From: Podarcis filfolensis
Lineage: Eukaryota
DNA length: 64,000 nucleotides
Assembly: GCA_964270895.1 (NCBI GenBank)
Contig: OZ185440.1
Strand: one strand, 5' to 3'
Of the stretch, positions 1-64,000 are shown in pieces. The translations under genes were made by a program, and so were the position numbers. The notes beneath the pieces were generated by a model. That model made no database searches. It had not been told where the DNA came from and was given only the letters and a program-made list of their open reading frames with translations. Positions within the stretch are counted from its first letter, which is position 1. Every line of letters begins with the position of its first letter.

Positions 1-99
1 CTACAACTCCCGTCATCCCTGGCTAGTAGGACAAGTGGTCAGGAGTGATGGGAATTGTAGTCCAAAAACAGCTGGAGACCCAAATTTGGAAAGACCCTG
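1..99. mobile_element. Right part of a short hairpin-type hAT MITE, truncated by the window edge
   Basis: ctacaactccc...gggaattgtagtcc...accctg followed by ctctagac (Charlie-type target site); same family as 49172-49307. Confidence 0.7.
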
Positions 100-180
100 C
101 TCTAGACCATTGTTCTCCTTGGAACTGGCACCATCCAAACAAAACAACCAAAATGGCAGTGTTTAAGTGACGCAGTATTG

Positions 181-183
<3 letters not shown>

Positions 184-217
<34 letters not shown>
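184..217. repeat. (TG)n microsatellite
   Basis: Direct tandem repeat. Confidence 0.95.
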
Positions 218-220
<3 letters not shown>

Positions 221-724
221 GCTTTGCTATCTTGATTTAAGGCAGGGGTGGGAACCTTTGAACCCAAGGGCCACACTCATCTGAGAAGGGGCCAGAGGCA
301 AAAATTGGCAGAGTAATGGGTGTAAATCTTGCCTTTGTACAGTAGGCTGGTTTCAACATGCCTCCACCTCAGGCAAGAGACATCACAGTTCAAGAAGGCA
401 TTCCAGCCAGGCAAAAACACTTGAGGAGCAAAGCAGAGCCAGTAAGAAGTGTGGGCTGGGGCAAGTTGTGAGGGCCAGATAGGGGCCTGGAGGGCCACAT
501 GCATCATAATTTAAGGAGAGGGAAAACAAGAATGGGGTTCAATATTGTCTTCATTCCTCTGGCACATAATTGCATCCTCACCTTTCATGCCTCTAGATCT
601 GCTGCAGGTGTTCACATCAGATTGAGTAACTAAATTTTCTGCTTCAGATGCTGCTGGCCACTATTTAGTAATACATTTTATAAACTGTTCTTTTGTGTTT
701 CTTTTCCCCCCTTCTCCTCCTCAG

Positions 725-997
725 CTCCAGGTCCCACTGCAGCTGTGCCCTATGTGGCAATAAAGTGCATAGATGTCCGGAAGAACCACCACAGGAGCAA
801 ATGGCTTATGCCCTGGGGACCTGACCAGTGTGAAAAAATCAGAGACTTTGATGAAGCGATGAGCAGGCAAATCGAAGCCAATGATATTGTGTTTTCAATT
901 CACATGCCGCTCCCCCACAGGGAGATGAGCCCCTGGTTCCAGTTTATGGTCTACATTTTGCACATGGACATTGCTTTTAAGATTGACAACCAAATTA
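725..997 (+). CDS. WLS: Wntless coding exon 2 (273 nt; APGPTAAVPY...FKIDNQI)
   Basis: Pyrimidine tract and cag| at 724, |gtaagt at 998; translation matches the WLS lumenal domain (KNHH..KW..PWGP..C.KIRD, EMSPWFQFM). Confidence 0.97.
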
Positions 998-1304
998 GTA
1001 AGTACCTGGAAGAATTGTGTTTACATAGTTAATGTAGTAACCTGAAAAAGAGTATTGATGTAAGTCGGACTGAGTGGGTATGTTGTGTGTGTTTTAAAAG
1101 AAAGTGGTAAAGGAGAACGAAGCCCTGTCTTCTTCTCCTTGTATTAAGGCAAGAGAGAAGGTTATCTAGGACAACTTCACTCACCCATTTCCACATGGGC
1201 TTCCTTCTGACTTGTGGATTGCAGTGAACCAGGGCTTATTTTAATGGGCAGCCAGACTCAAAATAGGTTAGTTCCAGTGAGGGGGAAAGACGGTTCTGAA
1301 AAGA

Positions 1305-1419
1305 TAAGGTTGCCATATATCCAGAATTTCCCGGACATACCTGGAATATTGTAGTCAGAAGCAGTGTCTGTGTGGAAATTGGTGAAATGTCCTGGAAAAT
1401 CTGGATGTATGGCAACCCA
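1305..1419. mobile_element. Short hAT-like MITE (MER53-like termini)
   Basis: Inverted termini aggttgccata ... tatggcaaccc; no TSD visible. Confidence 0.65.
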
Positions 1420-3462
1420 TGTTGGCAGTGTTGTTTTTGCCTATTTTCCTTTAAAATACCTCAGAAAACAACATTTGTTTGTGATTCGTGCCCCCCCCCC
1501 CCACGAAAAGATTTAAGCAGTTCAGAAATTCAAGTGATGCAAAAGTTGTATTATGTTGGGTGATGTAAAAAGTGACTGAGAACAACGTGAAAGTAAATTA
1601 GTTTCTCCTTCCCTTACCAAGAACACTTTTCACAGGCTCTGCAGCTGCTCTTGGGAGTTCATGACATGTCTTGCGTGAAGCTTGATGATAGCACACTTCT
1701 GTGGTAGTGGTGTTAAGGGTATGAGAAAATCCTCAGAACTGGAAAATCTGTGCTGTCTTCTAAATGTCATGGAATGTGACTCCAAGCAAGAAAGTATTGT
1801 ATTCACACACACGGGGCACGCAGATTACAATCATGTACCACTGGCCGGTTCTCAATTTCCCTTTTAAAAAGTCCTGCAGTGGACAAGGGGAGAGCTCATC
1901 TCCTCTCGAGAATATGCTCATGCCAATGGGAAGGTTTATGGGTAGCAGTATGAAGAGATCAAAGTCCTCCTCATCTTTCCCTTTGAAGCAGTAAGTGGGA
2001 TGGGGAGCCTGTGGCCCTTCAGTTGTTGCTGAGCTACAGCTGTCACAATTCCTGATCATTAGCCATGCTATCTGGGGCTGATGAGAGCTGGAGTTGAGTG
2101 ACATCCAGAGAGGCATGGGTTCACCACCACGACAGTGATTCTTCAAGGGCAAAATCAAGCAGAAGAGCCTGCTCCCTTCAGATGTTGTGCCACTTATCAT
2201 TGTATGATGGGATTGTTTAAAAACACAATTTAATCCAGCAACGTGGTTGGGGTCAGGCTGCTTCCTTTGAAATTAGAAATGTGCCATGGCACACATGTTT
2301 AATATGATTGCATTATAATACGCTGTTGTGAAAATTACTGTGAAGTCTGTGCTTGTGGAAGTTGTCATGATAGATGTGTTAATTGCGTGGTTTTGAACTG
2401 TTGTCCTGGCATATGTGACAACACCATATAGTAGATTGTCATGCCACTTTTGTGACTTGCAGCAATGAGTTTACATTTTCCTTAATATATAAGTGGCGGT
2501 GTAGCAGATCTTAAGGCTGGCCTATTTTAGTTCTAAGCATTGTGCATAACATGTGGAAAGTTGCTAGAACCACACATTCCAGTCGAGTTATAATTCCACG
2601 AGCAGCGTTTCCACTCAGTTTGTAAAGACTTCATTCAGTTTGACAAGCACAGCGATCCTGAGAGATTTCCTTTCTGCATTGGCAAGAAATGTGTGGAAGC
2701 AAAGGAGAATAGAGTCTTAGGATGATTGATGTCTTTCCTCCCTTTTTTTAAATCGCTGGATTGGAGTTGGCTGCTAATGTTGGGGGGCGGGGGGAGGGAG
2801 AGCTTATTCACATTGATCTGACTTCACCAGCCCCAAATAGCTTTTTCTTTTCTGTCTTGGTGACCAAGAAAAAAATAATACAAGTGTAGTTTTCTCCTGT
2901 AATCAAGGAGAAGCATGAAGGTGAAAGTCATTGTGAGATCATTCTTGGCTTGGTTTTCCTGCTCTAATTTGAGTGACTGTAGCTCTGCCCTGGCTTTGCC
3001 ATTTCTAGACGGAGGAGGAGTATACAGACTGGCCTGAGTCCAGGTCAGAATTCACTCTAGCAGATTTCCTGATTTCTATAGAATTCATTCTTCCAAATGC
3101 TCCCCTTTTCCCAACCGCTACTAAACTACTGTATTGACATTGGGTGATACTTGGTCATGCCTTTAACTGTATAAAGCCATCACCAGCTATTTCACCTCGA
3201 GCCACTGAAACCTGCAACCATTGCCCCTGTTGTTCCTCATCAGTGGGCAGGTGACACTTTTATTTTGTATCCTGCTCTTCCTCCAAGAGGCAGCACACAT
3301 GAGGCTATCAGGTTGTTATCTCAGAAGCCCCGTGATATAGAATGAGGCTGTGAGAGGCTGACCTGCCTAAAGCCTTACCCAGTGACCTGCTTTGGGCATC
3401 AATTTGTCAAAGTGTCCCTTTGAGTGTAATACAAGTGAATGTGTTGACAGCAGTTGGTTCCT

Positions 3463-3510
3463 TTCCTTCCTTCCTTCCTTCCTTCCTTCCTTCCTTCCTT
3501 CCTTCCTTCC
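3463..3510. repeat. (TTCC)n microsatellite
   Basis: About 12 tandem units. Confidence 0.95.
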
Positions 3511-5502
3511 TTTCTTTCCTTTCTTTCCCCACTTCAAACACTGGTCCATGTAAGAGCAGAGACCTTTCTGAGATCACCGGAACTGGCGTAGCACGGCATT
3601 TTTAAAAGCTTTGGAGCCCCCCTTCGTACATTTGCACCACTCCAAGAACGTATGGAGGGGAGAATGGGATCTTCTCTGACGCTGGTTCCTCCCCAACGTC
3701 ATTGTCCGCCTTCATTTCCCTGACCTCCACATATTGTGCAGGAGAAGTGGGGTCTGTGCACACACAGCTGTGCACATGTTGGCTCTTCTTTCAGAGCTTC
3801 CCAATGCAGAAAGGTTGAGAGAGTAAAGCTACTGGAGACATGGAGGACTGTAAGCGCAGTGCGTAGACAGAAGAGGTCTCAGCTCTGATCTGGAATTGTT
3901 CCCGTTCTTTCTGTGCGCACGCACATACCCACCTCTGTCGTTCACATCTCAGCTCTGTAATGAGCTTTGCCGATAGGCCTTGGGTATGCCAGTGTGTCTC
4001 GGCCTCAGCTCTGCCATCTGTAACTGGCAAGCGAGACTGACTGGCTTTGTGGGCTGCGATTAGAAAATGAGTGCTATGTAAAATATTGGCTCCTCACAGG
4101 TCCTGGATGTGCTCAATATGGGGCAGCTGTGTTGGTTAAGCCGTTTTAACTTAGCTGTGCAGACATGTGCTCCATCGCACAGATGACAACAACAACAACA
4201 ACAATTGTATTATTTATACTCCGCCCATCTGGCTTCGTTTCCCCAGCCACTCATGCTTTGCCTATATGGTCTGAAGTGCTGGCTCCTTCAAATTCTACCT
4301 TTGAACACTTTTGCTGCTCTGCACTGAAAATTGTGCTCATGAGTTTCGTAACTAATTCAGCGGCTCCTTGTTTTTACATGCCACAAGAAGGGCTACGGCA
4401 ACCACAGGATGCCTTCTTTGAACTCACTGGGATACCTGTAATGGTCTGCAAACATTTTTTGCTCTCTGGTGTCTCCATGTTGCCCCAATAGGAATTTACT
4501 GACTTGGCTTTTGACTTCTTTTGAACACCCATCCTTTTCTCTGTCTCAGGAGAGGCAGGGCAGTCCCAATATGCAGTCCAGAAAGCTAGACCCAAGATGT
4601 CTGCAGCAATTCTTTGCTTCCAATTGTTTCCTGGTGGGCAGAGTTATTTTGGTGTTTGACATTCGGATTCAGAGAGGGTGTGTACAGGCATATATAGAAT
4701 GCCTGGATTGGGGGGACACCGGAGGAATAAAAATGGCTGCAGTGACTCATTGTGTGACTCAGTCCAGTCACTTCTTTCAACCAGTATCCCTCGGCTGCTT
4801 GAACCACCAAATGAAGATGATTGGTGCCTTAAAAGCCACCGTTTTACCACAGTTTAATTACTGTTTCTTTGTTTACTGTGCACAGAAACCCGGGAACCAG
4901 GCACTAGCATGATTGAGTCCTTACAAATTCATCATTTAACGAGCAAAAGATTTTCTGGCAGTGGAATAAAACCCCAGTCTTGGCAGGATGCCTTGAATAG
5001 ATCTTTGTAGTGGTTTCATTTTAACTTCAAGATAATGCAGATTGATTATGATGCTGTAACTGAAACATCTTGGAGGCTGACATTGGTGCCCTTGAAGGAT
5101 GCTGTGCTTTTCTTTCTGAGGGATATGTTTGTTTTGCATGCTTATGGAAATTAGGTTCTTCCACTGACTAAATATTTATGCTGTTTATTGCAACAATTGT
5201 TGTGAACAAATTAATGGCTAGTATTTAAATGTGGGGATAAGCTGCTCTTGTGGAAGTGACAGATTGTGACAAGACAATCTATTGTTTGGGGGCTGTTGTG
5301 TATTTGTGATTGTTTGAGGTGTATGGGAGTCAGCAGCTTCTGGTCTTGGTCCTCGTTCAAAAGTGAGAAAACCTTTCCCCCCCAACCACACTCCCTCACG
5401 AGAAATAGCTTGGCACTCACATGGACAGGCAGTAGGCAGGGCCACTCCCATTTCCCTAAGAATATTGATCAAGAGAGGGGAGGATTGATGGTGAACTTAG
5501 TG

Positions 5503-5771
5503 CAGAGCTGGGGAATCTATGACCCTCCCAATGTGGTTAAACTGAACTCCTATTGTTCCTGGCCATTGAATCATAGAATCATAGGATTGCAAAGGACCAC
5601 AGGTATAATGATTGTCTAGTGCAAACCTGTGCAGTACAGGAAACTTTTGCCCAGTGGGGGATTCGAACCCACAACACTGAGATTAAGAGTCTCATGCTCT
5701 ACTAACAGGGCTGGTTGCTGATGGGACATGGAATCCAACAGCATCTGTAGGGTCACACATTCCCACACCTG
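5503..5771. mobile_element. Old hairpin-type hAT MITE interrupted by a SINE insertion
   Basis: cagagctggggaa...ttcccacacctg termini; the internal halves match the 44454-44590 family on either side of the SINE. Confidence 0.55.
5567..5710 (-). mobile_element. tRNA-Lys-derived SINE with CR1-like 3' tail
   Basis: Minus strand reads gtagagcatgagactcttaatctcagtgttgtgggttcgaatcccc (tRNA-Lys-like, B box) followed by ...atcctatgattctatgattc, a CR1-type tail. Confidence 0.85.
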
Positions 5772-5836
5772 CCTTAACTTGAGATCATCACCTTACCCCA
5801 AGTCTTTCTCACATAAAGCCCCAAACCCACCACACA

Positions 5837-6074
5837 GAGAGCCAGTGTGGTGTAGTGGTTGAGAGCAGTAGACTCGTAACCACGTTCACGATTCCGCTCC
5901 TCCACATGCAGCTGCTGGGTGACCTTGGGCTAGTCACATTTCTCTGAAGTCTCTCAGCCCCACTCACAGAGTGTTTGTTGTGGGGGAGGAAGGGAAAGGA
6001 GAATGTTAGCTGCTTTGAGACTCCTTCGGGTAGTGATAAAGCGGGATATCAATTCCAAACTCTTCTTCTTCTTC
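5837..6074 (+). mobile_element. tRNA-derived squamate SINE (Squam3-like) with (CTT)n tail
   Basis: gagagccagtgtggtgtagtggtt A-box head, tgctgggtgaccttgggctagtcac core, ends ccaaactcttcttcttcttc; family name from memory. Confidence 0.8.
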
Positions 6075-6318
6075 ATACAGACATGCACACCAGTAGCAGA
6101 CTTTAGGGCTTTCAGATTTCAGCGGCGCCCTGTGCTGTGCCAAAATTAATTGCCTCTTGCCTTCCATTCTAAGTCATTGTTGCGACACCCTCTCGACTTG
6201 GTGCCTAGTACGGGTGAACAGGTTGCGGTCCCCTAAATCCGCCATGTCGCTCTTTTGTATTTTCCTCTGGTCACATGTACCTCTGAATCTTCTCTTCCTC
6301 ACTCTCTCCTCAACCTTG

Positions 6319-6380
6319 ATCATAGAATTGTAGATTAGGAAGAGGGACCCCAAGGGCCATTTAGTCCAACCCCCTGCTCT
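6319..6380 (-). mobile_element. CR1-type 3' tail fragment
   Basis: atcatagaattgtagattaggaagagggacccc...tagtccaacccc. Confidence 0.65.
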
Positions 6381-9300
6381 TGAAAGGGCATGAGTTGCTT
6401 ATATTGATTACTATCCCTGTTCTGGAATTAAACAGCAAGAGTCCCAGTGGCGGTTGTATATACAAATTGGGGATGGGGAACCCATAGCCCTGCAGATGAT
6501 GCTAGACTGCAGCTCTGAAATCCCTTCCCATTGACCGTTTTGCTGAGGTTGATGGGAGTTGCAGGCCAATAACTTCTGAAGGGCCACAAGTTGCCCAAGT
6601 CTGCACAGAATATGCATTTCAAACATGGCACCTCAACTGCTAAAGCAGCATCAATATCCAATTGGTTAATCCTAAATGACTATAATTGATTGCTACTTTA
6701 ATAGCAACCTCCAAATTTCCATTGATTTTGAAGTGTTGTTTTGCCTGCCAGAAAGTGTACAAAAATGGGCAACAATCAATTCCTATTTCATTATAATAAC
6801 TCATTCCTTTCTAGGCAGAACCTGAAAACAGATAACCTTTTTGTTTTAGAGTAGACTAATGCTCTTTGCCAAACAGGTGGAAGAAATCGCTTGGTATCCT
6901 CTTGGAAGTGGCTACCAGCTCTCTCAAATGCTTTTAACTAGTGAAATAGGTCAAACGATTTGTGCAACTTGATAGTGATTTTAAAAGAGAGAGAGATCGA
7001 TCAAAAATCTCCAAACTGATCTCCAGTCCTGTTCTATTGCAGCAGCAAAGCCTCCTTTCTCACAAGGCGTATGAAACAAGTGCTCTGTGTGAATAACATT
7101 GACCATCTTCCAGTAATAACACAGCTGTTGAAAGGGCTTAGTCACCCAGGCAATTGAGGCATTTCTGAAAGGGGAATGTTTGTATTCAGCAACCTGACAT
7201 TTGACTAGATGGGACCTTGAATCGGAAGGGGTGGAACACAGGCGAGAGAAAGAGAGGCTCTCTCGTTCTCTAGCCAGAAGAGATCCCTGTTTGGGGCCTG
7301 GCACAAAAGGCTCATTCTGAAACAAGGAAGGCCACTCCAGTGTTTCGTAAGCAATCTTATTCCTCTCAACAAGTCAGAGCTCCAGCTCTCTCCACCTCCC
7401 CATTAAGCACTTCATCCCTCTGTCCCTCGCTGTTTCCCTGGTTATTTCCAAACAGCTTCTGCTATAATTCTCTCATGGACTTTGGCACAACCCAGATACC
7501 ACCTTGCCGCTTCCATTAGCCAGGAATCAGCCTGGGGAACTGGCAGTGTTCCTGTGCAACTAGCAAGTGTCACATGTCTGGGGCACGTAAACCCTTCCTT
7601 CAGCTTTTCCATTGGGATGGGAGGTGTCCCAAACACTGATGAGCCTTCACAAGTGTGACCAAAACAAAAATGGGCAGCAGTGGTATTTTCCTTTTCGTTG
7701 TGGCCTTGTGCCCTGCACCTGGGGATGGAGATTGGGTAGGTTGATGTATCGAAGGAAGCTTGAAGAGTAGGGTTGCATTGATTCAGAATTGGTCTTTAGG
7801 TGGATATGTGTCTGTGTATATATGTGTATTTGAAACTTTGCAAATAAACAGCAGAGGACAGAAGGGTGGACCTGAATAATCCTTAATCCTAAGTGTGAGG
7901 GGCATTAGCCGCCTTCTCTGCTGATTGATGGTGGGGGTTTTTTCACGGTGAGCAACACCAGAACCATTGAAAAAGGCCTTCTGCTTCATTTTTCTCCTCG
8001 CCTTGTACCTTCTGTGAAATAACACCTGCCACGTTTTGGGTGCTGTTGCTTTTAGGCCAGCAGTTTGGTTAGATCAACTACAAGGTAAACTAGTTCCCTA
8101 CTGTTAATGTCCTGCTAATGTGCTGCTATTATGGGCTGTTCCGCAAGTTTGACAATGAGAGGGGATGCACACGTTTTGGGAGGGAGAACACACAGTCCCA
8201 AACAGACTTTCTACTATGTTGCCTGGGAATAGTTATCCCCATCTGGCTGCATTTACCCTGCTCTTCAGGCCAAGAAGACCTCCCAGAGTGGCTTGCAAAA
8301 AATAATAATCCTTGATTAGCAAGACTGGTGCTGTTTACAGTCTTACAATCTACAAAGGACACGACACAAAAGGAAAAAGTGAGGCAGTGAGAAAGGAACA
8401 AGGAAACGGGCAAACTCGAGCACCGGTTATTAAAGTTACAAAGTTCTTACTGTACCCAGCTTGAGTGAGGTCAACCCATCTCTCTCGCCTGACAAAGTTG
8501 TTGAGCGGGTGCTTCTACAATGCAGTAGCCGCAACAAACTAAGAAGAGGTCACTAAAAGTTTGACCAAGGAAAAGGAAGGACCCTTAGCAAGACAAACAG
8601 ATAAAGCTTTGTTGTATTGTGTTGTACAACTGACTGTTCTGTCAGTGGCTTCCCCAATATCTCATGCATTTTTTTTCTCTCATCACCTGCTCTTGAACTT
8701 TTAACTGGAGTCAGGAATCAAACTAGGGACTTTATGCTTGCAAAACATTTGCTCTGTTATTGGGCTGTACCACCCCCACCCTATGTTGCACAGCACTGCA
8801 CCATACATCTAGCACTCAGTAAATTGGGCTGTATCTGATATCCCACCACTTCCTTGTTCAATAAGAACTGGAAAGTATTCTTGGTTCTCCACCATCCTAT
8901 TGAATGTGCTACCATCTTCAGCAAGCAAAACACACACACATTTGCTTATGTCCAGTTACTGAATATCATCATGGATTATATATCCTTGCAAACAAGGGTG
9001 CTTTCATCTCCGCTTCTGTAATTGGGCCATCCCAAGCTTCTAGTGGAAGGTGGAAATGGCCTCATGTTCCTCCATCTCCCCCTGTGCAGGACTTAAGTTT
9101 GTATATACAGTAGGTATCCTAAACCATTTACTAGCTTTAGTTATCATCCATGTACTTAAATATTGGTGCTGCCAGTCTGATACACGGTAACATGAACAAT
9201 GTCTCACTGGTCGGATGTCAACACTGCATGATCCATGATCTGGTGGGATGCTTTTTTCCTTGAAAAATACTTTATTTAATATATTATGTCATGTGGATTC

Positions 9301-10434
9301 TCTTCACATGCAGCAAAATGACTGGGGAGTCTATAAAGTTTTTGGCTGCTATTGCTGGCCATGCTAAAGAAATTGTAGATGCCAAGCCACTTCTGTGCTG
9401 CATGCTTCCTTTTGTCTGGGAAAGGAGCTGAGGAGAGTTGGACATGGGTGCCTGAAGGAGTGTGGTGCATCTTCAGGGAACTGCAGTCATATCCTACCTG
9501 CTTTTCCTGTTTCAGAACAGTAAAGACACCAAGGGAGGGTAGCGTTTTTCGCTCTGCATGGCCAAAGCAGCCCAGAGGCCTTGGCTGTATGGCTGCCAAA
9601 CAGCTCTTGGCCTTTCTCCTGATTGTGGAGGTGGTGAGGTGGCAGGTATCCCCATTCAAAACTTTCCGCCTGTGCAGCTTTGAAGTTGGTAGGAAGACTG
9701 ATCACTCTCTGTGGTGAGCAGAATGATTTGGGGTCCAGAAATGGCATGGCTCTCTCCAAATGATGTGATTAGTATGTACTAGCTGCAAGTCCTGTCATTG
9801 TTTGGCATCTCTATTTTTAGATCTATGGTGTGAACAAAAGATTTTTGAATGTGTAAAGCTAGAAAGGGAACGGGTAGTGTTTGAAACTACATCTTTACCT
9901 GCAGAGGGAGGAAAGCTTTGTGAAATGTTAAGTTGAATTCAGAGGCAAGACTTTGTATATGTATATATTTTTTTAAAAGGGCGAGTGTCAGAAAATGCAT
10001 CAAGGATGTTTATGAGTGTCTAGTATAAAAAGGCAATGCTGGTCTTTACTCTTGTTTCACAGGCAAGTGTAGTGCAGTTAGATGTTCCAGCATTTAAAGC
10101 TGTCTGACCACACACGAGTGGTTCTGAGGTAAAAGTTTTCTAATGCATGTACTGCAACAGTTTTACTTTTGAGTTGCTGAACTGAGAAGGTTTAGCAGAC
10201 AACAAGATCCATGGTACCCACCAGCAAGCTGTTGTTGCCTCTGAAACACTCCCATAGCCACCCTTTCTCCCTCCTCTTGGGGACTGAGATTGAAGAATGT
10301 GACAAAGGATGGCTTCATGTTGGTAGGAGATGAGGAGCTTCCATTTGAGGACTTTTCAGCACCATGGAGTTAAGGAAGAGCTTTTCCAGGAGAGGGGGAA
10401 GCAGGAGTGTGCTAGGCTGCTTTAAGTCTTAGTG

Positions 10435-10687
10435 CAGGGGTCAGCAACCTTTTTCAGCCGTGGGCCGGTCCACCGTCCCTCAGACCATGTGGTGGGCCAG
10501 ACTATATTTTTTTGGGGGGGGGAATGAATGAATTCCTCTGCCCCACAAATAATCCAGAGATGCATTTTAAATAAAAGGACACATTCTACTCATGTAAAAA
10601 CATGCTGATTCCTGGACCATCCGTGGGCCTGATTGAGAAGGTGATTGGGCCGCATCCGGCCCACGGGCCTTAGGTTGCCTGCCCCTG
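10435..10687. mobile_element. hAT (Charlie-like) MITE with 8-bp TSD TCTTAGTG
   Basis: TIRs caggggtcagcaacc / ggttgcctgcccctg; TCTTAGTG at 10427-10434 and 10688-10695. Confidence 0.92.
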
Positions 10688-10744
10688 TCTTAGTGCTTCC
10701 CATTTTAGAAACAGTATCCTGCTCTAAACCAGTGGCATTAACTT

Positions 10745-10851
10745 ATTTATTTATTTATTTTGATTTCTTCTCAGTCCTTCACCAGAAGGTCTCAACAATA
10801 CAGGATTAAAATAGGTTAAAATAATTTTCCACCAGAAGAATAGAGTGGGTC

Positions 10852-10895
<44 letters not shown>

Positions 10896-11210
10896 ATGTA
10901 TCAGATGTCAAAGGCCAAGTTATAGAGCTACAGTCAAAATGCAGTCAGATGTGCCTCTACAGGAAGTGAATTCTGCAACTTAGGGGTTGCCCTCTCGCAG
11001 GGTGATGCCTCATGAACTTCTGTTAAGACCTCTGCTTGTCTTCACACCAGAGAGGATTGGTACAGTCTTTGAGATATTGGGGACCATTTAAGGTTTTAAG
11101 AGGCCATTTCTGAACTGGCCTCAGAAATGAACTGGCAACCAATGGCACTGTTCTAAAATGGGGGGTATGTGAGTAATTTGGCTGCTGCGTTTTAAACCTC
11201 CAGGGGCTTT
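10745..11210 (-). mobile_element. Degenerate L2 LINE 3' fragment containing a (CA)n tract at 10854-10893
   Basis: Minus strand gives L2 ORF2-like HIPPILEQCHWLPV..NGPQYLKD remnants and a (TAAA)n tail. Confidence 0.55.
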
Positions 11211-12360
11211 CCTGGGAAGGGTGTGTTACAGTAATCTAGTTACTGAGCAAAGACTAGGGTGGACAAATAATCTCTGCCCACAAGGAGGAGGTCTTGTTTT
11301 GTGTTGACGATCTTTTTGCCCAAACAACAGCAAAACTTGCAGCTCTACTGCCAGTACTGTCCTCTATTAAGATTTACAAAAAATAATAATAAATATATGC
11401 TGTATGTGTGGCCTGCATTTAGAGTTGTCCCTTATATCTTGCCATGCTAAGAGATCGGAGTAAACTTAATGTATTCAGCTATTACTCATGTAGTGATCTT
11501 CGACATTAAGATTCTCATTTTAAATCTGGAATGTGCAGGTTGTAGGTAATCTAGAAGGTTTTGGTTGTTGTTTTTTGGTGGAGGGAGCGAACCAAAAAGC
11601 CCTGAAAAAAATGTCATTGCTCCCATGCAGAAGAGAACCACCTCCAAGCGCTGTATAAATAGATGGTCTGAACCACAAAGCACTTCCACACCCGTTCCCA
11701 GCACGCTAGATGAGCATCTCTCCACGTAATCCCAATAAATTATAACTTTGAAACCGGTAACAGATGTCTAGGCCGGCAGAGCTTCAAAGACATTTCTTTC
11801 TCAACTGCAGGCTAGAAAGCTGCATTTGTGAAGCATGAGGAACAATTGTCTTCTGCTTGGCACTGACTCTTGGGACTAGAAGTCTTAATCGGCTGCAGCT
11901 TCTTGCATGTCAAGTGTCTCTTGGCAATATATGTAACAAGGTTGAGCTTGCAGATGGATTATATTTATGCCAAATCCAAGTGTTATTTGTGGTCTTGTAT
12001 AAGAATGACAGCAAAGGTTGTAGTCGGCTGGCAGTAATTTAAGCCAGGCGCAGGTGTTTGTAAACATGTGCCATCTAGGATTCCTGTAGAAATCTGAAGA
12101 ATGGGGGTAGCTAGGATAGAATCTGCATTAAAGAGCTCAGAAGGAATTCCCAAGGATGTATGTTCCCTCCTACTTTGGGGGTAGCAGGGAGGAAGGAATT
12201 TTGTCCCTGCTAGCAGCTCAGAATTATGGAGTGCCAAAGTCGCTTGATTGGGTTTCTATTCTGTCACAATCAGTAGAACATTTTGACCACATCCACACCA
12301 TACATTTAAAACAAACTCATTCCACTTCTAAGAGTCATGGCTCCCCCCGCCCCAAAATAT

Positions 12361-12493
12361 AGAGATGGACAGTGTTCTCAGAGCTACCAACATGAGTTTG
12401 ACCAAACTTTGGGAGGCAGTGGAAGACAGGAGTGCCTGGTGTGCTCTGGTCCGTGGGGCCACGAAGAGTTGGACATGACTAAACAACAACAAA
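12361..12493 (+). mobile_element. Bov-B/RTE LINE 3' end fragment
   Basis: catgagtttgaccaaactttgggaggcagtggaagacaggagtgcctgg..gtccgtggggccacgaagagttggacatgact plus (AAC)n tail; resembles the Bov-B 3' end. Confidence 0.8.
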
Positions 12494-13048
12494 TGGAATG
12501 TTTCTAAGAGCCTGAGGATTTATTACTTGGTTTGCATGACTTGAGAAGCCAAACTATGGCTTTACAGGGCCCAGACAAGCTTGTAGACAACTTTGCAGCT
12601 CAACAGCAAGCCCAGGTTCGAACAGCACGCCAAGTGAAACCTTGGCTTTGCTGAGTGTGGCAGAGACCACAGGACCAGGGAAGGAGCACAGAGGCTGCAG
12701 CCTCCCCTGGGAGTCCCATATGGTCCCAGGAAGCTTACATTGTTGTAAGAATCTAGGCCAATGTGTAGACCTGTGAAAAAGGGCTCCATTCTAAATCGTG
12801 TACACAGCAAGGATTAGACTTTATCCCAGAGCATCATTGATCTAACAGCTTGGATTTTTTTCTTTCAAATGCGAAACAAGTAAATTTTATGTGTAATCTA
12901 ATCGCCCCAATGAGCGATTTTGTATGTCGCTTTGGGTTGCCTTGGGCAAAATAAAGTGACTTAGAAGATTTTAATAATAATTTTATCCTGCTTTTCATGC
13001 TCTACCTGCTTCTTTCTGTAACAAGTTTTGATTGCTTTGTTCTTACAG

Positions 13049-13173
13049 AAGAAAATGCAGAAATTATGCTTGATGTGTCCTTAGCGTACCGTGACGACAT
13101 GAGCGAGGAGTGGGTAGAAATGGCACACGAAGTTGAGACCCGAAAGCTAAAATGTAAATTTGGAGCTCCAAAA
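13049..13173 (+). CDS. WLS: Wntless coding exon 3 (125 nt; KENAEIMLDVSLAYRDD...KFGAPK)
   Basis: cag| at 13048, |gtaggt at 13174; phase fits exons 2 and 4. Confidence 0.97.
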
Positions 13174-14296
13174 GTAGGTTCCTTCTGGTTCTTGTTGGAT
13201 ATCGCTAAGATTTTCGGGTTGTTGTTTTTTTAAAAAAAGTATTGTTCCCAAAAGACTTTATGTAACTTTTGCTTTCAAAAACATGCAACACTTAGGTTCT
13301 TTCCCCACATTTTTACAAAGTTCTATATAACACTTGGTTGTAATAAAACCTCAAATTGGTTTACAAAGAAAGAATAAAACAATAAAAATATCAGTAAAAA
13401 CAAAGAGCTATTTAAAATTTTCAAAAAACAATTTAAAGTCATCGATAAGCTGTTCCAAGAGCCTGCCTGCACAGTACCTGTTAGAGAAAATCTTCTTGAA
13501 CCTGCTAGTGTAAGAGCTTTGGAAAAGCAGGTATTCGCTTGATGTCAAGATATGTGTTCATCAGGCTGTAAAATAGGATATTTGCTAAAGATAACTGCTG
13601 TCCCCATGGGATTGTGCTTTGGCTTTCCAGTATGATCTTTAGGTCTCCCATCTCAGACAAAATGGGGTTTGGAGAACATCTCTTGTGAGCACACAAGGTA
13701 TACCTCCATTGCCTGGGAGACTTTACTCTGTCCATAAGTTATGAACAAGTTCTCCCGCTACGTCATGGTTTACGTAGTAAATAGCAGAACAGTTTGCAGC
13801 AAAATCAGCAAAGGATTATTATTATTATTTTAAACTGCTTGCATGATGCTTTTTTTTCAACCACGGCTTACAACATCCTACACTCCTTTTGGATGTGGCA
13901 TTGGACTTCCCATGTATTGAATGTATTGTTTTCACAGATGTTCATGATTCCCCCCCCCCCAAGTAGGAACGGCAAGGATATTTCCCCCATCAGTAGTTGT
14001 ACCAGCTGATTTTTGAACCTTTAGTTACCATTTGTGGAAAGCAAAATTACTGGGGGGAAAGTATTAGTTAAATGTATTTCTATTACTTTTCACGCATCCT
14101 AACCTAAGCTAATGATATGGGAAGAGCAGGGGGTGGGTTATGTGTTTTTTTAAAGAAACATCTCCATCTCTCGTTACCCTCCTGAGCCAAAATAACCCAA
14201 AATAACCTGCCATTTTACAAAACGTAGGCATTTTTAAGAGCACTTGAAAAACCAGTGCTGACGGTTGTCTCTTTCCCTCTCCTGGTGTTCCAATAG

Positions 14297-14458
14297 ACTA
14301 TAGAGAATGAAGGCAAGTTCTATGACTGTGAGGTGCTTCCATTCATGGAGATTGGAACTGTTGCTCACAAATTCTACCTTATCAATATCCGTCTACCTGT
14401 GAATGAAAGGGAACGCATCAATGTGGGAATTGGAGAAATCAAAGATATCAGTCTAGTG
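14297..14458 (+). CDS. WLS: Wntless coding exon 4 (162 nt; TIENEGKFYDCEVLPFMEIG...IKDISLV)
   Basis: tag| at 14296, |gtaagt at 14459. Confidence 0.97.
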
Positions 14459-16199
14459 GTAAGTGTTCCCTTCAAACTTAAAAGCAACTGTAATTGCTGG
14501 GGTGTCAAAACATTTTGTACAGGATAGCCTTTGGAAGGTGGAGACTCTTAACTTCTGATTTGTTGAATGGAATAAGATAGGAACATTAGAAAGATGGGTT
14601 CTGGTGGCACACCACACCCATCATAATGGGCAACCCTGCCAAGATACTTCCCAAGAATTTTTGTGCCAGCTTTCTTTAAAAAAAAAAAGAAGTGTGTAAA
14701 TCAGTCATGCACACTGCTCTGTTCTAGGGAATTTGGGGTAAGTTAACAGCAAAGTGAGCATGTAATAATCCTGTTTATGCACCTCCAAAATCCATGTGTA
14801 ATAATTCCACTCATGCAAGTAAAGCAGCCCCCCCTTGCTTTTAACCTCCTGTTAACTAATTTGACTGTAAACAGATCAAGAAGCCAGAGTTGTCAACCAA
14901 CAGACTAATAGTTCATTAGTCAACAGGCTAATGAATTAACTTTCTGGGATGTTTTGATTCTGCTTAAAGATTCTTTTTCATGTTAAAACGGGCATTCAAG
15001 AGAACTAAGCCACAGTTTTCTAGTATGAATGAAATAAGCACAGATGTGGCTTCCTGAATCTTGCTTTAAGAAAGACCAGATTACCAAAAATATGAATCCT
15101 TTGCTCTCTGCAAGGAGTGCATGAACTTAACAGCTTCTTCAAAATGAAGTGAGGGTGTATAATTAGGCACTTTGTGTGGAATGCTGTCCCTGCTCAGAGC
15201 CTCCTTGCTCCCTGGGGATTTCTCCCTCTGTCATTGCTCCAGCTATTATCCTCCCCTTCCCCCACTGCATTAACTAGCTTGTCACTTGCTGTGCTAGGAA
15301 TGGCTTTCTTGATTGCCAGCAATTCCGCCTGGCCACCAGCCTTTGCCTGTCACATGCCGTCTGCCTTTGGGTGAAAGTGTGTGAATTCCACTGGAGAAAC
15401 AGGTCTCTGGAGGAACTAAGCGGGGGTGGGGGTGGGGAAGGGATATTGAGAAAAATAGGTATACCAGGACTGGATTACAACTGAGGGTCTTAAGTATGGG
15501 TCTCATTTTGATCCTCTTGTTAGGACTATCTGATATGGAAGTTAATATTCCCCCCATAAAAAATTATTGATGTTTTTCATAATACAATACAATAAAAAGC
15601 TAATCTAAATTGAAAGAAAGAAAAACAAAGTGCAAAGTCTTCTCTCAAAGGTAGATCTTGAACTCTTGTCTCACACAGAAAGGGGTGGGCTCGCCAAGCT
15701 CCTCCTGGGAGCTTTCTTTTCTTCTCCCAGCCTCTCTCCTCCCACCCCAGTATCTTCCCTTTCCTGCCTCTCACACACAGGGTCTTTCACCAGCCAGCCA
15801 TTACCTTCATGTGTGTACAATTCCCTCAGTGACTCAGAGTAGACACACACACACTGAAAAGAGAAGAAAGAAGATAAAAACAATGTAAGAATGAAAGAAG
15901 AAAACAAAGAGAGAAACTACTTCCAATTCTTTGTCGGTTACATATAAAAAGATTATTCAAAATATTCGCTCCAGGATGAAGTTAATCTGCTTGTTACAAT
16001 ATTTTCATGATTAAGCGGCTAATTGAAGAACTTGCTTCATGTGCTCGGCTTCTTCGCAGGGCTTTCTTCCTTCCCCAAATATAGTTGTTACTTGAGCTTC
16101 ACGATGTTTGTTGCAAGGTGTTGTAGTTAATGTCAAATGGATCTTAATGTTGGGAAAGGGAAGAAAGGCAGCGTTTTCAATTTGCTCTCTCTTCTCCAG

Positions 16200-16336
16200 G
16201 GTATCCATCAGAACGGAGGCTTTACAAAGGTGTGGTTTGCGATGAAAACCTTCCTTACTCCGAGCATCTTCATCATCATGATTTGGTACTGGAGGCGGAT
16301 CATGATGATGACGCGACCACCTGTGCTCCTGGAAAA
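16200..16336 (+). CDS. WLS: Wntless coding exon 5 (137 nt; GIHQNGGFTKVWFAMK...PPVLLEK)
   Basis: cag| at 16199, |gtgagt at 16337. Confidence 0.97.
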
Positions 16337-16665
16337 GTGAGTAAAGATAGATGACACAGGTGTAGCCTCCTGAATCTTGCTTTAAGGAGGAATCCTATTA
16401 CCAAAGCTACGAATCCTTTGCTCTCTACAAAGAGTGCATTAAGTTATAGCTCCTTTGAAAAGAAGTCAGGTGGCCAGTGTATAATTAGAGTGTGTGTGGA
16501 GCTCAGAGCTCTCCTCCTTCCCTTTGGATTCCCCCCTCTGGCCTTTCTCCTTCCCCATCCCCAACACTACATTATTAAATTCCTCACAAATTTTTCATTG
16601 GGGTGAATGCAGCAGCAGTTTCTCTAAAAGGGAGCACTGAAAGCACCGTTGTTGTTGTTTTCCAG

Positions 16666-16834
16666 AGTTATCTTTGCTCTTGGGATCTCTATGACCTTCA
16701 TAAATATTCCAGTAGAGTGGTTTTCTATTGGATTTGACTGGACGTGGATGTTGCTATTTGGAGACATTCGCCAAGGAATCTTCTACGCTATGCTTTTGTC
16801 CTTTTGGATCATCTTCTGTGGAGAGCATATGATG
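16666..16834 (+). CDS. WLS: Wntless coding exon 6 (169 nt; VIFALGISMTFINIPVEW...CGEHMM)
   Basis: cag| at 16665, |gtgagt at 16835. Confidence 0.97.
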
Positions 16835-17378
16835 GTGAGTATGATCGTTTCTGGGCATAATACTGTTTGTGTATGTGTGTATTTTTTATTGGCCATGGAG
16901 AAAGTATTTTAAGAGGGTTTTCTTCCCCCTTTCTGTAGAATAAAGGCAGGCAATCAGAAACAGGATGAATATATGAGGGTTTTTTTAGTCCATGGATTTG
17001 AAGCAGATGAGAAGGTAATTCTGTAAGTCGTATCAGGTGGGCAGAGCAGTCCTAACCCTGGCCTGGCAGCAGCAGGGCATGATGGAGCCACATGGCCTCC
17101 ACCACATCAAAAGCCCCACTGCTAATGATGTCTGGGATAAGGGGCTGGTAGAAACCCTGCTTCATTCTGCACTATCCTGGAACTGGGGTGGCAGTCGGGG
17201 CCCAAATTGTGCCAGATGCCATCACAAATGGATCCCGGGTCATCTCAGTCCCGCTTCACCCTCAGAGATGGTGTTGAGGAACTAGCACTATTTCAAAGTG
17301 TGCTTCAGTAATACTCTTCACCTGCTTGAGTGGCACATTGGTTACACAGGTTAAATCATTCTTATTGTTTCTTTCCTA

Positions 17379-17930
17379 CTGGTTATCTCCCACCTTGACT
17401 ACTTCAATGCGCTCTACATGGGGCTACCTTTGAAAGTGACACGGAAACTACAACTAAATCCAGAATGTGGCAGCAAAATGGTGACTGGGAGTGGCCGCTG
17501 AGACCACATAATACCAGTCCTGAAAGACCTACATTGGCTCCGTTTCCAAGCACAATTCAAAGTGTTGGTGCTGACCTTTAAAGCCCTAAACGGCTTTGGC
17601 TCAGTATAAATGAATGAGCGTCTCTTCCCCCATCATACACTGAGATCCAGCGCCGAGGGCCTTCTGGCCGTTTCCTCCTTGTGAGATGTGAGGTTACAGG
17701 GAGCCAGGCAGAGGGCCTTCTCAGTAGTGGCGCCCGCCCTGTGGAACGGCCTCCCACCAGATGTCAAGGAAATAAACAACTATCTGACTTTTAGAAGACA
17801 TCTGAAGGCAGCCCTGTTTAGGGAAGTTTTTGATGTTTTATCTCTTCTTCTTCTTCTTCCTCCTGTATTATTATTATTCTGTTGGTAGCCACCCAGATGT
17901 GCAGGGTGTAAATAATAAATTATTATTATT
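17379..17930 (+). mobile_element. 5'-truncated, frameshifted L2-clade LINE 3' fragment
   Basis: ORF2 C-terminal remnants (LDY.NALYMGLPLKVTRKLQL, DHI.PVLKDLHWL, RAFSVVAPALWNGLP) followed by simple-repeat tail. Confidence 0.85.
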
Positions 17931-17980
17931 CCTGCTACCCATTTGCAAATCATTCTGTTGTCTCCTAATTTTATTTTTAG

Positions 17981-18078
17981 GATCAGAGTGAACGAAACCA
18001 TTTCTCCGCTTACTGGAAACAAGTTGGACCAATAGCTGTGGGTGCCTTCTGCCTCTTTGTCTTTGACATGTGTGAGAG
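17981..18078 (+). CDS. WLS: Wntless coding exon 7 (98 nt; DQSERNHFSAYWKQVGP...DMCER)
   Basis: tag| at 17980, |gtaact at 18079. Confidence 0.97.
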
Positions 18079-18373
18079 GTAACTGGAGACTTTGTATTTT
18101 TAAGAGGGTTCACATAATCTTAATGTGTTTGGTTTTAGTTTTTTTTAGTTCTAAAAAGCGGCTTATGATAATAAGAAAATTATTAATGCCAGAACACTGT
18201 TCCAGCTGTAAATGTTCTTTGAATTTTTCCAATATATAGAGTCAAGCTTTGCTTGCATGAAACCAACAGAGCACTGCTCTGCCTCTGGTTCTTCCAGATC
18301 TCAAGGGGAATTGCTGCCTTATTGTATACTTTGCCGTGTGTAATTAAATCTTCTTGTTCCTTTCAATTTCCAG

Positions 18374-18437
18374 AGGGGTACAATTAAAAAATCCGTTCTA
18401 CAGTATCTGGACCACAGATGTTGGCACTGAACTGGCT
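18374..18437 (+). CDS. WLS: Wntless coding exon 8 (64 nt; GVQLKNPFYSIWTTDVGTELA)
   Basis: cag| at 18373; ends at the U12-type donor |gtatcctt at 18438. Confidence 0.96.
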
Positions 18438-18870
18438 GTATCCTTTCGCTGTTCGCATCAACAAAAGCTGTGTGTTTTGCTTGTCATAGGGTATTGGGAA
18501 AGGGGCTGCATTTTCTTCAGGGACTTTCTGAACATACTGAAAAACCTGTTGACATGGACAAACTGATAGGAACTTTTCACATAAATATTATGGACCACCT
18601 CTGGTATCCTTTGAATGTATTTCATGAATTTGGCAATTGATTTGATGATGAGGCACCTTTCTGTGGGGATGTTACTAGACAAGAAACAAGCATGTTGTTG
18701 GTTGTCTACCCAGGTAGCTAGTTGGAGGACACAAAAGTGACTAGACTTATCAAGCTACAAGGGCGGTGATAAAAGTTGAATGGCTTTGCTGTGCTTTTAA
18801 GCTTGCAGACTGAATCAGGAACAGGTAAACTTCAGGCTTGTGGAATCCACTTGCTTTTGGGGTGGGGGTA

Positions 18871-19112
18871 CAGTGGTACCTCGGGTTAAGAACTTAATTC
18901 GTTCTGGAGGTCCATTCTTAAACTGAAACTGTTCTTAACCTGAGGTACCACTTTAGCTAATGGAGCCTCCCACTGCCACTGCACCGCCGGAGCACGATTT
19001 CTGTTCTCATCCTGAAGCAAAGTTCTTAACCCAAGGTACTATTTCTGGGTTAGCGGAGTCTGTAACCTGAAGCGTCTGTAACCTGAAGCTTATGTAACCC
19101 GAGGTACCACGG
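18871..19112. mobile_element. Tc1/mariner (Tigger/pogo-like) MITE, copy 1
   Basis: TIR cagtggtacctcgggtta / taacccgaggtaccacgg, flanked by TA on both sides. Confidence 0.92.
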
Positions 19113-19243
19113 TATTCTTGTTTGGGTTATTTTTGCTTGAACCTTAAGGTTTGCCAACCATACCTGCTCAAGAGAGCAGACATACACTGAGAGTTAAGGG
19201 CCAGGTCACATTCTCAGCCCAGCAATCTTGTTTCTAGCACAAG

Positions 19244-19575
19244 AAGGTGGCGCTGGGGTCTAAACCGCTGAGCCTCTTGGGCTTGCTGATCAGAAGGTTG
19301 GCAGTTCCAATCCGCGGGATAGGGTCAGCTCCCATTGCTCTGTCCCGGCTTCTGCCACCTAGCAGTTCGAAAGCATACTAGCGCAAGTAGATAAATAGGT
19401 ACCACTACTGTGGGAAGGTAAAGGACATTTCCATGTGCTCTGGCTTCTGTCGCAGTGCCCTGTCGTGCCAGAAGCGGTTTAGCCATGCTGGCCACATGAA
19501 CCGGAAAGCTGAGCACCGCAACCCATAGTTGCCTTTGACTAGACTTAACTGTCTAGGGGTCATTTACCTTTACCT
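19244..19575 (+). mobile_element. Sauria SINE (Squam1), near full length
   Basis: ggtggcgctggggtctaaacc head, cctagcagttcgaaagca..gtagataaataggtacc core, (TTTACC)n tail. Confidence 0.9.
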
Positions 19576-19904
19576 GTTGTAGCACAACAGCAGAAATCCA
19601 CTCCCTACCTCCCTCCCATGGTTTTCCCTACCATGCCTTTTGTTTCTGCAGCCGAACTTTTTGTGCAGCAGGCTTGTTGTTACTAAGCAATTGGGAGTCT
19701 GAGCCAATCTGCTGGAAATTTCCCGGAGTTCTTCTGGATCTCCTTTTGTCCTCATGCTGCTTGTCTTTGTGTACCTCCCCTCCTGTTTTTATATTTTTAA
19801 ATATTTTGTTTTTCTGGCATGCCTGTGAACCTAAAAACATTTCTGCTGAGCTTGCTCATTTTTGGAAACTGCATGCCTGGGCCAGAAGCACTTTCAAACG
19901 GTCG

Positions 19905-20319
19905 CTAAATTCTTACAAGGCTAATGTTCTTCTCTGGCTGCATTGCACCCGCAACCTGGGACCGGGCTGACTGGTCTTTATCTTCTCTAAGGCCAGACCC
20001 ACCTCTCCTGGCCTTATGGCGAGCACTCCTCCTGGGAGAAACCAGTTCCCTTCGACTCTCTGCCCTGAGCCTCTGCAGTTCAGGAGAGGCTGAAGGGTTA
20101 CTGGACCCAGGGGGAGACTCACCTGTAGGCACTGAGTCCTCAACCACCTCTGGAGCCAGAGTGGATTCACCTGGTGCCTGCTCCTGGGGATCCAGCACAG
20201 GTGCAGGTGCTTCAGAATCAAGGCCCTGCCCCAGTTCAGCCGGCCCTGGAGGCGGGGACTCCTGTGCAGGCTGGGATTCCTCCGGTTCAGCCTCTGAATC
20301 GGATTCCCAGGCCATCACA
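19905..20319 (-). mobile_element. LTR-like element starting TGTGATG and carrying an acidic/basic ORF; far boundary uncertain
   Basis: Minus strand begins TGTG-ATG-GCC-TGG at 20319; ORF MAWESDSEAEPEE...RRELVSPRRSARHKARR; no TSD confirmed. Confidence 0.55.
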
Positions 20320-20371
20320 GTTGCTGTCTCCGCCTCGTGTGTATGTCAAGTAACTTAACTTTACTGCTCAG

Positions 20372-20515
20372 ATGGCATTTATTATCGTTGCCGGAATATG
20401 CCTCTGCCTCTACTTCTTGTTCCTGTGCTTCATGGTGTTTCAAGTGTTCAGAAATATCAGCGGCAAGCAATCCAGCCTCCCAGCAATGAGCAAAGTGCGC
20501 AGGCTTCACTATGAG
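20372..20515 (+). CDS. WLS: Wntless coding exon 9 (144 nt; [20 protein letters not shown]...RRLHYE)
   Basis: cag| at 20371, |gtaagg at 20516. Confidence 0.97.
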
Positions 20516-21470
20516 GTAAGGAGCCTGAGCAGTAATGTCTCCTTTTTAAAAGGCCACTTTGCATCAATATTCTGATCAGGTTACTAGTGAATTGTAACCA
20601 AAGAGCAGAGCTTGTTTTGCCACTAACAAGGGCTTCACGGGGAGAAGATACAGGATGGTTTTAACAGTGCCAAGTCTGGACCTGGTTGAAAAACCACTGT
20701 CCTGGACATTACTGAAGGCATTATTCTCCACACACACCACAAAAATACCCACCTGATTGCACAGAAACTACAATCCTGGGATTCTGCAAAGCAGAATTTC
20801 ACAAAGAGAAGAGTTGCAGTGGCGAATAAGCTTTCCCAGTGAGTGATTTCCATTGTGCTGCAGCTGCTGCTCAAACCATTGTCCCGGGAGCCCCTTCCCC
20901 TTCCTTCATTCCTTGGCCATGCTTCTCAAGCTTTGCATTGGTAGCGGCTGGTAGGGCAGTGTGGGAGCTCAGTGTGATGCCTTCCCAATGTGGGTGTGTC
21001 GCTGCCCATTGTAGAGCAGGGAGGCAGCAGGTAGCGCAGTGCAGACACAGCAGAACCATTTGGCTGCTCCCCTCTCGCTCACCTGCCCTCCTCTATTGGT
21101 AATGGGCAGCAGCAGTGCATTGGGAAGCCAGGGAAGCCACACCACCCTGCCCTGTGCTGGGTGAAAGGTCCAGCACTTGCCGTGGTCATCTTATAATCCC
21201 TCTCTTCTTACCTTCCATCAAGATGCTGCCAGGCAGCAAGGGTTAAACATGCTGTATGTTGAATGCTCACCAAGCCAAAGCTTTAAGGGTGGCAAGCAAA
21301 ACAAAGGCTTATCCCATCAGAAGAGATCAGGATATTGACAGCAAAGTTCTTTGAGACTAAAGGTGCTGACCTGACAGTCTCACTCTTGCTTGCTTTCCCA
21401 GTAATCTTTGAAATATTTGAAGCTATATTCCCCCCAAACACACACTTGTTATGTTTCTTTGTCTCCCTAG

Positions 21471-21554
21471 GGGCTGATTTTCAGATTCAAGTTCTTGATG
21501 CTAATCACATTAGCTTGTGCAGCCATGACCATAATATTTTTCATTGTCAGTCAG
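21471..21554 (+). CDS. WLS: Wntless coding exon 10 (84 nt; GLIFRFKFLMLITLACAAMTIIFFIVSQ)
   Basis: tag| at 21470, |gtgagt at 21555; completes the YEGL endocytic YxxPhi motif across the exon 9/10 junction. Confidence 0.97.
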
Positions 21555-22287
21555 GTGAGTATCCTAAAAATGACTTTCCACAGAGGTGTTTCCCCCCCAA
21601 AAAAATTCTACGTGGTGGTTGGGCTGCGGCCTTTTAAAACCCACTGGAGAAACTTTATGGTGCTTTTGGGTAAGGGCTTTCATCTGGTCCTTCACTAATT
21701 ACCTGTTGGAATCAACAAATAACCTTTGCATTCAGGATTGGGGTCGCTTATTCTTCCGAGACAAGACTATGTGCATTTCCCCCCCTGAATTTGGAGCTTT
21801 AGCCATGTAGCGGAGACGTTGGAGAGCATGGGCGAATGGGGCCTAGAAGTGCTCCCCTATGAAACATTTACCCACACTGCATTGCTTCCAGGGGCAGCAC
21901 AACGCATTGTGCCGCCTGAAATGGGGCCCCTACATCTCCTCCTGCCCCCAGCTGGCAAAACTGGGGGTACTCCACTCTTCTCCACCTGCTTGCTTGCTGC
22001 TGACAAAGCACAGATGCTCCCTTACTAAGAAACCGCTCCTTCTTCCAAGTGACACACTGCAGCCAATGTCACCCGGAAAGCGCCAGTGCCTCTGCTGCTT
22101 TGCTGCAGTGGCGATAAATTACAGTTTGAAACGCCGTTAAGGGAATTTTAAACTGTAACATGCCATTGGCTGTGCTGCAGATGACGTCACCTGCCGTTTG
22201 TTAAGGGTGCTGAAAGTTGTTTGAAGACCTTTCCTTTTCCCTTCACACAGCTACAATTCCCATAATTCCCTGGGAAGAAGGATTGAC

Positions 22288-22551
22288 CGTCAGCAAAAAT
22301 TTTCAGCAGGAGGCCAGTCCACTGTCCCTCAGACCTTGCGGGGGCGGGCGGTAGACTATATTTTGAAAATAAAAATAAAAATGAACAAATTCCTATGCCC
22401 TACAAATGCATTTTAAATAAAAGATGCATTTTAAATAAAAGGACACATTCTACTCATGTAAAAACAGGTTGATTCCCGGACCGTCCACAGGCCGGATTTA
22501 GAAGGCGATTGGGCCGGATCCGGCCCCTGGGCCTTAGTTTGCCTACCCATG
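22288..22551. mobile_element. hAT MITE of the 10435 family with a damaged left end, nested in an older repeat
   Basis: Internal identity with 10435-10687; right end gtttgcctacccatg. Confidence 0.8.
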
Positions 22552-22922
22552 GTTAAGACACTCTTTTAAGAAGTGTAGTTCTGTGAGGGGAATAGAAGTC
22601 TCCTAACAACTAACTATCATGTGAGTGTGGCTGTGGTGCGTGGCCAGCTCTGCAGGTGTCAAATGCAGTTCCACTGCCTGAGCCACGTGGCCCATCATGG
22701 TTCAAGATAGGATTGGCCCTGTTTCCTTTTCTTCTAGTCATTGTATGTAGAGAAAGCAAACCAGTAAGGTCACGCCTAGGAATGAGGACTCTGGAAAAGG
22801 AATGGGAGTTGCGATTTCCAACACAGAAAGGGCCGTTTCTCTAAGGGTGTGGTTGGGATTTGTTTGTTTTTCCTGCTTGCTCTGTTCCTCACTTGGTTTT
22901 ACCTTCTCTTTCTCCTGGGTAG

Positions 22923-23076
22923 GTGACTGAAGGCAGCTGGAAATGGGGTGACTACACCGTCCAAGTGAACAGTGCCTTTTTCACAGGGATCTACGGGATG
23001 TGGAATCTTTACGTCTTTGCTCTGATGTTCTTGTATGCTCCCTCACACAAAAACTACGTCGAAGAGCAATCGAACG
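22923..23076 (+). CDS. WLS: Wntless coding exon 11 (154 nt; [20 protein letters not shown]...EEQSN)
   Basis: tag| at 22922, |gtgggc at 23077. Confidence 0.96.
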
Positions 23077-24122
23077 GTGGGCAGTGGCTTGGGTTGAAGT
23101 CACCTCACTATTTTTTTTTAGAAGACGGGGGCTTCTGTGTGTTTTAAGTCTGGGTATCCTCTCATTGGTAGCCTAGTTGTATTGGTAGCATGGAGTTGTG
23201 ACTGCTAATGAATGTTCCTATTTTGAGGGTAGCCGAGGAAAACTTACATTGCGGTTTGGGGGATCATTCTGCCTCCTGTTCTAATCATGAAGGCTTTCCC
23301 ATAGGCATTGGGAGAGAACAGGATGCTAGACTTAGATGAGCCACTGACCTGATAAAGCAGGCTCTCTCCTATGTTTCTTTGAGTGTAAGGTGTGGGGAAG
23401 TTGTTTGGTAATTGCTGGTCGATCTCCGGGTGATGGGCAGTGTCGCCACCAAGGCAGTGGCAAAAAGGCTTTCTCTCCCATGCCCCACCCCTTCTAAAGG
23501 AGGCTGCTGAGATGGTGGGGGGGAAACCAGGAGTTGATATTTTTGTGACAGAACTGTTATGTCCCTGTACAGAAAACAAAATCCTGAGCTGAGCATGTAT
23601 TCAGACAGAAACCCACTTTTCCTTTAGTGACATGTAGGCCTGTCCTAAAAAGTTAGTTGCCAAAAGCATTCAGGGCTACAAACTGTGATTAAGTCCATGC
23701 TGGTTTGGTATTTGAGGTATGCTATTTCACAACTGGTTCTATTTCACCTCAAAAGTTTTAGTTAAAATAGTAGATCCCTTTAACCTAAAGTCTGCCTGTG
23801 CCCAGTTGTGGCTAGATCATTGTGACCCAGAAATGGCATGTGGAATCACCTCTTTTGGCTTGTACTGATCGTGTGGACTGATCAGTTTAAGGATGTGTTC
23901 TTATGGACCAAATCCTGCCTCAGACAGAACTCTCAAAGGCAATTCCTGAATTAAATCTCTGCTTTAAAGTTTGATGCAGACTTTTAAAAAGGTGTTCCCT
24001 TACTGCCAGCTTTTCAAAAAGAATATTCTCTTCCAAAGGCCTCATGGAGGCCTGGTCCGTGACTGTCCTCATGCCAAGACTGAGCTTTTGTCTGAAACAT
24101 GGCTTTATTTTATTTTTTCCAG

Positions 24123-24232
24123 GAGACCTGGGAGTAAACAGCGGAGAAGAGCTTCAGCTCACTACCACCATAACCCACGTGGACGGACCGACAGAGGTTT
24201 ACAAACTGGCTCGCAAGGAAGCCCAGGAGTAA
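24123..24232 (+). CDS. WLS: Wntless terminal coding exon 12 (GDLGVNSGEELQL...RKEAQE, stop TAA)
   Basis: cag| at 24122, TAA at 24230-24232; exons 2-12 total 1520 nt, which implies 541 aa if exon 1 contributes 106 nt as recalled for human. Confidence 0.97.
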
Positions 24233-25009
24233 CCACTAAAGCAGGACTCATCAGGCACAAACTGTGGGTGACACATGGAAAGGGTGATGATCTGTGTCTA
24301 AAATCATCCCTAAAGTGCCTGGCACTGACGGGGCATTTTCACGGAACGGTGGCAACCTGGTGGAAATGCTGCTTTGATAGTAGTGTATCTTTCTTTTGAC
24401 TTTTTTCCCCCACGACACTCTTTAGTTTGTCTTGGGTGTTAACTGCAGAAGGTGGGGTGGGGGATGATTGAGAGTGAGAATTGATGTATGGAAAGGAGAG
24501 GTGCCCGTTTCCATGTAGGACCTTTGATTTAATACCTTACTCATTACCCACACACCTGCTGCTCCTTCTGATATAGGGACATGATTGGGAAACAGAGTTG
24601 GAATACTTTGTGCTTCCCCAAGTCAAGGTTTTTTTATTCCACACTCCCAAAACCTACGTTTAGAACCATTTTTTGCTTTTTATTTATATCACACGTAATG
24701 GTTAACATTTACATGCTTTAATAAGCACATTCATGACTTCTTTTCTAGTCTAGTATAAAACTACTTTTTGTAAAGTTTTGGTACAAATAAGGTCATTTCA
24801 GCTTTAATTCGGGCTATTTGTGTGCAAGTGCGGGTGTACGTGCCTGCGTGCGTGCTGTGAATACTAACAAGTCTATCTGGTGTAGATATCTTTTTATATG
24901 CCCCAAGAATCCCTGTTTACTTGTATGATACATAACCCACGAAGGTGAAAGGGCTGTTCGTGTGCACTGTTTAATTCTTTTGTTCTGTTTCTATTCCTTT
25001 TCTTTTTTA

Positions 25010-25073
25010 AATAAATGCTCCATGTAACTTGGGGAATACTGTAGATTTTTTTTTTTTTTATACTATGAATAAA
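25010..25073 (+). terminator. WLS: WLS polyadenylation signals AATAAA at 25010 and 25068
   Basis: Two hexamers ending an about 0.8-kb AU-rich 3' UTR, followed by U/GU-rich downstream sequence. Confidence 0.7.
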
Positions 25074-25853
25074 ATATACAAATAATTCTGGCTTTTGCTT
25101 ATTTATTTATTTTTTTGGTAGGGAAACATATAAGCAAATGTTGCTGCTCTGTTTTAAGCTGTCTCCTTAAATCTACCTGTGGAAAGGAGTGGAAAAGAGA
25201 ATGCTGACATCTGCATTCCAGTGGACCATTGCCCCCGCATAGGTTCAGAACTGTAAACTTAAGCCAGGTAAATGGATGGTGATGAGCGTGTGTGTTTGTG
25301 TGTGTGATCTTTCATTGGGCCAAGCACCATTCCCCTTTTTTGTCTATCGCACAGAGCTGGACTCACGTTTTCTGGAGAAGAAAGAAGGGGATCCCTTTAT
25401 CATCAAGGGGTGGGGGGAGAGCAGGAAGTTGTGCAAACTCTGCAGGACGACTCGTGCAAGAAGCCAAGTCTCAACTTTCCCTCCAGCTCTTAGTGATGTA
25501 ATTCAGTTTAACCCACACCGTCTCGAAGACAAAGAGAAAGGCTACAACCCAAGCATTATCTTCCGCACAATTGTAGGTCTGTAGAGGATAGTCAAATAAT
25601 AAACAGGGGACAGCCACTACCTCCACACACACACCCCCACCCAAGATGAGCCCTCTCCCAGAGGGGAATAGCACATGTGGCTTTGCTCTCCATGTGTTTA
25701 TGATGTTGTGGAGGATGTATTAAATTTATAGCCTGCCTTGCCTTCAAGGAGCTCAGGGTTTCATGGTTCTCTCTGTGTGTGTTTTCATCCTTGCAGCAAC
25801 CCTGTGAAGTGGGCTAGTTAGAGACTGAGTGGCCCAAGCGCGTGTGCGCTCTC

Positions 25854-25885
<32 letters not shown>

Positions 25886-27122
25886 GATATCACACACACA
25901 CACACAAAATATCTTAATGTCTGAATTCTGGCAAGCAATGCCTGCTGAAATCGCTTCTGCACAGCTCTCCAAGGTTCAGGGGCTGCCCTGTCACATGGAA
26001 TCAGAAGTCGGCTACTTTGTGCCAAGATCACACCTCACCAGGAAGGCTGTTCTGCTATATCCATGGAGAAACATAACTGCATTTTGTGGTTGCTAGGCAA
26101 TAACCAAAAGGTATGGGTAAGGATAAGAAGCAAGATGGGGGAAAGTGGCAAGGAACAAGAAGGCTCACACTGCAGAGGTCTGATGGCTTAGATTTTGCTG
26201 CACCAGAGCCTAGCAGGGGGCCCTATCCTGAGCACGTAAACGTCCAGGGTTTGCTAGCAGTCTTTCTGAAAACCTGAACATATCCAAATTTTGAATTGTA
26301 GGCTGATTATCGTTCTTGCACCGTATCCTTGTGCATTTAAAGCTGGACCATGCTGCTTCGAAGCAGTATCATTGCCTCTATACAGCCACGACCGCCCCCC
26401 GCCCCAAATAAATCCTGGGAAGTATAGTTCTGAGTGTTGCTATTCCTACCCCCAAACAACAATTCCCAGACTGGTATAATCACCATTCCCTCTTCCCAAG
26501 AAACACTAGGTTTTAGTGCCAGAGCCCAGCCCTGGCACATGTACAGAACATAAGAGCATTTTCAAGCATGTGCAGAGTGCCATTCTCTGAGCACAGCACA
26601 GCAGCATTTATCTCAAACATTTCCCTTTATGAGAGGGAAGCTCTACATCTTCCTTCTTCAATAGTCACTGGAAATGTATGGAGGCAATGAAGCAAGAGTT
26701 TGAGGACTGCTGCTCCTTTTCACTATTCTGCAGTAACTGCATATATTTCCAAGAGGCATCATCTCCCCCCAAATTTGCAGACTCCAAAATACGCAGTTAT
26801 GTTTGGGGTATTCTGAAGCACCTGCCTACTTTATCCAGTTTCTAACCAGCTAAATCCCTATGTCTAAATGAGTTTGTTTTTCCCCCCAAGGAAAAAAGAC
26901 TCCTGGAAATCAAACCAAATAGCTGCGTCTCTGTTCCAAAGAACTTTATGTCTTCTAGCTGCCTATCTTGATTTGGGAAATCTGATTTAAAAATTAGTGA
27001 CTCATCCTGCATGTCGAAGCTGTTTGCTGCCATCTGCTGGCAGCAGGGTAGTGTAACCTGGGATTTAAAATGAAACCAACACAAAAGGGAGTTTTATATT
27101 GTCAGGCAAAAATACCTTATTG

Positions 27123-27475
27123 CATACCGTCCAACATTTCCCTGATGATAAAAGGGACGCCCCATTCCATAATGATAACTTTACTATTTATACCCCACAC
27201 ATCTTGCTGGGTAATCCCAGCCACCCTGGGCAGCTTCCAGCATATATAAAAGCAAAATAAAGCGTTAAGACGTTAAAAAAACCAAAAACCTTCCCTATAC
27301 AGGATTGCGTTCAGACGGCTCGGGGGTTGGATAACTCCATACCCTCCAACATTTCTGCAATGAAAGTAGGGGCATCCTAAGGAAAAGTAGGACATTCTGG
27401 GATCAAATCAGAAACCGGGATGGTGTCTCTAAACCAGGGACCTCCCTGGAAAATAGAGACACTTGGAGGGGTCTG
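27123..27475. mobile_element. Non-autonomous DNA transposon with CA(T/G)ACCCTCCAA termini and a second left end at 27338
   Basis: cataccgtccaacattt at 27123, cataccctccaacattt at 27338, right end ttggaggggtctg at 27463-27475. Confidence 0.65.
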
Positions 27476-27543
27476 TTATTGTGATGGTTGGGTTTAGAAA
27501 GTTTAAGGGTCACTTCTATAGTGCAGGAAGAACATGTGGTTTA

Positions 27544-29613
27544 GACTTCCGGGGTGGCGCCATCGGCAATGGCTGACTCCCTCTGAACTGGAGGGACCAG
27601 CTCCGCACGAAACGGGTCGTTTCCGCTACGGCGAAGCGGGGACCCTTTAAAAAATCACAGGCGGATGAAGCCTGTGACCATGGGACTCGGTGGGCACCTT
27701 TAGCGCCCCCCCGCAACCCGCAAAGGAACCCATTAACGGGCTCCGAAGCGAAGAGGGGGATGTGGCGCGGTGCTGTGAGTCTACTGCTTTTTCCGAGGAG
27801 CGAAGCCGCATAGCCGTCGCCGGAGAGCGCTGCCTTTTTCCTGGGACAATTTGGCATCTAAAGAATCACCCGTGAGTACTTAAAACTCGAACAATTGGAT
27901 TTTAAATAAGGACTGGCCAGTAGAGAGGAATTGGACTCAAAATTTACTTCAATTTGGTACTGAAACGGGAAGGTCTAAACAGGAAGTCAGCCTTCCGTTT
28001 CTTTGTAGTCAGAATAAAGCAAAGACAACGTAAACTAGAGCTTAGAAAATTACTTTTAAAGGATTGACTTTCATCATTTAAAATCGTGGAACCCCCCTTC
28101 GGTAGCAGGAGAAGAAGGGGGATCTCTTTTTGGACTGTTTAAACCTGCAGAAGTGAGTTTAAAGTAAAGTAACTTTTCACCGTCCTGATCCTGGAGCGGA
28201 GTGTCAGGACTGACGTTTGAAGCTCATCGACCAGAGACAAATGTTTTTGACAGACAGCTAAAAGAAAAGTAACATAGGGATTCCATTGTTTCCTTTCGCA
28301 TTTCAAAGGAACAAATATTGACTGAATATCTTAAAAAAGAAACTTTGTTGCTATTGCTCTTAAAAGAAAGAAGAAACAGAAATTTTCCCTCTAGAGGGAG
28401 ACTGTGAAATTGTAACCAACTTTAGGAGCTTGCAGTTGTTACAGATTACAATCGTGGGAAAGGACTTGTGACCTTGTAGGACAATGTTTTCAGAAGCTCG
28501 GTTGGGTGCTTTCTGTAAAATAAATGCCCTATTGGACCAGCTAAGCCAGAAGACGGATTTGATGACTAATGCGGCCAGAAATTTTGAACAGGCAGTAGGA
28601 AACTACATGGAGCCTACCCAGGAACTAAAACAGGAGTGTGCTATGACAGCACAGATGAGAGAAGAGGATATTGCTGAATCCTGGGTGCCAGAAATGGAGG
28701 GAGTTGCGGCCCTGCAGGATTATGAGCCTTTGGATTTGATAAATGAATTTGGAAAAAACCAGATTTGGAAAGATAAAGTTTGGTTTGCTTTGGAAATGGG
28801 GGGTTGGAATGACCCTCCCATGCCGGGATGTTTGGACTTTCTGAGTCTGGTAATGGGCCGTCAGATGTTTGGAGCTGTGGGGGCTCTTAATTTTGGAGGG
28901 AATCTGAAACAGGTGTTTAAACATCACATGGAGTTTAGTCTGGACTATGGAAATGGGGCTGATCTGTTGAAAAGGGTCAAAAACATTACTAAGCTGGAGT
29001 TCCCACGAGTGAAAGGAAAATATGAAGAAGAGTCGCGGAGGGGACATGGAAGAGACTTGAGGGCCTCGGACATAAGGATACCAGGTTAATGCGCTAGATT
29101 AATGGGACAAAAAGGACTGACAAAATCCGGGACCAGGAGGAAGGGACGCTGGATGAAGATTGGATTGTTTTCCTTTTTTTTTCCTTTTGTCATTAGGACT
29201 GTTTTAAAATAATTGATGAATGTTAGAAAAATGTTGAAATGGAACTACTTGGTTCTAGTAAAAATGTTTAAAGAATTAGGTTAATGATATGGTTATGAGA
29301 AGTTGGTAAAAATAAGATTTAAGTTTTAAGTTTTAAGGTTTGCTATAAGACAAGATGAAAATAGATTAAGATAATGTAAGATAATGTAAGGACAAAATAT
29401 TGTGAACTATGGAAAGGATTTGCTGTGATAATTATTAACCAGGATACAAGAAAGGGGAGGAGGAGGAGGTCACAGAAAGAAGGTAATGAAAGTTAAAAAT
29501 TTGAGAATGATGGTTGTATTTTTTCTTTCTATTTTTCTGTTTTGTCTATTTCTTTTTTTGTTTTTTCTTTTGTATAATTTTAAAAAAAACTTTTAATAAA
29601 TATTACATAAAAA
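27544..29613 (+). mobile_element. Full-length 2.07-kb non-autonomous L1-type retroposon with 16-bp TSD
   Basis: TSD AAGAACATGTGGTTTA at 27528-27543 and 29614-29629; CpG-rich 5' end starting GACTTCCGG; T-rich 3' UTR, AATAAA at 29595 and A tail. Confidence 0.88.
28484..29089 (+). CDS. Intact 201-aa ORF of unknown function inside the retroposon
   Basis: ATG-to-TAA uninterrupted and sense to the element; no RT, endonuclease or recognisable host domain seen. Confidence 0.5.
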   Translation: MFSEARLGAFCKINALLDQLSQKTDLMTNAARNFEQAVGNYMEPTQELKQECAMTAQMREEDIAESWVPEMEGVAALQDYEPLDLINEFGKNQIWKDKVWFALEMGGWNDPPMPGCLDFLSLVMGRQMFGAVGALNFGGNLKQVFKHHMEFSLDYGNGADLLKRVKNITKLEFPRVKGKYEEESRRGHGRDLRASDIRIPG

Positions 29614-30225
29614 AAGAACATGTGGTTTAATTGGAGTGTAAATGTGGAACTCCCTCCTCCAAATGTGGATCCTTGGATAGTCCCTGCATACAACTGTTGA
29701 ACTGGGGAAATGGAAGAGGGAAGGACATAGCCTGAAGGGTGGAACCCTGCACTGGGCATCTTGTTTCGGTTTCTGGTTGTTTTTGTGAATGTAAGAGTCC
29801 TGCTGGATCAGACGAAAGGTCCAGCATCTTGCTGCCCACTCTTGCCCAACCAGTGGCCTTCAAGGAGTCCACAAGCAGGGCTTGGAAGCAATAGCTGCCT
29901 TCCACTGTTCCTCCTCTTTTGGCCTCAAAATGTGAGCCTGTTACTAGTTTAAGCCAATGCATTTATTTCTTTTTGTATTGATTTGCATTTGTATCCCATG
30001 CGTGAACTCTATTTTAGAAGAGTTACAGGAAGAAAACAAACAAAACCTGGAGCTCCCATGCAGCCATAATGTACTAGTAGCCGTCTGTGGATCAATTTGT
30101 TATCCAGCTTGAGAACCTATCGTCACTTCTCTTATGGCAGTGAGTTCCACCAGTTCATTGGGGGTTAGGCTACATGACCCTTGAGGGTCCGTCCCAACTC
30201 CATGGTTTTATGAGTGGTCACAATA

Positions 30226-30660
30226 TTATTATTATTATTAATAATAATAATAGAATTTATATACCGCCCTATACCTGGGGATCTCAGGGTGGTTCACAGA
30301 ATAAAATCAAGATATAAAATCACAAAATATATAAAATAAAAACAACAACCCAATAAAAAAACCCAAAAAACCGCATTTTAAAAGGGTGTTGGATGTCAAT
30401 AAGATCAACCAAAGGCCTGGTTAAAAAGGAACGTTTTTGCCTGGTGCCTAAAGGTGTATAATGAAGGTGCTAGGTGAACTTCCCTGGGGAGAGCATTCCA
30501 CAGACGGGGAGCCACTGCAGAGAAGGCCTGTTCTCATGTTGCCACCTTCCAGACCTCTCGAGGAGGAGGCACACGAAGAAGGGCCCCAGAAGATGATCTC
30601 AGGGTCTGGGTAAGTTCATATGGAAAGAGGCGGTCCTTGAGGTATCACGATCCTGAGCCG
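30226..30660 (-). mobile_element. L2-clade LINE 3' fragment
   Basis: (TAA/TTA)n tail, ataccgccctata 3' motif, and gcattccacagacggggagccactgcagagaaggcc (reverse of RAFSAVAPRLWNALP-type coding sequence). Confidence 0.8.
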
Positions 30661-31860
30661 CATATTGCATTATGTGTATCAAAGTAGCTTGAGCTAAAGG
30701 TTACTGAGTTCCCACAACACGGAGCAGAGATTCAAACTAGTTGGCGTCCCCTGCTCAAAAACCACCACTATCCACTGCATCACCTTGGATTCCCAGCTAT
30801 GCTGCATGTAATTTCCTTTCCAGAAATCATTCTTTTTAAAACTGTTCGTTCATTAGAAAGGCCTCTTGCCTGACAGAAGTGCTTTGGGCTTTTTTTGTTG
30901 TTGCAGCTGCAAAACCTCTGAGTGCTCTCCACATTTTCCATCGATGGGACTTAATGTGCCCGCATTAGTGTCAAGGGGCGGTATTATTGCTACTGAGCCC
31001 AAGGGATAGGAAGTGTTATGAAGCCAAATGAATATTTTAAAACCATTTTACGCACAAAAAGACCCCCCACCGATTATAAAAGAGGCCACCTTTAGCTAAG
31101 CACCATCAGCCCCTGCAAGGCTTTTGGGCATAGAAGCCAGCCTTCTGAGTAATTATTTGATGCCCTGATTCAGAAACCTTTGTTGGAATCAGAAATATTT
31201 TAACCAGAGTAGACCATCTAGTGGCGAGATGGGAGAATGATGGGTACAGCTGCCTGATGTGTGCTTGTTTTCTTCTCAGCATCTTATGGCAGAGTTGCCA
31301 GGTTACATACTGAGTCTACAAATTTGAATCCCTTAGTTAAGTCTCTGCATGCCTAGTCAGAGGTATTCAGTGGAACTGACTCCTGGGAAGTGGGCAGAAG
31401 ATTGCAGCCTCAGTAGCCATAAAATGGTCTGTCCTTTAGAAAAACAAAAAACTGCTTTCTCCAAGGAGTTGTATTGTTTGCATCAATCGGAGAAGGGCAG
31501 GGAACGGATGAAGGAAGTTGGTGAAATTGCAGCTGCTGCAGGTCCAGCTTCTCTGGGAGATGTAGATACGCAGTGTCAGTCTCCAGGATGCAACCTAGCA
31601 ACCTGAGCTAAAAAGGAAGGAAGCAATAGGTGCGCAAAGTATATTGTGAAACCCAACGCACTTGGAGTTAAAAATACACTCTCAGGCAGAGAATATTTCA
31701 TTCACAGAAAGCTTCCATCAGAAAATGTGGCTGCAGAACCCCTGCAATGAATTTCGAATTAATTTTGATTCTGTGGTTCTAGATGCTCTGCGTTGCTAAG
31801 GGTTTAATAAAATAAATACAAGGGTATCCTATGAAGGATGGCACTGCAACTTGACTAAGA

Positions 31861-31998
31861 ATCAGAGTTGGAAGGGAACCCGAGAGTCATCTAGTCCAAC
31901 CCGCAGCAATGCAGGACTCCTGCCCACAGAAGTCACTGGATGGGCTTGAACCACCAGTCTTCCAGTTAACAGCCAGACACATGGGCCCATTGTGCTGC
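31861..31998 (-). mobile_element. tRNA-Asn-derived SINE with CR1-like tail
   Basis: Minus strand ggctgttaactggaagactggtggttcaagcccatccagtgac (tRNA-Asn-like) followed by cctgcattgctgcgggttggactagatgac. Confidence 0.75.
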
Positions 31999-32694
31999 AA
32001 AATTGAAGTGGATTAGTTCTCTCAGAGGGAGGCAAGTTGTGGCTTACCCAGCCTTCACTTACAAAATGGTCACAGTGAATCGGTGATGTCACTGGAGCTT
32101 ATATGCTTTGGATGGGAAAAGGGGAGAAAGCCGTTGGTGATCTTCCTCTAATTACAAATACAGCGAGGCAGAATTGTGTTGGGAGACAAAACAGCGAGCC
32201 AGTGGCTCCGTGTTTGAGGCACATGTGTGCTCACCAAAAACAGGTAGAATTCGCCTGCAGCAGCCTTCTGCCAATAAGTGGAAACAATCTCTGTTCAAAG
32301 GGCAGGCGAGAGAGGCTTTCAGTCACCATGGTTATGTACTCCCGCTCTCTGGGGAGAAAGCCAGCGGGAGCATTAATCAGCATTGATCGTGACCAGACTC
32401 ACAGAGCCCACACGCTCCTTGAGCCGGCAGATCGCAGGTGCTTTTGATCATGGTCCAGAGAAGAGCAGGAAAGGAGCTGGGAATACAGGCCCCTTCAACC
32501 CACAGGCAGGCGCTGGCATTTGTCTAACCCCAAAAGAGCAGCGGGGGAACCTGTGGCTCTCCAGCTGTTGTGGGACTACAACTTCTGCCATCCCTATTAG
32601 CCATGCTGGCTGGGGCTGATGGGAGCCAGGAGTCCAGCAACTTATCCATTGCTGTGCCCTAACATATTCATAGTGCATGGATTCTAATTCCAGT

Positions 32695-33145
32695 AGTTGT
32701 TGTTGTTGGAATCCGTCTGTCTCGGGAGACAATGGATTAGTGCACCTTTGGGGTTGAAGTCAAAACACTGGAGAGTTACAGCGCCTGCTGTGGCTTTAGA
32801 GACCAATATGGGAGAGACATGTTTTGTTGCAGCTGGGGCAGATGAAAGGTGTCAAGTTGTGCTGCTGCAGATGCACCATGGAAATTCTTCTCACCATGCT
32901 CCTCCCAGTGGTCATTCCTCCTCTGGTCACTGCTATAGATGCACAACATGACTGTCTGTCTCCAAACACTGCGATCATCTTCCACGGATTCTCACATGGC
33001 AAGTTTAAAATTGCCAGGCTTCGTGTCACATTTGCAGACATCTTTGAGTGGCAGAGTTTGTCTGGTTCCTGAAGCCTGTTCCCTGTAGAGCACATCCTTG
33101 GGGATCCCACCGTCTTTCATTCTGTGGACAACGACCAAGCCAGCT
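32695..33145 (-). mobile_element. RTE-clade LINE 3' fragment
   Basis: Minus-strand remnants HRMKDGGIPKDVLY, EDDRSVWRQTV and the C-terminal zinc-finger-like FICPSCNKTCLSHIGL; (CAA)n tail. Confidence 0.8.
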
Positions 33146-35689
33146 GAGACAGAAGTGCAAACATGCTGGGCATCTGAGATTCCTGAACTGCAAGAACTAG
33201 ATGACTCTCAGAGTGCTTTTGCAGCTCTACAATTTTATGATTCTATGATTATTTTTAAAGTAAAGCAAAGCAAGCCACCATCATGCTCAAGCTCATCTGG
33301 TCTGCATATGGTCAGGGCTTGGGGAAACACATGCGGGCCACTTTGGGATCCATGACACAAGAAAGGTAAATAGATAAGAAAATGCATGCACACATAATGC
33401 AATCTACCACAATTAACTTTGACCCTGAGAAGAAAATCTAAGCCTACAGTCTCATGCACACTTACTTCTGAGCAAAAAAGGCATAGGCTCCAGCTGTAAA
33501 GATATGCTTGCAACCTGAGCCTATGTTTTTTTGTTTTACTCAGAAGTAAATGCCACTGAGTTCAATGGGTTTTAGATCTCGTAAGGATTGCAGTCAAAAT
33601 ATGTGCTAGATATAAATGATTGGTAACAGCTGTGTTTATCCTACGGGGGGGGGCATTAGAATGGTGTGTTTTCAAAGATTACATTTTTTGTTAGGCCTTA
33701 TCAGAACTCTGTTCAGATAAGTATGCTAAACTGTTTTGTTTTGCACAGGTAATTCCTGACTCTGATCCTCCTTGGACCTGCTGGGGATGTAAGTGGACAA
33801 GCCTTCCTCTTCGTATATCCCCTTTCAATTAAAAAGAAGGGAGGCCACGAAACAAGGTCAGGTCAGGCTCCCTAAATTTGTTTCCCCTGCATAAGGACAC
33901 GGACCGCTATATACCCGCTGCGAAATCCTCCTTTCAGATTTGTGCTGCATTGGGATAAGTTGCAAAGAGGAACAGGCTGAGCTGCTACTGTGCAGACATA
34001 GACAAGGAGGTAAACTCTGCAATTCACACCATTAGGCAGAGGTGTCTGTGGCTGATGTCGCTGGCAAGATAACCAGCTTCACTCTACAGCCCACTGGAGT
34101 TGGCAGCAAATCCCACTGGCTTTAATAGCTCCGAATGTAACACCTCTGGCACAAGCCGCCTACTAAAATCAGTCCCTGATGACAGCTTCCTTTCCTTGCT
34201 CCAACATTAGTCGGGGATTGCCTCTCTCTGACGATCACGTTGCCTTTGATGAATTAGCTCTCTGCTGCTGGGCTTCTGCGACATTTGGAGAGGAACCAGG
34301 AAATATATTCCAAAGCAGCATGTGGGAGCCTCTTTGCCCATGCTGTGACGTGGTTTCGTTTCTTTTTCCTAAAAGTTAAAGTTCTATTAAATATGGAACA
34401 GTACCTATGCCTTCGGTCCCGCATGCAAATCAGTTCTTCCGGGACGTTATATAAAAGAGATAATTAATGAGGATATTTTCTCTCCTGCCTACCTATGACT
34501 GCAGCACACAGACCCTGGTGTGTGTGAGAGAGAAAGGAACTCATGGTAACCAGTCACAGGTTCCGGAGGGTTGGCAATTCATGGCGCCTCTTCAAGAACG
34601 ACGTGGTAACGCAAAGGCAAGCTTTTTCCCTGGAGGCCTCGGTGTTGTGGAAGGCCCTCCCTGCTGAAATGGAGAGGCCCATCCACATTCCCATTCCCTG
34701 TTTAGTTTATTTTTTGAAACGGAGGATGGATACTGAACAATTTAAACCAAAGCCTTTCATCTCAACTCTTCCTGTTCCCCCTCACAAAAAATAACAAAAA
34801 GTAAAAAGTACTGCTTCCTCTCTGTAGTTAAGGAATCCCACATACTCACCCTGTGCTGTGGGAGTACTTATTGAGCATATATAAGCTGCTGCAGTGACGT
34901 ATTTTGCCAGCCTGGCTTTATGTCTCGCATATCAAAGGGGTGCATGCTTGAGAATCAGTCTTTTGCCTGCGTTCTGACTAGGCCTAGCATACAGTTTCCC
35001 CTGAGCAGGCCCTTCCAGGAAAGGGTTTCATATTGGCTGTTTGCCTGTCCTCCTATCTCCTCCTTTTTAAAATGTTAAACCAGGCAGAGATAAAGCTGTC
35101 TAGCTTGGTTTCACGACACCCTTCATAACCCAGCTCTGATGGGCTTTTCAGAATCGGAGAGGTGATTTGGCTCCCATCTTTCTATCCCTCCCTCTCTCCT
35201 TTTGCCCCACTGCTAGATTGAGTCGTAGCTTCTTCTCTGAAATTATTGCAGACTTTGGGCTCTTTTGTCATGGAAGTGTTTGGGCTTCAGATATGTTGCT
35301 TTATGAGGAATCTGTGACTCTCTAGACTCAGGTTGCTAGATGACAAATCCACCACACCTGCACGTTATCCATGCTGGCATCTCCCAGTGGTGCAGCTGGA
35401 TTATTTTAGATCCTGGACTTAAACGGACATATGGGGACCTGCCTTAGACAGCCATGTTGTGAAGCACACAAGTAACATTTCTTTATTTCCCACCCACACC
35501 CATTCCATTATTTACAATGAAAACTATCCCCACGTTTCTGATACATTAGAGCAAATATTCCCCACAAACAAATGGCCAACCCTGATTATTATTATTTTTT
35601 AAAAAGGAAGATATACTCTTGGCATACGCAGTTTCCCCTTTAAAAAACTCACTTAAATGGCTGCACCATCTTGATTACAGGGGAAAAAG

Positions 35690-36143
35690 TAGTCCTGGCT
35701 TCTGCTGACCTGATGTTAAACACATTTACTTGATAACAAGCTTCATTTTGTTGTAGAGAAGGGTAACATGTTTTTGCAATTTAAATTTTAAAAAAAACAA
35801 ACTCATGAAATTTCATCAACATTTTACTGCAGGTTTTTCCCAATATACACATTTTTAGGTGCAGTTTTGACTAATTTACACATTTTGCAAACAATTTCTT
35901 CTAACTGAATGCATTTTTGTGTATGTTAATTTCACTAAGGCATGTATTTTGTGCACACTTCCCCCCTAATATATATGCAATTTTGTGCACATTGTTTGGT
36001 TGGACAACTGCACCACAAAATTTGAGGAAATGTAAGTTTCAAAGAATAATTGTGTTTCAGTTAGCAGATTGATTTGAGAAGTGCAAATTAAGTAGTTTCT
36101 CCTTAAAATGCAAACAAAAACCAGATTTATCCTCCATCCCTGA
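35690..36143 (-). repeat. Degenerate interspersed repeat, probably a non-autonomous DNA transposon
   Basis: AT-rich tract of recurring aatatacacatttt-type motifs ending tcctccatccct; boundaries approximate. Confidence 0.4.
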
Positions 36144-37295
36144 GGACATATCCATTGCTCTATAAGATTTCCCCCTAATATTCTTCAGTTTTGGTCACTC
36201 TCTGTTTTTGCAAAAGGAGTTACAACTTTCCTCATCTCATCTACCTGTCCAAGACCAGCTTAATTTTAGCTCATCATGTGGAGAGAGTGGATTCTCAAAC
36301 CCATGTTTTTTCCATTAATCATGCTGAGAAATCTCTCTCAAAAGATTAATCTTTGGATGAAGTTGGACTTTAATTTAATCTGCTTGATGGCTTTGGGTGA
36401 GTGGAGAGGAGGGCAGGCATGGCGAACAAGGCAATATTCAGGAAGCTCTGCCAGCTCTTGAATGCTTTCAAAACTGCATTATAAAAATGAAAACTCTCTT
36501 AGGGCCATTTTCCTGTGGTTGTTGTCTATTCCTTTTATACGTCGTGGAAATTTAACTGGGCCAGGCTGGCTCATACTTCAAAATAAAATGCTGGTGAAAT
36601 TCCAGTTACATAATTTCTCTTGTATCCCAGCTGTTAAAGGGGACTCTTCTCTAGTTTCCAGTTTCAATTTTCTACCCATCACTTGGGTTGTCTTTTCAAT
36701 ATTATTTCCAGGAACTTTCCCCTCTCTCTGCAGAAAACTGGTTGCTACCCAACCAGAGTTGCACTGAAAGCTCTTCCCTATAGAAATTCAGTTTTGTCCC
36801 GAGAGACAACTCTTAGAGACTATCACCACCAACAGAGCTGGTGAAATTCAGAAGAGGTGGGCCGATCCAAGAACACACATGGTAAAGAGCTTCCTGTGTC
36901 AATAAGGGGCGGCGGGAGAAAGACTCAAACCCGCAGTGTCGTACATGCTTGAAAGGTATGAGTCAATCCACAGAGCATGTTTCAGACGCAGCAATGTCTA
37001 TGTTCTTGAAGCCTCTACAATATACCACAAGGATCACAGACAAAGCAACGATTGAGAGCCCAGTGTTCACAAGCTGAATGGGAAGAAACCAGGGGAGAGG
37101 GGTCATTTTCTATCTCAAGGGCTGCATTCTCTAATGAGTAAAACTCTGAGGGCCACATGCCAGTGATGGGGGAGACCAGAAGCAAAAGCAAACAGAAGCA
37201 CAGATGTGGTTCTTGCCTTTGTACAGTAGGTTATATTTGAGCCATGCAAAAGTCAGAGGTTTCTTCCCAATTACACTGGCAACCAATGAAAACCA

Positions 37296-37353
37296 TTTGT
37301 TTTGTTTTGTTTTGTTTTGTTTTGTTTTGTTTTGTTTTGTTTTGTTTTGTTTT
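37296..37353. repeat. (TTTTG)n microsatellite
   Basis: Direct tandem repeat. Confidence 0.95.
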
Positions 37354-37632
37354 ACCTGGTCCTGCTTCTTCTCTGTATCTAAGATGATGATGGTGATGAT
37401 GATGATTCAAAATTATTACAAATCAAACCAAATTACTTTAATTTAATACAATTTCTTAAAATCAGGTTTCCTGCTTCCGTTGCAATCATATGTCCAAGAT
37501 AGTTCCCCATAGCTGCTTCCTTTCTTATTTAGTCTCCAGTTGACATCCTTCACTTGCCATTGAGCCATTCTTCCAGCTGTCTGCTTTTTCACCTAACAAA
37601 CACCTACCACAGTTTCATCTTACATGTATATA

Positions 37633-37843
37633 CAGTGGTACCTCGGGTTAAGAACTTAATTCATTCCGGAGGTTCGTTCTTAACCTGAAACTGTTCTTAA
37701 CCTGAAGCACCACTTTAGCTAATGGGGCCTCCTGCTGTCGCCATGCCAGCGCAACATCCTGAAGCAAAGTTCTTAACCCGAGGTACTATTTCTGGGTTAG
37801 CGGAGTCGGTAACCTGAAGCATCTATAACCCGAGGTACCACTG
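37633..37843. mobile_element. Tigger/pogo-like MITE, copy 2 (internally deleted)
   Basis: TIRs cagtggtacctcgggtta / taacccgaggtaccactg; TA on both sides. Confidence 0.92.
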
Positions 37844-37883
37844 TAATCCATTTCATGTGTGTAGTTCTTCATCTAGTGTTAAG

Positions 37884-38190
37884 CAGGGGTCAGCAAACTT
37901 TTTTAGGCGGGGGGCCGGTCCACTGTCCCTCAGACTTCGTGGGGGCAGGACTATATTTAGGGGGGGGGAATGAATGAATTCCTATAACCCAGAGATGCAT
38001 TTTAAATAAAAGCACACATTCTACTCATGTAAAAACACCAGGCAGGCCCCACAAATAACCCAGAGATGCATTTTAAATAAAAGGACACATTCTACTCATG
38101 TAACACACTGATTCCCGGACCGTTCGCGGGCCAGATTTAGAAGGTGATTGGGCCGGATCTGGCCCCCAGGCCTTACTTTGCCTACCCATA
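37884..38190. mobile_element. hAT MITE of the 10435 family with an internal duplication
   Basis: caggggtcagcaaac left TIR; acccagagatgcattttaaataaaa occurs twice; right end tttgcctacccata. Confidence 0.85.
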
Positions 38191-39444
38191 GTTAAAGGCA
38201 TAGGCGAAGGGCTGGTAAGAAGCAATCCCAGCACCCAATGTGGGATGGTACAATGTTTGAAAATAAGGACTTCAACCACAAAGACAGCTGTGCTTCTTTA
38301 AAGCCTAACCAGACATGTAATTTTATTATGTACATGGATTTTATCATCATTTCTATCATTTTGTTGCGCCTGCTGTTTAAAAGTCTGCTTTTATTGCTAT
38401 TTTTAATGATATTTTTGGTACCATTTAATGTATACCACTTAGAGATTTTATAAATGAAATGCTATAGAAGTCTTGTTATAATGATGATGATGATGATGCA
38501 GCAGCGCCTAGATCTCAGCATTCCACAAGTAGCTTCATATGAAAGTAGAAGTAGAAAGAATTCCTCTTTCTATCTTTGTGGGGCGGGGGGGAGGTTTATG
38601 TATGCAGCATCTCCACTCTCTGGGGGAAACAACAACTTCAAAACTGCAGCTGCCCTAAAGAATAAATGCTGGGAAACAGCATGAAAGCCAAGATACAGAC
38701 TGTAATTAATTGGTCTGCTTTTTAGATGCAAATAAATAACCATGAGTATGAGTCAAGGGGAAATAAACTGCTTGACAGCAGCACTGGACTCCCACAAGCT
38801 CAGGCGGGGGAGAAAAATCTTGCTTTTATTTGTGGTAGTATCTAGGGTTGTCTGTAACAGCTGAGTGGCAGGGAGAAATGCCAGGGGGCAGATCACTTCA
38901 TCAAGGCATCCTCATACTGGGAAAAGCTGTGCCCTGGTTTTTGGGATTTTTTTTGGCCATCATGCAGCTTTTATAGGCATAGATAATCTAAATACTAAAA
39001 AGTTTCAAAAGCCTCCTTCCTTGCCTTTTTATTAGGAGGCATATTGCTGCAAATGAAAGAGAGGAGCCTCCATTTCAGCATGATGGGATTCAAACTCCTA
39101 AATCAGTGGAAAGGGGAATATCCAGCCGTAATTAATTTTGCCAGCTCTCCCCATGTGGCCCACAAGGCCATTTTGGCCAAGCCATGCCCACAGCTTACAG
39201 ATGACATCACATATCATATCGGTGGGGTAAAGACATCGCTGGGACCAATCACCAGCCCCTCCAAAACCCTATGCCATGCACAACACTTTGCAAGCAGCAA
39301 CCTTTTTGTGTCTGGCCTTGGGCTTCTCCACTTAAACCTCGTTTCCACTTGTTCCCAAGCTGTACCTACTCAAAAACACATTTTCCCACTCCTCTCGCCG
39401 CCCTGCCTGTTTTCTGTCTCTCTTTACTTTCTGCCATAAGTAGT

Positions 39445-39597
39445 GCTGGGAGAGCTCCATTGGTAGAGATGAACCCACAACTTCATCTCAGGGTCATGAG
39501 TATGAGCCCCACATTGGGCAAAAGATTCCTGCATTGCAGGGGGTTGGACTAGATGACCCTCATGGCACCTCCCAACTTTACAGTTCTATGATCTATG
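39445..39597 (+). mobile_element. tRNA-Lys-derived SINE with CR1-like tail
   Basis: agctccattggtagag...atctcagggtcatgagtatgagccccacattgggc head; ggttggactagatgaccctc...ttctatgat tail. Confidence 0.8.
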
Positions 39598-39764
39598 CAG
39601 GACTGGGAAGAAGGTAGATCTGTACCTAACGGTAGAGACGTGGACAATTTGCAGAAGATGTAGCAGATATTTCTGACTCTCAATAGTTTGACAACAGCAG
39701 CAATAAAATGATTCCTAAATTTCACTGCTGAGAGGAAGGACTTTGGAATAAATCCAGGAGTAGG

Positions 39765-39765
<1 letters not shown>

Positions 39766-39810
<45 letters not shown>
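39766..39810. repeat. (GT)n microsatellite
   Basis: Direct tandem repeat. Confidence 0.95.
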
Positions 39811-39813
<3 letters not shown>

Positions 39814-40161
39814 AGAACTCCATTCAGTTCTGGTACTCAAACCTGGGCTCAACATTCTTTAATTCTAAGTGCATGTCTTTGGCTCCAAGCTTTTGTCTGA
39901 GGATCTTGAGGTTCTGCTGGATCCTGCAAAAAGCAGGTATTGCAAGCCTCAAGTCTATCCACACCTGATCTCTGGGATAATGAGATTGTAAGTTCCTTGA
40001 GGGCAGGGTCCCATCTTGTTTTTGCCCATGCGATTCTGTAAAGTGGAGAGTGTGCCCTGAGAGTGCAGCGCTGTATAACTCAAAGGAGAAGAAGGAAGGC
40101 AGGGAAAATCAAATTCATAGTCAATGTGGGACAGAAGGGAGATTGGGATTTCCCACTAGTG

Positions 40162-40655
40162 CAGGGGTCTGCAACCCGCGGCTCCGGAGCCGCATGTGGC
40201 TCTTTTACACCTTTGCCGCGGCTCCGGGGCGGATACTAGCGAGGGGAGGAGGCACATTGTGCGCCCCGACACTCCCCACTGTGGCGGGCGCTGTACTGGC
40301 TGTGACATCGCATGGAGGCGGTGCGTGCGTTAGTCACGCACCGTCCCGACGTCACCTTCCCGCCCGCCCGCCCGCTACATTGTAAGGGGCATGTACGCTG
40401 GTCACTGCATTGAAAGGGGGCATGTACGCTGGTCACTGTTTTGAAGGGGAGTGAAGAACACACACACAAAAAAGGTAACTTGTTAATTTAACGTTTATTT
40501 CTATGAGGAGTAATTCTGAGGGGTCAAACAAAGAAATAATAAAAAAGTGACAAAAAAGTTATTTTTATAATGACGAGTTTTGCGGCTCCCAGTTGTTTTT
40601 TTCTTCGGAAACGGGTCCAAGTGGCTCTTTTTGTCTTAAAGGTTGCAGACCCCTG
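40162..40655. mobile_element. Young CpG-rich hAT (Charlie-like) MITE, 494 bp
   Basis: Perfect 15-bp TIR caggggtctgcaacc / ggttgcagacccctg; perfect 8-bp TSD CACTAGTG at 40154-40161 and 40656-40663. Confidence 0.95.
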
Positions 40656-41079
40656 CACTAGTGGTATATCATGGATGGAGATGTGGCAAGGGAAATGGAG
40701 CTGTCTCACTAGTGGCATGTCATTGACAAAATAAAATGAATGAATGAATGAATGAATGGCAGTCAGCTACCCAAATGGGATTTATCAATATTTTAAACAC
40801 AAACACTCTCCATGCATCACTAAGACTCCACCACAGAAGTCTGTTGTTATTTATCGCGTGTGGGCACGTTTGTGTTTAAAGCTTTGCTAATGCTAAGAAG
40901 GTTTCTTCCCCCACCGTCCACCATTGGCGAATGTGCAGCTGCGCTTGCAAGGACTCAGGGTAGCACGTATCGTATAGAAGTGCTTTTAAATGTGTGTGCC
41001 TTTACCTAAAAGTTGCAGGTGGAGGGCGAGCTCTGAAACAAAGAGGTTGCTCTCCCCCACCCCTTTCCTTTCTTTCCGG

Positions 41080-42330
41080 CCGTGACTCTAAATATCTTTA
41101 ACGAAAAAGCGGAAATTCAACAGGTGCAGCGCAAGAGATGCCGCACGGAAAAACAGTGGAGGTGGCGGAGAGGGGGTCTGTCACCTGTGTGGAGATGCTA
41201 GATTAATGATTTTCACTCGGAGCAGCCCTGGAGATTTTAAGAGCAATTCCTTTCCATTGCAAAGAGCGTGCTGCTGGTGGTGCTTGTTTACTTCTCTGAA
41301 AAACAGCCAGCCCCCGACAACTCCTCGGCCAAAAAAGAGACAAAAACAAGCCCCCACCCGCCCAACAAACTGGGGCGCGCTCGTTCTCTTTCGATGGAAA
41401 GGGAAAGCCGCCTCCTCCCCCGCGCTGGGTGCCTTTCAGCCATTGTCCTCCACGTTCCACGGTGACGCTTGCCTGGGGATGCTCCGCGCAGCTGGAACGT
41501 GAGAGTGGCCGGGCGGGGAAAGAAGCGGGCTGCTGTTTCTGGAGAAGGGTTATTAGGCTGAGCAAGCTCCACCGGGGCGACGCTTTGCTGCCTCCGCCGC
41601 CATCGAGGGCGGACTCAGTTGGGGAGCTCCAAGGCAGCAGCAGCCAGCAGCACTAGGGGAGAGGCAGGCCGCCTTGTTCCCTGGGCGCGATGGCGCCGCC
41701 CTGCCTGGGCTACCCCGCAGGGGCGCAGGGGAGCGCGTTTCCCGGGAGTGCCTCTTCTGGTGACGCCCGGCAGGCAGCGAGAGAGGCTGGCCGCCCAGGC
41801 TTCTGGAAGAGCCAGCGATCGAGGTAAAGAGAACACCGAGAGGGTGGAAGGGGGGGTGGTCCTCACTTTGGGGAGGAGGAGGTGTGTGTGTGATGTCGGT
41901 GGATGACAAAATCTGCGTCTCTTGACAGTCCTGGGGAGCTTTGCTCCTCTATGTGTTTGTGTGTTTGCGTGTTGCTGGGCTTCCTGCTCGGATGCTGCCT
42001 CGCCCCTGTGGGCTACTGAGCTGCCGGGAGGCCTGGCTTGCTCGTTGGCTTCCTGGGGGCTGGGAGAGAGGGATCCCCTCTGGGGGATATTCTTCCCTCC
42101 TGGCTGGTGGAGAGGGAGTGCTTTCTGGAAGGCATCCGCGCCTGTTTGGTTCCCCCAAATCTGAGTCCCACCGTGACGCTTCTATCTTGACTGATCGTGC
42201 CGAGACTTGCCTTCGCCAGCGTAGTGGGGTCATCATCCAAGTGTGCGGGAATATATGTGTGCTTAGGCGGAGCAGCGCCTTGGCACCTCGGCCCTGCGCA
42301 ACAGTTGCTTGGAAGAAAAGCCTCCATTCC
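41080..42330. promoter_or_regulatory. CpG island, probable DIRAS3 promoter
   Basis: GC- and CpG-rich stretch that is not an evident TE, 3.3-4.5 kb upstream of the DIRAS coding exon. Confidence 0.8.
41600..41823 (+). other. DIRAS3: Candidate first exon of DIRAS3 (5' boundary unknown)
   Basis: GAG|gtaaag donor at 41823/41824 inside the CpG island; DIRAS genes have a 5' exon followed by one coding exon. Confidence 0.45.
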
Positions 42331-44453
42331 AATGAAACTTGAGAGGTTTAAAGAGTGGGGGCGTTCCTTGCAGATGCTGTGAACCTGCTTGCAACAGGAC
42401 AACGTAGTGAGGTAGGTTGCTGTTACGCCTTTTCCTTCAGCTGGAGCAACAGCGAGAGAGAGAGAGAGAGAGAGAGATTGCGGGGAGGGATCATAGCTCA
42501 GGACTAGAGTACATGAATTGCATGCACAATGTCCCTCGTTCAATCCTAGATGTCTCCAGTTATCAGGATCAGATAGCAAGTGATGGAGAAGATGGAGAAG
42601 CCTTAGATTCTGGACAAATATACAAACTAGTATTAGGCAACTTCCTAGGTTTCTCGAGAGTGCTGTCCAACATGCTATTGGCTATTGTACTAAACTAGGG
42701 CTGTGCTCCTACTCTTGTTTATGGTGTGCACTCACTGTGTTTGCAGTACTGAGTTTTCAATCTGTTTTCAGGCAGCATTCTCCAAAATGCATATATCTCT
42801 TGTACTTTGTTTCAAGATGCTACTGTATGATGCTTGTTGTTCTTAAAACTCCTTAAGCCACCAGTTCCTTATTCTCTCTAGCCAAGATGTGAGCACTGTT
42901 ACATAGGGGAAAGACATCCACACCCACTTCCACACTTCCTGGGTGTGTACACAAACAGAAATGAATTTAAGCCCTGCTGATGTGAGCAGATGAAGGGTGG
43001 GAAGTGCGAAGCACACCAAAACAGCAGCGACTTGACTGCACCCTAGGAGTTCTGGTCTTACAGATCCAAGTCCGAAATCTTCTGGCTCTGTTGGGCTTGC
43101 TTAATGGCAGACATGGATCTTCCCAATGGGCAGCTGCTAGAGCATGGGGAGGAAGTTGGCCGGGGGGGGCGGATATCTGGGGCAGAGCAGCACTGGGAAT
43201 TGCCTTTTTATGATCAGCACATGGGTTCCAAACTAACTCCAAGCTCCAGGAGATACTTGAGCAGGTTGGACTCCTCCTACCCCTTGGAAGGTTGTGTGGT
43301 CAACAGATGAAATGCTTTCAGAATGTGGATGTTGCGATGGCAAACATCACCTGCTGAATTTCCTTCTGTCTTGTGGCTGTTAAAGGCACAGGGGCCCTGT
43401 CACAGAAACAGCTGGAACACCTGCACCCTGCTCTGTTCCATTTTAGCATTCTTGCTTTCTAAAACCCTGTTTCTTCTTAGCACCTGGCAAAAGTGCTTCA
43501 GATTCTGTCAATGATAGTGTTTTCAAAAAGCCTTGGCTTTTGTCCTCCGTGCTGTTTGAGGAAACAACACAGAGGAGGAGACAAAAATGAACTTGGTGAG
43601 GGGCTTTGGCAGATTTAAACTTGAACTATGTGGTGTTTGGTTATTCAGTAATCCCTAGCCTTGTTAATAGTGAAATTTTTATTTTACTTTTATTTATTAG
43701 ATTTATATAGTACCCTTCATTTGAAGATCACAGTACACCAATAATACATGCTTTAGTACAATTTTTTTAGAGATGTTAACTCTGCCACTAAAACAACAGC
43801 ACAAGTAATAAATGAATTAATAGAAAAACATTCTGATAACTTTACCTTCAGAATTTTCTCACTGGAAAGGAACCATAAGATGATTCACCCTGAAGGCTTG
43901 AAAATCTGCAACTTCTTTGCTGGATTTTTGGCTGGTAGAATCAGGACTGAAGGGAAAACCCCAGATGCCTAAACTTCCTGAAGCAGAAATATTTTCCCCA
44001 ACCTGAGCAACAGTTTGATTCTGTCATCTTGGCAAACAGCGTAGCCAATATCTCCTGTGCAAAAAGTGTTTTGATCAGTCTATTTTTGTTGTTGTTGTTG
44101 TTTTAAAAATGAGGCGTTGGTGTTATTCACATATTGATAAAAGTGCTGTGGGTGCCAGCACAGCACAAAATGGCTGTCATGGGGAGCAAAAAAAAGAGAG
44201 AGAGAGAGAGAGGTGCTGCTCCTCTGTATTAGTGAGAACTGTCATAAAAAACCTGGTTCTGATACTCATGAGACAACCCAATCCTGTGTGTACTTATTCA
44301 AAAGTAAGCCCCACTGAATTCAGCAGTGTATACCCACAAATTATGCTTAACACCATGGCTTATGGCAGGTCTGCAGGATGCTGAGAATATTGGCTGGACT
44401 GAATGGAATGTTTCCATGAACGTCTCGTCTAGACCTTGAGGAAACTGATAGCC

Positions 44454-44590
44454 CAGGTGTGGGGAACCCGTAGCCCTTCAGATACTTTAGACTCCAACTC
44501 CCATCAGCTCTGGCCAGTGTGGCCAATAGTCAATGATGATGGGAGTTGTAGTCCAGCATCATCTGGAGAGACCCAGTTCCCTGACCCCTG
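44454..44590. mobile_element. Old hairpin-type hAT MITE
   Basis: caggtgtggggaac ... gttccctgacccctg termini; internal ctcccatca/tgatgggag inverted repeat. Confidence 0.7.
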
Positions 44591-44606
44591 TGATAATGGA
44601 TTGGTC

Positions 44607-44688
44607 TGCAATCCTAACCCTGTTGTCTGGGAGCAACCTCACTGAATTCAACAGGACTTACTTCTGAATGGACATGGTTAGGATTGCA
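44607..44688. repeat. About 82-bp inverted-repeat element; degenerate relatives near 33510, 44270 and 57590
   Basis: 13-bp inverted ends tgcaatcctaacc / ggttaggattgca around cactgaattcaacaggacttacttctga. Confidence 0.65.
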
Positions 44689-45646
44689 CTGTTATTCCAG
44701 TAGTCCCAGAGTTCCTTGTAAATAGTTAAAATGAATGTCAACAAGATGAGGTGCGACTGCTTGCAATTCATTATTAGTAATTTTTTAGTGATTTTACATC
44801 CCATGCTGCTGAGAATCCTGGGGCATATTCCTAACTTAAGTACTTACAGCACAGGAAATTTGTGATCCTTGGTATACATGCATGGATGTACTGCAGAGGG
44901 AAGGTGAAATAATAGTTACAATTCCACAGTCTTCCTGTCTGGCCATTCAGGTCGTAACTCTGCGGTACAGCAGGCTTGTGCTGGTGTTGCCTTTCTTTAA
45001 CAGGGTTGGTGGGTCAAACCTACAAGGGGGCTGTCCTGCCTGCCTGTTGGCAGCTGTGATTACGCCAGGAGGCAACATGTTGGGCTTGTCTGTATTCATT
45101 TGCATCGGTCCTTCTGAGTAATGCAGCTGGATTGCTGAGCCTGTTGCTTCTTGAGAGCCAGTGTGGGCGTGTGCAGAAAACAGGAGAAATGGAAGCGACA
45201 AACCCCTGGGATTCGCAGCCAACAACATCCCCCTCCACAGCAGAAAATGAAAATAGCTGTGTGCTGAAGCTAGCTTAATGGGGAAGGGCGATCCTGAAGG
45301 TTTTGCGCCAGCTGCAGGGCGTTCTGTTGCTTGGGGACTGAAGAGCATTAATGAGGAGGGCCGATTGATCTCCACTCGCATAGGCAATTATAACCTTATT
45401 TCGCCTTACAGCTGCAGGCGGATCAGATATTTCACAGCTAATAGAAGGGCTGCCTGTAGAAAGTGTGGCTTGGCTCTGCTGTTTCCTTGAAATGTGGAGG
45501 GTTTGGGAGGGGACATTGTTAAATTCAGCACTCTTGTTATGTCTAAGTTTCTGCCTTCCCTCTTCTCTCTCTCTCTCCAGACCTGCTCCCCAAGGGGCTA
45601 TGTAAACACACAGAACTCCTCCTTGGTTTCCAGCCGAGTGAGCAAT

Positions 45647-46243
45647 ATGCCCGAACAAAGTAATGATTACCGAGTGGTCGTGTTTGGAGCTGCAGGCGTT
45701 GGCAAGAGTTCTCTGGTTCTCCGCTTTGTGAGGGGAACCTTCCGGGAGACGTACATTCCCACCGTCGAGGACACCTACCGCCAGGTGATCAGCTGCGACA
45801 AGAGCATCTGCACCCTTCAGATCACAGATACTACCGGGAGCCACCAGTTCCCTGCCATGCAGAGACTGTCCATCTCCAAAGGCCATGCCTTCATGTTGGT
45901 CTACTCCGTGACCAGCCGGCAGTCCATCGAAGAGCTTCAGCCCATCTACGAGCAGATCTGCCAGATCAAAGGAGACATCCAGAAGGTCCCGATCATGTTG
46001 GTGGGGAACAAGAGCGACGACTCGCAGAGGGAAGTGCAGGCCAGCGAAGGGGAGGTCCTGGCCACCAAGTGGAAGTGCTCCTTCATGGAGACGTCGGCCA
46101 AAATGAACTACAACGTGCAGGAGCTTTTCCAGGAGCTCTTGAATTTGGAGAAGAGGAGAAGCGTCAGCCTCCAGGTGGACGGTAAGAAATCCAAGCAGCA
46201 GCGCAAGAAGGATAAACTGAAAGGCAAATGCTCAGTCATGTGA
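45647..46243 (+). CDS. DIRAS3: DIRAS-family (Di-Ras) small GTPase, 198 aa, CAAX box CSVM; DIRAS3/ARHI orthologue by synteny
   Basis: [48 protein letters not shown] and C-terminal CSVM; strong acceptor at 45580/45581; lies downstream of WLS in the same orientation. Family call is certain, the paralogue name rests on synteny and diagnostic residues. Confidence 0.85.
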
Positions 46244-46967
46244 GATGCCTGGGTTCTGCGCCGCCTTTGCGGTTGAAAGAGGACTTCTTCTTGCATTGAA
46301 AACTGTCTCGCTTGTCCTGGGGTGTGCCTGGAGTAGCAATTTCCCGAGGAGCTGACCCAGGATGTTTTTGCTTTATAGTCTAAATTTCGTTTAGGCTGTT
46401 TGAATATTCCCTTGATGGAAGTTGGGGTTTGCATGCTTGTTCTGCACTAGCAGGCTTTTCCAAAACATCCACCGTCGCTCTCCATGCCCTCCTGTCCCTG
46501 CAGCAACCAGTATTAGCCATTTATGTCACAGGACAAGCCACTAGGGTCACGTGCGTTGAGGAAAAGCAACAGAGGCTACTCTTGTCCTGCATTTTGCCAC
46601 TGCTTCTGAAACCATCTCCAAGTTATCACAGCCCCTCCCCTCCTGCCCTTATGCAAATGCTCAAGGAACCAAGCAATTCTCACTAGGGCTCCGGTCAGTA
46701 AGCCAGAAACAAACAAAAATAGTACTGTGTCTGATGTTTTGTATATACTTCAAAGGGACCTCTTCAGATGGATGCATCACCAGGGTAAAATCAAATGCTG
46801 ATTGCGGTAAATGATGACTTTTGATCATTTACCGTAGGTCTTTGAATCTGCACGCTTGTAGGGAAGGAGGAGCTGCATTCCTCACTAAAGAAGTGCTTGT
46901 TGTTTCCTATTACATGTTAAAACTTCATTTGTGGTGTTTGTATATTGGCGAGGATTTTATGTGAACG

Positions 46968-46973
46968 ATTAAA
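46968..46973 (+). terminator. Candidate DIRAS3 polyadenylation signal ATTAAA
   Basis: Follows a U-rich 3' UTR and precedes GU-rich sequence; AATAAA alternatives at 47745 and 47815. Confidence 0.45.
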
Positions 46974-49171
46974 GTGATTTGAGTACCTAGTGTGCATCTG
47001 TTGACTTCTTAACTATAAGCAGATCCAAGGTTGTCTTCCCCTAAAAGATAGAATCTGTGGTCAAAAATACTCAGTGTGCTTTTCAAATTGAGGATGGCCA
47101 AGAGGTGAACTTTGGTGTACCTTGGGCAGGGATGGGGAAAGTGTGTCCCTCTAGGCATGGATTCCAACCCTCATCAGCCTCGGCCTCCATGACTTACCAA
47201 GCAGTATCTGGAAGGCTACAGATCCACCATACCTGGTCTTGAGTCATGCTGCACATTAAACATTCTCCATTTTGCTACAACTGGCTGCAAACGTATTCCA
47301 CTGTCATCGTCTTCTTTTCTTCTTCTTCTTTGGCGATCATTCATAGCCAAGTAAGATTAATGGAGCAATGGCTAAGTTGTAGAATGAAGATGTGGCTCAG
47401 AGAAGCTTCCACACAAGACGTTTAAGGTGGGATGGCTGTTCCTCCTTTGCTCACATTTTACAGGGCGCCTATTTTGTGCTGTCCATTTGTAATCCTCCTG
47501 TGTTTCCCCAAGGGCTACTTCTACCTCTTTTCTCACCTCAGAAGCTCTGGTGTTTGTACAAAGGTGGTGGATGGTTGGTTGGTCATGGGAGACTAACACC
47601 CAGAGCAGGGCATCTCCTAAGGAGTCTAATAGGCAAGAGGGTTCGTTGGTGTTCTGTCCAGCCATCTGATGAGATGAAGTGGACAGTTTATTTCTGGGAT
47701 AGTTGAGGCTCCTTATTGTTACTAACGTTCTGCCATACAGTTATAATAAATCCATCAGAACTGGTAAATGCATAATAACTGATTGGAAAACCACAATCGG
47801 AATGGAAAACCACAATAAAACTTTTTATACGTCACAGTTGACGTTTCGGCTTCTAGTTATCATTTTAAATATTTCATTCATTGCAGTAGACCTGCTGCAG
47901 TTAGACCTTCAAATATATCTGAATGGCAAAGATTCCATATTAAAAGGACATTTAGTTTGAACATATGTGAATAGGGCAGTGCGGGGGGGGGGGGGGGTCA
48001 TCCATGCAAGCCCGCAGCCAGCAATGATGTCCCCACCAGAGAGGATGCATTTAACATGAAGGTCTGAAGGAGAATCTGAAGGGAAGTGTCTCTGCAGTTA
48101 GGAACCTGTGCAAAGGCTGGCAGAGGCGGACTTAGGGCAATACAACTGGCTCTGCTGTGCTGGGCGCTGAGCCTAGGGGGCGCTGCAGGGCTATGACATA
48201 GTGAATTGAGCAGAACAGAAGACATGAGGCAGCAAGCACTGAATTTGGGGCTTGGATGGGGAGTCGTTGATGTTTGAAAGACCAACATGCACCCCTGAAG
48301 GCTGGGAGTAGAGGGGATGGTCTGGCTCAATGCCTGACTGCAGCAATAAAATAAGTCAAATCTAGGGAGAGTACTCAATAGCTAGAACACCTTAATTCTC
48401 TATGACCAGCAACTTAAAGGCTTCTCCTAATCCCCTTCTGAGGTTGATGATCTGCCATCTGGTTAAATAAATAAAATAGATGCCTATAATTTTGAGGTAC
48501 CAAAAATAAAGGCCCAATGCTGTGAAGCAAGTCCATTCCATTTTGGGGTACAATGTACCGTCATTTCATTTCTTACGAAATGTGTGGAGGAAGTGTAACC
48601 ACTGCTGACTGTGACAGCTGGAATCTTTTTGCAGCCAAGAAAGTAAAAAAAACAAACCACACACACACACCAAAATTTCAGCAAATACCAATACTAGGCA
48701 GTAATACATTATGGTAGAGGGAGATGTAAATTTTTTTAAAAAAAAATTTTGCATGCAGAAAACATAATATATTGGCAGAATATAGTAAGCAGAAATTAGA
48801 ACTCTGATGTGCAGTAAAATACTTTTGAAGTCTTATGACTTCAGCCGCTGAAAGGCCTGATTCTGCAGTAATATAAATGCTAAATAACAAATATGTCAGC
48901 ATTCAAAAGCACTGCTCCCCACAGCCAAACTGGCTTTAAAGCAGTTTAATTTTCTTGGCTTTTTAAATGAAAAGTGCAGTGCATTTTTTTAAAAATGGTG
49001 CAGATGAAGGAATTTTGGCAGGTGTGACTTGTAAAGGAGAGCTGAAAAATCTTCCATTTCCCCCTCCACAACTGGTAAATGTACAGGAGCCCTAACCCTT
49101 TGCACCAGCTCAACATACAGTATTTTTGACAAGCTTTGCCTCAAATATTTCATCTCTCAAAGGCCCTGTAC

Positions 49172-49307
49172 CAGGCATAGGCAAACTCGGGCCTCCAGAT
49201 GTTTTGGGGCTACAATTCCTATCATCCCTGACCACTGGTCCTGTTAGCTAGGGATCATGGGAGTTGTAGGCCAAAAACATCTGGAGGGCTGAGTTTGCCT
49301 ATGCCTG
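49172..49307. mobile_element. 136-bp hairpin-type hAT MITE with 8-bp TSD CCCTGTAC
   Basis: Perfect 17-bp TIR caggcataggcaaactc / gagtttgcctatgcctg; TSD at 49164-49171 and 49308-49315. Confidence 0.95.
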
Positions 49308-49760
49308 CCCTGTACAGACAAAACAATGTCAGGGTGATTAAATCATGGTTTATTGGCCTGAGGACCAGCCATGTGCTCCCTCTTCTCCACTAATGTGTCT
49401 GGTTTCAGCTTCTTGTTTCTTAAAGCTACAGTTTCTGGGTTACATATGGGAAACTGTGGTTTAATTTTGGCTTAGGCCAAGAATCCAGCCTGGCAGGGGC
49501 AATCTTGCAACACTCATACTAAGGAACGCTACCTTGTTCCCTTCCTCTGCAATGCATTACTTTAAGGCTCCCCTCTCTCCTTGCTGTATGTTGTGCTTAT
49601 TTAATCTGCAATAAAGTTGGCAGCCTGCACCTGCATAAATATGCTCATGTTGCCCTGTGCCAGGCTGTAGGCACACTGTAAAGCACAAGCAATCTTACAG
49701 CAGTATTTTGAACTGATCCAAAATTTTGGACCCCTCATACAGTGTTTCACAGCAGCCTGG

Positions 49761-50333
49761 TGTCATGGACTGCTTGGATGTAGAGGAACCAGCTGGGAAA
49801 CCACCAAGAGCTCAGGAAGTGGTGGTGGGACAATGATGAGTGGTCAGAGGGAGAAGACTGGGAGGAGGAGGAGGTGTCAGAAGCTGAAGAGGTAACAGGG
49901 CTTCGTGAGCTGGGAGAGTCAGTGGCAGAGAGCAGTCCAGAACCAGAGACAGAAGAGGAGCTTGGAGGAGGTCAGAGAAGATGGAGACCAAGAGGTAGAG
50001 TCAAGCTGGTGAAAGAGTCGCGGGTGTCCACCCCCTCCTCCTCCCCCACATCTCCAAGAACCAGAACCGGCATGAAAAGGACAGAGGAGAGATTGGTAAC
50101 ACGCAGACACAGTCTCCGATTGCTTGGGGGAAACCCATGCAGAGGGGGGGACTTAGGCAGCTGTGGGGAGGTGGGAACCATCCATCTCACCAACTGCTTC
50201 ATGGGGGCAAGACTTCCTGGAGATGAGTTGCTGTGCTCATTAGTCCTGCCAGTCCTGTGCAGATTGCGTTCTTGCTAATAAAGAGTTAATTCCAACTTGC
50301 ACAGTGTGATTTACTGCTGGCTCGTTCCTGACG
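49761..50333 (+). mobile_element. Solo-LTR-like element (TGTCA...TGACG) carrying an acidic/basic ORF
   Basis: Near-inverted termini TGTCA/TGACG, AATAAA near 50277, open frame 49784-50278; no TSD confirmed. Confidence 0.6.
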
Positions 50334-50350
50334 CCCACATTTCCTTGCTA

Positions 50351-50713
50351 CCGCATTTTTTGCCCTATAGGACGCACTTTTTCCCTCCAAAAATGAAGGG
50401 GAAATCTGTGTGCGTCCTATGCGGCGAATACAGGCTTTCGCTGAAGCTTGGAGAGCGAGAGGGGTCGGTGCGCACTGACCCCTCTCGCTCTCCAGGCTTC
50501 AGGGAGCTATCAGCAAGCCTGGGGAGCCCGCGGGAGTTCCTGCAGGGTTCCCCGCGCTGCGGATAGCAGCCTGCCGCCCGGCGCGTGAGGCGCCCTGAAG
50601 CAGAGCACCCCTCGCGCTGGGCAGACATCCGCAGCGTGGGGAGCCCTGCAGTCCCCCCCAAAAAACTAGGTGCGTCCTATGGGACGGAACGTCCTATGGG
50701 ACGAAAAATACGG
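50351..50713. mobile_element. Tc1/mariner (Tc2/Kanga-like) MITE, CpG-rich
   Basis: TIRs ccgcattttttgccctatagg / cctatgggacgaaaaatacgg; TA on both sides. Confidence 0.85.
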
Positions 50714-51179
50714 TAATTCTTTTGCACACACTTAGCAGAGAGAAAGCCTCAGCCCTCTCTCGGTGGGGTTAAGAAAGACTCCTCTCGGATACCTAGAGAG
50801 CAACTGACAGTCAGTGTATATCAGGGGTGGTGGGAAACTTCAGGCCAGGGGTCAAATGCTTCCTTTTGGGCAGTTTCTATGGGCCACAGCCATTGCCAGT
50901 CATGCTCCATGCCCTGCTTAAGAACTTTGCTGAGTTGAGAAGTGCCCTTGAATGGTGCTGCTGCTGCTTCCTGCGGGATGGAAAGAGGGGGGAAACACCT
51001 TAAGAGTGACTGGAATGTAACCTACAGTACAAAAGGAAGAGAGTCTGTGGCTGGCCATCAGGCAACTGCTTTTTTCACCTGCCTTGCCCCACCCTCCAAC
51101 CCTGGGAGCCTTTCCCAGTCCATGACTTTAAGAACAGCAGAAGTAGCTGGGAAGAGAGCAGAGGAGTTCAGGGATTATT

Positions 51180-51595
51180 ATTTTTAATAAAAAAGTTATT
51201 TTATAAGTTGTGTGTCTTTGTTTCTCACTTTGATCCTTTTACATGGTTGTGTGTGCATTGAGGTATTTTATGCATTGTGACTTGCTGTTATTTTTATTGG
51301 TTATAGTTTAGCAGTTATTTTGTTAAGGGTGAATTTCTGTATAATTATTGTTTGCTGATATTTACCAGTAATTTTATTGTGCACTGTTACATTCTAATGG
51401 GTTCTTGAATGTTACTTTGTTCGGTGTACGGTAAGTGGTTTATCTTGAAGTTATGTTTTTTATTATGACTTGTTTTGTATTGGACCAGATTGTTGTCAGG
51501 TGTGTGGTTGTTTCTTCAGCTCGTAGACCACCTTACGTATAGTAACGTAGAAAGGCGGTATACAAATTAAAAGTGAAATGAAATGAAAGTGAAGA
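51180..51595 (+). mobile_element. Degenerate LINE (L2-like) 3' UTR and tail
   Basis: T-rich tract ending gtagaccacctt...gaaaggcggtatacaaatt and (GAAAT)n. Confidence 0.45.
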
Positions 51596-52302
51596 GTAAA
51601 CATCTTTGGCCCCATCCACCACTAATATTCAGTCCCTGGCAAGTTGCTCATGAGGGGCTGCAGTCCTTGGGTTGAAAAATGTTCCTTATCCTAGACAATA
51701 CAGACCTAGAATGACCGTTGGCCAGACCCAGTCAATAGCAGCCTCCTATTGAAATCTCTTTTTGATCTATGCCCCTTTCTGCTAACTAGATGCAGCCCAA
51801 TTAAATGTTTATTTAACATGTTGCAGGCAGCTACATACCTTGTTTTTCCTAAAATAATTGGAGGCATGGGGGATTCTTGCTTAACCAGTTCTTTACAGGG
51901 TCCTTTTACAAGGAAGGCAGTATGCAGAGCGGAGAGGCTAATCTCTTCCTTCCCCTGCTGGGATTGGAATGGAGATTTTAAGGAAAAGTCAATTGGCATT
52001 GATGGGGATTTGCCCCACAAAGCCTCCTGGCTGCATGGGGAGCCTTCTCCATTACGGAGCTGCCTGCTGCATATTAAGCGAAAGTCTAGTTTGGCTCTCA
52101 GCAGTGAGAGAAAATCAATCTGTCCCTTATCCAAAGGAAGCCTTTGTTAATATTTCATATTTTGCAGGACTGAGCCCTGGAAAGGACATTTGTTGCTAGT
52201 GACTCCTAGTGAGCCCTGGTATGAATTAAACTTTCTGGATAAGCCCTAGAAGTCATCTGATGGGCCAGGTGTGAGGGAATCTTTCGCAATAACTCTTGGG
52301 GC

Positions 52303-52977
52303 TGTTATAAGAAAAAACTGCTCCTTTTCCCTTATGGGGTATCCAAGAGCCCGTATAGAGTTCTTAAGTGGGTTCCCTATCAGTAGCAGAAAATAACAGA
52401 GGCCAACCAGAGAATATTGAGAAGCAAAGCAGCTAGTAAGCCTGATCTTTATTATACTGTTGTAACAGGGTTCTCACTCACCACACACAGGAGGAAGGAG
52501 AGAGCCCAGCACAATTGTGTGCAAGTCCTTATAAAGACTTTTGAAGTTGCTCACCCTGAAGCTCAAGACCAACCCCCAAAACATCATACATACATCAGAG
52601 AAGGAAGCGGTCTACAGTAGAAATCCTGTCTGCCAGGCTACCTGATAACGGTCACTGATTGCTTTACCTGGGCAGCCTGGCCATTTTTTGTGTGATGGTT
52701 AATAGTTTAGTTCCTGAATCCAGGTCACGGGCTCACCCTATTCATACACAAATACACCCTTAAGACAGGATTTGTAAGCAAAAGACAGTGGGGAGGCTTT
52801 CCCATTTCCTTTCTCCTTGCCGAGAAATATTTAAGGACAATTTGGGAGAGTCAAAATGACTTCAGGATTGCTCTCCTGTACTATTTCAGACACATGGTTT
52901 ATATACTTATGTATGTGTTTGCCTTGTACATTTATGAACATTTAATTTATATTTGAGACCTTAGAATTCTTATAACA
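52303..52977 (-). mobile_element. Solo LTR (ERV-like), 675 bp, 4-bp TSD GGGC
   Basis: Perfect 11-bp inverted termini TGTTATAAGAA / TTCTTATAACA; GGGC at 52299-52302 and 52978-52981; minus-strand TATA (52529-52533) about 80 nt before minus-strand AATAAA (52448-52453). Confidence 0.88.
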
Positions 52978-54808
52978 GGGCTGTAGCGAAATGAATGTTT
53001 ATTTTTCCGTAGGACAGACAGGTACACTTTCTCCTTCTTCCACAGCAAAAACTGCTCAGTTTTTACAGAGCTACAATATCCAGTGTTCCCTGGGAAAAGA
53101 GTTCCCTTAACAAACTACACTTCCCATGACTCTTTGGGGGAAGCCATGTCATTTTAAAGTGGTATGAAACTGCCTTAAATGTATAGTGCAGACGGGGCCC
53201 TATAATTGATTTCAGTGGGACACTCAAATGTACATGCTTCATTCTTCTGTAGGAACCAATGGGAATTAAAAGCACTTTGCTGTGGCTGGAGTACATTTAA
53301 TTTGCTTGCCCACTTAATGTGTTTCTTTGATCACTCTGGCTAATATACCTCCAGATCTCATTGCCTTCACACAGATTGCAAAAAAACCCCAACAAAAACA
53401 AAAATTACATCTGTTGTTTCACAACTTTTAATGTCACATCTAGTTTCTCCCTGAGCTTCTCTGGTTAAATTATAGAGACATTGTTTGATGGACTGTGGGC
53501 TAGGATGCAACCAGCACGCTTGGTTTTCCTGGCTGTGACTATGTGTGGGAGTCCTAAGTGGAAAAAAGGAGGAAGGGCCTGCTGTAGAGTGAGGTCTGCA
53601 GCATGTAAGTAGATTCGAAAAGAGAGTAATCTGTGAGGATGCTTCATTTCTGAGTAGTAGCAGATAACGAATAATAGAACAAACCCTTGGCCTAAACTCT
53701 CTCTGTGTGTTAAATTTGTGTGTGATGGTGTTTTGTGTTAAGGAGTGTGTGGTATTATGTTTTGGGTGTGTAATTTGATGGTGTGACACCATCCACTGCT
53801 GGAATGTGGCTTCCCAGCTTCACCTTAGGGTTAAAAAGGTTCCCCACCTCTGGCCTATTACAATCATGTGATTTTGTGAACACAGAGGCGGGAGCCCCAA
53901 AGAACATAGGGTCCCTACAGATTCCTTTTTATGAGGCATTCATGGTTGGTTTTTCTCTCGGCGGTTTCGGGACAGTCACACTTGATCCCATTTTGCATAC
54001 CGCTTGGACCTGCTTCATTTCCAAGCAGTGTCACTTCCTGCTGAAATCTGATAAATGTTTCGGTTTTGTTTCCCCCCTGTTTTTGTTGCGCTATAGCCCC
54101 TCCAGACAGCAAGAATGTGGCAACGTGGGAGAAGCATCATGGAGCAAAGTAAAGCAGAGAAACTCCACCACTTATGCACTATTATTGTGTCAGGAACACA
54201 TTATAGAATATGTTCCTGCAGATAAAACACCTGTCTGCAGGGACCCATAGTCTATTCTCAGATCACACTCGAGCTACTTCAATCCCACTTCAATGTTATA
54301 CTGACTTTCCAGCTGAGCTCACAATCTCACGAAGCCGAAGTGTTTGAAAGGTTGTGTTTGTTGCAGTCACACTTTGCATTTTTAGGTGTAAACCTACTCT
54401 GCAGGATCACACCAAAGGCCCACCCAATTCAGCCTTCTGCTTTTATCCAGTGTCCAGACTCCTGCCAGATGCCTCTGGAAATGCCTGAAGCAGAGCATGA
54501 AAACAAACACCCTCTCATACCGCCTCTGACGTGTAATGTGTGAAGTGACTCTGATTCACTGCTGTATCACAAGGAGGGGAGACAACGGGGTAACATTGGC
54601 AATGAAATTGCCTCAAATATGACACAGTATTTGACAACGGATTTGAAAGTTTATCATAAGAGCCACAAAAAAAGAAGTCTGAATCAATGCTTAACATTGT
54701 GTTTTATGACCATTTCTACTAAAATGTGAGTACAGCTTTGAAAACTCATTTATTTGGTACTCTATAGTTTCCAGCTCATGTTTACTGACTAACGCTCTCC
54801 CTCCTGCT

Positions 54809-54810
<2 letters not shown>

Positions 54811-54842
<32 letters not shown>
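54811..54842. repeat. (AC)n microsatellite
   Basis: Direct tandem repeat. Confidence 0.95.
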
Positions 54843-54844
<2 letters not shown>

Positions 54845-55223
54845 ATTAGAACTTTTGAGGGAAAGGAAATGTCAGTGGGTGCTTCCAGATGGGGCTTAAT
54901 TCTGTAAACTACTTGGTGAGATACTGCAAATGGTTTGTTCACAACAGGCTGCTTTTTTACCTTTTTGGATTTGGCCCAGAAAGAGTAAATCTGAGTTAAA
55001 TGGGGGAGGGGTATGGTCTGGCATTTTGATGCTGAGATCATGTGGTTACAGCCAAAAAAACAGAACACTTTGCCTGCATGAGGAATCTGGAATCACCCCC
55101 TGTAATATGTTCTGCCTACATGCTTTTGAAAAGTGTCAGGAAAACTTCAGTTTAATAATCCAGAATGCAATTGCCAGATTGTCAAAAGGACTTGGCAGAC
55201 CCCCTGTCCGCACATTATGAATA

Positions 55224-55465
55224 CAGTGGTACCTCGGGTTAAGTACTTAATTCGTTTCAGAGGTCCGTTCTTAACCTGAAACTGTTCTTAACCTGAAGCA
55301 CCACTTTAGCTAATGGGGCCTCCTGCTGCCGCCGCACCGCCGGAGCCCGATTTCTGTTCTTATCCTGAAGCAAAGTTCTTAACCTGAAGCACTATTTCTG
55401 GGTTAGCGGAGTCTGTAACCTGAAGCACATGTAACCTGAAGCACACGTAACCCGAGGTACCACTG
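55224..55465. mobile_element. Tigger/pogo-like MITE, copy 3
   Basis: Same TIRs as 18871, flanked by TA. Confidence 0.92.
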
Positions 55466-56333
55466 TATTCCAAAAGGAACAAGCACCCCAAATACATACA
55501 CGTCTCACACAATGTGGTAGACTTACATTTTTCTAGGGGGCTACATGTACAGTACAGCTGAATACAAAATCTATATGAGAATTGGCCTCTAGGCTCTATG
55601 AGGAACCTGCAGTTTGGTAGGAAGCAATAAAAGGAATAGGGGATGACATCCCTGCTCACTTTGCTTGCCACCAAAGCCCCTCTCCTCTGAAGCCCCCTCA
55701 CATTCTCCTTACCCGTTACTGCTTGCCGCAGGCCCCGCCCCTTACTCCTTTCCAAGCAATCCCTTCCCTAGGCCCCTCCCCTCTGCAGCTCAGTCACTCC
55801 ACTGTGCCCCCCTGCTCAGACCGCCCAGCCACTGCAAGTCCAGCTCTCTCATGCACCCTCTCCAACCCCATTTACATCTCCATGCATCTTCTCGCTTGAC
55901 CTGCCCCACAGCTGCATGCCCAGTTAGCTCACCTGTCCCACCTGCCTCCTTGCTCTCCCACACTGCCACACCATTCCTCTCGCTCAACTCACTCCCTTGC
56001 CACAAGACAACCCCACTCACCCACTTCAACCCCCTGCTGCAAGACCAGCTTGCTCACCCATCGCCCTGTCACTTGCCTGTCTCAGATGCCCCTCTCACCC
56101 TGGAGCATGCACAGACCATCATCAGCCTGACAACAGACTAGTACAAATATAGTATAGAGAGAAAGGAACGGCTCGGGCAGAGAGAGAAAAAAGCCTTGGT
56201 TCAACTGCTTCTAATGCCAAAATCCATTTCCAGAGATAAAACCCACATTCTGACCTCCAGGGTAAAACTAAAAGAGACCCCTTTCTGAACTACTGGAGGA
56301 CCTGTGCTGCTGTCCATAGACAATATTGAACTA

Positions 56334-56575
56334 CAGTGGTACCTCGGGTTAAGAACTTAATTCGTTCTGGAAGTCTGTTCTTAACCTGAAACTGTTCTTA
56401 ACCTGAAGCACCACTTTAGCTAATGGGGCCTCCTGCTGCTGCCGCGCCGCCACTGCATGATTTCTGTTCCCATCCTGAAGCAAAGTTCTTAACCCGAGGT
56501 ACTATTTCTGGGTTAGCGGAGTCTGTAACCTGAAGCATATGTAACCTGAAGCGTATGTAACCCGATGTACCACTG
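56334..56575. mobile_element. Tigger/pogo-like MITE, copy 4
   Basis: Same TIRs as 18871, flanked by TA. Confidence 0.92.
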
Positions 56576-59500
56576 TAGATGGAGTAAATGTCTGACGTGG
56601 TATAAGGCAGCTTCCCATGGTCCAGAGATCTGCATAGATCCTTATCTACCTTCTGCCCACCCTTAATTTATGGGATGGGAGGCACAATGCTGGAGTGAAG
56701 GGTTCTAGGGGAATCAAATACAGGGCAAATTGCTAATCTTATAGACCTCATTTGCAACACATGGCTATGGAATGTGCAGCTACTTAATTAGTAATATTTA
56801 ATCACTCCTCTCTCTCTCTCTCTAGGGGTCCTTTAGCTCTTTGCTTAATCTTATGACTTAAGAAGCATCCAGACTCAGGAACATTATAAAATATATAGAC
56901 TCCTATAAAGTAATTACTCATATAAATGCAAATTGGGGAGCATATTTAAAATGCAGCTAACTTGTTTTTAAAAGTAGGGTTTTAAAACTGTATAACCAAG
57001 TTGGAGAAATTTCCCACCAGGACCTATTTATTGTTTTTAAGCAATTGCACCCAGCAGTAAATCAATATTTCTGACAGCACGATTTAATGATGAGGCACTG
57101 TCTGAGTCATATTTCAGCATCGTGCGCATGCTTTGCTATTATTCACAGGGCTGGCTCCCTTTGATACACTGCAGTTCATAAACATGAATCAGACAGGTTT
57201 TCTCCAGAGGACTGGCTCCTTTCTGACGCCTGCCATGCTTCCTCCTTGCGTAAGTTCTTTCTAACAGTAGTGTGATCCCAGCCCTAGAGGCTTGTCATGA
57301 ATACAGATTCTTCAGCCTCAGAGAGAAAGCAAAGGAAACATTGTGAAAACTGAAGTTTGAGGACTGCAAATCATAACTGTGCTTCATCCCCAAACTCTCA
57401 AGAAATGTGGGTTAACGGCTCAAAGGTTGGCCCTAGGAAAATCAGAAGATGATAGGCCCATGGCTTCTTTCTCTGTCTCTCTCTCTCTCTTTTTAAAAAA
57501 TGTAGTCCTACTGCATTTAAGAAATGATGCAGCAATTTCCCACTACCTGTACCAATTGGTAATTTGATTCACATTGTCTGATGCTATTATATGCTTACAG
57601 CACAATTCTATACGTTTCTGCTCAGAGGTCAATCCCATTGTGTTCAATGGAGATTACTCACAGCCCCTGTACATTTTATATGAGTTTGGATGCTTTTGAA
57701 GTCATAAGCCTGTCTCTCCTGTCCATTCCCAGATTCTGCTTCTCTCACTGATGCAGCAGAATGAACAAAATTTGAAAGCAAGCTTCAATTAGGCAAAAAC
57801 AGGATGTTTGTTGCTTTCATTTCTTCCCCATAGTAGAACCACGCAGACTCCCTGATGACATTTATCTCCAATTTTCCACCATTGTCTTGTTACTAATCTT
57901 CATACATTTTCTGTGCTAAGAGCCACTGATGACAACAGCAAGTGAAATGCTATCAAGAAACTGGACAAGGTTATACCGCCTCCTTGTCTATTTTCAGATT
58001 GCACCTTCAGGCATAACCTTGAATACTTGGCTTGGGACTGTGTAGCTGTCATCTAGTCGTCATCTTCACATAGGAGTGTGTTGTGAATTTGCAGGTGAGG
58101 TTCTGAGTACGAGGAGTTGGCAGGGAAGAGAAGTGAGTGGGTTTTCAGAACAGGAGGTGGGAAATTTAAGAAACATGCATGGATATTGTTCCTAAAACTT
58201 TCCTAGCTCTAAGAAAGAAAGCAGTGCAGATGAGAAGCAGTCAGGATTCGGTGCCTCAAGAACATGGAAAAATTCTCGTCTTTCTCATTCCTGTGCAAAA
58301 CAGGAATAGAGAATTTGTGGTCCTTCTGAGGCTGTTGGACTCAAATTCCAGTCAGCCCCAGTCAGCATGCTCAATAGTCCGGGATGATGGGAGATGTAGT
58401 CTAGCAATATCCACCTGGAGTGGTCACAGGTTCTCCTGCTGTATAGGGAATCTATTTACAGCTACTTCCAGAGGATTTTATTGGGTGCCTGCCAGGGGTA
58501 CTTATTCAGTGCATCTGATGCCATTATATATACCTGCAAGCTATATTTGGATGAGAGGAACCTTGCTATAATACAAGGAAATAAACTAGAGGACCATCAT
58601 GTCACCTTCAGCTGTACATTTTTATGATCAAGCACTAGGGAGGTGAGAGAGACAACTGGAATAATCAGATCTAGCCATTAAACTTCAGTCATAGGATGAG
58701 TCAAACTCTGGGAACAGAGAGTGACAAAGGAAGCTCTATTTTTGGCATTGGAACCTCTGGGAAAGGATTAATATCCACCTGTGAGCTTTTTTCGTAGAAA
58801 AACTGCGGGACATTGCTTGTGAAACTGGCACGCATGTGTCACACCCCCTCCCCTCCATGTCTCTGTCTCAGCTGGTGTGTCAATGGTACAACATGACCCA
58901 TGTCCATCTTTACATAGATTAGTGGCAAAATAAAAACATAATCCTCCCTCATAATGCAAGGAGGGATTTAGGGGGAGGTGGGCGAGCTTTGAACACCTTC
59001 GGGTATGCAAAGGGAACCTCTTGTAGCAAAGCTCTGTTCCCTGAAGTAATCGTCTTCTTCTACCCGTGTTTTAAATGTGGCTGCAAGTTGGATATTGTGC
59101 CCCTGGCAGTGGATCCCTGTTACTGCTACATTACCACTAAAGTGTATATTTTGCATTTCCCACCCCTGTGCCTGGGGGAAAGGCCCTCAGATTTGATACT
59201 CATTTTACTAGCCCGACTCCTATAATGAGGTGCCAAGCTCTTCCTGAGTTCTTAAAATCTGAGATCCTACAGCAAATTGCACAACCTGATTTGAATTCAT
59301 CATCTTTGGGAGATAAATATTGTTTCTCCTCATATTCACGAGACAGTAGCACGTGAAACTCAAAAACATGTACATCTCAGCTTCTTTATTAACTAGATGT
59401 ACCATCCCTAGGAAGTAGCTTTTATATTTGTATGACTGAAAGTGCACTTGGCAGAAAATTGCTATTGAAAACTAAGGTGAAGGGCCATCCATAGAATTAG

Positions 59501-62500
59501 TCTGAACCAATTCACAGCTGAGGCCAGTTCTTCCGTTTTCAAGGTTTATTATGCCAACATGTCCTTTGGCTGAACTCAACCCCCTGTTACATATGAAATA
59601 ATAAGGGTTCTGCGAAGGTGAGTAATTGCAGCACAAAATGGAGGAGGGCCGAGATGCACTTCTGGGGAGCACCAAATCCCGAGGGAGAGTGACTCACACT
59701 CAAAACTGATTTTCGGCTCTGTCTCCATCATGTGCCAACAAGAGAAGATTAGAGGGGGGCCAGGCAGAATCCTGTAGCAGCCTAAAGGTTCTGCAGCAGC
59801 TCAAGAAGAGATATAATTAAAGACACGTTTGATCTATTCATTTACTTACTTAGGGCTAGTTTACATGTTATCATAGCCATGTGGTGGAGGCTGCTTGAAG
59901 CAGCGTGTGCTTATTGCTCCGAGCGATTGGTGTAATGTGCAGCCTGCTGTGTGGAGACTCTCGGCGGCTGGCAGTGCCATGGAAACTCTCCGCGCAATCA
60001 GGCAGGTCACTTTGCACGTCACAGGAGCCTTGCAGAACACCACCTGCCCATGGAGACTGCAGCCGGAGGGCAAGAGATACAGGCTGGAGTTTGTTAAGTT
60101 GTGGGTGAACATATCAGACGGCACAGCGATTCTTCAAACAGCTCTTGTTTATTCACAGGCCAGAACAGAACTGAACTGATGGGTTCAGCCAGCCTGCTTA
60201 TATAGAGCTCCACTACAACGCAACTGTAACCATTTTCTGTAACTATCCAATCACTGAATGTCACTTTCAATCCCCTATTTGCATATGTGGACCTGAGTGA
60301 AAACTATCTACAGTATCCCCAGGCTGGCCCAGGGTGAGAACTTCAGTACATAACAGAGTTCATGAAAATGTGCATTATCATGAATCTGACACAGAGTCTT
60401 GCATTTCATAGCTATTTGGCGCCAATGTTTATTCTGCCCCCTACACACATACCCATGCACACACACCCTCTATACTGTACACAGTTTTGGATTGCCTGGA
60501 GGCAACACCTTGCAAAAGAGTTTCAGCAGCCTGCCAATGTGTTTCCCTTGGAACTAATTTTTAGACAGAACTGGTGGCCTGTGGCTGCATCTCATGCAGT
60601 CCACAGAATCCCTGATGGCCCTGTCCCTTCCGTCCCAAGCGATTCCAGATAGAGGTGAGCCCTGAAGAACCTGGAAAGGTATCCCAGATAGATCTGAGCT
60701 CTCTGAATGCACGCATCCGGCATTACATAAGAGGATGGTCTAACATCCACTTCATTTTGTTCCCTTGTTGCAGAGAAGGTTAAGTGGTTTAGAACTGCCT
60801 GCATTAAAGCGCAATGTCTGTTTTAACACAGCAAACCATGAGAAACATTTCACAGGCTTCCTGCAAGAGGTATCTGGCTGCCTTAGAAGGGGAGGTAAAA
60901 GCCTGTCACTCATTGGTGGCACAGACACTGTCCAATAGGTCATGAACACACAGCAACCGAGTTACCAGTGCAAGTGCTATCTGCAGGGAGAATCACATAC
61001 AGTTTAGGCACTGAGAAACTCTGAACAGCCCAGCAACAGAACCGTTGCTTAGGGTGGAGAGTATCTCTGGCCACTGTGTTTCTGCTGGCCTCCAAAAGCC
61101 CAAAGCAATTGGTAAAAGAGTTTGCAGTCTTTTAAGCTAAGCAAAACATTCCATTGTAGGCTGCATAAGGAAATTCAACTCCCTGCCTGGATGGCTGCCG
61201 GGGGCACTAATAGTCACTAATAGTAGTTTCTGGCTATTTCATTGTAAATTCATTGGCTCCATTTGTAAGAATGACTTGGGTGTGGTTACATGCAGTCCCT
61301 GACTGGTTGTCACTGATGGTGTTCCAAGGTCCCTGTGGGGTGTGTCTGTGATCATTGCAGGTTTTTGTACTTTCCAGCTGTTTTTCTTCTCCTTTCCTGG
61401 GCTGAACATGACATGGCAGTCTTTCTGCCAGCAGAAATCTGGTCTCAGAGGAACGTGGATATACCGTAGGATTGCTCTTCCCAAGGAAGGCATCTTCTGA
61501 GAGGGAACTCTAGACTTGGATTGACTTGTTGATACAATAATGCCAATAATCTATGCGATATTTCCCATAGCATCCACTATCTGAAGATAGACTACCCAAT
61601 CTATTCAGAGGTTATCTTTTAGCCTCAGTAGATTAGCCATCAGTAACACCAAATATATATGCCTTTTTCATTGTTGGATCTAAGAGGTTTGCAAGCACGA
61701 AACTGTAAAAATTATTTTTTAAAAAATACGTTTTAAAAATTCCATTCAACTTTTCAAATGTTTTTCAAGTTTATTTATTTGAAAACTAATAACAGACAAA
61801 AGGAAAGGGAAAAAGAGCATCATATAAACAGGAGATCACAATGGCCGGTGAAGTAAGGCTACAAAAAATAGTTCCAGGATTTAATGCAGCCTTTGCATGA
61901 GATGTTTAATTGCACATGCACACAGACAAAAATTTCCAATCTATTTATTTTAACATCACAGATAAACTTATTTGTATTCAAGACATGTACAGTGTTTAGA
62001 TCCCATTGCATCAAGCAGGATTTCGTTGTCTAGGCTTGTGGGTTCGGGCTGACATCCAAGTGCTGCATGTGATTCTCTGTGTGCACACAGAGGCTTTTCA
62101 GTCTCTTCCTTTAAGCAACGGTTTCTATTTCCCAAATGCCACACCCAAGATAGCAGATTCTCTAGGGAAGTATTCTATGGGGCACTGAGGGGCTGCCACT
62201 GGAAGGAGGAAAAATGGCACTCCCAAACCCACCAACGGGATCTGTCTGGATCCTATGTATAGTCATGGTGTTGGGGAAATATCCAGTGGCTATCTGTAAC
62301 AGTGGATATCCATTTAAAGAGTTTAGGGAATGTATTTTATCTCTAAAACAAATAATCCACACTAATGTTTAAGAAGAACATGTATTCCACTTCCATTTCA
62401 CAGTCAGTATCCAATTACTGTATCTTTGTAAAAAAAGCTGCCATGAAACTTTATTGGGGATGACAAAAGTAAAATGCAGAATTTGTAGTGCTTTCATCTT

Positions 62501-64000
62501 TGCTATAAGAATAAAAACAACTGTCTATGTACTTTTGCTGAAGAACGTTCTCTAGATTACCATTCTGTTTGAGTGACATCTAGCAGATGTTTCAAAAGTA
62601 TTTCTGGAGTTCTGATAATCTTCTACTACTTCTATTATTAGGAAACATGTAAAACAAAATTCTAAGTCTTACAGCATGGCCAATTGTGAATTCCAGTTTT
62701 TTCCCTATTTTTTCTTTAAAGTGTTTAGTCCTCATGATTGCTGAGAACAGATGGAATATATGAAGGCAATGCTTGGCTAAAAACTCACTAACTTAAAGAA
62801 GCATTTGGAATGGACAGTGGTAAGGAAATGGGAGACCATGTTCCCCCCACGTTTCTCATTCCTTCAGGCTGCAAGCCTATATCCACGTACCTGGAAGCAA
62901 GACCTATGGTACAAAATGGGAATTACTTCTGACACATATAAGCAACCCTATACTTGTAGAGCATTGCACCTTTAGCTCCTAAATATTGTCCCTGATATCT
63001 GCTGTCCTTGCACATGCATTTATTGCCTTCTATGACTCATACTTTAAAAAAAAATCCATTCTGCAAAAACATTTCCCCCGTCAGAATAATTTATGCAAAT
63101 AATAGACTTATCTGCAATCTTCGTAATTTTGGGTAGTCTATTTTGAGTGCAACATTCGGATTCACTTGCAGGGTGGCACAGGAGTGGTTGACTTGTTATA
63201 TACGGCATGCGTAGTTCAGGATCATTTTATATCAGTGGTACCCAGGGCAAAGATCTACACTGGGAATGGGGGGGGTGATAAAGATTGACTTTGAGGTCTG
63301 CTACCCCTGTGGATCCTGCGGCCAGATGTGTTCACCTCACCAGGCCTCATGTGTGGGCTGACCCTGATGTCACCCAACCCCCAACTCTGGATGACCTTTT
63401 CCAGCTGTTTCCTGTAGATGCTAAATAGCATGGGAGAAGCATGAAACCATGAGAGACCCTGAAGGTCAATGGACCAAACCACAGAGTCCAGCGCCACCTT
63501 CCAAGAAAGCCCTACATGGTTAGGGCTCATCTGCCCATACATTAATAAAATGTTAGTGCCTACATTATTGCCTTTTTCAGGATAGTCCACTAGTGGGCCT
63601 AATGGTAACTTTTCAAACAAGATAGTGCCATCTCCTGGCCAAATGTGATTATTCACACTTAGGAATAAATGTAAGAGCGAGCCTTTGGGTTGCATTCAAC
63701 TTATACTCACGGTACACCTATTGAAATTAACAACCGCAGCTAACTTAGGTCCATTCATTTCAGTGGGACTACTCTGAGTAAAAGTTAGTTGACTGCAGCC
63801 CTTTGAGAATATTTAAATTATAGCAGTTTAAACAAATCAAAAACGTTTATTTTTTAAAATATAAATTTATTAAAGATTTTATTGGTTTACAAAAGTATGG
63901 GCATTGCCTGAGGGATCTAAAATTTAATGCTTTTATTTAAATGCCTTTATGTGTAAATTAACTTCTTAAAGCAACACCTGGCAAATAGATATCATGGATG

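What the first reader, a model, noticed from the sequence alone, without database searches (positions are those of the whole stretch)
27528..29629. Complete 2.07-kb L1-mobilised element with an intact, unrecognised 201-aa ORF and no reverse transcriptase
Seen: a perfect 16-bp TSD (AAGAACATGTGGTTTA); a CpG-rich 5' end starting GACTTCCGG (ETS-like) with a YY1-core CGCCAT about 15 nt in; one uninterrupted 201-codon sense ORF (28484-29089), the longest ORF in the window outside the DIRAS coding exon; a T-rich 3' UTR; AATAAA; and an A tail. Established: long TSDs, poly(A) tails and internal Pol II promoters with a YY1 site near the start are marks of L1 target-primed reverse transcription, and HAL1 (half-L1) elements encode only an ORF1-like protein. 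Inference: this is a young non-autonomous family with its own promoter that relies on L1 ORF2 and retains a protein. The N-terminus (INALLDQLSQKTDLMTNAARNFEQAV) looks helical or coiled-coil, but I recognise no L1 ORF1 RRM/CTD or host domain, so it may be a new cargo gene. It lies about 2.5 kb past the WLS poly(A) signals.
Basis: partly seen in the sequence, partly recalled or inferred. Interest (0 to 1): 0.75.

Follow-up and report, generated by a model that had tools for sequence, protein, structure and literature searches.

The report
Lizard RT-less retroposon with own protein
This is a recently inserted, complete copy of a high-copy lizard jumping-gene family that has no copying enzyme and so must borrow one (most likely L1's), yet keeps a small acidic protein that matches no known protein, L1's ORF1p included.

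Summary
A 2,070-bp insert (27544-29613, + strand) lies between perfect 16-bp direct repeats. It has a CpG-rich 5' end, one 201-codon ORF, AATAAA and a short A run of only 5-7 nt.

It is a repeat family, not a processed pseudogene. Contigs from four public lacertid runs cover it many times over. Copies at other loci begin at exactly base 27544. One run holds the precise empty site.

There is no reverse transcriptase or endonuclease, so it must be mobilised in trans. The marks fit L1-type target-primed reverse transcription.

The ORF is far longer than chance allows (0 of 2,000 shuffles). It has about ten relatives of 154-215 aa, three of them from Podarcis lilfordi. Members only 28-36% identical keep the N-terminal helix and a near-invariant 15-residue C-terminal block.

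No search linked the protein to L1 ORF1p: Pfam, PDB, a profile search of 1.84 billion proteins and the Atlas all failed. It is acidic, whereas ORF1p is basic. So it works like a mammalian half-L1 (HAL1), but membership is not shown. Descent from L1 could not be tested here, because no lizard L1 sequence was within reach.

The scan has already noted this family on other DNA of this genome (17 notes, three followed up).

The parts
27528..27543 (+). 5' target-site duplication (16 bp; 14 bp if the first two A's belong to the A tail of the 3' copy)
   Evidence: Exact repeat of 29614-29629. Only two matches in the window, none in shuffles. The empty-site contig in run X1 joins 27543 to 29631 (table 5).
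27544..29613 (+). Whole retroposon copy, 2,070 bp
   Evidence: Summed contig depth is hundreds of times that of the flanks between these limits and falls sharply after about 29591. Contigs from other loci start at 27544 or 27546 in four runs (tables 2 and 8). No other copy in the window.
27544..27943 (+). CpG-rich 5' module, the putative internal Pol II promoter. It carries ACTTCCGG (27545-27552, ETS-type), CGCCAT (27558-27563) and an inverted GCCAT-type core (27568-27573).
   Evidence: GC 0.50-0.62 and CpG o/e 0.89-1.07, against 0.30 for the window. Summed depth is 4-8 times (X1) and 10-40 times (X16) that of the ORF part, so it is the most widely shared module. Promoter function is inferred, not tested. 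At 27574 this copy reads T where about 90% of X1 depth reads G (table 3).
27544..28483 (+). 5' UTR, 940 nt, with five short uORFs (5-17 codons)
   Evidence: No sense ORF above 61 aa lies here.
28484..29089 (+). ORF of 201 aa plus stop; 22.8 kDa, pI 5.2
   Evidence: Relatives are P0001-P0011. No family hit in Pfam, PDB or the Atlas.
28493..28609 (+). Codes for residues 4-42, a long N-terminal helix and possible coiled coil
   Evidence: This is the only part of the AlphaFold2 model above pLDDT 50 (10-residue block means of 52, 70, 71 and 60 over residues 1-40). 8 of 11 a/d heptad positions are hydrophobic in the best register. Oligomerisation is not shown (one search gave no verdict).
29042..29086 (+). 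Codes for the conserved C-terminal block, residues 187-201 (GHGRDLRASDIRIPG)
   Evidence: 10-14 of 15 residues are identical in members that are only 24-25% identical elsewhere; binomial P is 4e-8, 7e-6 and 9e-4. The depth bump over 29040-29131 and a loose end at 29041 coincide with the start of the block. No RNA structure signal (z +0.58).
29090..29613 (+). 3' UTR, 524 nt, A/T-rich (72%) and C-poor (7%). It holds short tandem repeats, a 22-nt purine tract (29448-29469), AATAAA (29595-29600) and an A run starting at 29609.
   Evidence: No coding remnant: no sense ORF of 40 aa or more.
29614..29629 (+). 3' target-site duplication
   Evidence: empty-site joint.

Best explanation
The insert is a full-length, recently inserted copy of a high-copy, non-autonomous poly(A)-type retroposon family of lacertid lizards.

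Inferred life cycle:
1. Transcription starts at the element's first base, from a promoter carried inside the CpG-rich 5' module.
2. The RNA is cleaved and polyadenylated at its own AATAAA.
3. The 201-aa protein is translated from it.
4. A LINE reverse transcriptase/endonuclease supplied in trans, most likely L1 ORF2p, nicks a T-rich target, primes on the A tail and copies the RNA. This leaves a 14-16-bp target-site duplication.

The family-specific protein is acidic, with an N-terminal long helix and a conserved basic C-terminal block. It is kept because it helps the element's own RNA compete for the borrowed enzyme, the role ORF1p plays in half-L1 elements.

Shown: the insert, the TSD, the empty site, the repeat family, the shared 5' end, the absence of RT/EN, and the conservation of the ORF.

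Inferred: promoter function, L1 as the driver, what the protein does, and whether it descends from ORF1.
For: - TSD: perfect, and beyond chance.
- Empty site: one X1 contig joins 27543 to 29631, skipping 2,087 bases, which is the element plus one TSD copy to within a base or two (two letters, AT, lie between the two sides). Its flank differs from the window at 16 of 320 positions (tables 5, 5c and 8).
- Repeat family: 16,038 (X1) and 11,374 (X16) contigs were laid. Summed depth over the element is roughly 100-1,300 times the flanking single-copy depth in X1. This is a rough figure; the tool warns that depth is not a copy number.
- Shared 5' end: contigs with unrelated upstream sequence start at 27544 in X1, X16 and X17, and at 27546 in X19.
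- Even coverage: depth is roughly flat from 27844 to 29591, so most copies are near full length.
- No RT/EN: the only ORF over 61 aa on the sense strand is the 201-aa one. It has no Pfam match, and no L1 RT/EN motifs occur anywhere in the window.
- ORF beyond chance: 0 of 2,000 shuffles.
- Relatives: 154-215 aa and 28-94% identical, among them three Podarcis lilfordi 'hypothetical' proteins. The four indels between this ORF and P0003 are all in frame.
- Conserved C-terminal block.
- Youth: CpG o/e is about 1 in the 5' module.
- Background: L1 is active and polymorphic in lizards (PMC3787681).
Against: - No autonomous L1 of this genome could be compared, so neither L1 descent nor L1 dependence is shown.
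- The A tail is only 5-7 nt.
- The bases before the nick (bottom strand TTCTT/CC) fit the L1 endonuclease preference only loosely.
- The protein has no detectable similarity to ORF1p.
- It is acidic (pI 4.6-6.0 in the intact members), which is odd for an RNA chaperone.
- AlphaFold2 gives no confident fold beyond one helix.
- Intact relatives come from databases of predicted proteins, which favours open frames.
- No DNA of other copies could be fetched, so dN/dS was not computed.
- This copy differs from the family majority at 11 or more listed positions, among them a Tyr-to-His change at a conserved residue (28922) and 27574 in the promoter module. It may itself be inactive.
- No RNA evidence: runs X17 and X19 are only guessed to be RNA, and they also cover the neighbouring repeat.
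Confidence: 0.8

Rival explanations
1. A true half-L1: the family arose from a lacertid L1 by loss of ORF2, and the 201-aa ORF is a shrunken, fast-evolving descendant of L1 ORF1. This is a sub-reading of the best explanation, and it is what earlier follow-ups of this scan concluded on other windows.
For: The layout matches L1 with ORF2 removed: a ~940-nt 5' UTR with a promoter at the very 5' end, then an ORF that opens with a long helix, then a 3' UTR with a purine tract, AATAAA and an A run. Earlier notes s1-287803, s1-312088 and s1-292323 say so, one from a window holding an intact L1. I could not check their comparisons.
Against: No similarity to Transposase_22 (ORF1p) in Pfam, even at E up to 10, for any of 7 members. 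None to solved ORF1p structures with a family profile. No ORF1p among the hits of a profile search of 1.84 billion representatives. Nothing in the Atlas. The protein is acidic, while ORF1p is basic. The most conserved parts are the two ends; in ORF1p it is the RRM/CTD core that is conserved (my knowledge).
Confidence: 0.45
2. The ORF is not ORF1-derived. It is a captured host fragment or a protein that arose de novo within a non-autonomous element.
For: No homology to ORF1p or to anything else. The only relatives are about ten unannotated proteins of the same family. Acidic composition. In the P. lilfordi member P0006 the middle of the protein is replaced while both ends are kept, which shows modular turnover.
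Against: No host homologue was found either, and a captured gene should have one. Fast-evolving ORF1 coiled coils can lose all detectable similarity. The layout is that of L1.
Confidence: 0.3
3. The ORF has no function for the element. It is open here because the copy is young, and the conserved ends reflect RNA or DNA signals rather than a protein.
For: Differences between this copy and its closest relatives look roughly neutral: 10 amino-acid changes in 173 residues against P0001. The depth bumps show that the conserved stretches are conserved as DNA. Databases list only open frames, so the sample is biased.
Against: Members down to 28% identity keep 196-215-aa frames that end at the same motif. 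The indels are in frame. The conserved C-terminal stretch has no RNA-structure signal (z +0.58). The ORF is far longer than chance.
Confidence: 0.15
4. An ordinary processed pseudogene or retrogene of a single host gene, or a one-off internally deleted L1 copy.
For: The TSD, AATAAA and A run are what any L1-made retrocopy would show.
Against: Thousands of contigs in several species cover it. Copies at other loci share the exact 5' end and the whole length. Divergent subfamilies coexist within one genus. No named host homologue turned up: the only database relatives are three unnamed Podarcis lilfordi predictions and unlabelled contig ORFs.
Confidence: 0.03

Closest known systems
HAL1 (half-L1) elements of mammals
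   Same: Non-autonomous and about 2 kb long. Own 5' UTR, a single ORF in the ORF1 position, no ORF2, poly(A)-type 3' end, and presumably mobilised by L1 ORF2p. HAL1 is described as an L1 derivative that encodes only ORF1p and arose several times in mammals (PMC5753468).
   Different: HAL1 proteins are recognisable ORF1p; this one is not, and it is acidic. The host is a squamate, and I found no paper describing HAL1-like elements in lizards. Descent from L1 is untested here.
Autonomous L1 of squamates (for example the L1AC families of Anolis)
   Same: Young, polymorphic, largely full-length insertions with many divergent lineages coexisting in one genome (PMC3787681). This family likewise has divergent subfamilies within Podarcis and an empty site in another run.
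   Different: No ORF2 (RT/EN), and a third of the length.
SVA/LAVA and processed pseudogenes (other L1 ORF2p passengers)
   Same: RT-less, polyadenylated, flanked by TSDs, mobilised in trans (PMC3287187, listed; abstract only read).
   Different: Those carry no conserved protein of their own. Processed pseudogenes also lack an internal promoter and do not form self-propagating families.
ZfL2-1 ORF1p of zebrafish (a LINE ORF1 protein without RRM or zinc knuckle)
   Same: From my own memory, not checked here: a LINE first-ORF protein built from a coiled coil plus a basic C-terminal region, still able to self-associate and bind nucleic acid. It shows that ORF1-type function does not need the canonical domains.
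   Different: It belongs to an L2-clade autonomous element with a different 3'-end recognition mode. No sequence comparison was made.

Membership tests
Insertion made by L1-type target-primed reverse transcription | Target-site duplication of about 7-20 bp flanking the insert | tested here: met
   Perfect 16-bp repeat, present only twice in the window, 0 of 100 shuffles.
Insertion made by L1-type target-primed reverse transcription | Precise empty site (flanks plus one TSD copy) in a genome that lacks the insert | tested here: met
   An X1 contig joins 27543 to 29631, skipping 2,087 bases (tables 5, 5c, 8). The junction is precise to within a base or two.
Insertion made by L1-type target-primed reverse transcription | Poly(A) signal and 3' A tail | tested here: met
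   AATAAA at 29595-29600 and an A run at 29609-29615. The tail is only 5-7 nt.
Insertion made by L1-type target-primed reverse transcription | Nick at a T-rich site (TTTT/AA-like on the primed strand) | tested here: inconclusive
   The primed strand reads TTCTT/CC at this one site. Other copies' sites could not be read.
Non-autonomous retroposon family | Many copies sharing both termini | tested here: met
   Thousands of contigs laid. Starts at 27544/27546 in four runs, with unrelated upstream sequence. Depth falls after about 29591.
Non-autonomous retroposon family | No reverse transcriptase or endonuclease | tested here: met
   A single 201-aa ORF without Pfam hits. No RT/EN motifs in the window.
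HAL1 (half-L1) | The ORF is an ORF1p homologue (coiled coil + RRM + CTD; Pfam Transposase_22) | tested here: not met
   No match in Pfam, the PDB profile search, 1.84 billion representatives or the Atlas. Only an N-terminal helix is predicted. pI is 5.2.
HAL1 (half-L1) | UTRs and ORF traceable to an autonomous L1 of the same lineage | not testable with these tools
Earlier scan notes assert it, but I did not check them.
HAL1 (half-L1) | ORF2 absent | tested here: met
Processed pseudogene of a host gene | One or few copies, traceable to an intron-containing parent, no self-propagation | tested here: not met
   High-copy family with divergent subfamilies. No named host homologue found.

The most novel reading that the evidence does not exclude
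The 201-aa protein is not a decayed ORF1p. It is a new kind of retroposon accessory protein: acidic, with an N-terminal helix and a conserved RDLRASD[IL]R.PG tail. On this reading it lets an RT-less element capture L1's enzyme, for instance by docking its own RNA or itself onto the L1 particle. That would be a parasite-of-a-parasite strategy distinct from both SINEs and HAL1.
Probability: 0.25. Interest if true: 0.7.

Novelty: new variant of a known kind. Interest (0 to 1): 0.45.

Why it matters
Non-autonomous elements that keep a protein of their own are rare. The textbook case, HAL1, is known from mammals and carries a recognisable ORF1p. Here a young, apparently still active squamate family has the same layout, but its protein has lost, or never had, every recognisable ORF1p feature while keeping two short conserved ends.

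That makes it a natural experiment on three questions:
- What is the minimum an RNA needs in order to be chosen by L1 ORF2p?
- How is cis-preference subverted?
- How fast can first-ORF proteins evolve?

It also matters for annotation. Podarcis gene sets list these ORFs as hypothetical host proteins.

Tried and rejected
No DNA of relatives could be fetched, so there is no dN/dS and no look at their termini.
- **Word-index protein searches.** The whole ORF, its C-terminal 47 residues and a 7-member profile found only family members. One call failed on a parameter limit.
- **Metagenome scan** with the family alignment: nothing. A first try failed for lack of conserved columns.
- **AlphaFold2**, run twice with 4 and 8 sequences: mean pLDDT 38 and 41. 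I therefore ran no fold search, since matches to such models are meaningless.
- **Homotrimer test** of residues 1-70: no verdict, which is evidence neither for nor against.
- **ESM Atlas**, run twice: low recognition and unrelated hits.
- **Rfam** over 27100-29750: only sub-threshold lncRNA noise.
- **RNA folding** of the conserved C-terminal stretch and of the 3' end: no signal. The 5' 137 nt are weakly structured, z -2.1.
- **P0005** looked as if it might link the family to another domain. Its second half matches nothing in the element or in Pfam, and it is probably a chimeric gene model.
- **Expression.** The runs guessed to be RNA (X17, X19) hold only diverged pieces and also cover the neighbouring repeat, so no claim is made.
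- **Findings look-ups** by sequence and by further words returned nothing.
- **Bao & Jurka 2010** on HAL1 is not held in the library.
Full report
**Observation.**
- The 16-mer AAGAACATGTGGTTTA occurs exactly twice in the 64-kb window, at 27528-27543 and 29614-29629. The chance expectation is 0.01.
- Between the repeats lie 2,070 bases that start GACTTCCGG. An ETS-type ACTTCCGG sits at +2 to +9 and CGCCAT at +15 to +20.
- The first ~400 bp have GC 0.50-0.62 and CpG observed/expected 0.89-1.07. The window average is 0.30.
- One ATG-initiated ORF of 201 codons runs from 28484 to 29089. It has A at -3 and an in-frame stop 15 nt upstream.
- None of 2,000 dinucleotide-preserving shuffles of the element gave an ORF that long; the largest was 156 codons.
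- The 3' UTR is 72% A+T and 7% C. It holds small tandem repeats and a 22-nt purine tract.

Two corrections are needed. The A tail is only 5-7 nt (29609-29615, overlapping the TSD). And two ORFs in the window are longer: the DIRAS ORF (249 aa, Ras family) and its antisense shadow.

WLS exons lie on the + strand up to about 23144 and DIRAS is at 45494-46243. The element is therefore intergenic and on the same strand as both genes.

**It is a repeat family and the insertion is recent.** No other copy lies in the window. Twenty public runs hold 34-48% (sixteen runs) or about 5% (four runs) of the element's 31-mers, and none holds this exact copy. I laid 27200-29950 on four of them.
- 16,038 contigs of run X1 and 11,374 of X16 were laid at 85% likeness or more. 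Part of these belong to a much more abundant repeat just upstream.
- Summed depth over the element is 22,000-263,000 in X1, against about 175-250 on the single-copy flank. It falls from 28,555 to 484 across the 3' end. The tool warns that this is not a copy number, so I take it only as 'hundreds of copies or more'.
- Contigs whose upstream part is unrelated to this locus begin to match at exactly 27544 (X1, X16, X17) or 27546 (X19). Full-length copies at other loci therefore share this 5' terminus.
- Depth is roughly level from 27844 to 29591, so most copies are not 5'-truncated.
- One X1 contig joins 27543 directly to 29631, skipping 2,087 bases. That is the element plus one TSD copy, to within a base or two. 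Its flank differs from the window at 16 of 320 positions. This is the empty site in a related lizard.
- An X16 contig, 8 differences in 318, stops matching at 29632 in the same way.

With the perfect TSD and the undecayed CpGs, this dates the insertion after the split from those animals. Whether it is polymorphic within its own species is unknown, because run identities are coded.

**It is non-autonomous.** The sense strand has no other ORF above 61 aa. The 201-aa protein has no Pfam match. A motif scan of all six frames of the window finds no L1 reverse-transcriptase or endonuclease signature. The element must be copied in trans.

The long TSD, AATAAA and terminal A run are the marks of L1-type target-primed reverse transcription. 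L1 is active and highly polymorphic in lizards (PMC3787681). The other squamate LINE clades (CR1, L2, RTE/Bov-B) do not leave poly(A) ends with long TSDs (my knowledge). L1 ORF2p is therefore the likeliest driver. That is an inference: the nick site (TTCTT/CC on the primed strand) fits the L1 preference only loosely, and the tail is short.

**The protein.**
- *Relatives.* The word-index search found three. A profile search of 1.84 billion representatives found five. A 7-member profile added one more. With cluster mates there are eleven proteins in all. Three are 'hypothetical predicted proteins' of Podarcis lilfordi (P0002 at 81% identity, P0006 at 36-38%, and the partial P0005). The rest come from unlabelled Logan contigs.
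- *Frame conservation.* Members only 28-38% identical still have 199-215-aa frames that end with the same residues. Against P0003 there are four indels, and all four are in frame.
- *Uneven conservation.* The last 15 residues (GHGRDLRASDIRIPG, coded by 29042-29086) are 10-14/15 identical in proteins that are 24-25% identical elsewhere. Binomial P is 4e-8, 7e-6 and 9e-4. The N-terminal ~57 residues come next. In P0006 the middle is replaced outright.
- *DNA-level echo.* The depth profile shows bumps over the 5' module, the ORF start and 29040-29131. A loose end falls at 29041, exactly where the conserved block begins, and its upstream consensus translates to the ...LQK found in the divergent P. 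lilfordi member.
- *Protein versus RNA constraint.* That stretch shows no RNA-structure signal (z +0.58). This favours constraint on the protein.
Databases of predicted proteins also over-represent open frames.

**What the protein is not.** There is no similarity to L1 ORF1p (Transposase_22) or to anything else. This holds for Pfam at E up to 10 for seven members, for PDB sequences with a single sequence or a profile, for the ESM Atlas and for the billion-scale profile search.

All intact members are acidic, pI 4.6-6.0, with a basic tail in some. ORF1p is strongly basic (my knowledge).

AlphaFold2 with 4 and then 8 sequences gives mean pLDDT 38 and 41. Only the N-terminal helix (model residues 4-42) scores above 50, with 10-residue block means of 52-71 over residues 1-40. 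No fold search was worth running. A homotrimer test of residues 1-70 gave no verdict.

**Mechanism proposed.**
1. Transcription starts at base 1. It is driven by downstream core-promoter elements carried in the transcript: an ETS-type site and GCCAT-type (YY1-like) cores within the first 30 nt, as in human L1 and many TATA-less CpG promoters (my knowledge). This would explain why new copies remain promoter-competent and why all copies share one 5' end.
2. The protein is translated and, by analogy with ORF1p and HAL1, acts on its own RNA or on the L1 particle to gain access to ORF2p.
3. ORF2p then nicks the target, primes on the A tail and inserts the copy.

Only the end products are shown: the TSD, the empty site, and the family with a shared 5' end and a conserved ORF. 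This particular copy differs from the majority of copies at 11 or more listed positions, among them 27574 inside a GCCAT-type core and a Tyr-to-His change at a conserved residue (28922). It need not itself be active.

**Relation to what is known.** The element works like a mammalian half-L1. HAL1 is 'a non-autonomous derivative of L1 [that] encodes only ORF1p' and arose several times in mammals (PMC5753468). Membership fails on the one defining feature I could test, ORF1p homology. The other, descent from an L1, could not be tested: the window holds no L1, and no lizard L1 sequence was within reach.

Earlier follow-ups of this scan, on other windows of the same genome, concluded that the family descends from L1 and keeps a shrunken, fast-evolving ORF1 remnant (s1-287803, s1-312088, s1-292323). 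One of those windows held an intact L1. I treat this as an untested lead and give ORF1 descent about 0.45.

Full-text searches found no paper describing HAL1-like or ORF1-only elements in lizards. Repbase and Dfam could not be consulted, so the family may already be catalogued there.

**Verdict.** It is unproven on L1 as the driver and on the origin of the protein. The scan has met this family repeatedly (17 notes), so this window adds one more young copy, an empty site, and the mapping of the conserved protein ends. Interest is moderate.

Noticed in passing
window 27216-27475: Just upstream of the insertion site lies a far more abundant repeat. Summed contig depth is 0.4-1.8 million in X1, about 30 times that of the element. 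It shows many internal joints and A-rich loose ends at 27251/27261, so it is probably a SINE or a composite of SINE pieces. Rfam found no tRNA or other small-RNA match there.
   Followed up: partly
window 12955-23144 (+) and 45494-46243 (+): WLS exons (GOLD and transmembrane domains) and a single-exon DIRAS-like Ras-family ORF were confirmed by Pfam. The element sits between them on the same strand, about 4.4 kb past the last WLS coding exon.
   Followed up: yes
window 27516-27857 (-): A 113-aa antisense ORF starts inside the CpG-rich 5' module and reads out through the element's 5' end and the TSD into the flank. It may be only a GC-rich artefact. It recalls antisense ORF0 of primate L1 (my knowledge).
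   Followed up: no
window 29367-29390: A 10-bp unit (TAAGATAATG) is present 2.4 times in the 3' UTR. One X16 contig lacks one unit, so the repeat number varies among copies.
   Followed up: no
proteins P0002 and P0006 (Podarcis lilfordi, CAI5765718.1 and CAI7935145.1): Two members from one species are only about 36-38% alike. They share near-identical N- and C-termini but have unrelated middles. Deeply divergent or mosaic subfamilies therefore coexist, and both are annotated as host 'hypothetical proteins'.
   Followed up: partly
window 27432/27544 (run X1): One X1 contig joins the upstream repeat at 27432 to the element's first base, 27544, skipping 111 bases. This suggests another locus where a copy of this family abuts that repeat, or a chimeric contig (table 5).
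   Followed up: no
window 45275-45886 (-): A 203-aa ATG ORF antisense to the DIRAS exon has no Pfam match. It is most likely a shadow of the coding exon.
   Followed up: partly
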